Notes: a model not told the origin generated them from the letters alone. Counted from the first letter of the whole stretch, positions 1-62,195 are shown. The stretch is DNA of 62,195 bases, filler included, from Myxococcota bacterium (GCA_023150835.1; 3 parts of 3 records of this genome joined end to end with filler, not necessarily neighbours in it), one strand, 5' to 3'. Program-made: numbers and translations.

Positions 1-19
1 GGGGAAGTTGGAACGGGCA

Positions 20-125
20 GCGTCTGCATTTCGTGCATACAGCGTGCGTCATGAAAAAACAAAATCCCCGATGCTTCCGACTTTCGCTCCCTCCCCTGTT
101 CACGGGGGAGGGCGGGGTGGGGGGC
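20..125 (+). repeat. Dispersed repeat family C (contains the CTCCCTCCCC-TGTTCAC-GGGGGAGGG palindrome)
   Basis: Near-identical to 49732-49825 and to the reverse complement of about 62090-62195. Confidence 0.85.
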
Positions 126-149
126 TTTCCTCCGCTTCACAAGGCGCGT

Positions 150-228
150 ATGGGGGCAGCCCCCTGTGGCTGCCCAAGCACAGGGCGTCTACGTACTCTC
201 CTTCGATCACAGATCACGCGGATATCGT
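150..228 (+). repeat. Dispersed repeat family A, partial copy (REP-like GGGGCAGCCCCCTGTGGCTGCCC hairpin through GGATATCGT)
   Basis: Matches the right part of the copies at 20767, 52742 and 56036. Confidence 0.8.
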
Positions 229-262
229 CTCAATCCGACATCCCGACAAGAAGTGAACAGCC

Positions 263-1159
263 ATGCCTCATCCACCCCCGACTCAACGCTTTGTCCGCCC
301 TCTCCGATGGATCGGCACGATGACGCTTGTGTTGCTGTTGGGCGGCATGGCTTTGTTGTGGTGGTCTCCGCGTTGGATCTTGCGACCGCTGCGTTGGCTC
401 GAACGCAAGCACTTCGCGTATGTTGGGGACCAAGGCCCTTTGCAGATCGTTCATGCAGGACGATGGGAGCCGATCTATCCGAAGATGTGGAAGAGGCGTA
501 TGCACTTTCGCCGCAAAGCTCATCGAAGTGCGATCTATCTCCGCCTTGTACGGCTCGATCCCGCCGTCTACAGGATCGCGTTGTGGTACGGGATACCTCG
601 TCGCATCGGCTGGATGATGAAAAACACCGATGCGCTCGTGGCGATCAATGCGGGCTTGTTCGATCCCCAACGCCGCCCCCTTGGTCTGTTCAAACAAAAT
701 GGAAAACTGCTCAACGCCCGCCTCCACAAACGCTCGATTGACGGGGTTTTTTCCATCTCACACAACCTACGTCCCCAAATCTTGCCGGGGCGGGGCTTTT
801 CTCATCGCAACAGCCGCGACGCCTTCCAATCTTCCCCGCTGCTCGTCTTCCAAAGCAAGCGACACCCGCTACGCAAGCAAAGTTGGAAAGTGGATCGTCG
901 AAGTGCGCTTTGCCTTGACGAAGCGGGGTATTTGTTGCTGATGGCCACAGAAGGGTACTTTAATGGCTTGAGTTATGGCGAGATGAGTCAGTTGATGAGC
1001 CGCCCTGCGCATCAAGGGGGGCTTCAATGCCGATCGGGGCTGAACTTGGACGGAGGGGGGAGTGTGCAATGGGCTGTACGCACCCAAACAAAGCGGTGGG
1101 AAGCGATTCAGGGGATGGATGCAACGCCGCTATATTTGCTGATCCGTTCACGCAAATAG
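263..1159 (+). CDS. Phosphodiester glycosidase (NAGPA/DUF2233-like) family protein with an N-terminal membrane anchor
   Basis: Motifs AINAGLFD, RRSALC and NLDGGGS; hydrophobic N-terminal segment. Confidence 0.75.
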   Translation: MPHPPPTQRFVRPLRWIGTMTLVLLLGGMALLWWSPRWILRPLRWLERKHFAYVGDQGPLQIVHAGRWEPIYPKMWKRRMHFRRKAHRSAIYLRLVRLDPAVYRIALWYGIPRRIGWMMKNTDALVAINAGLFDPQRRPLGLFKQNGKLLNARLHKRSIDGVFSISHNLRPQILPGRGFSHRNSRDAFQSSPLLVFQSKRHPLRKQSWKVDRRSALCLDEAGYLLLMATEGYFNGLSYGEMSQLMSRPAHQGGLQCRSGLNLDGGGSVQWAVRTQTKRWEAIQGMDATPLYLLIRSRK

Positions 1160-1245
1160 CCGATACCGCTGGATTTGCTGAGCCGTTCACGCAAAGAGCC
1201 GATACCGCTGGATTTGCTGAGCCGTTCACGCAAAGAATCGATACC
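1134..1245 (+). repeat. 39-bp tandem repeat, about 3 copies, spanning the stop codon of the upstream gene
   Basis: ATTTGCTGAGCCGTTCACGCAAAGAGCCGATACCGCTGG-like units start at 1134, 1173 and 1212. Confidence 0.9.
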
Positions 1246-1310
1246 ACGAGAGACCGCTACATGAAAGAACTGAACGACAGAACCGCAAGACAAGACCACG
1301 CAAAGAGCCG

Positions 1311-1898
1311 TCATGTTCCGCGTTTGAGGTGAGTCAAAACGAGTTTTGCGGTGGCTTTGAGGGTATCAAAGACGCCTTTTCCCGAGACAGCGACAGCCTC
1401 AAACTCAGGGACACCACGCGGGTTGAGTTCAGCGCGTAGCTGTTCGGGGGTTGCGGCGTTGGGGAGGTCGCGTTTGTTGTACTGCATCACAAAAGGGATG
1501 GTATCGAGATCGTAGCCTTGTTCGGCGAGGTTATCGCGCAAGTTTTGAAGGCTTTCGTGATTGGCTTCCATCCGTTCGATCTGTGAGTCGGCGACAAAAA
1601 CCACACCATCCACGCCTTTGAGGATCAGCTTGCGGCTTGCGTCGTAGAAGACTTGGCCGGGGACAGTGTAGAGGTGAAAGCGGGTTTTGAAGCCACGGAT
1701 TTCGCCCAAAGAAAGGGGGAGAAAGTCAAAAAACAGCGTTCGTTCTGTTTCGGTGGCGAGGGAGATCAGCTTCCCTTTGGCGTCGGGGTTGGTCTTCTGA
1801 TAGATGTACTGAAGATTGGTGGTCTTTCCGCAAAGACCGGGACCGTAGTACACGATCTTACAGTTGATCTCACGAGAAGAGTAATTGATGAAGGACAT
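1311..1898 (-). CDS. mglA: Gliding-motility/polarity small GTPase MglA
   Basis: [48 protein letters not shown] and NKRD are characteristic MglA sequence. Confidence 0.97.
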
Positions 1899-2081
1899 CG
1901 CGGTCTCCTTGAGCGTTCAGAGGTGGGCATTCGCTCATGTCACTCGCAATCTGTTCGCAACAGACGCGACAGAAAGCACCTTGCTTCGAGAGAAGCGCAG
2001 CGCGAGAGGAAAGATGCGGTTGGACGACCCTGCTGAAAACCTACGGGAAAAAAGCAAGGGCAGTAAAATACATGGGGTGGT

Positions 2082-2552
2082 TTAGTCTGCAAAAAGGTTG
2101 TCGATATCGTCTTCGCTGATATCATCGAAGATCGATCCTTCTTCTTTTTGGTTGTCTTTTTCCATCTCGTCAAAGACACGCTTGAGTTCTTCGCAGGAGC
2201 GTTTGACGCGCAAGCGCACGAGGCCCAAAGAAGAACGTTTGTCGAAGATCAGCACAAGGATCACGCGACCATCCACGATGGTAAGGTGGATGTTGTCGCG
2301 CTCGCCTTCGTGAAACAGGTTGGAGAATTCGCGCTCGCCAAGCAACTGAGCGAGACCGGTGGTGGCAGCGATGTTCCCCGCTGCAAGGGAGCCAAGCGAG
2401 GTGGTATCCATGTTTTGGACATCGCCGCTCGAAGCGATCAGAAGGCCGTTTTTGTCGATCAAAAAGACCACTTTGGCATTGGCATCGCGGTTCAGCCGAT
2501 CCGTAATCGCCTTGATCTGACGGTACGCCTGTTCGTGTAGCACGAAGCTCAT
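2082..2552 (-). CDS. mglB: MglB roadblock/LC7 GTPase-activating protein
   Basis: FLIDKNG, SLAAGNIAAT, LFHEGERDNIH, SSLGLVRLRVK and C-terminal DDIDNLF; directly upstream of mglA. Confidence 0.95.
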   Translation of the reverse strand: MSFVLHEQAYRQIKAITDRLNRDANAKVVFLIDKNGLLIASSGDVQNMDTTSLGSLAAGNIAATTGLAQLLGEREFSNLFHEGERDNIHLTIVDGRVILVLIFDKRSSLGLVRLRVKRSCEELKRVFDEMEKDNQKEEGSIFDDISEDDIDNLFAD

Positions 2553-2903
2553 CTAATTCCATCCTCCGCCAGCGTTGCGCCGCGCCTTGGGTTATGCTCC
2601 ACTGTCGTTTGCTGCTTGTTTGTGATCCAACAAACAAAACAACGCCCTATCACCGTTGAATCAACGATCGTTGCGCTGTCATCGGGAACGAAAGACAACG
2701 GTGAAAAACGATATCGAGTACATACTGCGGGAACTTGGAGACGTGAAACTCGCCGAAAGTTGAGGGAACCAAAAGATAAAGAGCAAAGCGAGTCACAACC
2801 GATGCCCATTATACAAAAGACACAAGCAGGGTCAAGCGCAGATCGTAAAACAGCCTGCAAACGCAAACATGCGGCAGGGTGTTTTGGGTGGGATCTAGGG
2901 CAC

Positions 2904-3497
2904 TTAGATCTCGCGTCGCGCTTCGAGGGCTTGGGCGAGGGTCGCACGATCGATGAATTCGAGATCGCCGCCTTTGGGGATCCCTGTGGCGATGCGAGTG
3001 ATGCGCAATCCGGGGACCGAAGCAAGCAGTTTTCGCAGATACAGAGCGGTCGATTCTCCTTCGACGGTGGGGTTGGTCGCAAGGATCAGTTCGCGCACGT
3101 CCGTTCGCTGTAACCGCTGTAAGAGTTCGCGCACCTTCAACTTTTCTGGAGTGATCCCTTCGAGCGGAGCGAGCGCACCATGAAGGATATGATAACGCCC
3201 GTGGTAGGCTTTAGAACGTTCCACCGCCATCATATCGGGGACGGTTTCTACGACACAGATCACATCTTGCTCGCGTTTTGGGTCCGCACAAAGCGAACAA
3301 GGATCTTGTTGGCTGAGGTTGCAACACTCCGAACAAAGATGAACGTGTTCGGCAACATCAAGGATCGCCGCCGAGAGATCGCGTGCAAGCTCCCGTTCTC
3401 CTGCCAACAGCGAAAAAACGATCCGTGTCGCCGAACGTTCGCCAACACCGGGCAATCGCGTCAACAGACGGATCAGATGCAAGATCGGATCGTGCAT
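2904..3497 (-). CDS. recR: Recombination mediator RecR
   Basis: LPGVGERSA HhH, C4 zinc finger, TOPRIM segment ELILATNPTVEGESTA. Confidence 0.95.
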   Translation of the reverse strand: MHDPILHLIRLLTRLPGVGERSATRIVFSLLAGERELARDLSAAILDVAEHVHLCSECCNLSQQDPCSLCADPKREQDVICVVETVPDMMAVERSKAYHGRYHILHGALAPLEGITPEKLKVRELLQRLQRTDVRELILATNPTVEGESTALYLRKLLASVPGLRITRIATGIPKGGDLEFIDRATLAQALEARREI

Positions 3498-3820
3498 TAA
3501 AACAGCCCGCCAAGGCCATTCATCATGTTCGCAGGAACGATCTTGCCCATCTCTTCTTGGTATTTTTCTTCGGCAAGCCGCACAGCCTCATTGACTGCGG
3601 CGACGATCAGATCTTGCAACATCTCCACGTCGTTGGGATCGACCACATCTTTATCGATATCCAACTTCACGAGGCGTTTCTTTCCGTTGACGTGTGCGGT
3701 CACCATCCCCCCGCCTGCGCTGGCTTCGACTTGCATCGCTTCCAGATCTTCTTGCATCTTCTCCATTTTTTTCTGCATCTGCTGCGCTTGCTTCATCAAC
3801 TGCTGCATTCCGCCCTTCAT
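3497..3820 (-). CDS. ybaB: YbaB/EbfC nucleoid-associated protein
   Basis: MKQAQQMQ, ASAGGGMV, DVEMLQDLIVAAVNEA; canonical dnaX-ybaB-recR order. Confidence 0.93.
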   Translation of the reverse strand: MKGGMQQLMKQAQQMQKKMEKMQEDLEAMQVEASAGGGMVTAHVNGKKRLVKLDIDKDVVDPNDVEMLQDLIVAAVNEAVRLAEEKYQEEMGKIVPANMMNGLGGLF

Positions 3821-3848
3821 CGATCGCTCCTTCTTTTCTTGTTTCGTT

Positions 3849-3958
3849 AGATCTCGCGCAAAAGACGGGGAGTTCTCCGACCCAAACGTCTTTCTTTTCC
3901 TATCTCGTCATATCTTGCGCAAAAGACGGTGAGTTCTCCGAACCAAACGTCTTTCTCT
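3849..3958. repeat. Two imperfect direct repeats (about 62-bp period) between dnaX and ybaB
   Basis: ATCT(C/T)GCGCAAAAGACGG(G/T)GAGTTCTCCGA(C/A)CCAAACGTCTTTCT occurs twice. Confidence 0.8.
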
Positions 3959-4032
3959 GCGTGGTTGGCGTTCAAGACGCCGAAACTTAACACCGCCCCC
4001 CTCAAACGGCAAGACCAGACATCAGCGCCCAC

Positions 4033-4143
4033 CGCTGCGCTTGGCTTGCGCCTTACGGCTCGGCTTCGTCGCCTAAAGACGATCAAGACGAACAATCCGA
4101 ACAAACGCTGCGCTTGGCTTGCGCCTTACGGCTCGGCTTCGTC
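4033..4143. repeat. 38-bp direct repeat duplicating the dnaX 3' end and stop codon
   Basis: CGCTGCGCTTGGCTTGCGCCTTACGGCTCGGCTTCGTC at 4033-4070 and 4106-4143. Confidence 0.85.
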
Positions 4144-6486
4144 TTCGCTGCTTGCTTCTGTTTCATCCAACACCAGCGGCGTCACGCGCACGATCTCCGC
4201 GTTGGGGATCACGCGCAAGATCGCCCGCGTCGCATCGTGTTGACGTACTTCTTCCTCAAGCGCTTGTTGGCGCTCTCGCTCTCGCAGAGCTTTGGCGTCC
4301 TCCAAACAAGGCGAAAACTCACGTTGTTGTTCTGCGTTGACTTTGACAAAACGCACCGTCAGCGGCCACCCTTGGCCGCGCAAAAAACGCTCAAGGTTTT
4401 GGCGTTTCGATTCATCAAGCTCTTGCACAGCGTACGGTGGATAGGCCAACAACAACTGTTCTCCCTCAACACGGTAAGCCATTGAGCGCAAAGAACCCGC
4501 CAGAAAAGCTTGCTCTTTCGCGAGCGAATGGATCAGCCGGCTCCATACATTGGATGAAAATTCGTCCTTTGCTCGGGCCGAGTTATCGGCCTTTTTATGG
4601 CTTGAAGCCGCAGAACGCGCAAGAGACTTTTCGCTTGAAGAGGCATTCGCCGGGCGCGAAGGTGCGGAGTTATCTGGAGGTGCGGGCTTTGTTTCTGGAG
4701 GTGCGGGCTTTGTTTCGCGAGCCTCGTTATCCGAAACAGGCTTTGGTGAGCGCATCTCCGAAGCCGGTGCGGCGACACTCATCGAAGGCGACGTGGGCAG
4801 CGAAGCCGTGGGACGCTCCGATGTTGCCGCAAGATAATCATCTCCAAACGCTGGAACAACCGAAGGGATCGTCGCCCCCAAAGAAGAGTGTACGCTGGTG
4901 TGCGCGTTTGGAGAGCGGGCCGTCGCTGCGGCTGTTTGCGAGATATCCGAGGTGGATGCTGCGATCGATTGATGCGAAGGCCCAGAAACAGCCGAACCTG
5001 CGGCCTGTTGCGCAGGCATCGAAATCATCGAACCTACGGCCTGTTGGGGCGTGTTTGAAACAGCCGAACCTACGGTCTGTTGCGGAGTCCCGAAACGAGC
5101 CGTTTCTACGGCCTGTTGCGGCGATCTTGGAACAGATGGAGCGGAGGTATCCGAGAATGTAGAATGGGAGGGAGATGCGAGATGTTCGGGGGTTGCGAGG
5201 CCGGATTGTAGGCTGCGTTGGAGATGTGCGTGGATCGATGCTCCTCCACCGTTGGGGTTTGAAAGAAGGGAAGTCTCCAAAGCAAGAGGACTTGGAGGGA
5301 TGCGCATCTGCGAAGGATCGTCTTGCGCAAGGCCCATCAGACGGCCTTCCAGAGAGGAAAGTTGAGAGATCAGATCTTCGAAGGGTCGGACAGGTTCAAC
5401 CCGCGCCATACGGATCAGCGTCATCTCCAACAACAAACGGGGATGATTCGATTGTGCGATCTCTTCGGCAGCTTGAGTCAAGATCCGAAAGATCTGTTGG
5501 ATGCGTTCGGGTTCTTCGGGCTGCACCAATCGACGCAACGCCGCCAATTCTTCTTCGGTCAGATCGACGATCCCTTCGGTATCTTGGCAGATGCGAACCA
5601 CCATCATATCGCGTAAAAAAGCCGAAAGCTCCTGTGTAAATTGGCGCAGATCGTACGCGAAATAAAACAGCGCATCGACCGCCCGCAAACACGCTCCTGC
5701 GTCTTTGGACAACAAAGCCTGCCCGATCTCCATCATGATCTGGCGATTGATCACGCCGATGGCTTGGGCGACAGCTTCATCTTTGGGAGATTCTCCCCCA
5801 AAAGCGATCACTTGATCCATCAAGCTCATCGCATCACGCGCTCCGCCTTGTGCTGCACGCGCCACCATCGCAAGAGCGGTTTCGCTCAACTGGATCCCTT
5901 CTGCTTTGGCGATCCGACGAAGGTGATCGCGCAACACCGTGGTTGGGATGCGTTTAAAATCGAAGCGTTGGCAACGCGACAAGATCGTCACAGGGATCTT
6001 GTGCGGCTCGGTGGTCGCAAAAATAAACATCACATGCGGGGGAGGTTCTTCGAGGGTCTTGAGCAGCGCGTTGAAGGCTTCTCGTGTAAGCATGTGAACT
6101 TCGTCGATGATGTGGACTTTGCGCTTCCCTTTGGTGGGGGTGTACTGCACGTTGTCCCGTAGCTCGCGGATATCGTCGATCGAGCGGTTGGATGCGCCGT
6201 CGATCTCGATCACATCAACCGATCGTCCTTCGGTGATCTCCACGCATAGATCACAACAGTTGCAAGGTTCCAACTCTTCGCGATCGGCTTTCAGGCAGTT
6301 GACTGTCTTGGCGACGAGACGTGCGATCGTGGTCTTTCCCACCCCTCTTGAACCTGTCAACAACAACGCGTGCGGCAAGCGATCCAACTTGATCGCATTT
6401 TGCAACGCCTGCACCACGTGCGGCTGCGCGATCACTTCTCCAAACCGCTGCGGTCGCCACTTTCGCGCCAAGACTAGGTATGACAT
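4126..6486 (-). CDS. dnaX: DNA polymerase III subunit gamma/tau with a long Pro/Ser/Ala-rich linker
   Basis: MSYLVLARKWRPQ start (ATG at 6486), GSRGVGKT Walker A, IIDEVHML, NALLKTLEEPP, SRCQRFDF. Confidence 0.96.
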   Translation of the reverse strand: MSYLVLARKWRPQRFGEVIAQPHVVQALQNAIKLDRLPHALLLTGSRGVGKTTIARLVAKTVNCLKADREELEPCNCCDLCVEITEGRSVDVIEIDGASNRSIDDIRELRDNVQYTPTKGKRKVHIIDEVHMLTREAFNALLKTLEEPPPHVMFIFATTEPHKIPVTILSRCQRFDFKRIPTTVLRDHLRRIAKAEGIQLSETALAMVARAAQGGARDAMSLMDQVIAFGGESPKDEAVAQAIGVINRQIMMEIGQALLSKDAGACLRAVDALFYFAYDLRQFTQELSAFLRDMMVVRICQDTEGIVDLTEEELAALRRLVQPEEPERIQQIFRILTQAAEEIAQSNHPRLLLEMTLIRMARVEPVRPFEDLISQLSSLEGRLMGLAQDDPSQMRIPPSPLALETSLLSNPNGGGASIHAHLQRSLQSGLATPEHLASPSHSTFSDTSAPSVPRSPQQAVETARFGTPQQTVGSAVSNTPQQAVGSMISMPAQQAAGSAVSGPSHQSIAASTSDISQTAAATARSPNAHTSVHSSLGATIPSVVPAFGDDYLAATSERPTASLPTSPSMSVAAPASEMRSPKPVSDNEARETKPAPPETKPAPPDNSAPSRPANASSSEKSLARSAASSHKKADNSARAKDEFSSNVWSRLIHSLAKEQAFLAGSLRSMAYRVEGEQLLLAYPPYAVQELDESKRQNLERFLRGQGWPLTVRFVKVNAEQQREFSPCLEDAKALRERERQQALEEEVRQHDATRAILRVIPNAEIVRVTPLVLDETEASSEDEAEP

Positions 6487-6665
6487 CCAACTATCCTTCT
6501 TCCGATAGGACCGACGTGTTTTGTCTGTGTTGGTGGGGCGTTGCCCCACGAGCCTCGTTGACTAGGCAAGCAACAGTCATCGGCAAGGCAAGCAAAAGAA
6601 AAAAAGGGAGCGTTGAAGCAGAGGAGAGTACAAGGAGAAAAAGACGATGGGAAGGGAGAAATGGG

Positions 6666-6768
<103 letters not shown>

Positions 6769-6787
6769 TAAGGGCGATGATAGATTG

Positions 6788-6876
<89 letters not shown>

Positions 6877-6918
6877 AAGGAAAGAGCCAGATCAGCGTGT
6901 ACTTTATGAAGTACAACT

Positions 6919-7005
6919 CGGAGAGGGTGGGATTCGAACCCACGGTACGGTTCCCCGCACACTTGATTTCGAATCAAGCGCCTTCGACCACTCGGCCACC
7001 TCTCC
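6919..7005 (-). tRNA. tRNA-Ser(CGA)
   Basis: Anticodon arm CTTGA-TTCGAAA-TCAAG; long variable arm; GGTTCGAATCC. Confidence 0.96.
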
Positions 7006-7015
7006 TTGGGGGGGG

Positions 7016-7492
7016 TTACGTCGTTGTTTTGGGCTTTTTTTTACGCCGTGCGCGAAAAAAAGATTGCAACAACATCGCAGATTCTTCGGCGCATACGCCG
7101 CTTGTGATCGCAAATTGGTGATTGAAGCCTGCGTCTTGAGCCAGTTGGTGAAGTGTTCCACAACATCCGGCTTTTGCATCATCACAACCATACACAAGAC
7201 GTTCAATGCGGGCGTTGATCAGGGCTCCAGTACACATGGGGCAGGGTTCGAGGGTGACGTAAACGGTAGCTCCCGATATTCGCCATTGTCCCTTGTTTTT
7301 TGCGGCTTGTTGGAGCGCGAGGATCTCAGCGTGGGCGGTTGGATCCGCGAGTGTTTCGCGGAGGTTGTGTGCGCGACCGATGATTTGTTCTTCAAAGACG
7401 ATCACGCAACCTACGGGGACTTCGCCTTGTAAGGCCGCTTCTGCGGCTTCTTGCAAAGCGATCCCCATCCACAGCCTGTCTTGTTCTTGCAT
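7016..7492 (-). CDS. tadA: tRNA adenosine(34) deaminase TadA
   Basis: GEVPVG, PTAHAE, TLEPCPMC zinc motifs; start set at MQEQDRLWM because the longer ORF overlaps the tRNA. Confidence 0.94.
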   Translation of the reverse strand: MQEQDRLWMGIALQEAAEAALQGEVPVGCVIVFEEQIIGRAHNLRETLADPTAHAEILALQQAAKNKGQWRISGATVYVTLEPCPMCTGALINARIERLVYGCDDAKAGCCGTLHQLAQDAGFNHQFAITSGVCAEESAMLLQSFFRARRKKKPKTTT

Positions 7493-7496
7493 CACA

Positions 7497-7521
7497 CAAA
7501 AAACCCCGCATATGCAGGGTT
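7497..7521 (-). terminator. Putative intrinsic terminator between tRNA-Arg and tadA
   Basis: Minus strand AACCCTGCA-TA-TGCGGGGTT hairpin running into a T tract. Confidence 0.55.
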
Positions 7522-7526
7522 GGTTG

Positions 7527-7600
7527 CGCACCCGGGAGGATTTGAACCACCGACCTTCGGATTCGTAGTCCGACGCTCTATCCAGCTAAGCTACGGGTGC
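7527..7600 (-). tRNA. tRNA-Arg(ACG)
   Basis: GCACCCGTAGCTTAGCTGGATAGAGC; anticodon arm TCGGA-CTACGAA-TCCGA; T-loop TTCAAAT. Confidence 0.95.
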
Positions 7601-7638
7601 AAGATATGTTAGAAAGTCTCACAAAAGACATCAATTTG

Positions 7639-7728
7639 CGGAGAGAGAGGGATTCGAACCCTCGGTGGGGTTTTAAGCCCCACACCCGCTTAGCAGGCGA
7701 GCGCCTTCAGCCACTCGGCCATCTCTCC
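7639..7728 (-). tRNA. tRNA-Ser(GCT)
   Basis: Anticodon arm CTCGC-CTGCTAA-GCGGG; long variable arm; GGTTCGAATCC. Confidence 0.96.
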
Positions 7729-8246
7729 TTGGTTGTGATGCACTCTACGGAGACATCGCAACGCGGTTCATTGTGCCAAGCATTTTTTTGTTCGACACTC
7801 CCGCGAAAGCTCGATAGGCTATACCCCAAGCCCTCCACCCTGTCAACTCTTTTTTTCCAACCTCCACACAACGCACCACGATCTCGCAACTTCTTTCTCC
7901 GCTCTTCGCCGTCCACCCGCCCGCTTCGCCATCCGCTCACCTGATTTGCGCCTCCAAAATGACGCGGTTTCGCTCTTTCCCTCTCTGCGTATTTCCCCGC
8001 TCTCCTCGTGCCTTTCACTCACGCAACACGGATCGGCGAGGTTGACTTTGGACGGCACTCTTGGGTACTCTGGGCGGGCTGTCGCGTCCGCTTCCTTGCT
8101 GCGCGGCTCCCAAACGCACGAAGGATGGATATTGGCCGAAGCAACGGCAGACGATCACCACAAGCCCGTTGGGTGGATCAATCCGATGCGGAGCATCATA
8201 AACCCAACACAACGAAAGAATCGCGATTGGATCTTGGAGGAAAAGT

Positions 8247-9119
8247 ATGTTGATTCGCACTTCATGGATGCGGCATTTGATGCAAACGAGCGCTGCTGGT
8301 TTTCTGTTTCTCTGTGTTACTGTCATGCCCGGCTGTCCAGCAAAATCCGACGGAAAATGCGCAGCCGATGCCGATTGCGCGAGCGACGCCACCAAAAAAG
8401 TATGCGACAAAAATGGTGAAAAGTGCGTGCAATGTTTGGAAAGTAAACACTGCGCCACAGGCGAAGTTTGCGATACAGCCGCCTTTACCTGTCGAAAAGG
8501 TTGCAACAACGCGGAGGATTGCAAAGCCTTGCCCGAATTCAAAGATCGCAAAAAAGTCGATTGCCGCGCCAGCGCGTGCGTCGCTTCTTGTGACTCCAAC
8601 GAAGACTGTAAGGCCGATGAAAAATGCGCGGACAGCAAGTGTATCGTCGGTCAGCGCGAAAACCTCCCCGGCAAATACGAAGGCTGCCCCGCTGGAAAAT
8701 GTCAGTTTGGCCTCGAATGTCTCACCTACAAGGGCGGCACCACCAACTACTGTTGGAAGCCTTGCGGCAAAGGTTGCGATGCAGACGAAATATGCGTCAA
8801 AGCCGCTGAATTTGCCGATGGATACGATGTTTGCATGAAAGCCATCCAAGAAGAAAGCGGTGGCTTTAACTACGACCAAGGCACTTCTTGCGGTGAGGGC
8901 TTGATCAAGCTGACTTCAGGAGCCAACAACTTCGGAACTTGCTGGAAAAACTGCACCGACAAATGCCTCGGTGGGCGCGTCTGCGCCAACCACCCCGGCA
9001 TCCAAGACAAAACGGTCAAACTCTGCTTCAAGCCCTGCCAAGCCGACACCGAATGCCCCAAAGGCACCCGCTGCCGCGAAAATACCGCACTCCAAGACAA
9101 ACCCTTCCATTGCTATTGA
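8247..9119 (+). CDS. Cysteine-rich lipoprotein (myxobacterial type), function unknown
   Basis: Lipobox-like [12 protein letters not shown] followed by many C-x3-D-C and C-x5-C modules; exact start uncertain. Confidence 0.7.
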
Positions 9120-9185
9120 TCCCCCCTTCACTCTCCCTCACCTCTTGCTCTCTGTCCCCTTCTTCTGTGCTTTCCAAGAAGGATA

Positions 9186-9214
9186 TTGCCAAGCACACAG
9201 CGATCGGCTATCTC
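9186..9214 (+). promoter_or_regulatory. Possible sigma70 promoter for the carboxyltransferase operon
   Basis: TTGCCA-N17-TATCTC about 55 bp upstream of the ATG at 9268. Confidence 0.35.
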
Positions 9215-9267
9215 AAGCAACCACAGAAGCAGGCACCCCACGAAAGAATCGCAGAGTTGAGGTTGGG

Positions 9268-10821
9268 ATGAACACGACAGCAGAGAAGATCGAGGCGCTA
9301 CGGGCGCTCAAGAAGAAACTCCTTGATGGACAAGACCCGACAAAGATCGCCAAGCGCCACGAATCGGGAAAATACACCGCTCGCGAACGGATCGAAAAGC
9401 TCCTCGACCCCGGGACATTCCGAGAAACCGATGCCCTTGCACGCCACCGCTGCTATGACTTTGGAATGGACAAACAACGTCCCGAAGGCGACGGTGTGAT
9501 CACTGGCTATGGCAAGGTTCATGGCCGTCTTGTGTACGTCTTCTCACAAGACTTTATGGTGTTTGGTGGCTCGCTTGGCGAAGTCTTTGCAGAAAAGATC
9601 TGCAAGATCATGGATATGGCGATCCAAAATGGCGCGCCCGTGATCGGGATCAATGACTCGGGAGGAGCGCGCATCCAAGAAGGTGTCGTGAGCCTCGGTG
9701 GATACGCCGAGATCTTCTATCGCAATGTGCTTTCTTCGGGCGTCGTTCCACAGATATCTGCGATCATGGGACCGTGCGCAGGAGGAGCCGTCTATTCTCC
9801 TGCATTGACCGACTTTATCATGATGGTGGACAAAGGCAGCCATATGTTTATCACAGGCCCCGAAGTGATCAAGTCCGTCACCCGCGAAGAAGTCACCTTC
9901 GAGGAGCTTGGGGGGGCGATCACCCACAACTCAAAAAGCGGTGTCGCCAATATGATGGCCGCAAACGAAGACGATGCGTTCGAGCAGATCCGTCACTTGC
10001 TCTCCTTCCTACCCGCCAACAACATGGAAGATCCGCCCTTTGCACCTTCGGACGATCCCGCCGATCGCATGGATGCCGAACTCAATACCCTGATCCCCGA
10101 TGATCCGAACCGCCCTTACGATATGCGCGACGTGGTTCGCCACATCGTCGATCACGGCGAGTTCTTCGAGATCCAGCCGATGTGGGGAGCCAACTTGATC
10201 ATCGGCTTTTCCCGTCTCGGTGGCCGCGTGATCGGGGTGGTCGGCAATCAACCCGCTTATCTCGCAGGATGTTTGGACGTCGACGCCTCGATCAAAGGGG
10301 CGCGCTTTGTGCGTTTTTGCGATGCCTTCAATATCCCCTTGCTGACCTTCGTCGACGTCCCCGGCTTTTTGCCCGGAACCTCCCAAGAATACGCTGGCAT
10401 CATCCGAAACGGAGCCAAGCTTCTCTACGCTTATTGCGAAGCCACCGTCCCCAAGCTCACCGTGATCACCCGCAAAGCCTACGGTGGAGCCTACGACGTG
10501 ATGTGCAGCAAACACATCCGCTCGGACTTTAACGTCGCGTGGCCCACCGCAGAGATCGCTGTCATGGGCGCAGAAGGTGCCGTCAATATCATCTTCCGCC
10601 GCGAACTCAGCCAACACCCCGATCCCACCAAACGCCGACTCGAACTCGTCGAAACCTACCGCGACAAATTCGCTTCGCCCTACATCGCCGCTGAGCGCGG
10701 ATACATCGACGATGTGATCGAACCCCAAGAAACACGGCCGCGCTTGATCGAAGCCCTCGAAGCCTGCGCCAACAAACGCGAACGTCATCCAAGTCGCAAA
10801 CACTGCAATATGCCTCTCTAA
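9268..10821 (+). CDS. Acyl-CoA carboxyltransferase beta subunit (PccB / transcarboxylase 12S-like)
   Basis: [55 protein letters not shown] before ATG 9268. Confidence 0.93.
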
Positions 10822-10867
10822 TCGCCTTCACAACCCAAGAGAGACCCCGATACACCGAGGAATCTGT

Positions 10868-12400
10868 ATGCCTCAACAACACCAGCCCCCCCAAAAGACT
10901 CGCCGCCTTCATGTCACCGAAACCGTGTTGCGCGATGCCCATCAATCCTTGCTCGCCACGCGGATGCGCACCGAAGATATGCTCCCCATCCTCGAAAAGC
11001 TCGACCGTGTGGGCTATTGGTCCGTCGAGATGTGGGGTGGGGCAACCTTTGATTCTTGTATGCGCTTTTTGCGCGAAGATCCGTGGGAACGCTTGCGCTT
11101 GATCCGCCACGCCATGCCCAACACCCGCCTCCAAATGCTGATGCGCGGCCAAAATATCGTCGGCTACAAACATTATCCAGACGACCTTGTGCGCGCTTTT
11201 GTCCAACGCACCGCACATTACGGCATGGATGTGTTTCGGATCTTCGATGCCCTCAACGATATCCGCAATATGAAAGTCGCCATCGAATCCGTCCTAGAGA
11301 CAGGAAAGATCGCCGAAGGCGCGATCTCTTACACAGTATCGCCCTTCCATACCGTCGAACGCTACGTCGACTTCGCCAAAGAACTCGCCGCCCTTGGATG
11401 CCAGCAGATCTGCATCAAAGACATGGCCGGCTTGCTCGATCCACAAACCGCCGCCAAGCTGGTGCGCGCCATCAAAGAAGCCCTCCCTCTGCCTGTCCAC
11501 GTCCATTCTCACGCAACCAGCGGCATGTCCGAAGTCTCTTATCTCAAAGCTGTCGAAGCGGGCGCAGATATCATCGACACCGCGATCTCTGCTCTTGCAG
11601 GGGGGACCTCTCAACCTCCCACAGAGTCGATCGTTGCCACCTTCCAAGGAAGCCCCTTCGAGACTGGACTCGATCTCAGCCTACTTTCCGAGATCGCCGA
11701 ATACTTCCGCGCCGTCCGCGAAAAATACGCCCACTTTGAAAGCAAGTTCACCGGCATCGATCCCCGTGTCTTGCGCTTCCAGATCCCGGGCGGCATGATC
11801 TCCAACCTCGCCAACCAACTCCGCGAACAAGGCGCGCTCGACCGCATCGAAGAAGTTCTCGAAGAAGTCCCCCGCGTCCGCGCCGAGATGGGCTACCCTC
11901 CCCTCGTCACACCCACCAGCCAGATCGTCGGGACACAAGCCGTCCTCAACGTCCTCAGCGGCGAACGCTACCAAAACTTTAGCCTCGAAGCCCGCAACCT
12001 CCTGCTCGGAAAATATGGCCGTTGCCCCGCACAAACCGACGATACCCTGCGCCAACGCGCCGAAGAACTCAACAAACAGCCCCCCATCACCACCCGCCCC
12101 GCTGACCTGCTCGAACCCCTGCTCGAAATCAGCCGCCAAGCCGTCAAAGACAAAGGCGGCGATCTCGAAGATGACGCGATCTCTTACGCTCTTTTCCCTC
12201 CGATCGCGCTACAGTATTTCGACGAACGCGATCGCGGCGGACCCGCCCCCGAAGTCCTTGCTGCCGCCCTTTCCGCTGTGATCTTTCACCTCCGCCAAGA
12301 TATCGTCGAACAAGAGGCCCATCCCAACGGTCGTTCCTCGATCAATCCGTGGAAATGGGCCGGACGCATCGAAAGCCTACGTGGCCGTCTTTTCCCCTAA
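10868..12400 (+). CDS. Pyruvate/oxaloacetate carboxyltransferase (PycB/OadA/transcarboxylase 5S-like), no biotinyl domain, C-terminal epsilon-like tail
   Basis: LRDAHQSLLATRM, EMWGGATFD, EDPWERL, IKDMAG, HSHATSG, YPPLVTPTSQIVG. Confidence 0.9.
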   Translation: MPQQHQPPQKTRRLHVTETVLRDAHQSLLATRMRTEDMLPILEKLDRVGYWSVEMWGGATFDSCMRFLREDPWERLRLIRHAMPNTRLQMLMRGQNIVGYKHYPDDLVRAFVQRTAHYGMDVFRIFDALNDIRNMKVAIESVLETGKIAEGAISYTVSPFHTVERYVDFAKELAALGCQQICIKDMAGLLDPQTAAKLVRAIKEALPLPVHVHSHATSGMSEVSYLKAVEAGADIIDTAISALAGGTSQPPTESIVATFQGSPFETGLDLSLLSEIAEYFRAVREKYAHFESKFTGIDPRVLRFQIPGGMISNLANQLREQGALDRIEEVLEEVPRVRAEMGYPPLVTPTSQIVGTQAVLNVLSGERYQNFSLEARNLLLGKYGRCPAQTDDTLRQRAEELNKQPPITTRPADLLEPLLEISRQAVKDKGGDLEDDAISYALFPPIALQYFDERDRGGPAPEVLAAALSAVIFHLRQDIVEQEAHPNGRSSINPWKWAGRIESLRGRLFP

Positions 12401-12427
12401 TCCACTATACTTTGCGGGATTCGTTTT

Positions 12428-12555
12428 TTGTGAGGTGTCACCCCACACCCCACAAGGGAGCTTTTCCCCCTTGACCCCGTATCGGCGGAACGGATCGACG
12501 TTTTTCAAACAGACAACGGCACCGCTTGTCCTGACACAAACACGAAGGGTTTCTG
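12428..12555 (+). repeat. Dispersed repeat family B
   Basis: GTGTCACCCCACACCCCACAAGGG...CCCTTGACCCCGTAT...TTTTTCAAAC; matches 51143 directly and 32165, 37672, 61763, 61935 in reverse. Confidence 0.8.
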
Positions 12556-12658
12556 CCCGCCGCATCCGTTCTATCCCATCGGATATCCCGAGATCACGGT
12601 ATCTTTCGTTTGTCATGTCTCAACGTATCCTGTCCCCCCAACCCAAAAGGCTGCTCTC

Positions 12659-13210
12659 ATGTCTATGCGCGGTAAGATCCAACTCGATCAACTCGGCTTT
12701 GATGTCGAAGCCTCCCAACACGGCGAGCAGATCCGCGTCGCCCTCGGCAACCAAGAATTCCTCGCACACCTCCAAGAAACCCCCCAAGGTTTCAAGGTCC
12801 GCGTCGGCGAAGTCTTGTTGTCTCTCGATACTCCCAAAGAACAAAAAGATGCGATGCGCCTCTCTCGCAGCACCAATGTCTCGATCGACGGCAAGATCCA
12901 CCAAGTTCGTTTTGCTCCCATACGCACACAACGAAAGATCCAAAAAAGCGCAAGTACCGGTAGCAGCGAAGGCAGCGTCACCGCCTTTATGCCGGGAACC
13001 ATCGTCCGCGTCATGGTCACCGTCGGACAACACGTCCAAACAGGCGATGTCCTCTTGATCCTTGAAGCCATGAAGATGGAAAACGAAGTCAAAGCCCCCC
13101 AAGACGGTCTGATCAAAACGCTTCACGTCGCCGCAGGCTCCAACGTCAACAAAGGCCAGACTCTCGTCGAGATCGAGCCGCCCTCCCCTGCCGAGACCGC
13201 CGAAGTCTGA
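12659..13210 (+). CDS. Biotin carboxyl carrier protein
   Basis: MPGTIV, LEAMKMENEV biotinylation motif, VxxGxxVxxGQ. Confidence 0.93.
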   Translation: MSMRGKIQLDQLGFDVEASQHGEQIRVALGNQEFLAHLQETPQGFKVRVGEVLLSLDTPKEQKDAMRLSRSTNVSIDGKIHQVRFAPIRTQRKIQKSASTGSSEGSVTAFMPGTIVRVMVTVGQHVQTGDVLLILEAMKMENEVKAPQDGLIKTLHVAAGSNVNKGQTLVEIEPPSPAETAEV

Positions 13211-13222
13211 AAGCACCCAACG

Positions 13223-13502
13223 ATGCAACGCCCTGCCCCATCGCCTCAAAAAGCCCACTGGCTGCTTGAGCCTGAAACGATCTTTCTCAACCACGGCTCT
13301 TTCGGCGCTTGCCCGCGACTTGTTCTCGAAGCCCAACACGCCTTGCGCCAACAACTCGAAGCCCAACCCGTACGCTTCTTTGTACGCGCCTATGAAACGC
13401 TGCTCGACCAAGCCCGACTCGCCCTTGCCGATTTCTTACACGCCGATCCCGAAGGCATCGCCTTTGTCCCCAACGCCACCCACGGCGTCAACACCGTCTT
13501 AC
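13223..13502 (+). pseudogene. Class V aminotransferase (isopenicillin N epimerase / cysteine desulfhydrase-like), 5' fragment interrupted by an IS
   Basis: FLNHGSFGACP and FVPNATHGVNTVL; rejoins 15257 in frame as V-L-R-A-I-P when the IS is removed. Confidence 0.88.
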
Positions 13503-13596
13503 ATGAAGAGCCCGTAAAGCCCAATGCCTTTTAGGCTTGGGATATAAGGGCTTTTAAGCACTTGCGGCTTCAGCCGCTAATTTTTTGAAGTTTGGG

Positions 13597-13626
13597 TTGA
13601 CAAATTGGGGGAGTCGCTTGTACGCT
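13597..13626 (+). promoter_or_regulatory. Putative sigma70 promoter in the IS left end
   Basis: TTGACA-N18-TACGCT upstream of an AGAGAGG RBS. Confidence 0.45.
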
Positions 13627-13661
13627 AGAAATAATCCATCTTATCGAACAAGAGAGGTAGA

Positions 13662-13858
13662 ATGGAATGAGTCCATCCAACCAAAAAGTATCACTCGACG
13701 CACAGTCTCGTTTATCGTTGCCAGTATCATGTCATTTTTTGTCCAAAATATCGGCGTCCTGTGTTGACATGTGGCATTGCCGAACGTCTGTTTCGACCGT
13801 TGGCAGCGTCACTTTGGACGTGGTGAAACAATACATTGAGCAACAAAAGGGGCGATAA
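13662..13858 (+). pseudogene. tnpA: IS200-type Y1 transposase remnant with an internal deletion
   Basis: One frame gives KYHSTHSLVYRCQYHVIFCPKYRRPVL; another gives the C-terminal VSTVGSVTLDVVKQYIEQQ; the central HUH region is absent. Confidence 0.85.
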
Positions 13859-13864
13859 GTCGAG

Positions 13865-15223
13865 ATGGTTCAAGTGAGCGAACAAAAGAAAGCCGCCATC
13901 AAAGACGCCTTGCGTCTGACCAAACTCCGGCGACAGACCCAAATCTGTAAGGTCTACGAACTCAAGCTCGACAAGTCCCGTTTCTCGAAAACCACTCTCC
14001 AACAACTCCAACGCCTGTTTGTTGAAGCCAAATGGTTTCGCAACGCCATCCTTGCTTCCGAAAACCTCTGGATGTTCGATACCAAAACCAAACAAGTTCA
14101 GGTCAAAGTCGACCAAGAATTCCAAACCCGACCTCTGACAGTGCTTGGCTCTCAACTCAAACAATCCATTCACGACCAAATCAAAAGTGAACTCTGTGGC
14201 TTATCCACCAAAAAGAAACAAGGTCACAAAGTCGGGGCTTTGAAGTTCAAGTCTTGGGTGGGCAGTGTGAACCTCAAACAACATGGCACCACCTACACCC
14301 TGTCCTCCAATGGTCGCCTGCGCATCCAAAACATCAAACAACGCCTTCGCACCCGTGGCATCGACCAGATTCCCCAAGGGGCTGAGTTTGCCAATGCCAA
14401 ATTGCTCTCCAGACATGGGGATTTTTATCTGCATGTCACCTGCTATCTGACAGCCCAACAACTCCAAGCCCACCATCACAAGAAACCCAAGAAGAATCCC
14501 AAACCCGCACTGCAACAAGTCGAAATTCTGGGACTCGACGTGGGAATCGCCCACCAACTGACCACAAGCAACGGCATCCAGGTGCAATATCGGGTGCCCA
14601 TCAGCCCCCAAATCCGAAAAGCCCACCAGAAGGTCAGCCGTACCCAAAAGCACTCCAACCATCGGAGGAAAGCCAGACAGAGACTGCAAAAAGCCTACGC
14701 GAAGACCACGAACATCAAGCAGAACCTCGTGAATCAGTTGGTGGCCTGCTTGTGCCTGTTTGTGAAAATCATTTGTGTGCAAGACGATTTTGTCAAAGGA
14801 TGGCAACGAATTTGGGGCAAACGGTTGTTTGAAACCACAATCGGCGGATTGATGGGCAAGTTGAAGAAGTTGCCAAACGCCGTGGTGGTCGAGCGTTGGT
14901 TTGCGTCGACGCAAACTTGTCACAGGTGTGCTCAGAAAACGCCGCACTCACTCAAAGAGAGAGTGTTTGTGTGCGGATGTTGCGGGCATACAGAGGACAG
15001 GGACGTGCATTCGGCCAAAAACATAGAAGAGAAGGGATGGAAAAAGAGGATAGGTGGGGAGCCTACCGAATCCTCGCAGGAGCCTCGCGGGAGGGCCTGT
15101 GAACCGACGCCTGTGGACATCAAGACCACTGCTCTGATGGTGGAATTCCTCAACCGGATTCCGCACATCCGAGCAAGTCTCGTGGCTGAAACAGGAAGCC
15201 TATTGGACAAGGACGTCCCTTAG
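13865..15223 (+). CDS. tnpB: RNA-guided endonuclease TnpB family protein
   Basis: RuvC-I LGLDVG, zinc finger CHRC...CGCC, RuvC-III DRDVHSAKNI; lies inside the IS605 ends. Confidence 0.92.
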   Translation: MVQVSEQKKAAIKDALRLTKLRRQTQICKVYELKLDKSRFSKTTLQQLQRLFVEAKWFRNAILASENLWMFDTKTKQVQVKVDQEFQTRPLTVLGSQLKQSIHDQIKSELCGLSTKKKQGHKVGALKFKSWVGSVNLKQHGTTYTLSSNGRLRIQNIKQRLRTRGIDQIPQGAEFANAKLLSRHGDFYLHVTCYLTAQQLQAHHHKKPKKNPKPALQQVEILGLDVGIAHQLTTSNGIQVQYRVPISPQIRKAHQKVSRTQKHSNHRRKARQRLQKAYAKTTNIKQNLVNQLVACLCLFVKIICVQDDFVKGWQRIWGKRLFETTIGGLMGKLKKLPNAVVVERWFASTQTCHRCAQKTPHSLKERVFVCGCCGHTEDRDVHSAKNIEEKGWKKRIGGEPTESSQEPRGRACEPTPVDIKTTALMVEFLNRIPHIRASLVAETGSLLDKDVP

Positions 15224-15256
15224 GAAGCCCAAGCCTTATAGGCTTGGGTAGCTCAC

Positions 15257-16167
15257 GTGCGATCCCCTTCCGATCGGGCGATCAGATCCTGATCACCGAT
15301 CACGGATACAACGCCTGCAACAACGCGGCTCGCCTCATCGCAAAACACCACCACGCCGAAGTCATCGTTGCTTCTCTGCCTTTTCCAACACAAGAGACCG
15401 CCCAACTCCACGACGCCGTCCTCCAACACATCACGCCCCGCACCCGCCTTGTCTTGCTCGATCACGTCACCAGCCCTTCGGCGCTGATCCTCCCGATCCA
15501 CTCGTTGATCCCGAAGCTACGCGAACGCGGTATCCTCACCTTGATCGACGGTGCCCACGCACCCGGCATGTTGCCGCTTGATCTGCGCACGCTTGATCCT
15601 GATTTCTACACAGGCAACTGCCACAAATGGATGTGCGCCCCCAAAGGCACGGCGTTTTTGTACGTCCGCGACTCTTGGCGCGAATCCCTTCAACCTCTCG
15701 CCATCAGCCACGGCGAAAATGACCTACGCTCCGAACGCAGCCGCTTTCACAAGCGATTCGATTGGGTGGGTACAGGCGATCCCACTCCCTATCTCACCCT
15801 TCCCACCGTCCTTTCCACTCTCCCTCAGATCCTTCAACTCTCTTGGCAAGACCTCCAACAACAACAACACGAAAAAGCCTGTGCCGCGAGGCAACTGCTC
15901 TCACAACGCCTCTCTCTGCCTCTGCTCTGCCCTGATCATCTGCTCGGTAGCATGGCCGCTTTGCCCCTTCCCCCACTCCCTTCTTCCCCACCACCCGGCA
16001 CGATCGACCCTCTCCAACAGCGCCTCTTTACCGACCACGCCATCGAGATCCCCGTCATGCCCTACCCTTCGCAAAATCAACGACTGCTCCGCCTCTCCGC
16101 ACACGCCTACAACACCACCGACGAATATCTCTATCTCGCTCACGCGCTCTCAGCCCTCCTTTCCTAA
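15257..16167 (+). pseudogene. Class V aminotransferase, 3' fragment
   Basis: LDHVTSPSA, LIDGAHAPG, PLP-lysine motif GNCHKWMCAPKG, FDWVGTGD, LRLSAHAYN. Confidence 0.88.
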
Positions 16168-16285
16168 GCGCGCTCTCGTCACTCCTTTCCTCTCGACAAA
16201 AGAGCCTAGCCCACGAAAAATAGATGCCTTATTCTCTTGAAATGGGGGCCTGTGCAAAAGTATCTTTCAACGCGGTGGGTGCATC

Positions 16286-19084
16286 ATGGCGAGACGATCT
16301 TCCTGTTTGTCTGCTTCGGCTTTTTTCTTTCTCTCCAATTCTTCGCGCTTTTTGTTCCTGCTGTTGCTTTTCGGATCGGGCCTTGGAGCCTGTCGAGGCC
16401 AAGGGACGTGCAGCAAACAAGAAGACTGCATCGCAGGCACTTATTGCGTCGAATACTTCTGCAAGGTGCTTTCCTGCCCCATCGACCGCCCTCATCTGTG
16501 CGCTCTGCGTTGCACCAACATGAAAAAAGATGCCAATCATTGTGGTCAGTGCGGAAAAGCTTGTGACTTTGGCGAAGTTTGCGTCAGCGGTGGATGCCGT
16601 AGCGGCGTCGGTTGCACCGCCGAATCCGCTCTTTGCAACAACGCCTGCACCGAGCTTTATAAAGATGCCAAAAATTGCGGACAATGCGGCTTTGCTTGTG
16701 CCGCTGGTTATCTTTGCAAAGACAGCAAGTGCGTCCTTGACTGCGGAGATGGCGGCGTGTGCAACGGAAAGTGCGTGGCGCTCAAAACCGATCGCAACAA
16801 CTGCGGTCAATGCGCAAAAAAATGTGCGCGCACAGAGCTCTGCCAAGCGGGTGTTTGCACCGACGCTTGCGGAACGAGCCGCGCCCTGTGTGGAGAAACG
16901 TGCGTTGATCTCAACACGGACAAGGCCCACTGCGGAGCCTGCAATCGCGCTTGCCTTGATCAAGAAACCTGTACAGGCGGGCGCTGCGTCTGCCAAAACA
17001 ACGCTCGCCGAGCTTGTTATGACGGCCCCACCGCCACCAAAGGCATCGGCCCTTGCAAAGAGGGTTATCGAACCTGCAGCGCAGGAAACTGGTCGGATTG
17101 CGTCGCTCAGATCCTCCCCACCCTTGAAGTCCAAGGCGATCAAGTCGACAACGATTGCGATGGCCAGATCGACGAAGCCCCTTCGCGGACGATCAAGACG
17201 TGGATCGGTGCCGCTGGCGTGCTCTCCACCCCTTCGGGAGTCGCCTACGACGACGACGAAGGCGTCTTATACGTCTCTAGCACAGGCACACACCGCCTCT
17301 ACAAGCTCTATCCAAACGGACAACTCAGCCTTTTTGCAGGGAGCATCGTAGGAAAAACCAATGCCACAGGCGCGGCTGCGCGATTCAGCAGCCCTGCTGC
17401 TTTGGCGCTCGACGCACAAAAAAATCTTTACATCGCAGAATACGGCAACCATTGCATCCGCAAACTCACTCCCAAAGCAACCGCCAGCTTCTTCGCAGGA
17501 TGCGTCAGCATCGGCGCAGCCGACGGACAAGGCACCAAAGCCTCTTTCTTTCACCCGTTCTACCTTGCTTTTTCCCCAAACGGCGAGCTTTTCGCCACAC
17601 AAGACAGCAACACCAACCCGCCCGACAGCCATCTTTTGCGACGCATCACACCCGATGGGACGGTGTCCACTCTCGCCACCTTTGCCTTCGGTCGCAAAGA
17701 CGGCTCGCTCAGCGAGGCCAAGTTCCAATACCTCCGTGGCATCGCGATCTCCCCCGATATGCGCTTCTTGATCGCCGCAGATAGCGGAAACGATATCTTG
17801 CGCCGCCTGAATTTTGCGGATGGACAAGTCAGCACGTTCGCTGGAAGCGGTGTCAAGGGCAAGATCGACGGTGTCGCCTTTGCTGCGCAGTTCTGGTCTC
17901 CGCAAAGCGTGGTCTTCGACGGCAGCGGCGATCTTTATGTCTCCGATACAGGCAACCACGCCATCCGAAAGGTCGCTCCTGACGGACGAACCGTCACCCT
18001 CGCAGGCAACGGACGCGGTTGGCAAGATGGCCTCGGAACCGACGCCAAGTTCTACAACCCCGCTCAGATCACCCTTGATCGCAACGGCAACCTCTATGTC
18101 GCCGATAGCGCCAACAACGCCATCCGAAAAGTCGCTCCTGACGGCAATACCTCCACGATCTACCGCGAGATCACCCATCCCACCCACGAAAAACTCTTGC
18201 GCCCGGGAGCCCTCGCCATCGATAGCCTTGGCCGCCTTTTTGTCCCAGACATCGAGGCTCACGGCATCTTTGCTGCCGGTTCTCAAGGCGATCTCCTCGA
18301 ATGGAGCGGACACAACGGCAGCGGCTACACTGACGGAAAGCTCAACGCCTCATACAACGCCCCAAGCGCCCTTGCCTTCGATGCTCAAGACAACCTTTAC
18401 GTCGCCGACGAAGGAAACCACTGCATCCGAAAGATCGAAAAAGACGGAAGTGTCACCACTTTTGCCGGAACCAACACCGAAGGCTTTGCCGACGGAACTC
18501 GCCAACAAGCCCGATTCTCCGCCCCAAGCGGACTCGCCTTCGACACCAACGGCAACCTCTACATCGCCGACAAAAACAACCACCGCATCCGCAAAGTCGA
18601 CACCAACGGCAACGTGACAACCTTCGCTGGGGACGGAACACCCGCCCACCAAGACGGCCCAAGCTCCACCGCCCAGTTCCGCAACCCCACAGGACTTGCC
18701 TTTGACAACAACGGCAACCTCTACATCGCCGACACGGGAAATCATCGCATCCGCAAAGTCGACACCAACGGCAACGTGACGACCTTTGCGGGCGATGGCA
18801 ACGGGATATGGCGCGATGGGCCTGCTGCCATCGCCTCTTTCTTCGGCCCAAGCGGTGTCCTCTCCATGACCAACGGTGATCTGCTCGTCGCAGACACACA
18901 AAGCCGTCGTATCCGTCGCATCGACCCTCAAGGCAACGTGACAACTTTCGCGGGCAACGGTAGCACCAGCTTCAACGCGGGCCCCGTCGAAAACACAGGA
19001 CTCTCTGCCCCTTATTCAATGGTGCGCGACAAGACAGGCCGCATCTTTCTCTCCGACCGACAAACCATCCGCGTCATCGAATAA
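16286..19084 (+). CDS. Lipoprotein with Cys-rich repeats, a DNDCDG metal-binding motif and NHL beta-propeller repeats
   Basis: Lipobox GLGAC; repeated DxxNCGxCGxxC; VDNDCDGQIDE; many PxGLAFDxxGNLYIADxxNHRIRKV repeats. Confidence 0.88.
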   Translation: MARRSSCLSASAFFFLSNSSRFLFLLLLFGSGLGACRGQGTCSKQEDCIAGTYCVEYFCKVLSCPIDRPHLCALRCTNMKKDANHCGQCGKACDFGEVCVSGGCRSGVGCTAESALCNNACTELYKDAKNCGQCGFACAAGYLCKDSKCVLDCGDGGVCNGKCVALKTDRNNCGQCAKKCARTELCQAGVCTDACGTSRALCGETCVDLNTDKAHCGACNRACLDQETCTGGRCVCQNNARRACYDGPTATKGIGPCKEGYRTCSAGNWSDCVAQILPTLEVQGDQVDNDCDGQIDEAPSRTIKTWIGAAGVLSTPSGVAYDDDEGVLYVSSTGTHRLYKLYPNGQLSLFAGSIVGKTNATGAAARFSSPAALALDAQKNLYIAEYGNHCIRKLTPKATASFFAGCVSIGAADGQGTKASFFHPFYLAFSPNGELFATQDSNTNPPDSHLLRRITPDGTVSTLATFAFGRKDGSLSEAKFQYLRGIAISPDMRFLIAADSGNDILRRLNFADGQVSTFAGSGVKGKIDGVAFAAQFWSPQSVVFDGSGDLYVSDTGNHAIRKVAPDGRTVTLAGNGRGWQDGLGTDAKFYNPAQITLDRNGNLYVADSANNAIRKVAPDGNTSTIYREITHPTHEKLLRPGALAIDSLGRLFVPDIEAHGIFAAGSQGDLLEWSGHNGSGYTDGKLNASYNAPSALAFDAQDNLYVADEGNHCIRKIEKDGSVTTFAGTNTEGFADGTRQQARFSAPSGLAFDTNGNLYIADKNNHRIRKVDTNGNVTTFAGDGTPAHQDGPSSTAQFRNPTGLAFDNNGNLYIADTGNHRIRKVDTNGNVTTFAGDGNGIWRDGPAAIASFFGPSGVLSMTNGDLLVADTQSRRIRRIDPQGNVTTFAGNGSTSFNAGPVENTGLSAPYSMVRDKTGRIFLSDRQTIRVIE

Positions 19085-19095
19085 TCCACACGCCA

Positions 19096-20730
19096 TCAGG
19101 TCGATTCCTCTGAGAGCATCTCCCAACGACGCCTTTGTTGGGCTTGGCGAAAAAACAAAAACAGCACCGAAAGCACCGAAAACAGCAGAAAAAACGAAAA
19201 GGCAAACAGCGGCGCTCCACTCGATCCCTGTCCCGAAGCTGCGCTGTTGTTTGGGTGGGTAGGTTGTGAAACACCCGCAGCATCGACCATTTGGGGAGGT
19301 TCGGCTTTTTTCTGTGTGGTGGCTTTTTTCTGCGTAGTGGCTTTTTTGACGACGATCGGCTCTTGACCTTCTTTTTTCTGCTTTTTGTGGCGGAGGTATT
19401 CTTCGGATGTCGCAAAAGCCATCGTTAAATAACGCGAAAAGGCTTTGTTTGAAAGCAACAATAGCTTCCCTGTGGTGGTGCTTGGATTGGCGAGATAATG
19501 GCGCAAAAACAACGCTTCGGGATCTTGCGTTTTGTCTCGCAACCAACCGCGAAGCTGGCTTCGTATCTTGGCGCTCCAACGGCTCGCGTCTCTGACTTCT
19601 TTGCGAAAAGACGCCTCGAACGTACGAAACTTTACCCGCCGAAGCTCTTTGGCTTTGTCCCCAACCCGATCGCTCCGCCCCAGATCCAAATCGCTCAAAC
19701 TGCCCTGCCCCCAATTCAAAGTGATCGGCGGATTCGCCTCTTCCTTGGTCAAGGTTTTTGCAAGGATCTCTTTGGCTTTCGCATCATAATAAGCCTTTTG
19801 CCTTCTGTCTTTTGTTTCGTAGGACGCTTTCAAAAAAGCCCGCACCGCCATGCGCTGGCCGTTCGCCCCGTATCCTTCGGCAAGAAGGCTCCCCAAAGCG
19901 CTCAACAAGATCGGCGAATCATGCCGACCAAACCGCATCATCCCCAAGATCCCCCGAACCGCTGCATCTCTCAATGCACGTGGCTCCTCCGACAGGCTCG
20001 GAAAATACTGCTTGGCAACAAAGCGCCTTCCGCCTTTTGATTGAGCCATCACATACGCAGAAAACCCTTCTTTTGTTGCAGATCGCTTCGTGGACCAACG
20101 CTTTGCTGCGGAGAGTCGGCCCTCTTTCATCACATACTCCACCAACAAGATCTGATAGATCTCCCGTCCAAAGTGAGCATCCGGGTTCAAGGCCACCGCC
20201 TCTTTTAGAAAAGCGAGGCCCTTTGGAAACAACTTCGTCTTTTTTTGAAAAGCTGCGCGGTGGATGTAAAACGTCCCCAGATTCGCCAACGTTTCGTAAC
20301 GGTGCGTTGAAAATCGGAGCTTTTGTTGGATGACTTGGATCGCTTTTTCGTAACGGCCCAACTTGTCATACGAAACAGCAAGATCATCGTACCAGAGCGG
20401 ATTGTTTGGATCCGACTTCTGCTTTTTTTGTCGATCTCGGATCCGCCAACGGTGGAATTCCTTCGATAGTCGGGCAAAACGGCCCGTAATCAAGTCCCGC
20501 ACCAAGCGATGCTCTTTGCGCCGTCGCTCTTGATCAAAAAGCTCACGCTCGCGACGGCTCACCAACAACCGACGCTCTTTTGCTTCCTCTTCGGATTCTA
20601 TCTCGATCAGTGGCGCTGACTTCAGGTTTCGAGTTCGCCAATCATTCAAGCAGGCTCGGCTTGGCGAAGGCATCCCTCCCCAAAAGGCCACGACCACCGC
20701 GAGCACAACGCATCCAACGCTCCGAAACAT
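19096..20730 (-). CDS. Exported TPR-containing protein with a C-terminal membrane anchor, function unknown
   Basis: Signal peptide; TPR-like YDDLAVSYDKLGRYEKAI and LANLGTF; ALNPDAHFGRE; hydrophobic C-terminus followed by RRR. Confidence 0.65.
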   Translation of the reverse strand: MFRSVGCVVLAVVVAFWGGMPSPSRACLNDWRTRNLKSAPLIEIESEEEAKERRLLVSRRERELFDQERRRKEHRLVRDLITGRFARLSKEFHRWRIRDRQKKQKSDPNNPLWYDDLAVSYDKLGRYEKAIQVIQQKLRFSTHRYETLANLGTFYIHRAAFQKKTKLFPKGLAFLKEAVALNPDAHFGREIYQILLVEYVMKEGRLSAAKRWSTKRSATKEGFSAYVMAQSKGGRRFVAKQYFPSLSEEPRALRDAAVRGILGMMRFGRHDSPILLSALGSLLAEGYGANGQRMAVRAFLKASYETKDRRQKAYYDAKAKEILAKTLTKEEANPPITLNWGQGSLSDLDLGRSDRVGDKAKELRRVKFRTFEASFRKEVRDASRWSAKIRSQLRGWLRDKTQDPEALFLRHYLANPSTTTGKLLLLSNKAFSRYLTMAFATSEEYLRHKKQKKEGQEPIVVKKATTQKKATTQKKAEPPQMVDAAGVSQPTHPNNSAASGQGSSGAPLFAFSFFLLFSVLSVLFLFFRQAQQRRRWEMLSEEST

Positions 20731-20766
20731 CGAACACCTCCAAGCATGAAATCAGGATCGAACTTG

Positions 20767-20879
20767 TACGAAATCCGCCCGTTGCGTTATCGTAAAGGTG
20801 TAGGGGTTGTCCCCCGTGGCTGCCCAAGAATAGGGCCTCTACGCACTCTCCTACGATCACACATCGCTCAGATATCGTA
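20767..20879 (+). repeat. Dispersed repeat family A, full copy with imperfect terminal inverted repeats
   Basis: TACGAAATCC...GTAGGGGTTGTCCCCCGTGGCTGCCC...AGATATCGTA. Confidence 0.8.
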
Positions 20880-21115
20880 TGATGCGGTTGGGCTTATTCC
20901 TATCTCAGAAAAGAGTCCGCTTTGTTTTCAGAAACATCAAGCCTCTGATAGTAGAACCCCACTCCGAAAAGTTCCCCACCCCACAAAAAGACTTTTTCGC
21001 GAAGCGATACCCTCGTTTTTCCCCGTGTTTGTGTGGGGCGTTGCCACAAACCCTCTGCTCGTATAGTCTAACCGCTCGTTTGCGCTGTATTCCCCCACCC
21101 AACGGAGAGGATCGC

Positions 21116-22069
21116 ATGGAACCCACCATCCCGCCGCCCGAACCATCCAACACCAACGAATCCGCCCCCGCTCCCTCTAAGACCAACGAACCCACGCCCG
21201 ATTCGGACACTTCTCTACTCGTCCCCGAACCCGACGCTTCTCTCCTCGCCCCCGTCTCCGAAAATATCCGCCAAGATGCCGCCCCTTGGTGCTTTCGCAT
21301 CCGCGATCTGGGCAAATGCTTTGGCACACACTGGGCCGTTCGGAACCTTTCGATCACATTGCGCCACGGCGAAGTGTACGGACTTCTCGGACCCAACGGT
21401 GCAGGAAAAACCACCACCCTACGCATGATCGCTGGATTGATCGAACCCGACGAAGGCAGTCTCCAACTGTCTGGCGTTGATCGCGATGCTGCCCCCCTCG
21501 AAGCGCGAAAAAAGATCGGCTTTGTCACAGGCAGCACAGGACTTTACCAACGCCTTACACCCATCGAGCTTTTGCACTTCTTCGCCAAGCTCCACGAGAT
21601 CCCCAAACACGATGCCCAACGCCGCATCGACGAACTGGTCGAAGCTCTCGCCTTACACAGTTTCGCCAAACAACAAGCAGCCACCCTCTCCACCGGCCAG
21701 AAACAACGCGTCAATCTCGCACGCGCTTTGTTGCATCAACCCACCCTGTTGATCCTCGATGAACCCACCGCAGGACTCGATATCATCAGCGCTGACTTTA
21801 TCCTTCAAACCATCCAAAAAGCCCGAAAAGACGGACGCAGCGTGATCCTTAGCACGCACATCCTGACCGAAACCGAGTTGCTCTGTGATCGCATCGGTGT
21901 CCTCTTTGGCGGAAAGCTCGCCCAAGAAGGCTCTCTTGCGCAGCTCTTCCAATCCACCCAAACCCACAGTCTCGCCCAAGCCTTCCTCAAGATCATCCAA
22001 CAAGCCGACCCGCTCGCTGCCCCCCACGCTTCCGCACAGTTGAACCACGCCACGGAGAACGCATCATGA
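21116..22069 (+). CDS. ABC exporter ATP-binding subunit (NatA-like)
   Basis: GPNGAGKTT, LSTGQKQRV, ILDEPT, STH; GGAGAGG RBS before ATG 21116. Confidence 0.9.
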   Translation: MEPTIPPPEPSNTNESAPAPSKTNEPTPDSDTSLLVPEPDASLLAPVSENIRQDAAPWCFRIRDLGKCFGTHWAVRNLSITLRHGEVYGLLGPNGAGKTTTLRMIAGLIEPDEGSLQLSGVDRDAAPLEARKKIGFVTGSTGLYQRLTPIELLHFFAKLHEIPKHDAQRRIDELVEALALHSFAKQQAATLSTGQKQRVNLARALLHQPTLLILDEPTAGLDIISADFILQTIQKARKDGRSVILSTHILTETELLCDRIGVLFGGKLAQEGSLAQLFQSTQTHSLAQAFLKIIQQADPLAAPHASAQLNHATENAS

Positions 22070-24309
22070 GATGGCCGATTGTACACACCCTTTGGAAAAA
22101 AGAGATGCTTGAGATGCTGCGTGATCGACGCACCATCCTGATCATGGTTCTCTTGCCGCTCGTCCTTTACCCTGTCATCGGCATCATCACCAGCCAAGCA
22201 CAATCCGCTCACGTCCAAAAGCTCCAAGCCTCCCGACTGCGCGTCGGACTGGTGGGCGCTGCGCTTCCTGCTCCCCTCATGCAAAAACTCTTGCGAAACA
22301 ACGAACTCGAACATATCCCCCCCTACGCTCCTTGGAAAGAACGCCTCGCCCAAAAACAACTTCACGCCATCCTCGACACCAGCTATCCCTCCATCCCCTC
22401 GACACAACCCGTCTCAACGCCATCAACCGCCCAACCAAAGCATCCACGCCCCCCCACAAACATCGCCCCTCCTTCGGCCTCTCTGCCCAAACATCCCGAA
22501 ACCGCCCCTCCTGCGGCTTCTCTACCCGCCTCCACAAAAGCCGCTCTCCTGCTCTCGCCAAGGAGTCCCTCCACATCCTTGCCGTCGATGCGTCTTACCG
22601 CGCCTCCGCCCTACACCATCCGCGTGATCTACCTGTCCACATGGGATGCTTCTCGCACTGCGTCTCGGCGCATCGAAGATATCCTCCGCGAGTTTCACCG
22701 CGAAGCCCTTCAAAAGCGCCTCCAAGACTTCCGCATCGCACCTGCTTTTGTGCAAGTCTTTACCGTCAAAACCCAAGACACCGCCAGTGCTCAAGCCCGT
22801 GGCCGCGACTTGCTTGGCACCATGCTTCCTTTGCTGCTAATCATCATGACCATCGTTGGGGCGCTTTACCCTGCGGTCGATCTCACCGCTGGAGAAAAAG
22901 AACGCGGCACTCTCGAAACGCTCTTAACTGCCCCCATCACCTCGATTGAGATCGTCACAGGAAAATACCTCACGATCTTCTGTATCTCCCTCGCAACGGG
23001 CCTGCTCAATATGTTTTCGCTTTGGCTCACCTTTAGCCAAGGGCTGCGGATGCTTGCAAGCAACCGTAAACTCGCGATCGATATGACACTCAACTTCCAA
23101 CATTATCTCGCATTGATCGGCTTCTTGGCGCTGATCGCTGCGCTTTCTTCGGCGGTCATGCTCTCCATGGCCAGTTTCGCTCGATCCTTCAAAGAAGGCC
23201 AAAACTACACCACGCCTGCCTATCTGCTTTGCTTTATGCCTGCCTTCCTTGCCACCTTGCCCGGGGCCAAACCTTCGCTCACCAGCGCCATGATCCCTTT
23301 TGTCAACGTCGCCTACGCCATCAAAGGCACCATCAAAGGCGATCTCAGCTTGGATTATGCCCTACTCACCGTCTTTTCCATGCTCGTTGTCACCGTCGCT
23401 TTTTTGCGCCTTTCTGCGATGATCTTTCAAAACGAGCAAGTCCTCTTTCGCGAAGGCGATATCTCTTGGCGTGGCCTGTTTTCGCAAAACACTGCTCACC
23501 CCCAACCCCTCCCAAACATCAGCGACACCTTTTTCTTGCTCAGTCTCCAGTTCGCATTGTTCTTTTACGTCGGCCTCAGCCTCCAACAGAAAAACATCGC
23601 CCTTGGTACAGCGATCACGCTGTGGGGCATCTTTTTGTTGCCTGCTGTTCTTTGGGCGCGCACGCGGCACCTCGATATCAAAGCCACCTTTCGCCTACAA
23701 CCGTTGCCTCTTCGGCAGATCCCGCCGATCCTCTTGATCGTCTTGGGCGGCCTGCCGCTGGTTTTGATCATCACCTATTACACCTCGATGTGGCTCTTCC
23801 CCGATTGGCTCGAATTTGCCCGCAAGATGAACGAATCCCTCTCCCTCAAAAGCTTCGGCATCAGCACACCCGTCTTTTTCTTGATCTTGGCTCTCTCCCC
23901 CGGGATCTGTGAAGAGGCCGTATTTCGGGGCTTTGCGCTCTCTTCTTTCCACAAACGCCTCTCGCCTCAAACCGCCATCGCCCTTTCTGCCTTTCTTTTC
24001 GCAGCCTTTCACCTCAGCTTGTATCGGCTTTTGCCGACCTTTCTGCTCGGCCTTGTCTTTGGCTGGCTTTGTTGGCGCACGGGTTCGCTGTACGCTTCCG
24101 TCCTCGCACACACGCTCCACAACGCTCTCAGCCTTGCCATCGGCCTTTTCTTCGCGAAAACCGCCATCGCTCGCTCCCTCGATCAACAACCCGCTGTTTG
24201 GTGGCTCCCTCTCGGCCTGATCCTCTTTGTCACGGGCATCGTCTGGCTCCATCGCATCGCTCCCCCGCCACGATCCGCAAAAACGCCCCTTTCCGATCCA
24301 CGTACCTGA
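22066..24309 (+). CDS. ABC-2 permease (NatB-like) fused to a CPBP/Abi intramembrane metalloprotease
   Basis: KEMLEMLRDRRT and DLTAGEKERGTLETLL; C-terminal EEAVFRG, FAAFH and HTLHN motifs; ATGA overlap with the ATPase gene. Confidence 0.88.
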   Translation: MRWPIVHTLWKKEMLEMLRDRRTILIMVLLPLVLYPVIGIITSQAQSAHVQKLQASRLRVGLVGAALPAPLMQKLLRNNELEHIPPYAPWKERLAQKQLHAILDTSYPSIPSTQPVSTPSTAQPKHPRPPTNIAPPSASLPKHPETAPPAASLPASTKAALLLSPRSPSTSLPSMRLTAPPPYTIRVIYLSTWDASRTASRRIEDILREFHREALQKRLQDFRIAPAFVQVFTVKTQDTASAQARGRDLLGTMLPLLLIIMTIVGALYPAVDLTAGEKERGTLETLLTAPITSIEIVTGKYLTIFCISLATGLLNMFSLWLTFSQGLRMLASNRKLAIDMTLNFQHYLALIGFLALIAALSSAVMLSMASFARSFKEGQNYTTPAYLLCFMPAFLATLPGAKPSLTSAMIPFVNVAYAIKGTIKGDLSLDYALLTVFSMLVVTVAFLRLSAMIFQNEQVLFREGDISWRGLFSQNTAHPQPLPNISDTFFLLSLQFALFFYVGLSLQQKNIALGTAITLWGIFLLPAVLWARTRHLDIKATFRLQPLPLRQIPPILLIVLGGLPLVLIITYYTSMWLFPDWLEFARKMNESLSLKSFGISTPVFFLILALSPGICEEAVFRGFALSSFHKRLSPQTAIALSAFLFAAFHLSLYRLLPTFLLGLVFGWLCWRTGSLYASVLAHTLHNALSLAIGLFFAKTAIARSLDQQPAVWWLPLGLILFVTGIVWLHRIAPPPRSAKTPLSDPRT

Positions 24310-24569
24310 TACGAAATCCGCCCGTTGTGTGATCGTAAAAACGTAGGGGCAGCCCCCCGTGGCTGCCCAAGAATCGTATGGGGTGGAACCCCATCATACG
24401 AAATCCGCCCGTCGTGTGATCGTAAAAATGTAGGGGCAGCCCCCTGTGGCTGCCCAAGAATCGTATGGGGTGGAACCCCATCATACGAGATCCGCCCGTT
24501 GTGTGATCGTAAAAATGTAGGGGCAGACAGGTGTGGCTGCCCAAGAATTGTATGGGGTGGAACCCCATC
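24309..24569 (+). repeat. Three tandem 87-bp units derived from repeat family A
   Basis: Units start at 24309, 24396 and 24483; each carries a GTAGGGGCAG...GGCTGCCC hairpin and an ATGGGGTGGAACCCCAT hairpin. Confidence 0.92.
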
Positions 24570-24669
24570 AGAGGGCGTCTGGAAACTCGCTACATGACAG
24601 TTGAAGAAAACAACGAAAACTCGAGGGGTTCGTTCAAAACAGATAGCGATGAAGAGGTCAGCGACGCAA

Positions 24670-24759
24670 CAGAGCGAGGGCAGGCACGGGGGCCTGCCCC
24701 TACAAAACACCGTGTGATTTCCGACACGTAGGGGCAACCATGCGCGGTTGCCCTCGCTG
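24670..24759. repeat. Inverted pair of GTAG-type REP hairpins (REPIN-like doublet)
   Basis: AGGGCAGGCACGGGGGCCTGCCCCTAC facing GTAGGGGCAACCATGCGCGGTTGCCCT. Confidence 0.7.
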
Positions 24760-24848
24760 AGAAGTGTTGCCTCTTGGGGTGAGGGGAATCACAAGACGTC
24801 CATTCCTTCGATGTTTCTGTGTACACATCCAAAAGATCTCACTGTTTT

Positions 24849-24948
24849 NNNNNNNNNNNNNNNNNNNNNNNNNNNNNNNNNNNNNNNNNNNNTTAATTAA
24901 TTAANNNNNNNNNNNNNNNNNNNNNNNNNNNNNNNNNNNNNNNNNNNN
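24849..24948. other. Artificial contig linker / assembly gap
   Basis: N run with central TTAATTAATTAA (stops in all six frames), 100 bp. Confidence 0.97.
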
Positions 24949-25069
24949 TTCTCTTCTGCCCCTTCCGTGTTTTCCGTGTTTTCCGTGGACTCTTCGGCCC
25001 CCCTCTTCTCTTCTGCCCCCTCTTCTCTTCTGCCCCTTCCGTGTTTTCCGTGTTTTCCGTGGACTCTTC
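24949..25069. repeat. Low-complexity duplicated repeat (TCTTCTCTTCTGCCCC and TTCCGTGTT units)
   Basis: TTCTCTTCTGCCCCTTCCGTGTTTTCCGTGTTTTCCGTGGACTCTTC occurs twice at the contig edge. Confidence 0.8.
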
Positions 25070-25091
25070 TTCGACACCAGCCAGCCAGTCG

Positions 25092-28000
25092 CTACCACTT
25101 GGGGAGTTGGATGGCTTTTTTGGCTTGTTCTTCCAGTTCTTTTTTCTTTTTTTCTACTTGTTGTTGAGCGCGACGGGCGGCGTCACGGGCGGCTTGTTCG
25201 CCTCTTCTTCTAGCGTCATCGGCGGCCTTCATTGCTTGTTTTTTCGCTGCGTCGGCCCTTTGAAGAGCTTGACGTTTCGCGTCTTCTGCGGCTTGCATCG
25301 CCTTTTTCTTTGCGTCATCCAATGCCTTCATCGCTTGTTTTTTGGCTTTATCGATCTGTTCGGACACCATCTTTTTAGCCTGTTTTCCGAGGTCTTCGCT
25401 GCCTCCAGAGTCACCGCTGCTGGTGGTGCCACCTTTGAATCCGACGAACTTGTAGGCCATTTTGCTTGCAAGGCCAAAAGCCCCGACAATCGGCGCGATT
25501 TGGCCTTTTTTGTCGCTGGGGATCAGTTGCAGTTTGCCTGTGAGTTTGTCCACATGACCCGCAAAAGCCCCACCTGCGAGCTTTTTGGCAAAACCTCCGG
25601 CTGCTTTTTGAAGGCGTTTTTGCTGTTGGAGGATCTTTTGCGAAAGCGCCCGATTTAAGACGATATCCATCTTCATGCTGACGTTGCTATCGAGGCTGAT
25701 CGTTCCGTAGCCTGCGAGCGTAAACTGACGGGTGGGGATGCCGAGATCAGTGACGTGGATCTTTCCGTCTTTGACTTCCATCTTCATCTCCGTCACCTTG
25801 TTCATGGTCAGATCCGAGAGCTTGGGCAAAAACTTGCGAACAATGGGCGGGATGGTGGTGGTCATCTCTTCGAGAATGCTGGCGTTTTTGATCTTGCCTT
25901 TGTAGAGCTTGGCAACGATCGTTCCCGACAGATTTTTTTTCAGTTGATTGGAGGTGATGCCACGGCTCGAAAGGCGGGTGGTGAGGTCGAGTTTTCCGTA
26001 AACTTTGTTGTCCATGCTTTTGAGGCGAGAGAAGAAGCCGCCGTCATTTTGGGGGATATCATTAAAGTTCGAGATGAAGTCGTTGGCTTCGACTTTTACG
26101 CAATCAAAGCGGTTGGTCATGCGGATCTGTTTGGGGTTTGAGATATCGAGATCCATATCCTCGACCATTCGGCCACTAAACAGGCCTGCTTTGAGAACGA
26201 ACTTCACTTTTCCTTGTTTGTAGGAAAGATCGATCATGCCATTTTCGATCGGGAGGGTTTTGTAGAGCAGCTTGGTGACGCGGATTTTTCCGTCGAAAGT
26301 GACGTTGGGGAGTTTGGGGATGCTGATCGGTTCATCGCCTGTGCTGCTCGAAGAAGCCGATGCTGTGGAGGCTTTGGCTTTTTTGGCGGGAGGGCCGGGT
26401 TCGCTGGTTCCTTTGGATTGTCCGAGCATCTCGTTGAGATCGAGCAACGGTGCGTTCATGCTGTACGTGACCCGTGTCGTTTTTTCGCGCACTTTTTTGG
26501 GCAGCGCAAGGCTTAGATAATCGCGGATCTTCATATCCATCGTGAACGAAGATCGACCGATCGTCGAGGTAAGTTCTTCGAGGCTGATCTCTTGGTTGCT
26601 GAACTTGAACGTGCCGTTGACTTGGACGGGTTTTTTGACGGCGGGGGTGGCCGCGACAACTTGGGCGAAAACCACTTGCCCTTTGACGTCGATGGCTTCG
26701 GGGTTTTTGGGATCGATCTTTCCTTTGGCCGTCACATCGGCCTTGATCGAGCCTCCGACGGAGACGCCCTCGGGAAGTTTGACTGCTGACTTGAGACTGC
26801 CGAGATCCACGTCTGCTTTGATCGCCACATCCACCACAGGTTGTTTGAAGTGGTTGATCTTTGCAAGCAAGGAGACGGGGTTCGTTCCGAGCAGGAAAGC
26901 CAACTTTTTCACATTGAGAGAGTCTTCGGTAAAGTGGATATCCATATTCAATTGTTCGATGGCTTTGGGCAGATCAGCGTACTGGAAACGACCTCCTGTA
27001 AGCTGAAATGAGCCTTTGATCGTGGGAAGCTGGGACGGCTTTTTCGCATCCAGCTTGCCTTTGATGGCCACGCCGAGTTGGGCCTCGCCTTTGACGCTCA
27101 TCTTTCGAGCTTGGGGGAACATTGCGGGGGGGACTTCTTTGAACAGATCTTGGAGCCGGATCTTGTTGGTCTTGATCGCGATATCCACGTGTGGAACTTT
27201 TTTGTTAAAGCCGTTCACAACGCCTGTTGTGGTTAAGGCGGTCTTTTGGAACCCCACCGTAAACTGGTTGATCCGAAGATTTCCAGCCTTTAACGCAACA
27301 TTCACATCGTGCTTCATCGAAAAATACAGGCCCGACTTACGCACAGGCAAGCCACGACCGCGCAACGCGATCCGCTTGATCTCGAACAGACCTTTGCTCA
27401 GCACGTTGGTCATCGTTGTATCAAAAGACGCGGAGAGTGTTTGGTTGATCCCTTCAAGGATCACTTCTTGTTGGGTTTTGCGGTTGTAATAGACGATGGT
27501 TGAGTCCTTGATCTCGAACGCATCGAGGCGCAGGCTGATCGGCTGTGAAGGCGCGTCCTCTTTTTTCGTAGCCTCTGCTTTGGGTTTTTTCTTCTCTTCT
27601 TCCTTGCGCTTCTCTTCGTCTTCTTTGCTCGGAGACACCAACAAGTCATCGAAGTTAAACGAACCACGAGTATCGACTTCGACAAGAACCTGTAGACGCT
27701 CCAAAGAGATTTTTTGAATCTCGACTTTGCGACTGAGCAACGGGATGACTTTGACCGCGATCACCAACTTTTCAAGACCAAACAACGCTTCTTTGTTGCG
27801 AAATCCCGAACGCTCGATGCGCAAGACATCGCCTTTTTTTAGCGAGATATCCTCCGATTGGAGGTCTTCGATCGCCTTGCCGTTTTGAACCACCGATACA
27901 CGGTCTTTTTTCAAACCTTGGCTTTCAAGTAGCTTCCAAAGTGTCGTTGATTCGGACACTTTGGTCACCCGCGAAGTGTTGCTGATCTGGAGTCCTTCGA

Positions 28001-28205
28001 GTCGTATCCCAAAGATCGGATACACCGTCAGGCCCGCTCCTTTGATCTGCACTTCGCGCCGCAGGGCTTTGCTGACTTGTTCCTCTGCAAGCGCACGGAT
28101 CCGCTCTGGCGGAAACATTACACGCACCGCGATCACCAACCCGATCACCGCCAACACGAAAATTACAAATAAAATCAGCCCAATGCGTAACAGCTTTTTG
28201 AACAT
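25092..28205 (-). CDS. AsmA-family protein with an inserted ThiS/MoaD-like domain and a C-terminal coiled-coil tail
   Basis: N-terminal TM helix then AsmA-type start (EEQVSKALRREVQI, GIRLEGLQISN, GSFNFDDL); long amphipathic beta-strand pattern; K/A/Q-rich C-terminus. Confidence 0.8.
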   Translation of the reverse strand: MFKKLLRIGLILFVIFVLAVIGLVIAVRVMFPPERIRALAEEQVSKALRREVQIKGAGLTVYPIFGIRLEGLQISNTSRVTKVSESTTLWKLLESQGLKKDRVSVVQNGKAIEDLQSEDISLKKGDVLRIERSGFRNKEALFGLEKLVIAVKVIPLLSRKVEIQKISLERLQVLVEVDTRGSFNFDDLLVSPSKEDEEKRKEEEKKKPKAEATKKEDAPSQPISLRLDAFEIKDSTIVYYNRKTQQEVILEGINQTLSASFDTTMTNVLSKGLFEIKRIALRGRGLPVRKSGLYFSMKHDVNVALKAGNLRINQFTVGFQKTALTTTGVVNGFNKKVPHVDIAIKTNKIRLQDLFKEVPPAMFPQARKMSVKGEAQLGVAIKGKLDAKKPSQLPTIKGSFQLTGGRFQYADLPKAIEQLNMDIHFTEDSLNVKKLAFLLGTNPVSLLAKINHFKQPVVDVAIKADVDLGSLKSAVKLPEGVSVGGSIKADVTAKGKIDPKNPEAIDVKGQVVFAQVVAATPAVKKPVQVNGTFKFSNQEISLEELTSTIGRSSFTMDMKIRDYLSLALPKKVREKTTRVTYSMNAPLLDLNEMLGQSKGTSEPGPPAKKAKASTASASSSSTGDEPISIPKLPNVTFDGKIRVTKLLYKTLPIENGMIDLSYKQGKVKFVLKAGLFSGRMVEDMDLDISNPKQIRMTNRFDCVKVEANDFISNFNDIPQNDGGFFSRLKSMDNKVYGKLDLTTRLSSRGITSNQLKKNLSGTIVAKLYKGKIKNASILEEMTTTIPPIVRKFLPKLSDLTMNKVTEMKMEVKDGKIHVTDLGIPTRQFTLAGYGTISLDSNVSMKMDIVLNRALSQKILQQQKRLQKAAGGFAKKLAGGAFAGHVDKLTGKLQLIPSDKKGQIAPIVGAFGLASKMAYKFVGFKGGTTSSGDSGGSEDLGKQAKKMVSEQIDKAKKQAMKALDDAKKKAMQAAEDAKRQALQRADAAKKQAMKAADDARRRGEQAARDAARRAQQQVEKKKKELEEQAKKAIQLPKW

Positions 28206-28577
28206 AAGTCTCTGATTCCTTTCTCTTTATGGGTTCTCGTCCCCGAGGTTGTGTGCGATAGACTACCACCATCACCCAACACAAGCCAACCCCCATCCCC
28301 TTGCTTCCCTGCCTGCCTCCAAATACGCTCGCCCCAATAGAAAATCTATCTGACAAGCCAATCTCCATCGTCTCCCTCCAAATTTCCACAAGAAACTTAT
28401 CCTGTTCTTTTTTTTCAAATAGACAATCTATCCGCTTGTTTGCTATCGTTTTTTGACAAAATCGACGCCGTTGACAAAAAAAGCAATTCTATTTTGAGTC
28501 AAACGCCATTCTCCCAAGACATTCAACACCAAAACACCTCGATGCCCAACGAAGACCCAACCAACGGAGAACACATC

Positions 28578-29921
28578 ATGCCGCGCTCTTTCTTTCTTAG
28601 CCTCTTTGCTTTTGCTGGGATGGCCCTTCTTTTTGCGTGCCAACCTCCCCCCGCGCCCACCGTCACCGAGACGATCTACGTCAAAGGATTTTGGGACACC
28701 ACGGGACCCACGACAGCGATCCAACCCTACCGCGAAGCCATCAACGACTCCATCCTCGAATCCAACAAAGAACAACTCCTGAAAAAAGGAAACACCCTCT
28801 ACAAGATCGAGATCGATTGGCAAGACTACGCCTACGACAAAAACAAAGCCATCACGATCTACGACGGCTGGCGCAAAGAACCCAACTGGTCAAAGATCGT
28901 CACCGTTTTTGGATGGGGCACCAACGACGCCTACTTCCTCAGCGGAAAGGCCAAAGAAGATCAAAAAGTCTATATATCCGCTTCGTATTTAGGTAGTCTT
29001 GCAACGCCGATCGATGTCCAAAAAAGCGTCGTCCTTCCTGACGGAACACCTGTCGAGATCAAAACCACAGGTTCTCCCTACAACTTCTACGCGGGTACGG
29101 ACTATTCCACCGCCATTCGGATCGCCATGAAGTTCGTCAAAGACAGCGGCGGTCAAAAGCTACTTTTCGCGGGCTGCACCAACACGTACTGCACCGATCC
29201 CCTGATCCCAGCACGCCTCTATGCAAAAGAGATCGGGCTTGAGATCGCAGGAACGATGATCGTTGAGATGACCGAAACACAAGAACAGATCGATGCAAAA
29301 GTCAAAGAATTCTTCTCCAAAAATACATTTACGGAACAAGACAAGATCTGGATCTGGTTAGGAAACACGCTCAAAACGGCGATGTTCACAGCCCGCTCCG
29401 TTCTCAAGCACGCCCCCAACAACGCGAACATGATCGCCAACAATTGGGCCTTCGACGAAACCGCCCCCGGACAATGCAAAGATCCAAACCAGCCCAACGA
29501 ACAACCCTGTGCCAACAGGCTCTTTGGCGTGATGCCTTTCGCTCTCTACGGCGATCTCAATTATCCTGAGATGAAAAACGTCGTCATCCTCCAAAAGAAA
29601 TGGAGAGAAAATAACAAAGAATCCACCGACAAATTCGCCGATACAAAGTACGTCCAAGGCTACGCTGCTTTTCTGCTTTGGAAAAAAGCCGTCGAACAAC
29701 TCCTCAAAGAAAACAAAGAGATCACAGGCCCCAACATCAAAGCCGCGCTTGAAACCTTCAGCAAAGTGTCCACAGGCGGCCTCACCTCTCCCATCACCTT
29801 TACTCCCAACGATCATCGCCCAACATCGGGAGCTTTCATCTACAAAGTCGATGCACAAGGCAAACTATCCTTCCTCCAAGAAGTCTCCATCGAATTGAAA
29901 GAAGATTGGCGAGGCTGGTGA
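28578..29921 (+). CDS. Periplasmic binding protein type 1 lipoprotein (branched-chain amino acid SBP-like)
   Basis: Lipobox LLFAC; DTTGPT, DYAYD, GWGT, YVQGY and TGGLTSPITFTPNDHR patterns; GGAG RBS. Confidence 0.75.
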   Translation: MPRSFFLSLFAFAGMALLFACQPPPAPTVTETIYVKGFWDTTGPTTAIQPYREAINDSILESNKEQLLKKGNTLYKIEIDWQDYAYDKNKAITIYDGWRKEPNWSKIVTVFGWGTNDAYFLSGKAKEDQKVYISASYLGSLATPIDVQKSVVLPDGTPVEIKTTGSPYNFYAGTDYSTAIRIAMKFVKDSGGQKLLFAGCTNTYCTDPLIPARLYAKEIGLEIAGTMIVEMTETQEQIDAKVKEFFSKNTFTEQDKIWIWLGNTLKTAMFTARSVLKHAPNNANMIANNWAFDETAPGQCKDPNQPNEQPCANRLFGVMPFALYGDLNYPEMKNVVILQKKWRENNKESTDKFADTKYVQGYAAFLLWKKAVEQLLKENKEITGPNIKAALETFSKVSTGGLTSPITFTPNDHRPTSGAFIYKVDAQGKLSFLQEVSIELKEDWRGW

Positions 29922-30140
29922 GCCACCCAAGACAAATATGTTCCAACGCGCCAGACCTGCGCGATCTTGGAGAAGATTCCGAGCGGGTGAGGCACCCAAG
30001 GCGAATGTATTAGAAAACAACCCCAGACTTTGCTTGCCAATCGGTCGGCCTGCGTTAGATTGCGTGCGTTTTCTATTGGATGGCAGAGCGTCACACAAGC
30101 GCACCTTTGCCATAAACCACACACAAAAGGAGCGCATCGC

Positions 30141-32099
30141 ATGGAACAGCATATCGAAACGCATCGATTTCAAGCGGAAACCCAACAACTCCTGCACTTG
30201 ATGATCCATTCGCTGTACACAAACAAAGAGATCTTTTTACGCGAATTAATCTCGAACGCTTCCGATGCCCTCGATAAACTTCGCTTCGAATACCTGACTC
30301 ATCCCGAACTCAAAAAGGACAACGAGACCCTAGAGATCCGATTGGAAGTGGACAAAGAACGCCGAACCTTGACGATCCACGACAACGGCATCGGGATGAA
30401 TAAACAAGAAGTGATCAAAAACATCGGAACGATCGCTCATTCGGGAACCAAAGAGATGCTGAGCAACCTCAAAGGCTCCGACAATCAAGAACTCAGCAAC
30501 ACGCTGATCGGGCAGTTTGGGGTGGGGTTCTATTCAAGCTTTATGGTGGCAGATCGTGTGACGTTGTTAACACGCCGCGCAGGAGAAGAAGAGGCCACCC
30601 GTTGGGAGTCCACAGGTGACGGAACCTACCAGATCAGCGAGGCGATCCGCCCGACTCATGGGACGAGTGTCACCCTCCACCTCAAAGAGGCCGATCCTGA
30701 AAACAAGCTCGACGATTACGCAGACACTTGGCAACTCAAGCGCATCGTCAAGCGTTATTCGGACTTTGTGAGCTTCCCGATCCGCTGCAAAGAAGAACGC
30801 GATATCCCCAAACGCGACGACGAAGGCAACGAAGTGGACGATGAATACGAAACAACGGTGGAAGAAGTCACCTTCAACTCCATGAAGCCGTTGTGGACGC
30901 GCCGAGAGTCTGAACTCCAAAAAGACGAACTGTCCGAGTTTTACAAGCATATCGCCCACGACTGGCGTCCTGCTTTGACACACCTCTTGCTCAAGGTGGA
31001 AGGCTCGCTCGAATACCAAGCCTTGTTGTTTCTTCCCTCGGAACCACCGCAGGATCTGTACTATTACGGAGCAGAGCGCGGCCTGCAACTGTACGTCCGT
31101 CGCGTCTTGATTATGGAACGCTGCCAAGAGCTTCTTCCAAGCTACCTGCGTTTTGTGCGCGGCGTGGTCGATTCGGCGGATCTCCCGCTCAACGTCTCGC
31201 GTGAACTCCTCCAACAAGACCGCCACATCACGCAGATCCGCAAGTATCTGACACGCAAACTGCTCGACAAACTCAAAGAGATGAAAGAGGCCGAAGACAA
31301 CGCCGAATACCTCAAGTTTTGGAAAGCCTTTGGCCGTGCGATCAAGGAAGGACTCGCCGAAGACTTCGAACACCGCGATCGCATCGCGGATCTACTCTTG
31401 TTCCAATCTTCCGCTGATCCCGAAAAACTGGTCTCTTTGCGCGAATACACCGAGCGCATGAAAGACGGCCAAGAAGCCATCTACTACCTCACAGGCGAAA
31501 GCCGCGAAGTCGTCGAACACTCCCCCCACCTCGAAGCCTTCAAAGCCAAAGGCGTCGAAGTCCTCTATCTGATCGACGCCATCGACGAGATCATGGTGCA
31601 ACACCTCACCGAATACAAAGACAAAAAGCTCCAATCTGTCGGCAAAGGCGAGATCGATCTGGGTACGGACGAAGAAAAAGAAAAGGCTGAAAAAGAGCGT
31701 AAAGAAAAACAAAAAGAAGTCGCCCCGCTGCTCGACAAGATCAAAGACAAACTTTCCAAACACATCAAAGAAGTCCGTCTATCGAGCCGTTTGACCAACT
31801 CCCCCGTCTGTCTGGTCGGCAACGAACACGATCACAGCGCCAACTTTGAGCGCCTGCTCAATCAAAGCCAGTCCAGAAAACTCCCCAAACAAAAACGCAT
31901 CATGGAACTCAATCCCCAGCATCCGATCTTTTTGCAGCTTGAAAAACGTTACCAAGCCAACACAGAAGACCCCTCCGTCGGCGACTATGCCGAGATCTTG
32001 CTTGGCTACGCCCTTCTTGCCGAAGGCTCCGAGCTCCACGATCCCCACCGTTTCAATCAACTCGTCGCTTCGATGATGGAACGCTCCCTCTCCGCCTAA
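30141..32099 (+). CDS. htpG: Molecular chaperone HtpG (Hsp90)
   Basis: FQAET, HSLYTNKEIFLRELISNASDA, DNGIGM, IGQFGVGFYS, DLPLNVSRE; AAGGAG RBS. Confidence 0.97.
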   Translation: MEQHIETHRFQAETQQLLHLMIHSLYTNKEIFLRELISNASDALDKLRFEYLTHPELKKDNETLEIRLEVDKERRTLTIHDNGIGMNKQEVIKNIGTIAHSGTKEMLSNLKGSDNQELSNTLIGQFGVGFYSSFMVADRVTLLTRRAGEEEATRWESTGDGTYQISEAIRPTHGTSVTLHLKEADPENKLDDYADTWQLKRIVKRYSDFVSFPIRCKEERDIPKRDDEGNEVDDEYETTVEEVTFNSMKPLWTRRESELQKDELSEFYKHIAHDWRPALTHLLLKVEGSLEYQALLFLPSEPPQDLYYYGAERGLQLYVRRVLIMERCQELLPSYLRFVRGVVDSADLPLNVSRELLQQDRHITQIRKYLTRKLLDKLKEMKEAEDNAEYLKFWKAFGRAIKEGLAEDFEHRDRIADLLLFQSSADPEKLVSLREYTERMKDGQEAIYYLTGESREVVEHSPHLEAFKAKGVEVLYLIDAIDEIMVQHLTEYKDKKLQSVGKGEIDLGTDEEKEKAEKERKEKQKEVAPLLDKIKDKLSKHIKEVRLSSRLTNSPVCLVGNEHDHSANFERLLNQSQSRKLPKQKRIMELNPQHPIFLQLEKRYQANTEDPSVGDYAEILLGYALLAEGSELHDPHRFNQLVASMMERSLSA

Positions 32100-32164
32100 A
32101 CCCCCCGTGTTTGCGTGCCTTCAAACGGACCCCCAAAACTCCCACGACCGCGATGCGACCGAGC

Positions 32165-32292
32165 AAACCCCCCCGTGTTCGCGATGCTTCAAGCGGAGCC
32201 GCTGTTGGCTTGGAAAACGCCAGTTCACCCCGTCAATACGGGGTCAAGGGGACGGCGTTCCCTTGTGGGGCGTGGGGCAAAGCCCCACAAAA
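32165..32292 (-). repeat. Dispersed repeat family B
   Basis: CCCCGTGTTCGCG...TTCAAGCG...ATACGGGGTCAAGGGG...CCTTGTGGGGCGTGGGGCAAAGCCCCAC between convergent htpG and gyrB. Confidence 0.82.
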
Positions 32293-32330
32293 CACACCCA
32301 ACAGCATCCACCCTCGCCTGTCCACCTAAA

Positions 32331-36638
<4,308 letters not shown>

Positions 36639-36731
36639 TCAGGCTTCCTATGTGGTTTAAAGAGGCCGACGCTGTCGTTCGTTTTGGTCAAGTGAATCAA
36701 GCAACGAATCGGTCGGCGCAAAGGTCGCGGG

Positions 36732-36760
36732 AGTATAACACTCCGCCCCCATTTGTTCAA
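36732..36760 (-). promoter_or_regulatory. Putative sigma70 promoter of gyrB
   Basis: Minus strand TTGAAC-N17-TATACT with extended -10 TG, about 100 bp upstream of ATG 36635. Confidence 0.6.
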
Positions 36761-36975
36761 TCCTTTGATGAAAATAATTAGGTCGTAAAATCAAAGAGTT
36801 ATATGGATAGAGTTGAGGTCGACGAAAGGAGGTTGATCTCGACGTTTTTCACGAGACAGAGTACACCCTCGGTTTGCCAGATCTTGACACGAGCGCGGGC
36901 CACATCGCTCAAGGCACAGCGCGCCGCAGTGCAGAACACATCTTGTTGCGCATCGCCACGAAGGAGGCTTTTTTG

Positions 36976-37626
36976 ATGAATCTACGCAAGCCCAACGGTC
37001 GCCCCTACCGCATCGTTTTGACGGGTGGCCCGGGGGGAGGAAAGACCACCGCAGGAGATATCTTCCGCCGCGAGTACCGAGACGAAGTGGTCTTGGTTCC
37101 CGAAGCCGCAACCATCCTGTTTTCGGGCGGTTTCCCACGACGCAGCCAGCCCGAAGCGGTCCATGCTACCCAACGTGCGATCTTTCACCTCCAACGCAAC
37201 CTTGAGGATCTTTACACTTGCACATCCAGCCAAAGTGTTCTGTTGTGCGATCGTGGAACCCTCGATGGTGCGGCGTATTGGCCCGAAGGCCCGCAGCACT
37301 TTTACGAAACGCTGAACATCGACATATCCCGAGAGATCGAGCGTTATGATGCGGTGATCTTTTTTGAAAGCGCTGCTGTGGGCGGAAGTTCGATCGAAGG
37401 CGGAAACCCTGTACGCACCGAAGATCTCGAAGAAGCTGCGCGACTCGATCGACGATTGCGCGATATCTGGTCGCTGCATCCGTGCTTTGAAGTTATCCCC
37501 CACAGCGCCTCCTTTTTCGACAAGATCAAGGATGCTCTTTATGTGCTGCACGAACTGTTAAAAGAACAGCTTCATATCCCGCCTCGTGTCGTCGCATCCG
37601 TCCTCAGCGACATCCAGCGCCCATAA
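36976..37626 (+). CDS. NadR/Ttd14-type P-loop ATPase (AAA_28-like)
   Basis: RIVLTGGPGGGKTT, VPEAAT, LCDRGTLDG, RYDAV; AAGGAGG RBS before ATG 36976. Confidence 0.8.
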   Translation: MNLRKPNGRPYRIVLTGGPGGGKTTAGDIFRREYRDEVVLVPEAATILFSGGFPRRSQPEAVHATQRAIFHLQRNLEDLYTCTSSQSVLLCDRGTLDGAAYWPEGPQHFYETLNIDISREIERYDAVIFFESAAVGGSSIEGGNPVRTEDLEEAARLDRRLRDIWSLHPCFEVIPHSASFFDKIKDALYVLHELLKEQLHIPPRVVASVLSDIQRP

Positions 37627-37671
37627 CCCTCCCATCCCCTCTCTGCATCTCAGGGGCAAGAGCGACGCAGT

Positions 37672-37803
37672 TGACAAAAACCCCGTGTTCGTGGCGTTTC
37701 AAGCGACAGAGTCGTCTGGTTGAAAAACTTGCGATCTCTTCGCCGATACGGGGTCAAGGGGGCAAAGACCCCTTGTGGGGTTTGGGGCAAAGCCCCATAA
37801 AAA
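37672..37803 (-). repeat. Dispersed repeat family B
   Basis: AAAACCCCGTGTTCG...TTCAAGCGACAGAG...ATACGGGGTCAAGGGGGCAAAGACCCCTTGTGGGGTTTGGGGCAAAGCCCC. Confidence 0.85.
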
Positions 37804-37830
37804 CCATCCAAAAAGCCTGTTCTATTAGGG

Positions 37831-39093
37831 TTAAAAGCGTAAAGACAGACCAGCAAGAAAGAGATTACGCAGATACTGTACCCCACCCGCACTAAAGCGG
37901 TTGGTGTAAAAGCTATAACGCAGATCGAGGTGTAGGGGTCCAGCGATGGGTCGGGAGAGGCGGATGGTTGCGCTGGTCAGGTTGGCGTCGTTGTCGGCTT
38001 GTTGGAGCAGGGTGTTGAGGGTGAGTCCGTTGCGGAAAGAGCGAAACAGCAATTGGGCTTGAAGGACGAGGGTGATCCGCCAAGGGAGTTCGATCGCGCT
38101 GAGAAAATGGACGCGATGGCCTAAGAAGGATTCGCCATAAGACGGAGAATCCAGCAGTTCAAAGTGATAAGAGATCTCGATTAAGACGACATACAAAAAG
38201 CGTAAAGAGAGGCCGATTTGATGAGAAAGATCGGAGCGAGGGATGAGCAGGGGCAGCGGAGAGGCGTCGGAGTCGGGGGGTGGATCGAAGCGAAAAGCGT
38301 AAAAGAAACGGGATAGATCATAGCTGAGTTGTGCGCGAAACATTCGATGAAATTGCTTGCGAACGCTCAGGTGATAGGTGTCGCCGTGATAGGAGAAGCG
38401 CTGACCATCGGAGATCCGAATGGCTTTGCCAAAGGGTGGGTTGTCGTCAAGTCCCTCCAGATGGACGTCTTGGAATCGTTCGAGGTGTCGAAAAGAAAAA
38501 GCGCTATAGCCACCGCGCAAAGTAAACAGCCAATTTTCGGGGGCAAACCACATCGCGACAGCTTGGGCGACCCCAAAGGAGTATTCGCGGCTTTCGTTGA
38601 TGCGACGGCTATCGGCTCCTTGGGCGGAGATGCCGATCAAAAAACGCGGATGTAAGCGGAGATAGTATTGTGTTTCAAGGCGTTGGACGATCGAGCTTTC
38701 ATCGTGGTATTGAAAAAACACCTTCCCACCGATCCCGTAGCGCAGGCTCCAAAGGTGCTTGGCATCGGCATAACGGAGGGTCGCGACTCCCCCCCATTGA
38801 TGGAGTCCATCGGATTGGATCGCAGCGGGCGGGATCTCGGGGGGGATGGATACGACGCCGTCGATCTTGGCCCAACGAAGGGTGGATGAGGTTTGTTGAG
38901 GGTTGAGGACGGTCAATCGGCGCACATTGTCATCATATCCCATCTTGACATGAAGTTGGAGTTTGAGACTCCACCGCCCCCACTGCCAAGCGTGCGCATA
39001 CGAAAAAAAGCCTGTCCCAAACAAGAGGCTCCAGACAAGGACGATTCCTGCGCAGAGGCGGGGAGAGACAAATCGCCGATATCGCGTACACAA
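37831..39093 (-). CDS. Putative outer-membrane beta-barrel protein
   Basis: Signal peptide, GYDDNV N-terminal motif, alternating aromatic strands, C-terminal GLSLRF (BAM-type terminal Phe). Confidence 0.65.
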   Translation of the reverse strand: MCTRYRRFVSPRLCAGIVLVWSLLFGTGFFSYAHAWQWGRWSLKLQLHVKMGYDDNVRRLTVLNPQQTSSTLRWAKIDGVVSIPPEIPPAAIQSDGLHQWGGVATLRYADAKHLWSLRYGIGGKVFFQYHDESSIVQRLETQYYLRLHPRFLIGISAQGADSRRINESREYSFGVAQAVAMWFAPENWLFTLRGGYSAFSFRHLERFQDVHLEGLDDNPPFGKAIRISDGQRFSYHGDTYHLSVRKQFHRMFRAQLSYDLSRFFYAFRFDPPPDSDASPLPLLIPRSDLSHQIGLSLRFLYVVLIEISYHFELLDSPSYGESFLGHRVHFLSAIELPWRITLVLQAQLLFRSFRNGLTLNTLLQQADNDANLTSATIRLSRPIAGPLHLDLRYSFYTNRFSAGGVQYLRNLFLAGLSLRF

Positions 39094-39104
39094 GGGGAAA
39101 CACC

Positions 39105-40370
39105 TCAGCGTTGTTTTTTCGCACGGCGTTGACGTTCTTTGCGTTCCAGTTGTGAGGCTTTTCGCAGAAAGCGGCGCTGTTGTTTGCGCAAGGCTTCCAG
39201 TTGGCGTGTCAGCCGATGTTTGTAGTCTCGCAAAGCTTTGATCTTTTGATCAAGGGGGCCTTGTGGATTCATCGGATCTTGCGCGGTGGTGTCAGCGCGT
39301 TCGCTTGGAAGAAAGCCGACCTGCGGTCGCATCTGTGTTGGGCTTGGGGTGCTGCCTTTGGGCAGGCTGTCGGTGGAAGGTGCAGGGGAGGGCGCTCCAC
39401 TTCCAACGGCGGGTGGGGTGGGATGGCTTTCAAAGCTGTTGCTATCTTTGCTTGGCGCGGTGGTGCCGCGATTTGGATCGGAAGATCCTTGTTGTGCGCC
39501 GCTTTGCGGAGCGGAAGATCCTTGTTGTGCGCCGCCTTGTGGAGCGGAGGGAGACGAGTTGGTTTGGACGCGGGTGGGAGCTTGTTTTTCGCGCCCACCT
39601 GCGACACGGGGGTTGCGATCGTTTTCGTTGAAGAGTTCGTCTTCTTGGGTCATTTCCGAAACACGTTGTGCGAGTTTTTGATCTTGCTGGGTGCGTTGCT
39701 GCTGCTGTTCGAGTGCGTGAAGTTTGGCTTGTAGATGTTTCATCCGACGTGCGATGCGATCTTCGATATCGCGCAGAGTATCGACCTTTTGGCGGATATC
39801 CGAAGGCCCATCCAGCGGATCGATCCGAACGACGGGCGTGTTGATCGCAGGGCGTTGTGGTGTTTCTTGCAACGCGGGATGGATTTTTTTTGCGCGATCG
39901 GACCACACGACGATGCTTTCACGAACGGTTTGGCGTTCGGCATCGGTGCGTGCTTGGTTCCAACGCATCTGCAATGCGTACAGGTTTTTTCGGATGATCG
40001 AGAGCAGTTCGCGGCGCAGCCCTTCTTGTTCGAGGTGATGGCTGTGCCATGCGCGCTCAACGCGCTCAAGCTTTTGGCCCCATACTTGGGCATTTGCGCG
40101 CAAGGTGGGCAAGCGCAAACGAGCGGGCAAACCAAACAGTCCGCCACGTTCGGCATCTCGTTTGAGAGCATCCAATTGGTCCGCCAAGGTTTTGACTTTT
40201 TCTCGAAGAATCGTGCGTTTTTGTTGCAAGGTTTGGCCGCGTTGTTGATGTTGTGACCAACGCGCAGCCGCTTCGCTCCAAGACGGAGCGGCGCTTGTGG
40301 TGAGCGAGGACAGCAAAAACGCCATCCCCACCAGCCACCCTGCGAATTGTTTTTTCCACCAACCCAACAT
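39105..40370 (-). CDS. Exported coiled-coil protein with a disordered linker, function unknown
   Basis: Signal peptide; Q/R/L heptad segments; P/S/G-rich linker; 11 bp upstream of the barrel gene. Confidence 0.65.
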   Translation of the reverse strand: MLGWWKKQFAGWLVGMAFLLSSLTTSAAPSWSEAAARWSQHQQRGQTLQQKRTILREKVKTLADQLDALKRDAERGGLFGLPARLRLPTLRANAQVWGQKLERVERAWHSHHLEQEGLRRELLSIIRKNLYALQMRWNQARTDAERQTVRESIVVWSDRAKKIHPALQETPQRPAINTPVVRIDPLDGPSDIRQKVDTLRDIEDRIARRMKHLQAKLHALEQQQQRTQQDQKLAQRVSEMTQEDELFNENDRNPRVAGGREKQAPTRVQTNSSPSAPQGGAQQGSSAPQSGAQQGSSDPNRGTTAPSKDSNSFESHPTPPAVGSGAPSPAPSTDSLPKGSTPSPTQMRPQVGFLPSERADTTAQDPMNPQGPLDQKIKALRDYKHRLTRQLEALRKQQRRFLRKASQLERKERQRRAKKQR

Positions 40371-40561
40371 CGATATCGCTCCTTACACAAAAGGTCTGTT
40401 TCATTTTGCTCGAACGCAATCCCTATACCACAAGAACAGTTGATCGCAACAAGCCAAAAATAAAAAGAAAAGCAGCTCGCCCTCCTTCCCGCCAACGCAA
40501 ACAAACGAGAAATCTGAGACACACCCTCAGAAATCTGATAGCACAACAGCGCTCGAATGGT

Positions 40562-40615
40562 TTTTGTGGGGTGCCGCCCCAGACCCCGCAAGGGGCCATG
40601 GCCCCCTTGACCCCA
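40562..40615 (+). repeat. Dispersed repeat family B, partial copy
   Basis: GTGGGGTGCCGCCCCAGACCCCGCAAGGGGCCATGGCCCCCTTGACCCC. Confidence 0.7.
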
Positions 40616-40649
40616 TCCATGTTTGATGATCGAGGAAGAGAAGGAAAGA

Positions 40650-41429
40650 ATGTTGTCACGCAAGATATTGATTACATTTGAGTTTGATGGAACAGACTAT
40701 GCGGGTTGGCAGCTACAACCCGCGCAGCGCACAGTACAAGGCGTTTTGGAAGAAGCCTTGCGTGAGGTATTGCAAGATCCCGATCTACGGGTAACAGGGA
40801 GTGGTCGAACAGACGCGGGAGTTCATGCGTTGGGGATGTGTGCTACCTTCACAACGCCGCTACCGATTCCGCTCGAAGGGTTGGTGCGTGGTGTCAACAA
40901 CAAGTTGCCCGACGATCTACAGATCTTGCAAGCACGCGAAGTCCCCTCGGCTTTTTGTGCGCGGCGCTGGTCAAAAGGAAAGTTGTATCGCTATCGCATC
41001 TGGAATCACCTGCGTCCTTCGGCTTTAGAGCGGGATCGTGCGTGGCATATCTTCGATCCGCTCGACGTCGGGCAGATGAGGGAAGGTGCAAAGCATCTTC
41101 TCGGTCGTCACGACTTTTCGGCTTTTCGTGCATCAGGATGTTCATCCACGCACCCGATACGCGAGCTTTACGATATCCGCATCTTTCGAGAGGGTTCGAT
41201 GGTGACGATCGAGGTGTCGGGATCGGCGTTTTTGCGACACATGGTGCGAAATCTTGTGGGGGTGTTGGTTCCTGTTGGAAAAGGGCTGCGTCCACCCGAA
41301 TGGGTACGCGAAGTGTTGCAAAGCGGTCATCGCGGAAAAGGCGGGCTGACCGCCCCCCCCCAAGGGCTTTATCTTGTCGAAGTGTATTACAACTTCGCAC
41401 CCACCGAACAATATCCAACCAGTTTGTGA
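40650..41429 (+). CDS. truA: tRNA pseudouridine(38-40) synthase TruA
   Basis: FDGTDYAGWQ, GSGRTDAGVHA, GRHDFSAF, AFLRHMVR, TAPPQGLYL. Confidence 0.96.
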   Translation: MLSRKILITFEFDGTDYAGWQLQPAQRTVQGVLEEALREVLQDPDLRVTGSGRTDAGVHALGMCATFTTPLPIPLEGLVRGVNNKLPDDLQILQAREVPSAFCARRWSKGKLYRYRIWNHLRPSALERDRAWHIFDPLDVGQMREGAKHLLGRHDFSAFRASGCSSTHPIRELYDIRIFREGSMVTIEVSGSAFLRHMVRNLVGVLVPVGKGLRPPEWVREVLQSGHRGKGGLTAPPQGLYLVEVYYNFAPTEQYPTSL

Positions 41430-41463
41430 GGCCAGAAAAATCTGATCATACCAAGGCGAGAGC

Positions 41464-41949
41464 TCAGAAAGGGATATCGTCATCTGGTTCGAAGGAGGGA
41501 GGGGGGGGGTTCCAATTTTCGTCGCGTTGAGGTTGTTGATTTTTGCTGGGGGCTGGGCGTGTTGAGGGTGTGTTTTGTTGGGCAGGGCGCTCAAAGCTTT
41601 CGGAAGACTCGCCACCACGGGAATCAAGAAAGATCACATCGCGTGCGACGATATCGGTGACGTAGCGGGTGACACCTTCTTTGTCTTCGTAGCTGCGGTT
41701 TTCGATCTTGCCTTCTACATAGACACGACGACCTTTTGCGAGGTAGCGTGCGCAGCTTTCCGCTTGCTTTCCCCACACAACGATGTTGTGCCAGTTTGTT
41801 TTTTCTTGGGTTTGTCCGCTTTGATCGGTCCATTTTTCGCTGGTTGCGATACTGAAGCTGGTGACGGCTCGTCCGTTTGAAGTGGTGCGCTGTTCGGGAT
41901 CTTTCCCGAGGTTTCCGACGAGGATAACCTTGTTTACGCTAGAAGCCAT
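41464..41949 (-). CDS. ssb: Single-stranded DNA-binding protein
   Basis: VNKVILVGNLGKDPE, WHNIVVWG, C-terminal DDDIPF. Confidence 0.97.
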   Translation of the reverse strand: MASSVNKVILVGNLGKDPEQRTTSNGRAVTSFSIATSEKWTDQSGQTQEKTNWHNIVVWGKQAESCARYLAKGRRVYVEGKIENRSYEDKEGVTRYVTDIVARDVIFLDSRGGESSESFERPAQQNTPSTRPAPSKNQQPQRDENWNPPPPSFEPDDDIPF

Positions 41950-42117
41950 GATTCTGTCTCCTTGTTAAGATCCGTACGAAGCAAGGTTTGCTTCGTTTGT
42001 TTGATTTGGATGCAAACCAACCTTTCGTTTCGTGAGAGTAGGGAGGCATTGTGTCACAACACGACACAAAGGACAACGCTTTGATGTCGAGCTGTCCAAA
42101 GCCTCGGCTCGACGGCA

Positions 42118-43974
42118 CTAACGCAGCAAAAAAAGTTGGAAGAAGCGAGGATCAGGTTGATGTTCAAACGAGAGCATCGAGGCCTCTTCGTGCAAGAGAG
42201 CAAAGATCTCTTGAAGAAAGCGCGTTGTGTGGACTTGTTCGCTTTCTGTAAAGGCGGACATCTGGGCGATATCTGCGTGCAAGGTTTGCGTAAAAGACGC
42301 TTGCAGGGGGCGAGGGGGTATAGCCTCTTCGACAAAGATCGCACGCAAACAAGGGAGGACTTCTTCGCGAGCCAACGGTCGGAGCGTGAAGTGCTTGTGT
42401 AAGTGGAGTTGTCCCCATGCCGTCAAGAACAGGAGGGCAAATTGGATCTTGTCGAGAGGCTGGGGTTGAAGCAAGGACGGGGCTTGTTGTTGGAGTTCGG
42501 AGTGCGAAAATCCAAACAGCGAAAAAAACAGGCGAGGCAAAAAGGCGATGTAGTCGAGTGTTTCACTCGCACGCTGGATCTCATCAAGGCTACGAAAAGA
42601 CCGACTGACTTGACTTCCTTGCTCGAAGACACCGAGGAAAAGGCGAGGAGTTTGTGCCCGAAGATCGGACAAAAAGCGTTGAAGAGGCGAAGACAGAAGA
42701 GAAAAGGGCCTTTTTTGATCAAACAGCGTCAGATGCGGTTCACGTGCGAGACTTGAAGCGCGCTTTTTGAGGCGCAAAACCTCGGAAAATCCGACACGAA
42801 ACACCCATTCAAGGTGGTGAGCGCGCAACAGCGTCGCACCACCTTCGAGATCTGCACCACACGTGGCCTCGATACCGATCTCGATCATCTGTTGGACAAA
42901 ACGCATCACGCGTTCCAAAGCCCTCGGATCACCCGCCTCCAACTGTTCGGCAGCGATCATCTTGTTGTTGAGGTACACCATCTCAAACCGCAAACGCGCA
43001 ACCACCGACGGATCCAGCAAACGCATCACTCCCGCGAGACGGCCTCCAAAGGACTGTATCGGCAGCAACACGGGTACTTCGGCTCCTTCGGGCGCTGTGG
43101 AGGCGGGAAAAGGCGGCGTTTGCTTGGGCAATGGCTGAAACAAGGCGATGGCTTCGTAATAATCGACGAATCCGAGATCTTCCATACGGCTTTTGTGAAA
43201 CTGATACGCTTGTTCTTCAAGATCCGAAGGTAGGCTCCAACGGATCGATTCAAACAAGCGATGGCAAAATTCATAGCCGTACATTTCAAAAAGCTTTAGC
43301 GCCGCACGAGCAAGCGGCTGCATCGGATCGTTGTCTTCAAAAGGCAGATCGATGGTATACGTCCCAAAAGGCGTAACGATGCGCTCCCCCTCGTAGTCTT
43401 CGGGTGCGTCTGCTTCGCTGGTGTTATGGACCACAAAGAGCTTTTGAAAATAAAAAACCAACGCCTCGACATCCAAAGCACGCAAGATCTGCTCGGCTGC
43501 ATCGAGGTCATCGGACAAAAAGAATTGTAGCCAAGTCGTTAATTGCTCGGTATCGAGGTGATCTTTGCGCCAGCAGTCGATATCAAGGATGTGTGTGATC
43601 TGCTCCTTGTGAGCGAGAGAAAGGACTTCTGCGCTGTCTGCAAGACCGATCTCTTTGAGATTGTAAAGAAGCTCTTGGGGCGGCATCGAACGAACCAACA
43701 ACATCGGAGCCGGAGCATCCAAGATCTGCTTTAACTTTTGCGAACTCGACAGCCGAAAAATGTCTTCGCGCATAGCACGCAAGGCTTGGTGTTCTTCCGC
43801 AGTAAGCGAAGAATACAGCGTATCCAGTTCGCTTTCTTGTGCCAAAAGCTCGACTTCTCGGGCTTGAAAGTGATCTGCGCTGATCGCCGCTGCATCTTGC
43901 GTCCGTTGGCGCTGCGGCAGTTGGAGTCCTTGCATCCATTCTTTTGCTTTGGATGATTTCCCGTTTGTGTACAT
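42118..43974 (-). CDS. DUF6178-like protein
   Basis: LVRSMPPQEL, IGLADS, LDIDCWRKD, LEEQAYQF...RMEDLGF; start set at MYTNGKS (43974) because the upstream part of the ORF overlaps the next gene. Confidence 0.7.
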   Translation of the reverse strand: MYTNGKSSKAKEWMQGLQLPQRQRTQDAAAISADHFQAREVELLAQESELDTLYSSLTAEEHQALRAMREDIFRLSSSQKLKQILDAPAPMLLVRSMPPQELLYNLKEIGLADSAEVLSLAHKEQITHILDIDCWRKDHLDTEQLTTWLQFFLSDDLDAAEQILRALDVEALVFYFQKLFVVHNTSEADAPEDYEGERIVTPFGTYTIDLPFEDNDPMQPLARAALKLFEMYGYEFCHRLFESIRWSLPSDLEEQAYQFHKSRMEDLGFVDYYEAIALFQPLPKQTPPFPASTAPEGAEVPVLLPIQSFGGRLAGVMRLLDPSVVARLRFEMVYLNNKMIAAEQLEAGDPRALERVMRFVQQMIEIGIEATCGADLEGGATLLRAHHLEWVFRVGFSEVLRLKKRASSLAREPHLTLFDQKRPFSLLSSPLQRFLSDLRAQTPRLFLGVFEQGSQVSRSFRSLDEIQRASETLDYIAFLPRLFFSLFGFSHSELQQQAPSLLQPQPLDKIQFALLFLTAWGQLHLHKHFTLRPLAREEVLPCLRAIFVEEAIPPRPLQASFTQTLHADIAQMSAFTESEQVHTTRFLQEIFALLHEEASMLSFEHQPDPRFFQLFLLR

Positions 43975-44009
43975 CCTGATATCGGTCCTGTCTTGGATTG
44001 AAGGGAGGA

Positions 44010-44999
44010 TCAGCGCAAGGAAGGTTTGCGCTTGGCGACAGACAACGCAAAGGGGCCGCGCAAAGTGAGCGTCACAGAGCGCTTGCGTGGCGAGATCTCC
44101 CAAAAAGCGATGCCTCCGCGCAGATCGATCGCTGAAAAAACAGCCTCGCGTTTTTCTATCGCATACAGCCTTGGGGTAGGTTGTAAAGTCTCCGATGGAT
44201 CGAGCTTTGAGGTGGGTTGTGAAGTCCCCGACAGGCGGGCTTTTGAGATGGGCTGTGAAGTCCCCGATAGGCGGGCTTTTGCGGTGGGCTGTGAAGTCCC
44301 CGACAGACGGGCTTTTGCGGTGGGCTGTGAAGTCCCCGACAGACGGGCTTTTGCGGTGGGCTGTGAAGTCCCCGATGGACGGGCCTTTGAGGCGGAAAAG
44401 GAGTTCTCGGAGGATCGGGTTGTTTGAGAGGGAAGAGGGAGAAAATCGGTCCAAACAAAGTGCTGCCGAATCCAACGACGCGGTGAAGCGGGCAGAAAAA
44501 AGCGAGATTCAACGGTGCGAAGGGTTTTTTCGGGGGTAAGGAATTGAAGTCGGCAAGCGAGATGGATCGATTGGTTGGAGCGGAAGTCGATACGGAATCC
44601 TTGGAGTGTCCGTGTTTTTGGAGAGGGGGTCGATTGCCAAGGAAACCGAGGCAAAAAGGAGGGTATTTCTTTGTGGGGTTCGTCGGGTGGGAGTTGGAAC
44701 AGCGGAGGAAGGGGAGCAGAGAAGAGGTGTTGAGGAGGTGACTTGGGGAGCAAGATCAAGGTCATCCAATCAAAGCGAGGATAGGATCGAGCCAAAAGTT
44801 GCGTTGTATTGGGAGAGATCGACCAGCCTGCGGGGAGATAGCGGTCGGGAGGTGAAGGCTGACAGCCCATCGCAAAGCAAGCAGCCCAAAAGAAAAGAAG
44901 AAAGCGCATCAAAAAAGAGGACTCCGTATGCCGTGAAAAAAGGGAAGTGAACATGGATCGCCAAAGCCGAGAAGTCAACCAGAGAGGAGCCATGAGCAA
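44010..44999 (-). CDS. Hypothetical lipoprotein with internal 12-aa tandem repeats
   Basis: Lipobox-like ACFAMGC; (KARLSGTSQPTA)n; real start probably at a downstream Met. Confidence 0.55.
   Translation of the reverse strand: MLMAPLWLTSRLWRSMFTSLFSRHTESSFLMRFLLFFWAACFAMGCQPSPPDRYLPAGWSISPNTTQLLARSYPRFDWMTLILLPKSPPQHLFSAPLPPLFQLPPDEPHKEIPSFLPRFPWQSTPSPKTRTLQGFRIDFRSNQSIHLACRLQFLTPEKTLRTVESRFFLPASPRRWIRQHFVWTDFLPLPSQTTRSSENSFSASKARPSGTSQPTAKARLSGTSQPTAKARLSGTSQPTAKARLSGTSQPISKARLSGTSQPTSKLDPSETLQPTPRLYAIEKREAVFSAIDLRGGIAFWEISPRKRSVTLTLRGPFALSVAKRKPSLR
44172..44390. repeat. 36-bp in-frame tandem repeat, about 5-6 copies
   Basis: GCGGTGGGCTGTGAAGTCCCCGACAGACGGGCTTTT units. Confidence 0.9.
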
Positions 45000-45005
45000 G
45001 TCATT

Positions 45006-47267
45006 CTAGCGCAGTTGTTGTGCTTTTTGCAGCCAAAGTCTTGCTTCATCAAAGCGTTGCAATCGTTGTAGTGTGTAAGAAAGAGAAAGGTAAACTTGTT
45101 TTTTCGGTCGGATGCTGGCGGCTTGTTGCAAAGCGCGAAGGGCGGACGAAAGATCGTTGGTGTACAGCGCAAACAATCCTTGAAGATAGCGAGGCAATTG
45201 TGCGTTGGGTTGCGCATGGACAGCACGCGCAAGTTCAGCCCGAATCAACGGGACATTCTTTGGCACGTTGGCCCAATCGTGCAATCGCGGCATATCTCCA
45301 AACGGGCGCAAAAAGCGATAACGATGCAACGTAAGCCACTCCGCAGACGAAGGAGAATTCAACACATACACCGCCGCTTGATCGTCCCAATAGACCAACG
45401 ACCATCGTTCGCGATGCCGCTCTAGCCAAGGTTTCATTTGAACAAACAGGCTGTGGTTCACCAACAAGATCTCAACGCGATACGGTTGGAGGATATCGGA
45501 AAAGTCCTTCACACGGACAAATTCTTTTACCAGAGGTGCAAACAAAAGATTACGCCCATCCCAAAATATCGGTCGTTTCAGCTTCCAACCGTAAAACCCG
45601 CCCTCGTTTTGGTGGTGAAAAATACGCCCTTGTAGCCGATGTTTTTGAACAAATGCAGCGGCATACGCAGGAAAACGCGAAAGCGGTTCACGCACAAACA
45701 CCGCAGGTTGCCACAACAACCACGCCAAGGCGATCACAGCCAACGCAGTCAAAGAAGCCAAAAGTACAGAGGCTTGGGATATGGCGTCTCTTTGCAAACG
45801 ACCGCTGTCTTCAGATGCCTCACCTCGTTCTTTCTTGCTTTCCGCTTTTTCTACATCCGCCGAAAGGCTCGGAAGGTTCGATGCTTTGGCATCCGCTGAA
45901 AGGCTCGGAGGACTCGATGTTTTGGCATCCGCTGAAAGGCTCGGAGGATTCGATGTTTTGGCATCCGCTGAAAGGCTCGGAGGATTCGATGTTTTGGCAT
46001 CCGCTGAAAGGCTCGGAGGATTCGATGTTTTGGCATCCGCTGAAAGGCTCGGAGGATTCGATGTTTTGGCATCCTTCGATGTTTCTGCGCCCTTCGATCC
46101 TTGCTCGTCCTCCAAATGTATCGGGTTATTCGATGTTTTTGCTGCATCCTCCAAATGTGTCGGGTTGTTCGATACTTTGGTTGAGTGATCTTGGGAAATG
46201 CTTGGTAGTTGGCTTTCTTCGGGGGTGGGTGTATTCACCCGCAGTTCAGGGATCAAAAGCAACCGTACGCACCAAGGCAAAGAGAGCAGGGCAAAGTGAT
46301 CGATGAAACGGTTTGAGCGCAAGGCCAAGATCAGGAAAAAGAGAGAGGCAAAAGCCTCATAAAAGCGGATCCTGTGTAAAGCTCGACGAGCGGACCACAA
46401 AGCCAACAAGCACAAAGCCAAGAATAGAAAAAAGAACGGGTGTCCTGAGGGGGTTGGTGCGGCAAAGATCCCAAGATCAAAAGATATCCCGCTGTGATAG
46501 AAGAAGCGGTTTAGATACCAAGGATAAAGCCAAACATCGAGTCCGTTGGGGTTGATCAAAGAGGCGGCCATCCCCATGCCCCCAAAAGTCGTAACGCGCC
46601 ACATCTGCGGAGTTTCAGCGTACCGCCAGCTTCTCCAAACAGCCTCACACCATAATCCGCCAAGCAGCACAAATCCAAAGATCACACCCGCGTGAAGGTT
46701 TCCCCATGCAAGAAACAACAAAGCTCCGATGGCCCATGTAATTTTTTGTTGTAGCGCCTGATCACGCTGCAAAGCCCACCACAACAGCGCCAAAAACAGC
46801 GAGGTCACAAGGGCTGCGCGCAAGATCAAAAAAGGCGCAAGCAGGCACAACACCAAACACAAGATCGGCCACAACCAAGCCTGTCGCAAAGGGTCGATCA
46901 ATCGGCGTGTTGTGGTGATGAGGATCGAAACCAAAGCGACAGCCAGAAGCTGCTTCAGGACGATCAGGCCCTGTGTTCCGCCCATTCGATAAAACGCATA
47001 ACACAGTAGAGAGAAAAGCCATTCGTGTGTAATCCAAGGAGCATGAGGGCGAGTGTAAGAAAAGGCATCGTGGTGTAAGATCCGCCCGTGTTGCACCATC
47101 CACTCCCCCGATTGGAGATGCCAAAACAGGTCGTCATGTTTGATCGGAGTGGCTGCAAGAAACCACGCGAGAGCAAGAAGGCCCCCAACCGTCAACCAAG
47201 TCATCCATCGCAACAACAGCCGTGTTTGTTCGGTGAGCTTGTTTTGTGTGCTTGGGGCGAATGACAT
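45006..47267 (-). CDS. Polytopic membrane protein (possible GT-C glycosyltransferase-like) with a C-terminal TPR
   Basis: DDLFWHLQSGEWM, WITHEWL, WGNLHAG, INPNG, FWDGR; more than ten hydrophobic segments; TPR-like end. Confidence 0.65.
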   Translation of the reverse strand: MSFAPSTQNKLTEQTRLLLRWMTWLTVGGLLALAWFLAATPIKHDDLFWHLQSGEWMVQHGRILHHDAFSYTRPHAPWITHEWLFSLLCYAFYRMGGTQGLIVLKQLLAVALVSILITTTRRLIDPLRQAWLWPILCLVLCLLAPFLILRAALVTSLFLALLWWALQRDQALQQKITWAIGALLFLAWGNLHAGVIFGFVLLGGLWCEAVWRSWRYAETPQMWRVTTFGGMGMAASLINPNGLDVWLYPWYLNRFFYHSGISFDLGIFAAPTPSGHPFFFLFLALCLLALWSARRALHRIRFYEAFASLFFLILALRSNRFIDHFALLSLPWCVRLLLIPELRVNTPTPEESQLPSISQDHSTKVSNNPTHLEDAAKTSNNPIHLEDEQGSKGAETSKDAKTSNPPSLSADAKTSNPPSLSADAKTSNPPSLSADAKTSNPPSLSADAKTSSPPSLSADAKASNLPSLSADVEKAESKKERGEASEDSGRLQRDAISQASVLLASLTALAVIALAWLLWQPAVFVREPLSRFPAYAAAFVQKHRLQGRIFHHQNEGGFYGWKLKRPIFWDGRNLLFAPLVKEFVRVKDFSDILQPYRVEILLVNHSLFVQMKPWLERHRERWSLVYWDDQAAVYVLNSPSSAEWLTLHRYRFLRPFGDMPRLHDWANVPKNVPLIRAELARAVHAQPNAQLPRYLQGLFALYTNDLSSALRALQQAASIRPKKQVYLSLSYTLQRLQRFDEARLWLQKAQQLR
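45853..46075. repeat. 36-bp in-frame tandem repeat, about 6 copies
   Basis: GCATCCGCTGAAAGGCTCGGAGGATTCGATGTTTTG units encoding SADAKTSNPPSL. Confidence 0.92.
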
Positions 47268-47285
47268 TGAGATCTCCGCGTGGTG

Positions 47286-48104
47286 TTATGGCTCTCCTTT
47301 CGTTGCTTGGAAGGGCGGCGTGGGTTCGGGCAGCAACATTGGAGGTGTGGAGTCTAGCGTATCGTGTCCGTCCTTCGCCTTGGCTTTGCTTTCCGAAAAC
47401 AATCGAGCTTCAAGCGCGTCTTTTCCCCCAAGCAGCCCGATTTGGATGTGCTTTGCGCGAAGCACAAGAAGCTCGCACAGCCGCTTTCTCGCTTGCATAT
47501 AAGCGTCGATCAACGTTGCCAAGATGTGAAGTTGGCGAACACGCGCAGCGTTTCGGGCAGCGTACCATTCTTCGATATGCTTGCCCACCCCCTGACGACT
47601 TTGGACGGCTTGGCGCGCAGCAACTTTCAGTTCCAGATCGCTCAGTTCGCTGGCGAGGTCTTCCGCTTCCGCGTCTTCGTCGTGATAAAGGTGTTCTTCG
47701 TCTTCTTCGTGTTGCCCCCAAAAGATCAACCGCGCTGAAAGGTACACTTGCCGCAGCCACGCGTCGTCGTTGTGGCCGATTGGGATCGCCCCTTGTAAAG
47801 GGGCCTCGGTTTCTTTTTTTCCCAACCACGGGTGTTTTCCTTGGATCTGGCGTAATTCAAGGCTGGACGCATGAGAAACAGCCCCACGCAAAAGGATCTC
47901 ACGCGCACAAGCGCAAGCAAACTCAAAAAGTACAGCACGGGGAAGTTTTCTGGACAAAAGCACATCTTCCAGAGATACCGAACCCTCTCTCAAGCGCAAA
48001 GCCAGTTCCCTCACGACGGCTTCTCCTCTACTTATCCATGAAATCACCATCTCGTTCACCTCAACCCGCCCCTCTGTTTTTGGTTGTTCTTTAAAAGATG
48101 CCAA
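47286..48104 (-). CDS. Hypothetical protein
   Basis: 272-aa ORF co-oriented and tightly packed between mutY and the membrane-protein gene; no motif recognised. Confidence 0.5.
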   Translation of the reverse strand: MASFKEQPKTEGRVEVNEMVISWISRGEAVVRELALRLREGSVSLEDVLLSRKLPRAVLFEFACACAREILLRGAVSHASSLELRQIQGKHPWLGKKETEAPLQGAIPIGHNDDAWLRQVYLSARLIFWGQHEEDEEHLYHDEDAEAEDLASELSDLELKVAARQAVQSRQGVGKHIEEWYAARNAARVRQLHILATLIDAYMQARKRLCELLVLRAKHIQIGLLGGKDALEARLFSESKAKAKDGHDTLDSTPPMLLPEPTPPFQATKGEP

Positions 48105-48153
48105 GGCGTGCGAGAAGTGATCTGATCTGGATCAAGGTAAGCCTTCAAACAGG

Positions 48154-49521
48154 TCACTTGTGGAAGCGCTGCTCTTCGGCTTGAAGGTTCGCGTGGGAGG
48201 ATGCGATTTCTTTTAAGACGCGACGAGTGATCGAAGAGAGAGCAAGGTTCGGAAGGTTGTTGGGATCAACCCATCGGAAATGGGTTGTGAGCGTTGTGGG
48301 GAGTGCATGAACTTCGGAAAAAGAATAGACCGTGATGGAAAGCTTTCGGTGCGTGAGAAGGTGGCGATAACGGCCAAGGATTTGAGGGGAAGAGGCAAAC
48401 AGGCCGAAGTCTTGGAGTGCTTGGAGTAGGGTCGTTTCAGAGATCTCGGTTTTTCCGGGCTGATATAAGCCGGGCAGTTCCCACATCTCCGCAAAAAGGC
48501 CCTTTTCTGGACGTTGAACAAGAAGGATCGCTTGTTCTTTTTGGACAACAGCCCATGCCACCTGCCAGAGGGGTGATTCTTTGGTGCGTTTGGGAGTGGG
48601 AAGAAAAGCGACTTTTCCAGACGCAAAGCCCCGACACCACGAGCGGACAGGGCAGATTAGGCAGGTTGGTTTTCGTGGAAGGCAACAAGTCGCTCCAAGT
48701 TCCATCAAGGCTTGGTTGAGATCGCCGGGAAGATCTCCGCGAACAAGTTGTTCTGCGATCTGCCAAGACGCACGCTCAAGTTCTTTAGAGCCGATAGGAT
48801 CGAGAAGGTAGAACAAGCGAGACAAGATACGAAAGACGTTTCCGTCGACAAGCGGGGCGACTTCATCAAAAGCGATACTCGCGATCGCTCCGGCGGTATA
48901 GCGTCCAATCCCGGGCAAAGAAAGGATCGCGTGATGTGAAGGAGGGAACTCCCCTGCGTGCTGCTCAACGATCACTTTGGCAGCCTGGTGGAGCAACTTC
49001 GCACGACGATAATAACCAAGGCCCGACCACATCGCCAAAACCTCCTCAAGCGGGGCTTGAGCGAGAGCGAAAACAGTAGGATAACGTGCAAGAAAACGGT
49101 GATAATAAGGGATGACTGTTTCGACTCGGGTTTGTTGAAGCATGATCTCAGAAAGCCAGATGGCGTAGGGATCTTTTGTGTCGCGCCAAGGAAGATCGCG
49201 CCGTTGTTGGCGATACCACGCGATCAAAGTGCAGCGAAAGCCCACTCGCTCGGCTTCGTCAAGGTTCCACCTGCCTTGCGAGAGATGCGCCCAAGAAGCC
49301 TCTTGTTGCGCCTCTCGTTCGGAGTGTGGGTGGTGTTGCGATGCGCTTTGGTCTTGTTCGGTGTCAATGCTCTCGCTTAGAGCGGATGGAGTGGTGTCAT
49401 GAACGATATCACTTAGATCGGGCGGAGTGGTGTCATGAACAATATTGCTCAGATCGGACGGAGTGGGTTCTTTGAGGGGGGTGCTTTGTTGAACGGTGCG
49501 ATGTTTTTTTGTGCGAGTCAT
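48154..49521 (-). CDS. mutY: A/G-specific adenine glycosylase MutY
   Basis: RDLPWR, WLSEIMLQQTRV, WSGLGYY, LPGIGRYTAGAI, VDGNV, C-x6-C-x2-C-x5-C Fe-S motif. Confidence 0.95.
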   Translation of the reverse strand: MTRTKKHRTVQQSTPLKEPTPSDLSNIVHDTTPPDLSDIVHDTTPSALSESIDTEQDQSASQHHPHSEREAQQEASWAHLSQGRWNLDEAERVGFRCTLIAWYRQQRRDLPWRDTKDPYAIWLSEIMLQQTRVETVIPYYHRFLARYPTVFALAQAPLEEVLAMWSGLGYYRRAKLLHQAAKVIVEQHAGEFPPSHHAILSLPGIGRYTAGAIASIAFDEVAPLVDGNVFRILSRLFYLLDPIGSKELERASWQIAEQLVRGDLPGDLNQALMELGATCCLPRKPTCLICPVRSWCRGFASGKVAFLPTPKRTKESPLWQVAWAVVQKEQAILLVQRPEKGLFAEMWELPGLYQPGKTEISETTLLQALQDFGLFASSPQILGRYRHLLTHRKLSITVYSFSEVHALPTTLTTHFRWVDPNNLPNLALSSITRRVLKEIASSHANLQAEEQRFHK

Positions 49522-49631
49522 TTTTTGGGTCGTTGGGTACGGATCAGGGTGGCGTCATCAGGCGCAAAGGGATCGTGTGGGATAGAGAGCGCTTTGCTGG
49601 AGGAAGGGGGGCGAGGGGCGTTCATGTTGGC

Positions 49632-49731
49632 NNNNNNNNNNNNNNNNNNNNNNNNNNNNNNNNNNNNNNNNNNNNTTAATTAATTAANNNNNNNNNNNNN
49701 NNNNNNNNNNNNNNNNNNNNNNNNNNNNNNN
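49632..49731. other. Artificial contig linker / assembly gap
   Basis: N run with central TTAATTAATTAA, 100 bp. Confidence 0.97.
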
Positions 49732-49928
49732 TGCATACAGCGTGTGTCATGAAAAAACAAAATCCCCGCTGCTTCCGACTTTCGCTCCCTCCCCTGTTCA
49801 CGGGGGAGGGCTGGGGTGGGGGGGCCAACAAGCGCTTAACCTAACGCCTATGGGGGCAGCCCCCTGTGGCTTCCCGATAATCGGGCATCTGCGAATGATG
49901 CTTTGTGTACATCACTCGGATATCGTAT
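49732..49928 (+). repeat. Family C repeat joined to a partial family A repeat
   Basis: 49732-49853 is the reverse complement of about 62057-62179; followed by GGGGCAGCCCCCTGTGGCTTCCC...GGATATCGTAT. Confidence 0.85.
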
Positions 49929-50000
49929 TACCTCCCGTTTGCCCGCCCTCACAGAGCGGTGATTGCGCGATGTTCACATCGCCGCATGGAGAACTCGATC

Positions 50001-51074
50001 ATGCGCCGTTTTCCTCCGTTTTGCACACAGAACCACACGCAAAAGCCCTATCACAACGCCAAAAACGCTTGCTCTCTTCTCCGTTTCGACACGCATCCGC
50101 TCTGCGCCCTTCTCTTCTTGCTTTTCCTCCCATCCTGCACCTCCCCCGCCTCTCCTACTCTCGACGATCAACTCCGCCTCCACCACATCCAGATCAAAGG
50201 CACCCACAACAGCTACCACATCTCCCCCAACAACGGCGTCAAACCGTGGGACTACACCCACGCCCCGCTCACCGAACAACTCGACCAACAAGGCGTACGA
50301 AAGTTTGAACTCGACCTCTATTGGTCCCCCGAACACAAACGCTTTGATGTCCTCCACGTCCCCGGATTCGACCCCCACAGCCGATGCCCGCTCTTCACAG
50401 ACTGCCTCTCCGAGATCAACGCTTGGTCGAGCAAACATCCCACCCACCTCCCTGTCTTTGTCTTCCTCGAAGCCAAAGAATCTTCTCCACCCGACGGATG
50501 GGATCTCTATTACCAACGCCTCGAAGCGGCCATCCTTTCGGTCTTTCCGCGCAAAGGACTCTTTACCCCTGACGATCTCCGCAAAGAACACCCCTCCCTC
50601 CAAGCCGCCCTCCAAAAAGACGGATGGCCAACCCTCCGAGAAGTCCGTGGCAAGGTTCTCTTCGTCCTGCTCGTCGGTGGCGAAAAGCGCGATGCCTACA
50701 CCAAAAACGATCCTGCACAGCAAGACCGCCTGTGTTTTGTCACCGCTGAAACCAACGATCCTTTCGCTGCCATCGTCAAAATCGATTCCCCCCTCGGCAA
50801 CGAACCCCAGATCCAAGCCGCCATCCGCGCCCACTTGATCGTGCGCACACGCGCTGACTCCCCCGAAGATGAACATGATCCCAAACGCCTCGCTGCCGCC
50901 CTCCAAAGCGGCGCACACATCATCAGCACCGATGTCCCCGTCCCCCAAGCAGGCACCTCCTACGTTGTCACCCTCCCCAACGCAAACCCCGCTCGCTGTA
51001 ACCCCATCCTCGCCCCTCCCGAATGTACCCCCCAAGCCCTCGAAGATCTCGCCTCCACACCATCCAAACCCTAA
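50001..51074 (+). CDS. Ca2+-dependent phosphoinositide-specific phospholipase C-like lipoprotein
   Basis: QIKGTHNSYH, QLDQQGVRKFELD, WPTLREVRGKVLF, VRTRAD, SGAHIISTD; lipobox LFLPSC; start uncertain. Confidence 0.8.
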   Translation: MRRFPPFCTQNHTQKPYHNAKNACSLLRFDTHPLCALLFLLFLPSCTSPASPTLDDQLRLHHIQIKGTHNSYHISPNNGVKPWDYTHAPLTEQLDQQGVRKFELDLYWSPEHKRFDVLHVPGFDPHSRCPLFTDCLSEINAWSSKHPTHLPVFVFLEAKESSPPDGWDLYYQRLEAAILSVFPRKGLFTPDDLRKEHPSLQAALQKDGWPTLREVRGKVLFVLLVGGEKRDAYTKNDPAQQDRLCFVTAETNDPFAAIVKIDSPLGNEPQIQAAIRAHLIVRTRADSPEDEHDPKRLAAALQSGAHIISTDVPVPQAGTSYVVTLPNANPARCNPILAPPECTPQALEDLASTPSKP

Positions 51075-51088
51075 CCCAAGGTCACACC

Positions 51089-52567
51089 ATGCCTCTCTTC
51101 TTTCTTCTTTCTTGTCAGGTAGGACTTACACAGTCGGATAGTTTTCGTGGGGTGTCACCCCACACCCCACAAGGGAGCACCGCTCCCTTGACCCCGTATT
51201 GGCGAAACGAGCACTGTTTTTCAAACCAGCAACGCTCTCGCTTGAAACAGCGCGAACACGGCTTTTTTTGGCAACCACGCCACGTTGCGGCTTGTCTCTT
51301 TTTATTTCTCGGTGTTTTGATGCTGCCCTTCACCGCAAATGCGCAATCCATCCCCTCCCTTCTGCTTTTTGTCGGAAACAGCTACACCTACGGCAACGAT
51401 CCCCAAGCCCTCAACCAACAAACCATCGCCATGCTCCGAGAGTTCCTTCCCCCACAAACCACCACCCACCAAGAACGCATCGCTTATGGCGGATATCTCT
51501 GGGAACAACACCTCGCTGACCTCCAAAACACCCAAACCATCAAGCCTTTGCGCCAACTCCTCCTCGAAAGCCAAGATCCCCTTCATCGCTGGCAATGGGT
51601 CGTCTTCCAAGAACAAAGCCAGATCCCGGGCATCCCCGAAACCGACCCCTACGCCCAACGCAGCACCGCCGCCATCCAACAACTCGCGGCCACCGTACAT
51701 ACACGCAACGCACGCTCCATCTTGCTCATGACATGGGGGCGACGAGATGGCGACTCACAAAACAAGACCCTATTTCCCGACTTCAAAACCATGCAAGCAC
51801 GCCTTCGCGATGGCTATCTTCGCTACCGCACTCGCGCCTCTACCCCCCAATACACCGTCTACATCGCGCCCGCTGGCATCGCATGGGAACACCTTTACGA
51901 CGATATCAAACGCAACGGCCAAGACCCTCTACGCCCTGAAAGCCTCTGGTATCGGCTCTATGATGCCGATGGCAGCCACCCCTCCCTCCTTGGAACTTTC
52001 CTCGCTGCCGCCACCCTCACCGCCGCACTCACGGGCCGCGATCCCCGCTCTCTCACCTACAACCCCTCCCCCAACATCCTCGAAGCCGAACGCAAACAAC
52101 TCCTCCAAGCCGCTTACCAAGCCGTCTTCCAAAATACCCTACCCTTCCCCTTCCCTTGGGCCTCCGCCTCCGAACCCAACCAAGAACCCACACCCGAATC
52201 CCCCCATGAATCCGAACCCACACAAACAAACACCGAACCTGCTTCCCCCGATGCTTCGATCGAATCCACCACTTCCGAAACTCCCCATGAATCCGAACCC
52301 ACACAAACAAACACCGAAACTCCCCATGAATCCGCCTCTTCTGAATCCTCCATTGAATCACCTCTTGAGTCCGTTCACTCCGAGATCTCGACCGAATCAT
52401 CCACTGAACAGCCCCCCCAAGACGCCCTTCCTTCCGATACGAACAGCACACCCAATGCCCAAGGCTGTTGCGCAGCCCATCCAACCGCTTCTCTCGATCT
52501 CCCGACCTTGCTCCTTTTGCTCTTCGGACTCATCTTCTTTCTCCGCCGTTTTGCTTATGGCGTGTAG
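51089..52567 (+). CDS. SGNH hydrolase-like (DUF4886-like) surface protein with an E/P/T/S linker and MYXO-CTERM-like sorting signal
   Basis: LFVGNSYT, VVFQEQS, MTWGRRDG, DGSHPS; C-terminal GCC...hydrophobic helix...RR. Confidence 0.78.
   Translation: MPLFFLLSCQVGLTQSDSFRGVSPHTPQGSTAPLTPYWRNEHCFSNQQRSRLKQREHGFFWQPRHVAACLFLFLGVLMLPFTANAQSIPSLLLFVGNSYTYGNDPQALNQQTIAMLREFLPPQTTTHQERIAYGGYLWEQHLADLQNTQTIKPLRQLLLESQDPLHRWQWVVFQEQSQIPGIPETDPYAQRSTAAIQQLAATVHTRNARSILLMTWGRRDGDSQNKTLFPDFKTMQARLRDGYLRYRTRASTPQYTVYIAPAGIAWEHLYDDIKRNGQDPLRPESLWYRLYDADGSHPSLLGTFLAAATLTAALTGRDPRSLTYNPSPNILEAERKQLLQAAYQAVFQNTLPFPFPWASASEPNQEPTPESPHESEPTQTNTEPASPDASIESTTSETPHESEPTQTNTETPHESASSESSIESPLESVHSEISTESSTEQPPQDALPSDTNSTPNAQGCCAAHPTASLDLPTLLLLLFGLIFFLRRFAYGV
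51143..51272 (+). repeat. Dispersed repeat family B copy inside the 5' end of the SGNH ORF
   Basis: GTGGGGTGTCACCCCACACCCCACAAGGGAGC...CCCTTGACCCCGTAT...CGCTTGAA...GAACACGGCTTTTTT. Confidence 0.82.
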
Positions 52568-52573
52568 ATCTCT

Positions 52574-52688
52574 CGATAACCCCCAAGCATCCGCCGATTC
52601 GTGGATCTTACGATAACTCACGAGCATCCGCCGCTTCGTGGATCTTACGATAACTCACGAGCATCCGCCGCTTCGTGGACCTTACGAT
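52574..52688. repeat. 37-bp tandem repeat, 3 copies, plus a degenerate copy near 52860
   Basis: CGATAACTCACGAGCATCCGCCGCTTCGTGGATCTTA units at 52574, 52611 and 52648. Confidence 0.88.
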
Positions 52689-52689
52689 C

Positions 52690-52863
52690 ATACGAAATCC
52701 GCCCATGGTGTGATCGACGGAGCTTCGTGTGTCTCACGAACATACGAAATCCGCCCATGGTGTGATCGACGGATGTAGGGGCAGCCCCCTGTGGCTGCCC
52801 AAGAACAGGGCGTATACAGCAACTCGTGGCAACGTTTTGTGTACACGTCTCTCGAATATCGTA
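52690..52863 (+). repeat. Family A repeat (duplicated left end plus a full copy)
   Basis: ATACGAAATCCGCCCATGGTGTGATCGACGGA at 52690 and 52742, then the GTAG hairpin and GAATATCGTA. Confidence 0.85.
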
Positions 52864-52948
52864 CAACCCCCAAGCATCCGCCGTTTCGTGCATCACCGCC
52901 ATCAAAACGTTCCGCACCAACCCCACCGCATCGGAGAAAAGAACTGCC

Positions 52949-53602
52949 ATGTTCTTCTTTGCAAACAAAAAAACCAAACTCCCTGATCCAGCAAGCGCAC
53001 TCCCGGGTAGAACCCAAGCGATCCCAACGTCCACTACCCACTTTGTTCTACAAACGCCGATCAAACCGCCGTTTCCGACACATCTACAACAAGCGCTCTT
53101 TGGAATGGGTTGCTTTTGGGGAGCCGAACGCAAGTTCTGGACGCAACAAGGCATCCACACCACCGCTGTCGGATACGCCGCAGGGATCACACCCAACCCC
53201 ACTTACCACGAGGTCTGCTCTGGAATGACGGGACACAATGAAGTCGTCCTCGTTGTCTTTGATCCGCTCACGATCTCTTATCAAGCCCTGCTGCGGATCT
53301 TTTGGGAGTCTCACGATCCCACCCAAGGCATGCGCCAAGGCAACGATACCGGCACACAATACCGTTCCGGGATCTACACCTCCGACAACACCCAACACCA
53401 ACAAGCCCTCGCCACACGCGATGCCTTCCAACCTCGTCTTCTCGCCGCTGGCTTCGGCACGATCACCACCGAGATCTTGCCTGCCCCCACCTTCTACTAC
53501 GCCGAAGAATACCACCAACAATACCTCGCCAAAGTTCCCGATGGGTACTGTGGACTCGGTGGAACGGGGGTCTCCTGCCCTATTGGCCTTCTCCCTGCTT
53601 AA
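52949..53602 (+). CDS. msrA: Peptide-methionine (S)-S-oxide reductase
   Basis: [49 protein letters not shown]. Confidence 0.96.
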
Positions 53603-53773
53603 AGCCTCTTCTATTGCCTCGGTGGTATGGGAGAAATCGCCTGTTTCTTGCCTCGAAGAATTTCTCCGCACCTGAGGCTTGCATCCAAGCGCCTATCGCT
53701 CTACTCTCCTCCACGCTGATCCCCTTTTCACCGCGCCGATCTCTCCGATCTTGCGCTTACAGGAGCCGAGAAC

Positions 53774-54439
53774 ATGCTGTTTGCAACAGGCACTTTCCTT
53801 TCCATGCTCTTTGATTTCCTCCTCAAACTCTTTGGCCCGATCCTTGGTGTTTTGGCTGGCTGGTACTGGGGCCAATGGCAAGCCAACGCTTCTTGGAAGA
53901 AAAAAGAATTCAAAACCGTCCTTTTGCTCGGACTCAACCAGATCCAACGCCTTGATCCCCAAGCCTCCGAACAAAAATACGCTGCGTCTCTCAAACTGCG
54001 CACGCTTTTCGAACGCAAGATCGAAAGCATCTTCCCCAACAAAGCCATGCTCGATCTGGTCACCCAAGGCATCGAAAAAACCACCGAACAAGATCCGCTC
54101 GTCCGCTTTCCCAAAGAAGACGGGTGGTTCGTCCTCAATCGCGTCCTCAACGAGATCGCCGAACAGTTCGCCACCGGCACACTCAAACGCGACATGGGCC
54201 TCCCCGTCCACAACCAGTCCTATCTCTTCTGCTTGACCTTCGAGCGCGACGGCAAAATGCACCAATTCAAACCCCGCGTCTTGATGATTCAAAAGCAAGA
54301 ACTCCTCAACTTCCCCGACAACGGAGCCATCTTACTCGAAAGTCCCAACCACGAAGTCCGTGTCCGTACCCTTCGCCAACTCAAAAAAGAATACCAAAGC
54401 AATCCTCATCTCTTTATGGAACTGGAGATATCCCTCTAA
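53774..54439 (+). CDS. Hypothetical protein with an N-terminal membrane anchor
   Basis: AGGAG RBS, N-terminal hydrophobic helix, 221-aa ORF with genome-typical codons. Confidence 0.65.
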   Translation: MLFATGTFLSMLFDFLLKLFGPILGVLAGWYWGQWQANASWKKKEFKTVLLLGLNQIQRLDPQASEQKYAASLKLRTLFERKIESIFPNKAMLDLVTQGIEKTTEQDPLVRFPKEDGWFVLNRVLNEIAEQFATGTLKRDMGLPVHNQSYLFCLTFERDGKMHQFKPRVLMIQKQELLNFPDNGAILLESPNHEVRVRTLRQLKKEYQSNPHLFMELEISL

Positions 54440-54507
54440 TATCCACCCACTTCCGCCCACAACTGCTGCGACGCCCCTCAATACAGCCCTCGGAGTTTTG
54501 CCTTCAA

Positions 54508-55041
54508 ATGACCCAACCTTCTTCTCGGCCCCCAAAAACCGAAGTGCCGATGTCATCACCCCAAAACGCCGCCCCTTCCCCCCAAACCGAAGTGCCGATG
54601 TCATCATCCCGAAAGATCCGCGTGATCCATCACCCTCACCACGCCCAAAAACGCCAAACCCACACCTTTTATCCCACCCTCTCTCCCCAAGAACCCGAAG
54701 ACTCCCACCTTTCAACCGAAGAACGCCGTATCCTCGAATCCTCCGACCTTCTCACTCGATTTCGGATCGCCACCGAGATGTTGCGTACGGGTCGATTCTT
54801 TCGATCTATCGAGGCTTTTGATTACATTCAACAACAACACCCCGAGCAAGCCGCACACACACACGCCCAAATCGGTGCCGCTCACTTTTTCCTCCACCAC
54901 TACGAAAAAGCCATCCACCACTACGAAAAAGCCCTTGAACTCGGTGCCAACCCAACCATGATGCACGCCAACATTCTCGAAGCCCGCAACGCACAACAAC
55001 CCTACAACCATCACCCCTCCAATCAGAAAGAAATCGGGTAA
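54508..55041 (+). CDS. Small TPR protein
   Basis: AQIGAAHFFLHHYEKAIHHYEKALEL TPR-like motif; start uncertain because of a 48-bp duplication near the N-terminus. Confidence 0.55.
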   Translation: MTQPSSRPPKTEVPMSSPQNAAPSPQTEVPMSSSRKIRVIHHPHHAQKRQTHTFYPTLSPQEPEDSHLSTEERRILESSDLLTRFRIATEMLRTGRFFRSIEAFDYIQQQHPEQAAHTHAQIGAAHFFLHHYEKAIHHYEKALELGANPTMMHANILEARNAQQPYNHHPSNQKEIG

Positions 55042-55050
55042 GCAACAAAG

Positions 55051-55959
55051 ATGCAGAAAGAAGCTTCAACCACTTGGAGTGTATCATCATCACGCGGTTT
55101 GTGCTTGGCGGCCTATGTCGTCGCACTCGGAGCCGCGTGGTTGACGGTCTCCCTTGTCCCCACAGAAAGCAGCCTATGGAAAGCGATCTGGGCGGATGTT
55201 GTCGCAACATGCGTCATCTTTGCTTCGAGCCTCTGGACCCGAAATTCGAGTATGTACGACCCTTATTGGAGTGTGGCCCCTGTGCCGATCGCGCTTTACT
55301 GGTATCTTGTCCACACACCCGTAGCATCCGATCGATGGCGTGCGTGGCTTGTGCTTGCGGGGGTCGCATTTTGGTCGGTACGTCTGACGCTCAACTGGCT
55401 GACCGGCTGGAAAGGGCTTGGGCACGAAGATTGGCGTTATCGCCAGATCCGCGAACAGACGGGACCGTTGTGGTGGTTGGTGAGTTTTCTCGGAATCCAC
55501 ATGTTTCCGACCGTGGTCGTGCTTTTCGGTTGTCTGCCGATCTGGGCGGTGATGACAGCCCGAGGGCGAGCCTTGGGCTGGCTTGACGTTGCAGCGGCCT
55601 TGGTCACGATCAGCGCGGTGGTGATCGAGATGATCGCGGACCTACAACTACGGCACTTTATGCGCGATCGCAAGCCCGAAGAGATGATGCGTCGGGGCCT
55701 TTGGGCCTATTCTCGCCATCCCAACTACTTTGGAGAGATCCTCTTTTGGTGCGGATTGTATCTATTTGGAGTCGCGGCCAATCCCGCGCTCGTGTGGATC
55801 GCTATCGGTCCCCTCTCGATGATCTTGCTCTTTCTCTTCATCTCGATCCCCTTGGTGGAGAAAAAGATTCTCAAAACCAGACCGCAGTATCGGCAACTTC
55901 AACAAGAGATCTCGATGCTTCTCCCCTTGCCACCGAGATATCCTTCACCTCCTCGCTGA
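55051..55959 (+). CDS. DUF1295 / steroid 5-alpha-reductase-like membrane protein
   Basis: NSSMYDPYWS, EDWRY, ADLQL, GLWAYSRHPNYFGE. Confidence 0.85.
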   Translation: MQKEASTTWSVSSSRGLCLAAYVVALGAAWLTVSLVPTESSLWKAIWADVVATCVIFASSLWTRNSSMYDPYWSVAPVPIALYWYLVHTPVASDRWRAWLVLAGVAFWSVRLTLNWLTGWKGLGHEDWRYRQIREQTGPLWWLVSFLGIHMFPTVVVLFGCLPIWAVMTARGRALGWLDVAAALVTISAVVIEMIADLQLRHFMRDRKPEEMMRRGLWAYSRHPNYFGEILFWCGLYLFGVAANPALVWIAIGPLSMILLFLFISIPLVEKKILKTRPQYRQLQQEISMLLPLPPRYPSPPR

Positions 55960-56035
55960 TTCCCCGAGATCACCCCAAACCCCGCCCACATCGGCGTAGC
56001 CTCTCAACCAACCCACAAAACAAACTCAACAAGTC

Positions 56036-56158
56036 ATACGAAATCCACCCATAGTGTGAGCGACCTTTGTAGGGGCAGCCCCCTGTGGCTGCCCAAGAAC
56101 AGGGCGTCTCCAACGGATCGCACCTACCCTTCAATCACACTTCTCTCGGATATCGTAT
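56036..56158 (+). repeat. Family A repeat, full copy
   Basis: ATACGAAATCC...GTAGGGGCAGCCCCCTGTGGCTGCCC...GGATATCGTAT; abuts the stop codon of the ComA-like gene. Confidence 0.85.
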
Positions 56159-57105
56159 CACTCGTTGGGCTTGCCGATGGACAGTTCCTTGAGCGCAAAC
56201 CCTCGCTGCATATCTTGGTGATAATCAGGAGACTCGATTTGCCACCAATGTTCGCACTGGCTCTTATCTTGAGACCACCGCATATAGGGGTGATCCATCT
56301 CAAAGATGATGCCGTGACGAACCCACTCCACCCACTTCACGTCCGGCGGGTAGATATTCGCCAGATTCACGTTCGGAGTCAGTTCTTTCACAAGCCAAGA
56401 GATAATCGGCAAATTTCCTTGGTTGCGAGCGTCCCATACTTCAAAAACCATTTTATCCGAATTAACAGCCTTTACGACTTCAAGAAACTGCTTTTGTCCT
56501 TCGATATTTTCAAGCTGAGTGCCGATCAAGTTGCGCACCACCATCCCTTCCCAATAGATGTAATCCGCGCCCGCTTCCAACAACCCAAGGGCCAGTTCGG
56601 TGACTTTGTCCACATAGACTTGGTCTCGACCTTTCCGAGTCGGATCCTTCCATGCCCATTTTTTCCCTAGCTCGCCAACCACCGTAAAGCCCGCATCTTT
56701 GGCCATCTTGATCTCATCTTTGAACTCTTCAAGAGAAGCCCCGCTGGCATGGTTCTCCACTTCGATCTCGTTGATCCCGAGCTGATGAAGAAGATGCAGG
56801 TATTCTTTCAGTTTGCCTTGCGCCTTGGCCACCTCAAACTGAGTCCCACCCAACGCCACGTCGATGTTCATGTCCCGATATTGAGCCACCGCCTTTTCCA
56901 CGATACTCAAGTCGTTGTGCCAAAGCGTGTCCAACATCTTCACCCGATCCACCAACTCACTATAAGAGCGAATAAACTCGGGTCCTTGGTTCACAACGTC
57001 CATCACAAGCACCATCGTAATCCCCGTCTTACGAGGCTTCCGTGTGCGCAAAGAATCCGCATCCAGTTTGTCTTGAAACAGTTTCAGCATCTCTGTTAAG
57101 TTCAT
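56158..57105 (-). CDS. Phosphosulfolactate synthase (ComA)-like protein, divergent, with a C-terminal extension
   Basis: RTRKPRKTGITMV, GGTQFE, ELGKK, LEAGA, VFE, NVNLANI, EWVRHG; its ATG overlaps the PrpF stop (ATGA). Confidence 0.75.
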   Translation of the reverse strand: MNLTEMLKLFQDKLDADSLRTRKPRKTGITMVLVMDVVNQGPEFIRSYSELVDRVKMLDTLWHNDLSIVEKAVAQYRDMNIDVALGGTQFEVAKAQGKLKEYLHLLHQLGINEIEVENHASGASLEEFKDEIKMAKDAGFTVVGELGKKWAWKDPTRKGRDQVYVDKVTELALGLLEAGADYIYWEGMVVRNLIGTQLENIEGQKQFLEVVKAVNSDKMVFEVWDARNQGNLPIISWLVKELTPNVNLANIYPPDVKWVEWVRHGIIFEMDHPYMRWSQDKSQCEHWWQIESPDYHQDMQRGFALKELSIGKPNE

Positions 57106-58226
57106 ACAAACACTCTTCCTTCCATGATCTTCCTCCAAGTCCGACCAAATGCCAGCCTCTGAAAACCGCCTTGGCCATCCGTTTGTACTTCGACTTCCAT
57201 CACGCCAGAAGGGTGTCCGATCCTCCATCTCCCACCCTGTTGCTGTTGCGATGCTTGGTGAACAAGGGTGCCTTCAAGGCTTGCAGCCGCTGCAAGGCAA
57301 ACAGCACCTGTTCCCGGAAATGTTTTGTGCGTACGCTTGAAGCCCACAAGCCTCGCCTGCATGTCGATATCGCCTGCGCTGAGCGAACGGTTTTCACCAT
57401 ACACCGAGCTTTCTTTCGGCCCAGAAACATAGCAAAGAAACGGAATGTACGGCGTCTTCGAAAATGCGTCCTCCGCTCGATCAACAAACCCCAGACGCAC
57501 CGCCGCTGCGCCGCGAATCATCTCAAGCTTTTCGATCAGTCCCCGATCCCCGTCAACCGCAGACGGCGACTCAACGCCCGTAAGCCCCAGAGATTCGGCC
57601 CTGATAAACGCTACAGGGTTCGCCAGATCCACGATGCTCATCTCGATCTCCCCGAGGCCGGGGACATCGACCGAATCGACTACGCGGCCTGTAGGTAAAA
57701 GTTTACCTGTCACGGAGCCCGCAGTTTCCGAGAAATCCAACATAATCTTCGCGCCAAAGCCGGGAACACCATCGATCGCGTAATCACCCACTGATTGCGG
57801 AATCCCCTCTTTGATAGGAACTTCTGCTGTGATGATCTTACCGACGTTCGTATTGTGGATCCGAATCTTTAAGAGGCCCTCATCCTTTGCACGAACAAAA
57901 CCTTCTTCGATCGCGATCGGTCCGACAGCAGCGGAGATATTGCCACAATTGCCTTCATAACTGACGGTATCTTTTTCTATGCCGACTTGCGCAAAAGTAT
58001 AGTCGACATCTGCCCCCGGCACGCTCGGAGGGCCAAGGATCGCCACTTTGCTGGTGAGTATATCTGCCCCACCCAATCCATCGATCTGACGGGCATCCGG
58101 CGTACCCATGATCCGCTTGATCACCCGATCTCGCTCTGGCCCTTGCGGCGGCAAGTCTTGCGAAAAAACAAACACTCCTTTGCTCGTTCCCCCTCGAACG
58201 ATCGCACAGCGAAAACTTTTCACCAA
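57102..58226 (-). CDS. PrpF-family isomerase (2-methylaconitate / aconitate / 3-methylitaconate isomerase-like)
   Basis: RGGTSKG, QIDGLGG..LTSKVAI, GNCGNISAAV, IDGVPG, LLPTG, IGHPSG. Confidence 0.9.
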   Translation of the reverse strand: MVKSFRCAIVRGGTSKGVFVFSQDLPPQGPERDRVIKRIMGTPDARQIDGLGGADILTSKVAILGPPSVPGADVDYTFAQVGIEKDTVSYEGNCGNISAAVGPIAIEEGFVRAKDEGLLKIRIHNTNVGKIITAEVPIKEGIPQSVGDYAIDGVPGFGAKIMLDFSETAGSVTGKLLPTGRVVDSVDVPGLGEIEMSIVDLANPVAFIRAESLGLTGVESPSAVDGDRGLIEKLEMIRGAAAVRLGFVDRAEDAFSKTPYIPFLCYVSGPKESSVYGENRSLSAGDIDMQARLVGFKRTHKTFPGTGAVCLAAAASLEGTLVHQASQQQQGGRWRIGHPSGVMEVEVQTDGQGGFQRLAFGRTWRKIMEGRVFV

Positions 58227-58237
58227 ACTCTCCTTTC

Positions 58238-58367
58238 CAAAGACGCCATCAGTCCATCGCTTTCAAAGACGCCATCAGTCCACCGCTTTCAAAGACGCCA
58301 TCAGTCCATCGCTTTCAAAGACGCCATCAGTCCACCGCTTTCAAAGACGCCATCAGTCCACCGCTTT
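58238..58367. repeat. 26-bp tandem repeat, 5 copies, overlapping the 3' end of the fused LeuCD gene
   Basis: CAAAGACGCCATCAGTCCA(C/T)CGCTTT at 58238, 58264, 58290, 58316 and 58342. Confidence 0.93.
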
Positions 58368-60375
58368 CAAATAGGCTTTTTTGAAAGGCATTGGAAGGCC
58401 GCGCCGCATACTCCTCACGGCGAGTATGGTTCACGATCCGCCCCAAAGAAACCTCGACAGAGATCTCATCGCCTTGCCGAATTTGGTAGGCGGCGTTGCC
58501 GATCTCAAAAACGGGCAAACCAATATTCAGAGCATTTCTAAAAAAGATTCGTGCAAAGCTGTGAGCGATCACCACCGAAAAACCCGCTTCTTTGATGCCC
58601 ATTGGGGCGCTTTCTCGCGAAGAGCCACAACCAAAGTTTTTACCCGCTACGCAGATATCCCCACTCAAACGGTATCGAGATTGTTTGAAATGACTGAGAA
58701 ATTCTGCATTCTCAGTATCCAACAACGTATACACTTTGTAGTCCTGTGGTGAAGTGATATTACAGAACCGAGCGGGCATGATCAGATCTGTATTGACATC
58801 ATCTCCAAAGCACCAAGCCTTTTGAGCGGGTGTATCGGACACATCGGCGTCCATCTCACGGATCGCAGCCTGATAAAAGGCGCTCCCCAAGGCTTCCATC
58901 ACACGTTTCGACTTTTGAAGAGAGGCGTCGAGCGACGCCCCTACGGCCTGCTCCGTCGCATAATAACACTCTTGGCCATAGCCCGAAGTCAAACGACCCG
59001 CCAGAGCCGAATACGCAGCCACCGACGGACTCGCAAGGATCACAGCCGAAAGCTTGTCTCCCGTACGACCATAGAAATTTCGATTGGAAGTAAAAATCGC
59101 CGTCTCTTTGGGTCCAACGACGCCCGATTTGATCCCGATACAAGGGCCGCAACTGGAGGACTCGATATAACAACCCGCCTCCAGAAACGTCCCCACAAGC
59201 CCTTCTTTGATCGCCTGCCGAAAGACCTGTTGTGAGGCGGGGATGATGATCGCCCGCACCCCGGGAGCCACGCGATGGCCTTTGAAGATATCCGCCACCA
59301 CGCGCAGATCTTCGATCCGACCGTTGGTACAGGACCCAATGAAGGCTTGGTGGATCGGGATATCGCCTTCCGCAGTCACACGATCCACGATGCCTTTGAT
59401 GCGGTTCAAGCCCAGCGGATCAGAGGTCGACTTGCGTTCTGGACGTAGCGCCTCTCTTAGCTGGTACACACCAAGCGCATTCTCTGGAAGATACGGTAGC
59501 GCGACCGTAGGCTCCATTTCTGATAAATCGATATCGATTTGTGCAGAATAAACGCCCTCAGGATCTCCGTCCATGCCCTTCAATCCGCTTACAGTATCCA
59601 AATCAAACCGCACTTCGTCGGGGAAATTCGCTTTGACTTCTTTTAGATAATCCAACGTCACATCGTCGACAGGAAACAGTCCGAATTTCGCCCCTGCTTC
59701 GATCGCCATATTGCTTATCGAAAATCGCGCCGCCATATCCAGACCGAACACTCCCGAGCCTGTGAATTCGATCGACTGGTACGTCGCCCCATCCACACCT
59801 GTCAGGCCAATTAAATGTAAGACGACATCTTTTCCATAAACGCCTTTTCTTAGCGTCCCCGTCAGATTTACTCGAATCGATCGAGGAACCTGTAGCCAAA
59901 CCTTGCCCGATATCATCGCCGAAGCTAAGTCCGTAGAACCAATCCCAGTACCCAAACAACCCAACGCACCGTAGGTACAAGAATGAGAGTCCGCCCCCAC
60001 GCCGACCGTTCCCGGGTACAAAAATCCACGCTCTTCAAAGAGACGATGTTGGATGCCCCCGTCATAACCGACCTCAAAAACCCGAATGCCGTATTTTTTT
60101 GCAAACTCACGCAGTCCCACCATCAACGCGGCCGACTTTGCATCCGTCGCAGGGACAAGGTGATCGAACGGGAACATGATCTTCGAAGAATTGGCTTTTA
60201 AAACAGCGTCATAGGTTCCATCAAGAAACCCCTTTTCGCGCAAAACATCCACCGCAAACTGAAGGGTCATCTCGCTCCCCCACGCAAGATCCACAGGGAG
60301 CTCTACAATTTCACCGATCTCCACCGACCGAGCGAGCCGGTGTGAAAAAAGTTTCTGTGTCAGTGTTTCAGCCAT
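58327..60375 (-). CDS. Aconitase-family dehydratase: fused 3-isopropylmalate dehydratase/homoaconitase large and small subunits
   Basis: FDHLVP, GADSHSCTYGALG, IGSCTNGR, SCGPCIG, TSNRNFYGR, then FGDDVNTD, GKNFGCGSSRE and SFARIFFRNA in one frame. Confidence 0.92.
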   Translation of the reverse strand: MAETLTQKLFSHRLARSVEIGEIVELPVDLAWGSEMTLQFAVDVLREKGFLDGTYDAVLKANSSKIMFPFDHLVPATDAKSAALMVGLREFAKKYGIRVFEVGYDGGIQHRLFEERGFLYPGTVGVGADSHSCTYGALGCLGTGIGSTDLASAMISGKVWLQVPRSIRVNLTGTLRKGVYGKDVVLHLIGLTGVDGATYQSIEFTGSGVFGLDMAARFSISNMAIEAGAKFGLFPVDDVTLDYLKEVKANFPDEVRFDLDTVSGLKGMDGDPEGVYSAQIDIDLSEMEPTVALPYLPENALGVYQLREALRPERKSTSDPLGLNRIKGIVDRVTAEGDIPIHQAFIGSCTNGRIEDLRVVADIFKGHRVAPGVRAIIIPASQQVFRQAIKEGLVGTFLEAGCYIESSSCGPCIGIKSGVVGPKETAIFTSNRNFYGRTGDKLSAVILASPSVAAYSALAGRLTSGYGQECYYATEQAVGASLDASLQKSKRVMEALGSAFYQAAIREMDADVSDTPAQKAWCFGDDVNTDLIMPARFCNITSPQDYKVYTLLDTENAEFLSHFKQSRYRLSGDICVAGKNFGCGSSRESAPMGIKEAGFSVVIAHSFARIFFRNALNIGLPVFEIGNAAYQIRQGDEISVEVSLGRIVNHTRREEYAARPSNAFQKSLFESGGLMASLKAVD

Positions 60376-60382
60376 CGAATTC

Positions 60383-61633
60383 TCACAAAAGCTTTCTGAT
60401 CTCTTCATCCGTTAGGACACGGTTAGAGGACTTCGCGAACTGAAGGATGCGTTCCACGACTTCGTCCGCCGCACTCAATCCGCGCTTCTTGAACCAATAC
60501 AAGACATTTGATTTTCCACTCACAGGGCCGATCTCGATCACTTGTTCGAGTCCCAAAGCGTGGGCAGGCACAGCTGAGTACACATAATCGGCCAGCCACC
60601 GGTCTTCCACACAATCAAAAGACTTGATCACCGCCGCAGCGTGTACGCCTGTGGACGTTCGAAACGCATCCTTCCCAACTGCCGGATAATGGGGCGGGAT
60701 GTCGACACCACACACTTTCGAGACGAATTGGCAATACTCGCCTAACACACCCAAGTCCTTTTTGTACAGCCCCATCAAAAACAGATTCACGATGATCTGA
60801 TCGATGGCTGCGTTTCCTGTGCGTTCGCCGATCCCCAAACAGGTGCCGTGTATGCGATCAACGCCCGCATCGATCGCTGCAACCAGCGCATTGCAAAGCC
60901 CCAAGCCCCTGTCGTTGTGCCCGTGCCAATCGATCTTGATATCTTCTCCCGTCGCCGCAACCACCGCTTTGACGTAACTGACAAGGTTTATCACCCCGTC
61001 AGGCGTCGAATAGCCCACCGTGTCCGAGATACAGATGCGGCGAGCCCCGCCTTCGATGGCTGTTGTGTACAACTTTTTGATCACTTCGGGTTCGGCTCGC
61101 GTGGTATCTTCGGTCACATACATCACTGGGACATTGTTTTTCTGACAAAAATCCATGACTGTTTCGGTGGCTTTCAACAACTTTTCAAGATCCCATCCTT
61201 CTGCAAAACGGCGGATAGAACTCGACCCAATAAACAGATGAGCCTCCACTTCTACACCTGTTTTTTGCATGATCTCGATGATCGGAACAACGTCGTTTGG
61301 TAGAGTACGCCCCGCACAAGCCAGATGGATATGGAGCTTTTGACTGGCAACTTCTTGCGCAATTCTCGTACAGTCAGCCTGAACAGAAGCACCCGCCGCA
61401 GGCAACCCGATATCAGCGATGTGAACGCCCAGATCGTTCATGTAGTGCAAGATGCGCAACTTGTCTTCGATCGCGGGGTGTGTCACCGAAGTCGACTGCA
61501 ACCCGTCCCGCAGCGTCTCATCATCCAACTCAATCCCGGGTGGGTGATGCAAGAAAAACCGTTGGGTCTTTGCCCCCTCGGCGTTCACTTCATTCCACGG
61601 ATAAACAAGATCCTTCATCGACGGAGAGTTCAT
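60383..61633 (-). CDS. DRE-TIM acetyl-CoA condensing enzyme (isopropylmalate/homocitrate/citramalate synthase-like) lacking the regulatory domain
   Basis: DETLRDGLQ, EDTTRA, DTVG, WHGHNDRGLG, GIGERTGNA, GPVSGKSN; ends shortly after. Confidence 0.88.
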   Translation of the reverse strand: MNSPSMKDLVYPWNEVNAEGAKTQRFFLHHPPGIELDDETLRDGLQSTSVTHPAIEDKLRILHYMNDLGVHIADIGLPAAGASVQADCTRIAQEVASQKLHIHLACAGRTLPNDVVPIIEIMQKTGVEVEAHLFIGSSSIRRFAEGWDLEKLLKATETVMDFCQKNNVPVMYVTEDTTRAEPEVIKKLYTTAIEGGARRICISDTVGYSTPDGVINLVSYVKAVVAATGEDIKIDWHGHNDRGLGLCNALVAAIDAGVDRIHGTCLGIGERTGNAAIDQIIVNLFLMGLYKKDLGVLGEYCQFVSKVCGVDIPPHYPAVGKDAFRTSTGVHAAAVIKSFDCVEDRWLADYVYSAVPAHALGLEQVIEIGPVSGKSNVLYWFKKRGLSAADEVVERILQFAKSSNRVLTDEEIRKLL

Positions 61634-61701
61634 CCACACCAGCCTTCCGAGTCGTAGTGATGCAAGGACGGAACATTTCAATCCATTTCTAACGTGGGGG
61701 G

Positions 61702-61731
61702 TTTGTAGCATTGGGGGAAGACAGGTGTCAA
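61702..61731 (-). promoter_or_regulatory. Putative sigma70 promoter of the four-gene operon
   Basis: Minus strand TTGACA-N18-TACAAA with extended -10 TG. Confidence 0.45.
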
Positions 61732-61762
61732 CAAAATTATGGTGAAGACGAGAAGTGATGCG

Positions 61763-62060
61763 GTGGACAAAAAACCCCGTGTTCGCAGCACTTCAAGCGA
61801 CAGAGCCGTCTGTATGAAACGCCTGTGCTCTCTTCGCCGGTACAGGGTCAAGGGAGCCGCGCCCTTAGCAGTGGGGTGTGGGATGACCCTCCCGCACCAA
61901 ACGAACAAGTCGCTTCTATAGGGCTTACGCAGTCGCCAAAAAAAGCCGTGTTCGCGGAATTTGCAAGCGGCTGTGCTGTTTGTTTGAAACACCCTCGATC
62001 ACTCCGCCAGCACGGGGTCAAGAGGGCTTTACCCGCTCGCGGGGCGTGGGGCCGCGCCCC
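61763..62060 (-). repeat. Two family B repeats in tandem
   Basis: AAAAA(C/G)CCGTGTTCGC...CAAGCG...GGGTCAAG...GGGG(T/C)GTGGG at about 61763 and 61935. Confidence 0.8.
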
Positions 62061-62195
62061 ATAGGCGTTAGGTTAAGCGCTTGTTGGCCCCCCCACCCCA
62101 GCCCTCCCCCGTGAACAGGGGAGGGAGCGAAAGTCGGAAGCAGCGGGGATTTTGTTTTTTCATGACGCACGCTGTTTGCACGAGACGCAGACGCT
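62057..62195 (-). repeat. Family C repeat at the contig end
   Basis: Reverse complement of 49732-49853 and of 20-125. Confidence 0.88.

Follow-up and report, generated by a model that had tools for sequence, protein, structure and literature searches.

A recurring four-gene operon that unites a LeuA-family synthase, a fused LeuCD-type dehydratase, a Mii-type isomerase and a divergent ComA-family protein, and that probably makes and modifies an itaconate-like acid

What might a bacterium produce with a LeuA-family synthase, a fused LeuC-LeuD protein, a PrpF-family isomerase and a relative of phosphosulfolactate (PSL) synthase, all encoded in a single operon? The reading developed here is that acetyl-CoA is probably the starting point for an itaconate-like branched acid, which the ComA-like enzyme would then modify. 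The analysis shows which families the proteins belong to, how the genes are ordered and packed, that the set is conserved, which residues have been retained and which have not, and beside which genes relatives lie; the substrates, the direction in which the pathway runs and the identity of the nucleophile are all inferred. The locus lies in a 62,195-nucleotide stretch of DNA from a Myxococcota bacterium (the window). This stretch consists of several contigs, with N/TTAATTAATTAA linkers between them at 24849-24948 and 49632-49731. The real context of the operon is therefore only the segment 49732-62195, a 12.5-kb contig from an uncultured sludge bacterium. The relevant features are as follows.

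60383-61633, minus strand: LeuA-family (DRE-TIM) synthase, 416 aa, without C-terminal regulatory domain (PF00682, 148 bits)
58327-60375, minus strand: fused LeuC-LeuD type Fe-S dehydratase, 682 aa (PF00330, 352 bits; PF00694, 63 bits)
57102-58226, minus strand: PrpF-family delta-isomerase, Mii type, 374 aa (PF04303, 382 bits)
56158-57105, minus strand: ComA-family protein, divergent subfamily, 315 aa (PF02679, 124 bits)
58233-58371, no strand: tandem repeat of a 26-bp unit in 5.3 copies, which occupies the LeuCD-PrpF spacer (TRF score 255, 96% matches)
56053-56147, no strand: dispersed repeat with a G+C-rich hairpin directly 3′ of the operon (families D6/D7)
61770-62027, no strand: two tandem copies of a dispersed repeat of about 90 nt, 5′ of the operon (family D10)

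The sequence-only reading of this DNA had described four co-oriented genes, a 7-bp gap between synthase and LeuCD and an ATGA overlap between the PrpF and ComA-like genes. All four ORFs indeed lie tightly packed on the minus strand, the first junction reads TGA, seven bases and ATG, and the ATGA overlap is present; the assignments to the LeuA-like, LeuCD, PrpF and ComA-like families hold as well. The length of homologues (398-420 aa) argues for the ATG at 61633 as the synthase start, and the isomerase probably starts at a GTG at 58223. A LeuB-type dehydrogenase, ComB and ComC had been said to be missing; none occurs in the operon, and scanning the six other ORFs of the contig detected no member of the Iso_dh, ComB or ComC families. 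The proposed upstream promoter did not withstand a sigma-70 scan, which returned no minus-strand site upstream of the synthase; the whole region gave a single promoter-like site, on the plus strand, where 3.9 would be expected. Neither the window nor the second locus described below has a transporter or regulator adjoining the operon.

The repeats reported on both flanks are real, though dispersed genome-wide. Families D6 and D7 have 9 and 5 copies within the window, and their copy at 56053-56147 is the end or branch point of many RNA and DNA contigs. D10 has four direct copies (32166, 37676, 61770 and 61940) besides inverted ones; the two units by the operon (61770-61857 and 61940-62027) are 78% alike, and an Rfam search of this region gave no family match. 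The 26-bp tandem repeat, as read from the sequence, duplicates the 3′ end of the LeuCD gene and yields a chain of mini-ORFs of 8-9 codons linked by TGATG overlaps; the stop of the last one, within GTGA, overlaps the probable GTG start codon of the PrpF-family gene. In an independent run, DNA contigs break at this repeat.

Whether the four genes belong together was judged from their recurrence. The sequence-only reading would have given up its pathway had the four families never been found together elsewhere. They are adjacent in one unrelated metagenome-assembled genome of another lineage (locus L001), at 55-74% identity and beside different neighbours (SUF and NadA), which makes the grouping more than chance. 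The longest-contig values 14562, 27797, 203604 and 25409 are common to the homologue lists of the ComA-like protein and the synthase, and all four reappear in the PrpF list; 2407 is common to the PrpF and ComA-like lists, 22582 and 6482 to the PrpF and synthase lists. These shared values, which are indirect matches, suggest that at least three further metagenome contigs carry the set. In a tree, a single clade (24 of the 117 rows, SH-like support 97) takes in all six linked ComA-like proteins. A near-identical operon is found in runs of eight sludge and wastewater studies, and RNA-library contigs from two studies span all four genes. We found no published description of this combination. A partial counterpart is the cassette in a plasmid-borne NRPS/PKS cluster of Streptomyces sp. 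KN37, in which a short LeuA-family protein (the only plasmid match to the synthase, 40.7% identity) is followed by a fused aconitase-family protein. That cassette differs in having a LeuB-type (isopropylmalate) dehydrogenase and no PrpF or ComA gene, and in its fusion, which shows only 32% identity, the small domain precedes the large one.

The 2.7 Mb assembly that contains L001 (G001) bears on the simplest alternative, namely that ordinary leucine or isoleucine genes lie by chance next to two unrelated genes. The earlier reading would have abandoned its pathway if the synthase and LeuCD genes complemented E. coli leuA/leuCD and were the only copies of their genome, with leuB elsewhere. In G001 this condition does not take hold: the operon copies are in fact the only LeuA- and LeuCD-type genes found there, but its only Iso_dh protein is an NADP isocitrate dehydrogenase (661 bits, cut-off 335) and LeuB was not found in this assembly. 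G001 also encodes a citrate synthase of the ordinary kind and an aconitase of 756 aa. As far as this assembly shows, the operon genes are not leucine genes. Some sources do label the neighbours 2-isopropylmalate synthase, in line with the chance-neighbour explanation; the recurrence of the four-gene set, the translational coupling of the genes and the failure to reach any LeuA, CimA or LeuC/D equivalog cut-off leave it hardly credible.

The synthase has the metal and catalytic motifs LRDG and HGHND, which align to those of solved synthases, and RDGLQS at the site where GEQ is the usual motif. It falls far short of the NCBIfam LeuA, CimA, HCS and NifV models (best score 195 for TIGR02146, cut-off 413.55; leuA_bact 157.5, cut-off 598.7; citramal_synth 119.7, cut-off 450). 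Thermus HCS residues R133 and S135 bind the distal carboxylate of 2-oxoglutarate; their counterparts here are Met and Val, so the synthase lacks the Arg/Ser pair of homocitrate synthase; the Met is kept in 16 and the Val in 17 of the 19 aligned family members. The position of HCS His72 is ambiguous, being His in the HCS alignments and Ala in the IPMS alignment; like the RDGLQS sequence, this counts against the reading proposed here. In the first step of the proposed route, this enzyme would join acetyl-CoA to a 2-oxo acid that is small and uncharged, pyruvate being the likeliest, and form a 2-alkylmalate of the citramalate type.

The fused LeuCD protein clears subfamily cut-offs (NF001614, 471 against 385; TIGR01343, 440 against 385.7; LEUD_arch TIGR02087, 149.6 against 108.95) and misses every equivalog (LEU2, 416 against 610.65; leuD, 156.5 against 245.85; HacA, 372 against 550). 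Its nearest solved structures are the subunits of the M. jannaschii isopropylmalate/citramalate isomerase (4nqy, 294 bits; 3vba, 131 bits). The LeuD specificity loop reads FCNI, without Arg, as compared to YLVY in 3vba and YLRT in 2pkp, and is kept in L001. The second step would be loss of water to a citraconate-type 2-alkylmaleate. It is the synthase without the distal-carboxylate Arg/Ser, together with a dehydratase nearest to the isopropylmalate/citramalate isomerase and free of Arg in its loop, that points to the citramalate, citraconate and itaconate series. The citramalate pathway (CimA, LeuCD and LeuB, leading to 2-oxobutyrate) and the leucine pathway likewise run from a DRE-TIM synthase to a LeuCD-type isomerase. 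They differ from the window operon, where LeuC and LeuD are fused, the synthase has no regulatory domain, the LeuB step is missing and an isomerase and a ComA-like enzyme stand in place of the dehydrogenase.

Comparison of the isomerase with the Mii, PrpF and LigU structures places it nearest to Mii (3g7k, 350 bits, E 1.6e-103; PrpF 2pvz, 254 bits; 6p3j, 197 bits). It stays below the equivalogs TIGR02334 (287 against 440.55) and NF033377 (315.6 against 440), and one source labels the L001 orthologue 3-methylitaconate isomerase. The Lys and Cys aligned to K73 and C107 of SoPrpF, given as the catalytic pair in PMC5690661, are retained. According to PMC4720413, Mii acts on methylitaconate/dimethylmaleate and also on itaconate. 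Proximity to Mii favours a methylene acid as product, and a double-bond shift thus seems more likely than a cis-to-trans flip. Of the first model put forward from sequence alone, the general idea of an enoate attacked by the ComA-like enzyme survives; a cis-trans isomerisation is no longer the expected step, and its choice of sulfite as nucleophile is unsupported. The third step would be an allylic proton shift of the double bond to an itaconate-type 2-methylenesuccinate.

A cis-trans step is retained in a different scheme, in which the synthase makes citrate, the LeuCD-type enzyme cis-aconitate, the Mii/Adi1-like isomerase trans-aconitate, and the ComA-like enzyme decarboxylates the latter to itaconate; decarboxylation would put electrons into the conjugated carboxylate and lead, as in ComA, to a Mg-stabilised enolate that is protonated by Lys. 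We regard this scheme as rather unlikely. The LeuA family includes Re-citrate synthases, which make citrate. PMC4720413 describes the Ustilago aconitate isomerase Adi1 as a close Mii relative, so that likeness to Mii is compatible with a tricarboxylate substrate, and Ustilago maydis forms itaconate by means of this PrpF/Mii-related isomerase and a decarboxylase (PMC4720413). The Adi1/Tad1 cluster resembles the proposed route in that its isomerase, related to PrpF and Mii, passes its product to a final enzyme that forms or consumes the itaconate skeleton (PMC4720413); that cluster, in contrast, starts at cis-aconitate of the TCA cycle, has no dedicated synthase or dehydratase, and takes Tad1 from another superfamily. 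Weighing against trans-aconitate are the Met and Val of the synthase, the Arg-free LeuD loop and the citrate synthase and aconitase already present in G001, which make dedicated copies redundant; moreover, we know of no decarboxylase in the ComA family.

For the last step of the itaconate-type route, the ComA-like protein was compared with PSL synthases (ComA, EC 4.4.1.19). It exceeds the Pfam ComA cut-off (PF02679, 124.1 bits against 25.2), stays under the equivalog (TIGR03849, 102.6 against 280) and matches 1qwg with E 3e-21. M. jannaschii ComA scores 79 bits against this query and B. subtilis 1u83 only 31 bits; as 1u83 is the more distant of the two, sequence distance by itself is compatible with PSL synthase activity. 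Of the residues of the window protein, E115, E145, K149, E186, E222, D53, K56, E91 and R263 are also present in 1qwg and 1u83. The first four are invariant in the 19 aligned subfamily members and align to M. jannaschii E103, E133, K137 and E168, presumably the Mg ligands and acid. None of the 19 members keeps the two motifs of the solved enzymes, E-I-S-[DN]-G and E-[GA]-R-E-S-G; the window protein has E-V-E-x-H and W-E-G-M-V-V-R at these places. We attribute a role in PSL synthesis to the two motifs only because two solved enzymes conserve them. The sequences that take their place introduce a Glu and a His, both invariant, which could activate water. The subfamily also has an insertion (W150...R157...R160), a conserved C-terminal extension of about 45 residues and the extra invariant arginines R157, R160 and R227, which would suit aconitate as substrate.

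Thus the protein shares its Pfam family and its acidic and Lys residues with ComA, XcbB and YitD (coenzyme M and sulfolactate synthesis), as well as the kind of acceptor proposed, a 2-substituted acrylate; it differs from them in the two motifs, the insertion and extension, and the want of ComB, ComC and Xcb partners. Itaconate-type acids and phosphoenolpyruvate have the same CH2=C(X)-COO- skeleton. On its own contig, and for PF04029 and PF02615 also in the G001 assembly, the gene was not found in the company of ComB/ComC, Xcb genes or a sulfite supply.

These data bear on two sulfur-based proposals. In the specific form of the first model, the last enzyme uses sulfite as nucleophile on the enoate, and the product is a sulfonated dicarboxylate, for example 2-(sulfomethyl)succinate. 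In its favour, itaconate offers the same acceptor skeleton, the catalytic core of ComA is conserved, and the literature consulted (PMC9457059) gives the family no activity other than sulfite addition to phosphoenolpyruvate, a 2-substituted acrylate. Loss of both motifs throughout the subfamily, with a Glu and a His that could serve water instead, tells against it, as does the finding of no sulfite-forming, -exporting or -oxidising gene in the operon or among the neighbours of relatives, where the 40 proteins annotated, from a set of 348 ORFs, included no sulfur gene. Sulfite addition is thus possible yet unsupported, and we consider it unlikely. The second model, in which the ComA-like protein supplies phosphosulfolactate and then sulfopyruvate for chain extension by the synthase/LeuCD pair, draws on its membership in PF02679. 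Phosphonate analogues of such chain extension exist. It is unlikely, indeed very improbable, since ComB (PF04029) and ComC (Ldh_2, PF02615) were found neither in the operon nor in the G001 assembly, the PSL-synthase motifs are lost, the synthase pocket has hydrophobic Met and Val at the anion-binding positions, and relatives of the ComA-like protein occupy carboxylate loci.

The latter point emerges from neighbour counts made by clustering, with Pfam annotation of one representative per cluster. ComA-like relatives usually lie beside carboxylate transporters, CoA-transferases, PrpD or acyl-CoA dehydrogenases. A transporter gene is near 34 of 53 loci, CoA_transf_3 in 5, MmgE/PrpD in 5 and acyl-CoA dehydrogenase in 2; relatives take the first position in operons with TctCBA transporters (6 loci), CoA-transferase pairs (5), PrpD (5) and acyl-CoA dehydrogenases, and on a Natrinema plasmid a ComA-like gene adjoins genes for CoA transferase, HMG-CoA lyase, enoyl-CoA hydratase and Tct proteins. 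Such company would be accounted for by the aconitate scheme. Of 52 metagenome loci that carry a ComA-like gene, 51 lack the other three families within the DNA fetched, and the remaining one (L016) has only an ordinary split leuC/leuD (35%). Hence the ComA-like enzyme has a role independent of the trio, one that looks catabolic and fits a biosynthetic last step poorly.

Company in uptake and CoA-ester loci would also agree with flow in the opposite direction, with the ComA-like enzyme turning a beta-substituted precursor into an itaconate-type acid, the isomerase and LeuCD-type hydratase carrying this on to an alkylmalate, and the DRE-TIM enzyme cleaving the latter. The lower nicotinate pathway of Eubacterium barkeri is the model for this arrangement. 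There, DmdAB, a LeuCD-type dimethylmaleate hydratase, is followed by dimethylmalate lyase. In common with the window operon, that pathway pairs a Mii-type isomerase with a hydro-lyase of the LeuCD family, there for methyl-branched C5-C6 dicarboxylates; the window isomerase is nearest to Mii itself. The E. barkeri pathway, however, is catabolic and ends in a lyase of the isocitrate-lyase family, whereas here a LeuA-family synthase and a ComA-family protein are outermost, and we saw no mutase or nicotinate genes near the window operon. LeuA-type enzymes hydrolyse the thioester and are therefore effectively irreversible synthases; in addition, the gene order starts with the synthase and the operon adjoins no transporter or regulator at either locus. 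Thus, even with Mii belonging to a catabolic pathway in E. barkeri (PMC4720413), we think degradation quite improbable.

In the itaconate-type route, the ComA-family enzyme, rather than acting as a phosphosulfolactate synthase, would bind a 2-substituted acrylate and work through a Mg-stabilised enolate protonated by Lys; in the simplest case, a small nucleophile (water, sulfite or another) would be added to the methylene carbon. Our tentative reading, held at somewhat less than even confidence, is that the locus may be a self-contained operon for a branched unsaturated dicarboxylate, in which a ComA-like enzyme would act on an itaconate-type enoate by way of that enolate.

The operon comprises four open reading frames arranged in tandem on the minus strand and covering 5.5 kb in total.

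Genes of the operon
60383-61633, minus strand, HMGL-like synthase, 416 aa (Pfam, 148 bits)
58327-60375, minus strand, fused aconitase-family protein (LeuCD), 682 aa (Pfam, 352 + 63 bits)
57102-58226, minus strand, PrpF-family protein, 374 aa (Pfam, 382 bits)
56158-57105, minus strand, ComA-family protein, 315 aa (Pfam, 124 bits)

Seven bases separate the synthase stop from the LeuCD start, and an ATGA overlap joins the PrpF and ComA genes. ORF calls and the sequence itself thus bear out the shared orientation, the 7-bp gap and the overlap described in the sequence-only reading. The upstream promoter candidate of that reading was not confirmed: a sigma-70 scan found no sigma-70-like site upstream of the synthase on the minus strand. 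Rfam searched at gathering score returned no family upstream of the operon and, elsewhere, only tRNAs and SRP RNA (the latter at 6667-7728, minus strand, with four clustered tRNA genes, three Ser and one Arg). A permissive Rfam search of 61550-62195 for a riboswitch or leader gave two chance-level matches (E > 0.5).

Linkers at 24849-24948 and 49632-49731, made of N-runs around the six-frame stop linker TTAATTAATTAA, identify the window as three artificially joined contigs; therefore, genes to the left of 49632 are no neighbours of the operon. The operon's own contig (49732-62195; 12,464 bases) additionally carries genes for PI-PLC, a DUF4886-like protein, MsrA, a TPR protein and DUF1295, all of which look unrelated to the operon. 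The stretch is present in runs of 8 studies, covering activated sludge, wastewater and bioreactors. An independent DNA run yielded two contigs (6 differences in one, 3 in the other), both of which break at a 26-bp repeat. RNA libraries of two studies gave contigs covering all four genes (such libraries can contain DNA), and two of these contigs bridge the PrpF/ComA junction. Both flanks of the operon being repeats, DNA carry-over may account for this cover. Gaps in it carry no weight.

The 26-bp tandem repeat (5.3 copies; 58233-58371) occupies the spacer between LeuCD and PrpF. It is a copy of the last codons of LeuCD, with a unit one base short of nine codons, and yields consecutive mini-ORFs (MASLKA[V/M]D) connected by TGATG overlaps. 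The first of these sits on the LeuCD stop, and the GTGA that closes the last one overlaps the GTG at which the PrpF-family gene probably starts; coupled translation of LeuCD and PrpF may have survived expansion of the repeat. As had been noticed from the sequence, repeats lie on both flanks of the operon; they belong to dispersed families spread over the whole window. The ends of the operon contig are inverted copies of one repeat (49732-49864 and 62048-62180, 95%), and inverted copies of the same repeat are found at 19-124 and 62090-62195 (93%). Intergenic families D6/D7, D9, D10, D14 and D17, with G+C-rich hairpins, are dispersed throughout the window; such repeats are REP- or MITE-like and evidently break assemblies. 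Tandem repeats of coding sequence that keep the reading frame, their periods being 36, 162 and 27 bases, also occur in large ORFs (44135-44422, 45807-46183, 17423-18960 and 36279-36420).

The four genes are found together elsewhere. A species-genome scan that took the ComA-like protein as query returned a single relative (74% identity), in a groundwater metagenome-assembled genome (MAG) labelled Deltaproteobacteria. At this locus, L001, the synthase, LeuCD and PrpF genes (56, 56 and 55% identity, respectively) occupy one strand and the ComA-like gene is adjacent and divergent. Direct overlap takes the place of the window's repeat-filled spacer, and the neighbours, SUF genes and NadA, differ from those in the window. 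A profile scan of metagenome contigs identified 52 further ComA-like loci, none of which shows the remaining three families in the retrieved DNA; one of them, L016, has just an ordinary split leuC/leuD (35%). Indirect indications of further contigs with linked genes come from matching "longest contig" values: the ComA-like, synthase and PrpF homologue lists share 14562, 27797, 203604 and 25409, the PrpF and ComA-like lists share 2407, and the PrpF and synthase lists share 22582 and 6482. One clade (24 of 117 rows, SH-like support 97) takes in all six ComA-like proteins with such links, which marks the four-gene set as characteristic of a single sub-clade within a larger ComA-like family. Within the phylum of the L001 genome (G001), a synthase orthologue at E <= 1e-60 occurs in 1 of 131 genomes, G001 itself. 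Plasmid searches gave two matches to the ComA-like protein, 337 to the PrpF-like protein, all below 47% identity, and one to the synthase; a Paraburkholderia context proved uninformative.

The synthase scores below every curated LeuA, CimA, homocitrate synthase (HCS) and NifV cut-off (best, 195 against 413) and is without a regulatory domain. It belongs to a large family of "LeuA family proteins" (398-420 aa, 54-66% identity) from Blastocatellia, Vicinamibacteria, Chloroflexota and Victivallales MAGs. R133 and S135 of Thermus HCS, which we take to be the binders of the distal carboxylate, align with Met and Val, kept in 16 and 17 of 19 family members, respectively; the alignment is ambiguous at HCS His72. 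All 18 of the 19 aligned members that cover the stretch read RDGLQS at residues about 42-47. Classical LeuA, CimA and HCS enzymes have RDGEQ, and HMG-CoA lyase has RDGLQ. On a plasmid of Streptomyces sp. KN37 (L058, 9962-14230), a short member of the LeuA family shows 40.7% identity to the synthase. It is accompanied by a fused aconitase-family protein whose small domain comes first and by a dehydrogenase of the isopropylmalate type; the NRPS/PKS cluster that contains all three also encodes two crotonyl-CoA carboxylase/reductases. These three proteins probably constitute a 2-oxo-acid chain-extension cassette.

The fused LeuCD lies above subfamily and below equivalog cut-offs and is nearest to the M. 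jannaschii isopropylmalate/citramalate isomerase (294 and 131 bits). The loop of its small domain reads FCNI, identically in L001, against YLVY in the M. jannaschii enzyme and YLRT in homoaconitase. Among solved relatives, the PrpF-family protein scores highest with Eubacterium barkeri 3-methylitaconate delta-isomerase (Mii; 3g7k, 350 bits), followed by PrpF (254) and LigU (197), and retains the Lys and Cys aligned to K73 and C107 of SoPrpF (PMC5690661). Mii converts methylitaconate and dimethylmaleate into each other, and itaconate is a further substrate (PMC4720413). Taken together, the synthase pocket, the affinity and loop of LeuCD and the likeness to Mii point to substrates with uncharged methyl-type side chains and to the citramalate, citraconate and itaconate series or a close homologue. 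Chain extension of sulfopyruvate, the second model of the sequence-only reading, appears very improbable.

Grouping of leucine genes by chance we hold to be scarcely credible. Paralogues were counted in G001 (2.7 Mb) rather than in the window's organism. There, no LeuA- or LeuCD-type genes were found besides the operon copies, the only Iso_dh gene encodes NADP isocitrate dehydrogenase, and the genome also encodes an ordinary citrate synthase and an aconitase of 756 aa. Judged by the sequence available for G001, the operon there is neither a leucine pathway nor required for the TCA cycle.

The ComA-like protein matches M. jannaschii ComA with E 3e-21, and a subfamily profile matches that enzyme with 124 bits; the protein scores 102.6 against an equivalog cut-off of 280. 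Across 19 aligned members, with identities as low as 44%, nine residues common to both solved phosphosulfolactate synthases (1qwg and 1u83) are invariant: D53, K56, E91, E115, E145, K149, E186, E222 and R263. Two motifs of the solved enzymes are replaced, E-I-S-[DN]-G by E-V-E-x-H and E-[GA]-R-E-S-G by W-E-G-M-V-V-R. Most rows of 46 relatives encoded at the loci (to about 37% identity) likewise show E-[VY]-E-x-H and a hydrophobic W-E-G-[ML]-x-x-[RQ]. The subfamily further has an insertion of its own (W150, D154, T156, R157, R160) and, at the C-terminus, a conserved extension some 45 residues long. We infer that enolate chemistry is unchanged and the substrate pair different; the Glu and His gained could activate water. 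The subfamily has at least 180 metagenomic relatives, and its Protein Atlas matches are solely to clusters named putative phosphosulfolactate synthase, an automatic label that is probably wrong for this subfamily.

In ComA, the enolate is stabilised by Mg and protonated by Lys. Itaconate is a carbon analogue of PEP, both being 2-substituted acrylates, and sulfite is added by ComA to C3 of PEP (PMC9457059). Our preferred reading, offered tentatively, is that the synthase, LeuCD and PrpF-family protein would make an itaconate-type acid, to the methylene group of which the ComA-like enzyme would add a small nucleophile. Sulfite as that nucleophile is possible, yet unsupported and rather unlikely; no sulfite exporter, oxidase or reductase was seen among the 40 neighbour proteins of ComA-like genes that were annotated.

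These 40 proteins, analysed with Pfam, were one representative per cluster of neighbour ORFs plus some single ORFs.

Neighbours of ComA-like genes
SBP_bac_8-type binding proteins, 13 loci
MFS transporter with TrmB regulator, 6 loci (MFS in 7)
TctC, 6 loci (TctB and TctA in 4 of these)
TAXI/TRAP components, 5 loci
CoA-transferase family III, mostly paired, 5 loci
MmgE/PrpD, 5 loci
Amidohydrolase_2, 4 loci
Enolase-superfamily proteins, 3 loci
Aldehyde dehydrogenase, 3 loci
Acyl-CoA dehydrogenase, 2 loci

PrpR-type and LysR regulators, CstA, and AFOR with ETF also occur, and a transporter gene is near the ComA-like gene in 34 of 53 loci. On a plasmid of Natrinema zhouii (L056, 7538-12944) a ComA-like gene (38% identity, annotated in two pieces) has an adenylosuccinate-lyase-family gene on one side and genes for CoA transferase, HMG-CoA lyase and enoyl-CoA hydratase on the other, with Tct genes near; this is a cultured organism carrying the subfamily. 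Some solitary ComA-like genes have a GFA-family protein and a nitronate monooxygenase among their neighbours (L008, 9544-10002; L017, 4878-5864), and metallo-beta-lactamase-fold proteins lie just upstream of the ComA-like gene in L009 and L017; proteins of these three kinds handle small electrophiles or lactones.

Pseudomonas loci break down itaconate and other C5-dicarboxylates. The resemblance of the ComA-like genes' company to such loci suggests, by analogy, that the family acts on free branched di- or tricarboxylates. The main rival to nucleophile addition, in which the same enolate would serve to decarboxylate trans-aconitate to itaconate, accounts better for this catabolic company and has a parallel in Ustilago Adi1 and Tad1; we consider it unlikely, carboxylate-binding residues being missing in the synthase and LeuD and dedicated enzymes being redundant with those of the TCA cycle in G001. 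That the pathway itself runs in the catabolic direction is decidedly unlikely, since LeuA-type synthases are irreversible.

In the literature searched, we found no paper on this gene combination (some of the methylitaconate searches could miss "3-methylitaconate") and no ComA-family enzyme linked in the literature to Mii, LeuA or LeuCD genes; judged by title, none of the methylitaconate papers listed concerns such an operon. The parts all belong to known families; the combination is new and its function predicted. To our knowledge, addition of sulfite to PEP is the one reaction credited to the ComA family; the active-site motifs changed in this subfamily suggest that the family has a second chemistry. 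In its broadest form, which we regard as unlikely though worth stating, the proposal is that some uncultured bacteria would make itaconate de novo (pyruvate + acetyl-CoA to citramalate, citraconate and itaconate) without aconitate decarboxylation, and that a new ComA branch would then turn it into a C5 compound not yet described, for instance 2-(sulfomethyl)succinate or 2-(hydroxymethyl)succinate; this branch would be widespread and unrecognised in the C5-dicarboxylate metabolism of soil and water bacteria and haloarchaea. At 5.5 kb and four genes, the operon is brief enough for simple expression. Itaconate matters as an immune metabolite, as an antimicrobial and as a bulk chemical, and both routes to it known to us decarboxylate aconitate. 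If the proposal is true, condensation, dehydration and isomerisation would constitute a third itaconate route, a bacterial one, with direct use for engineering.
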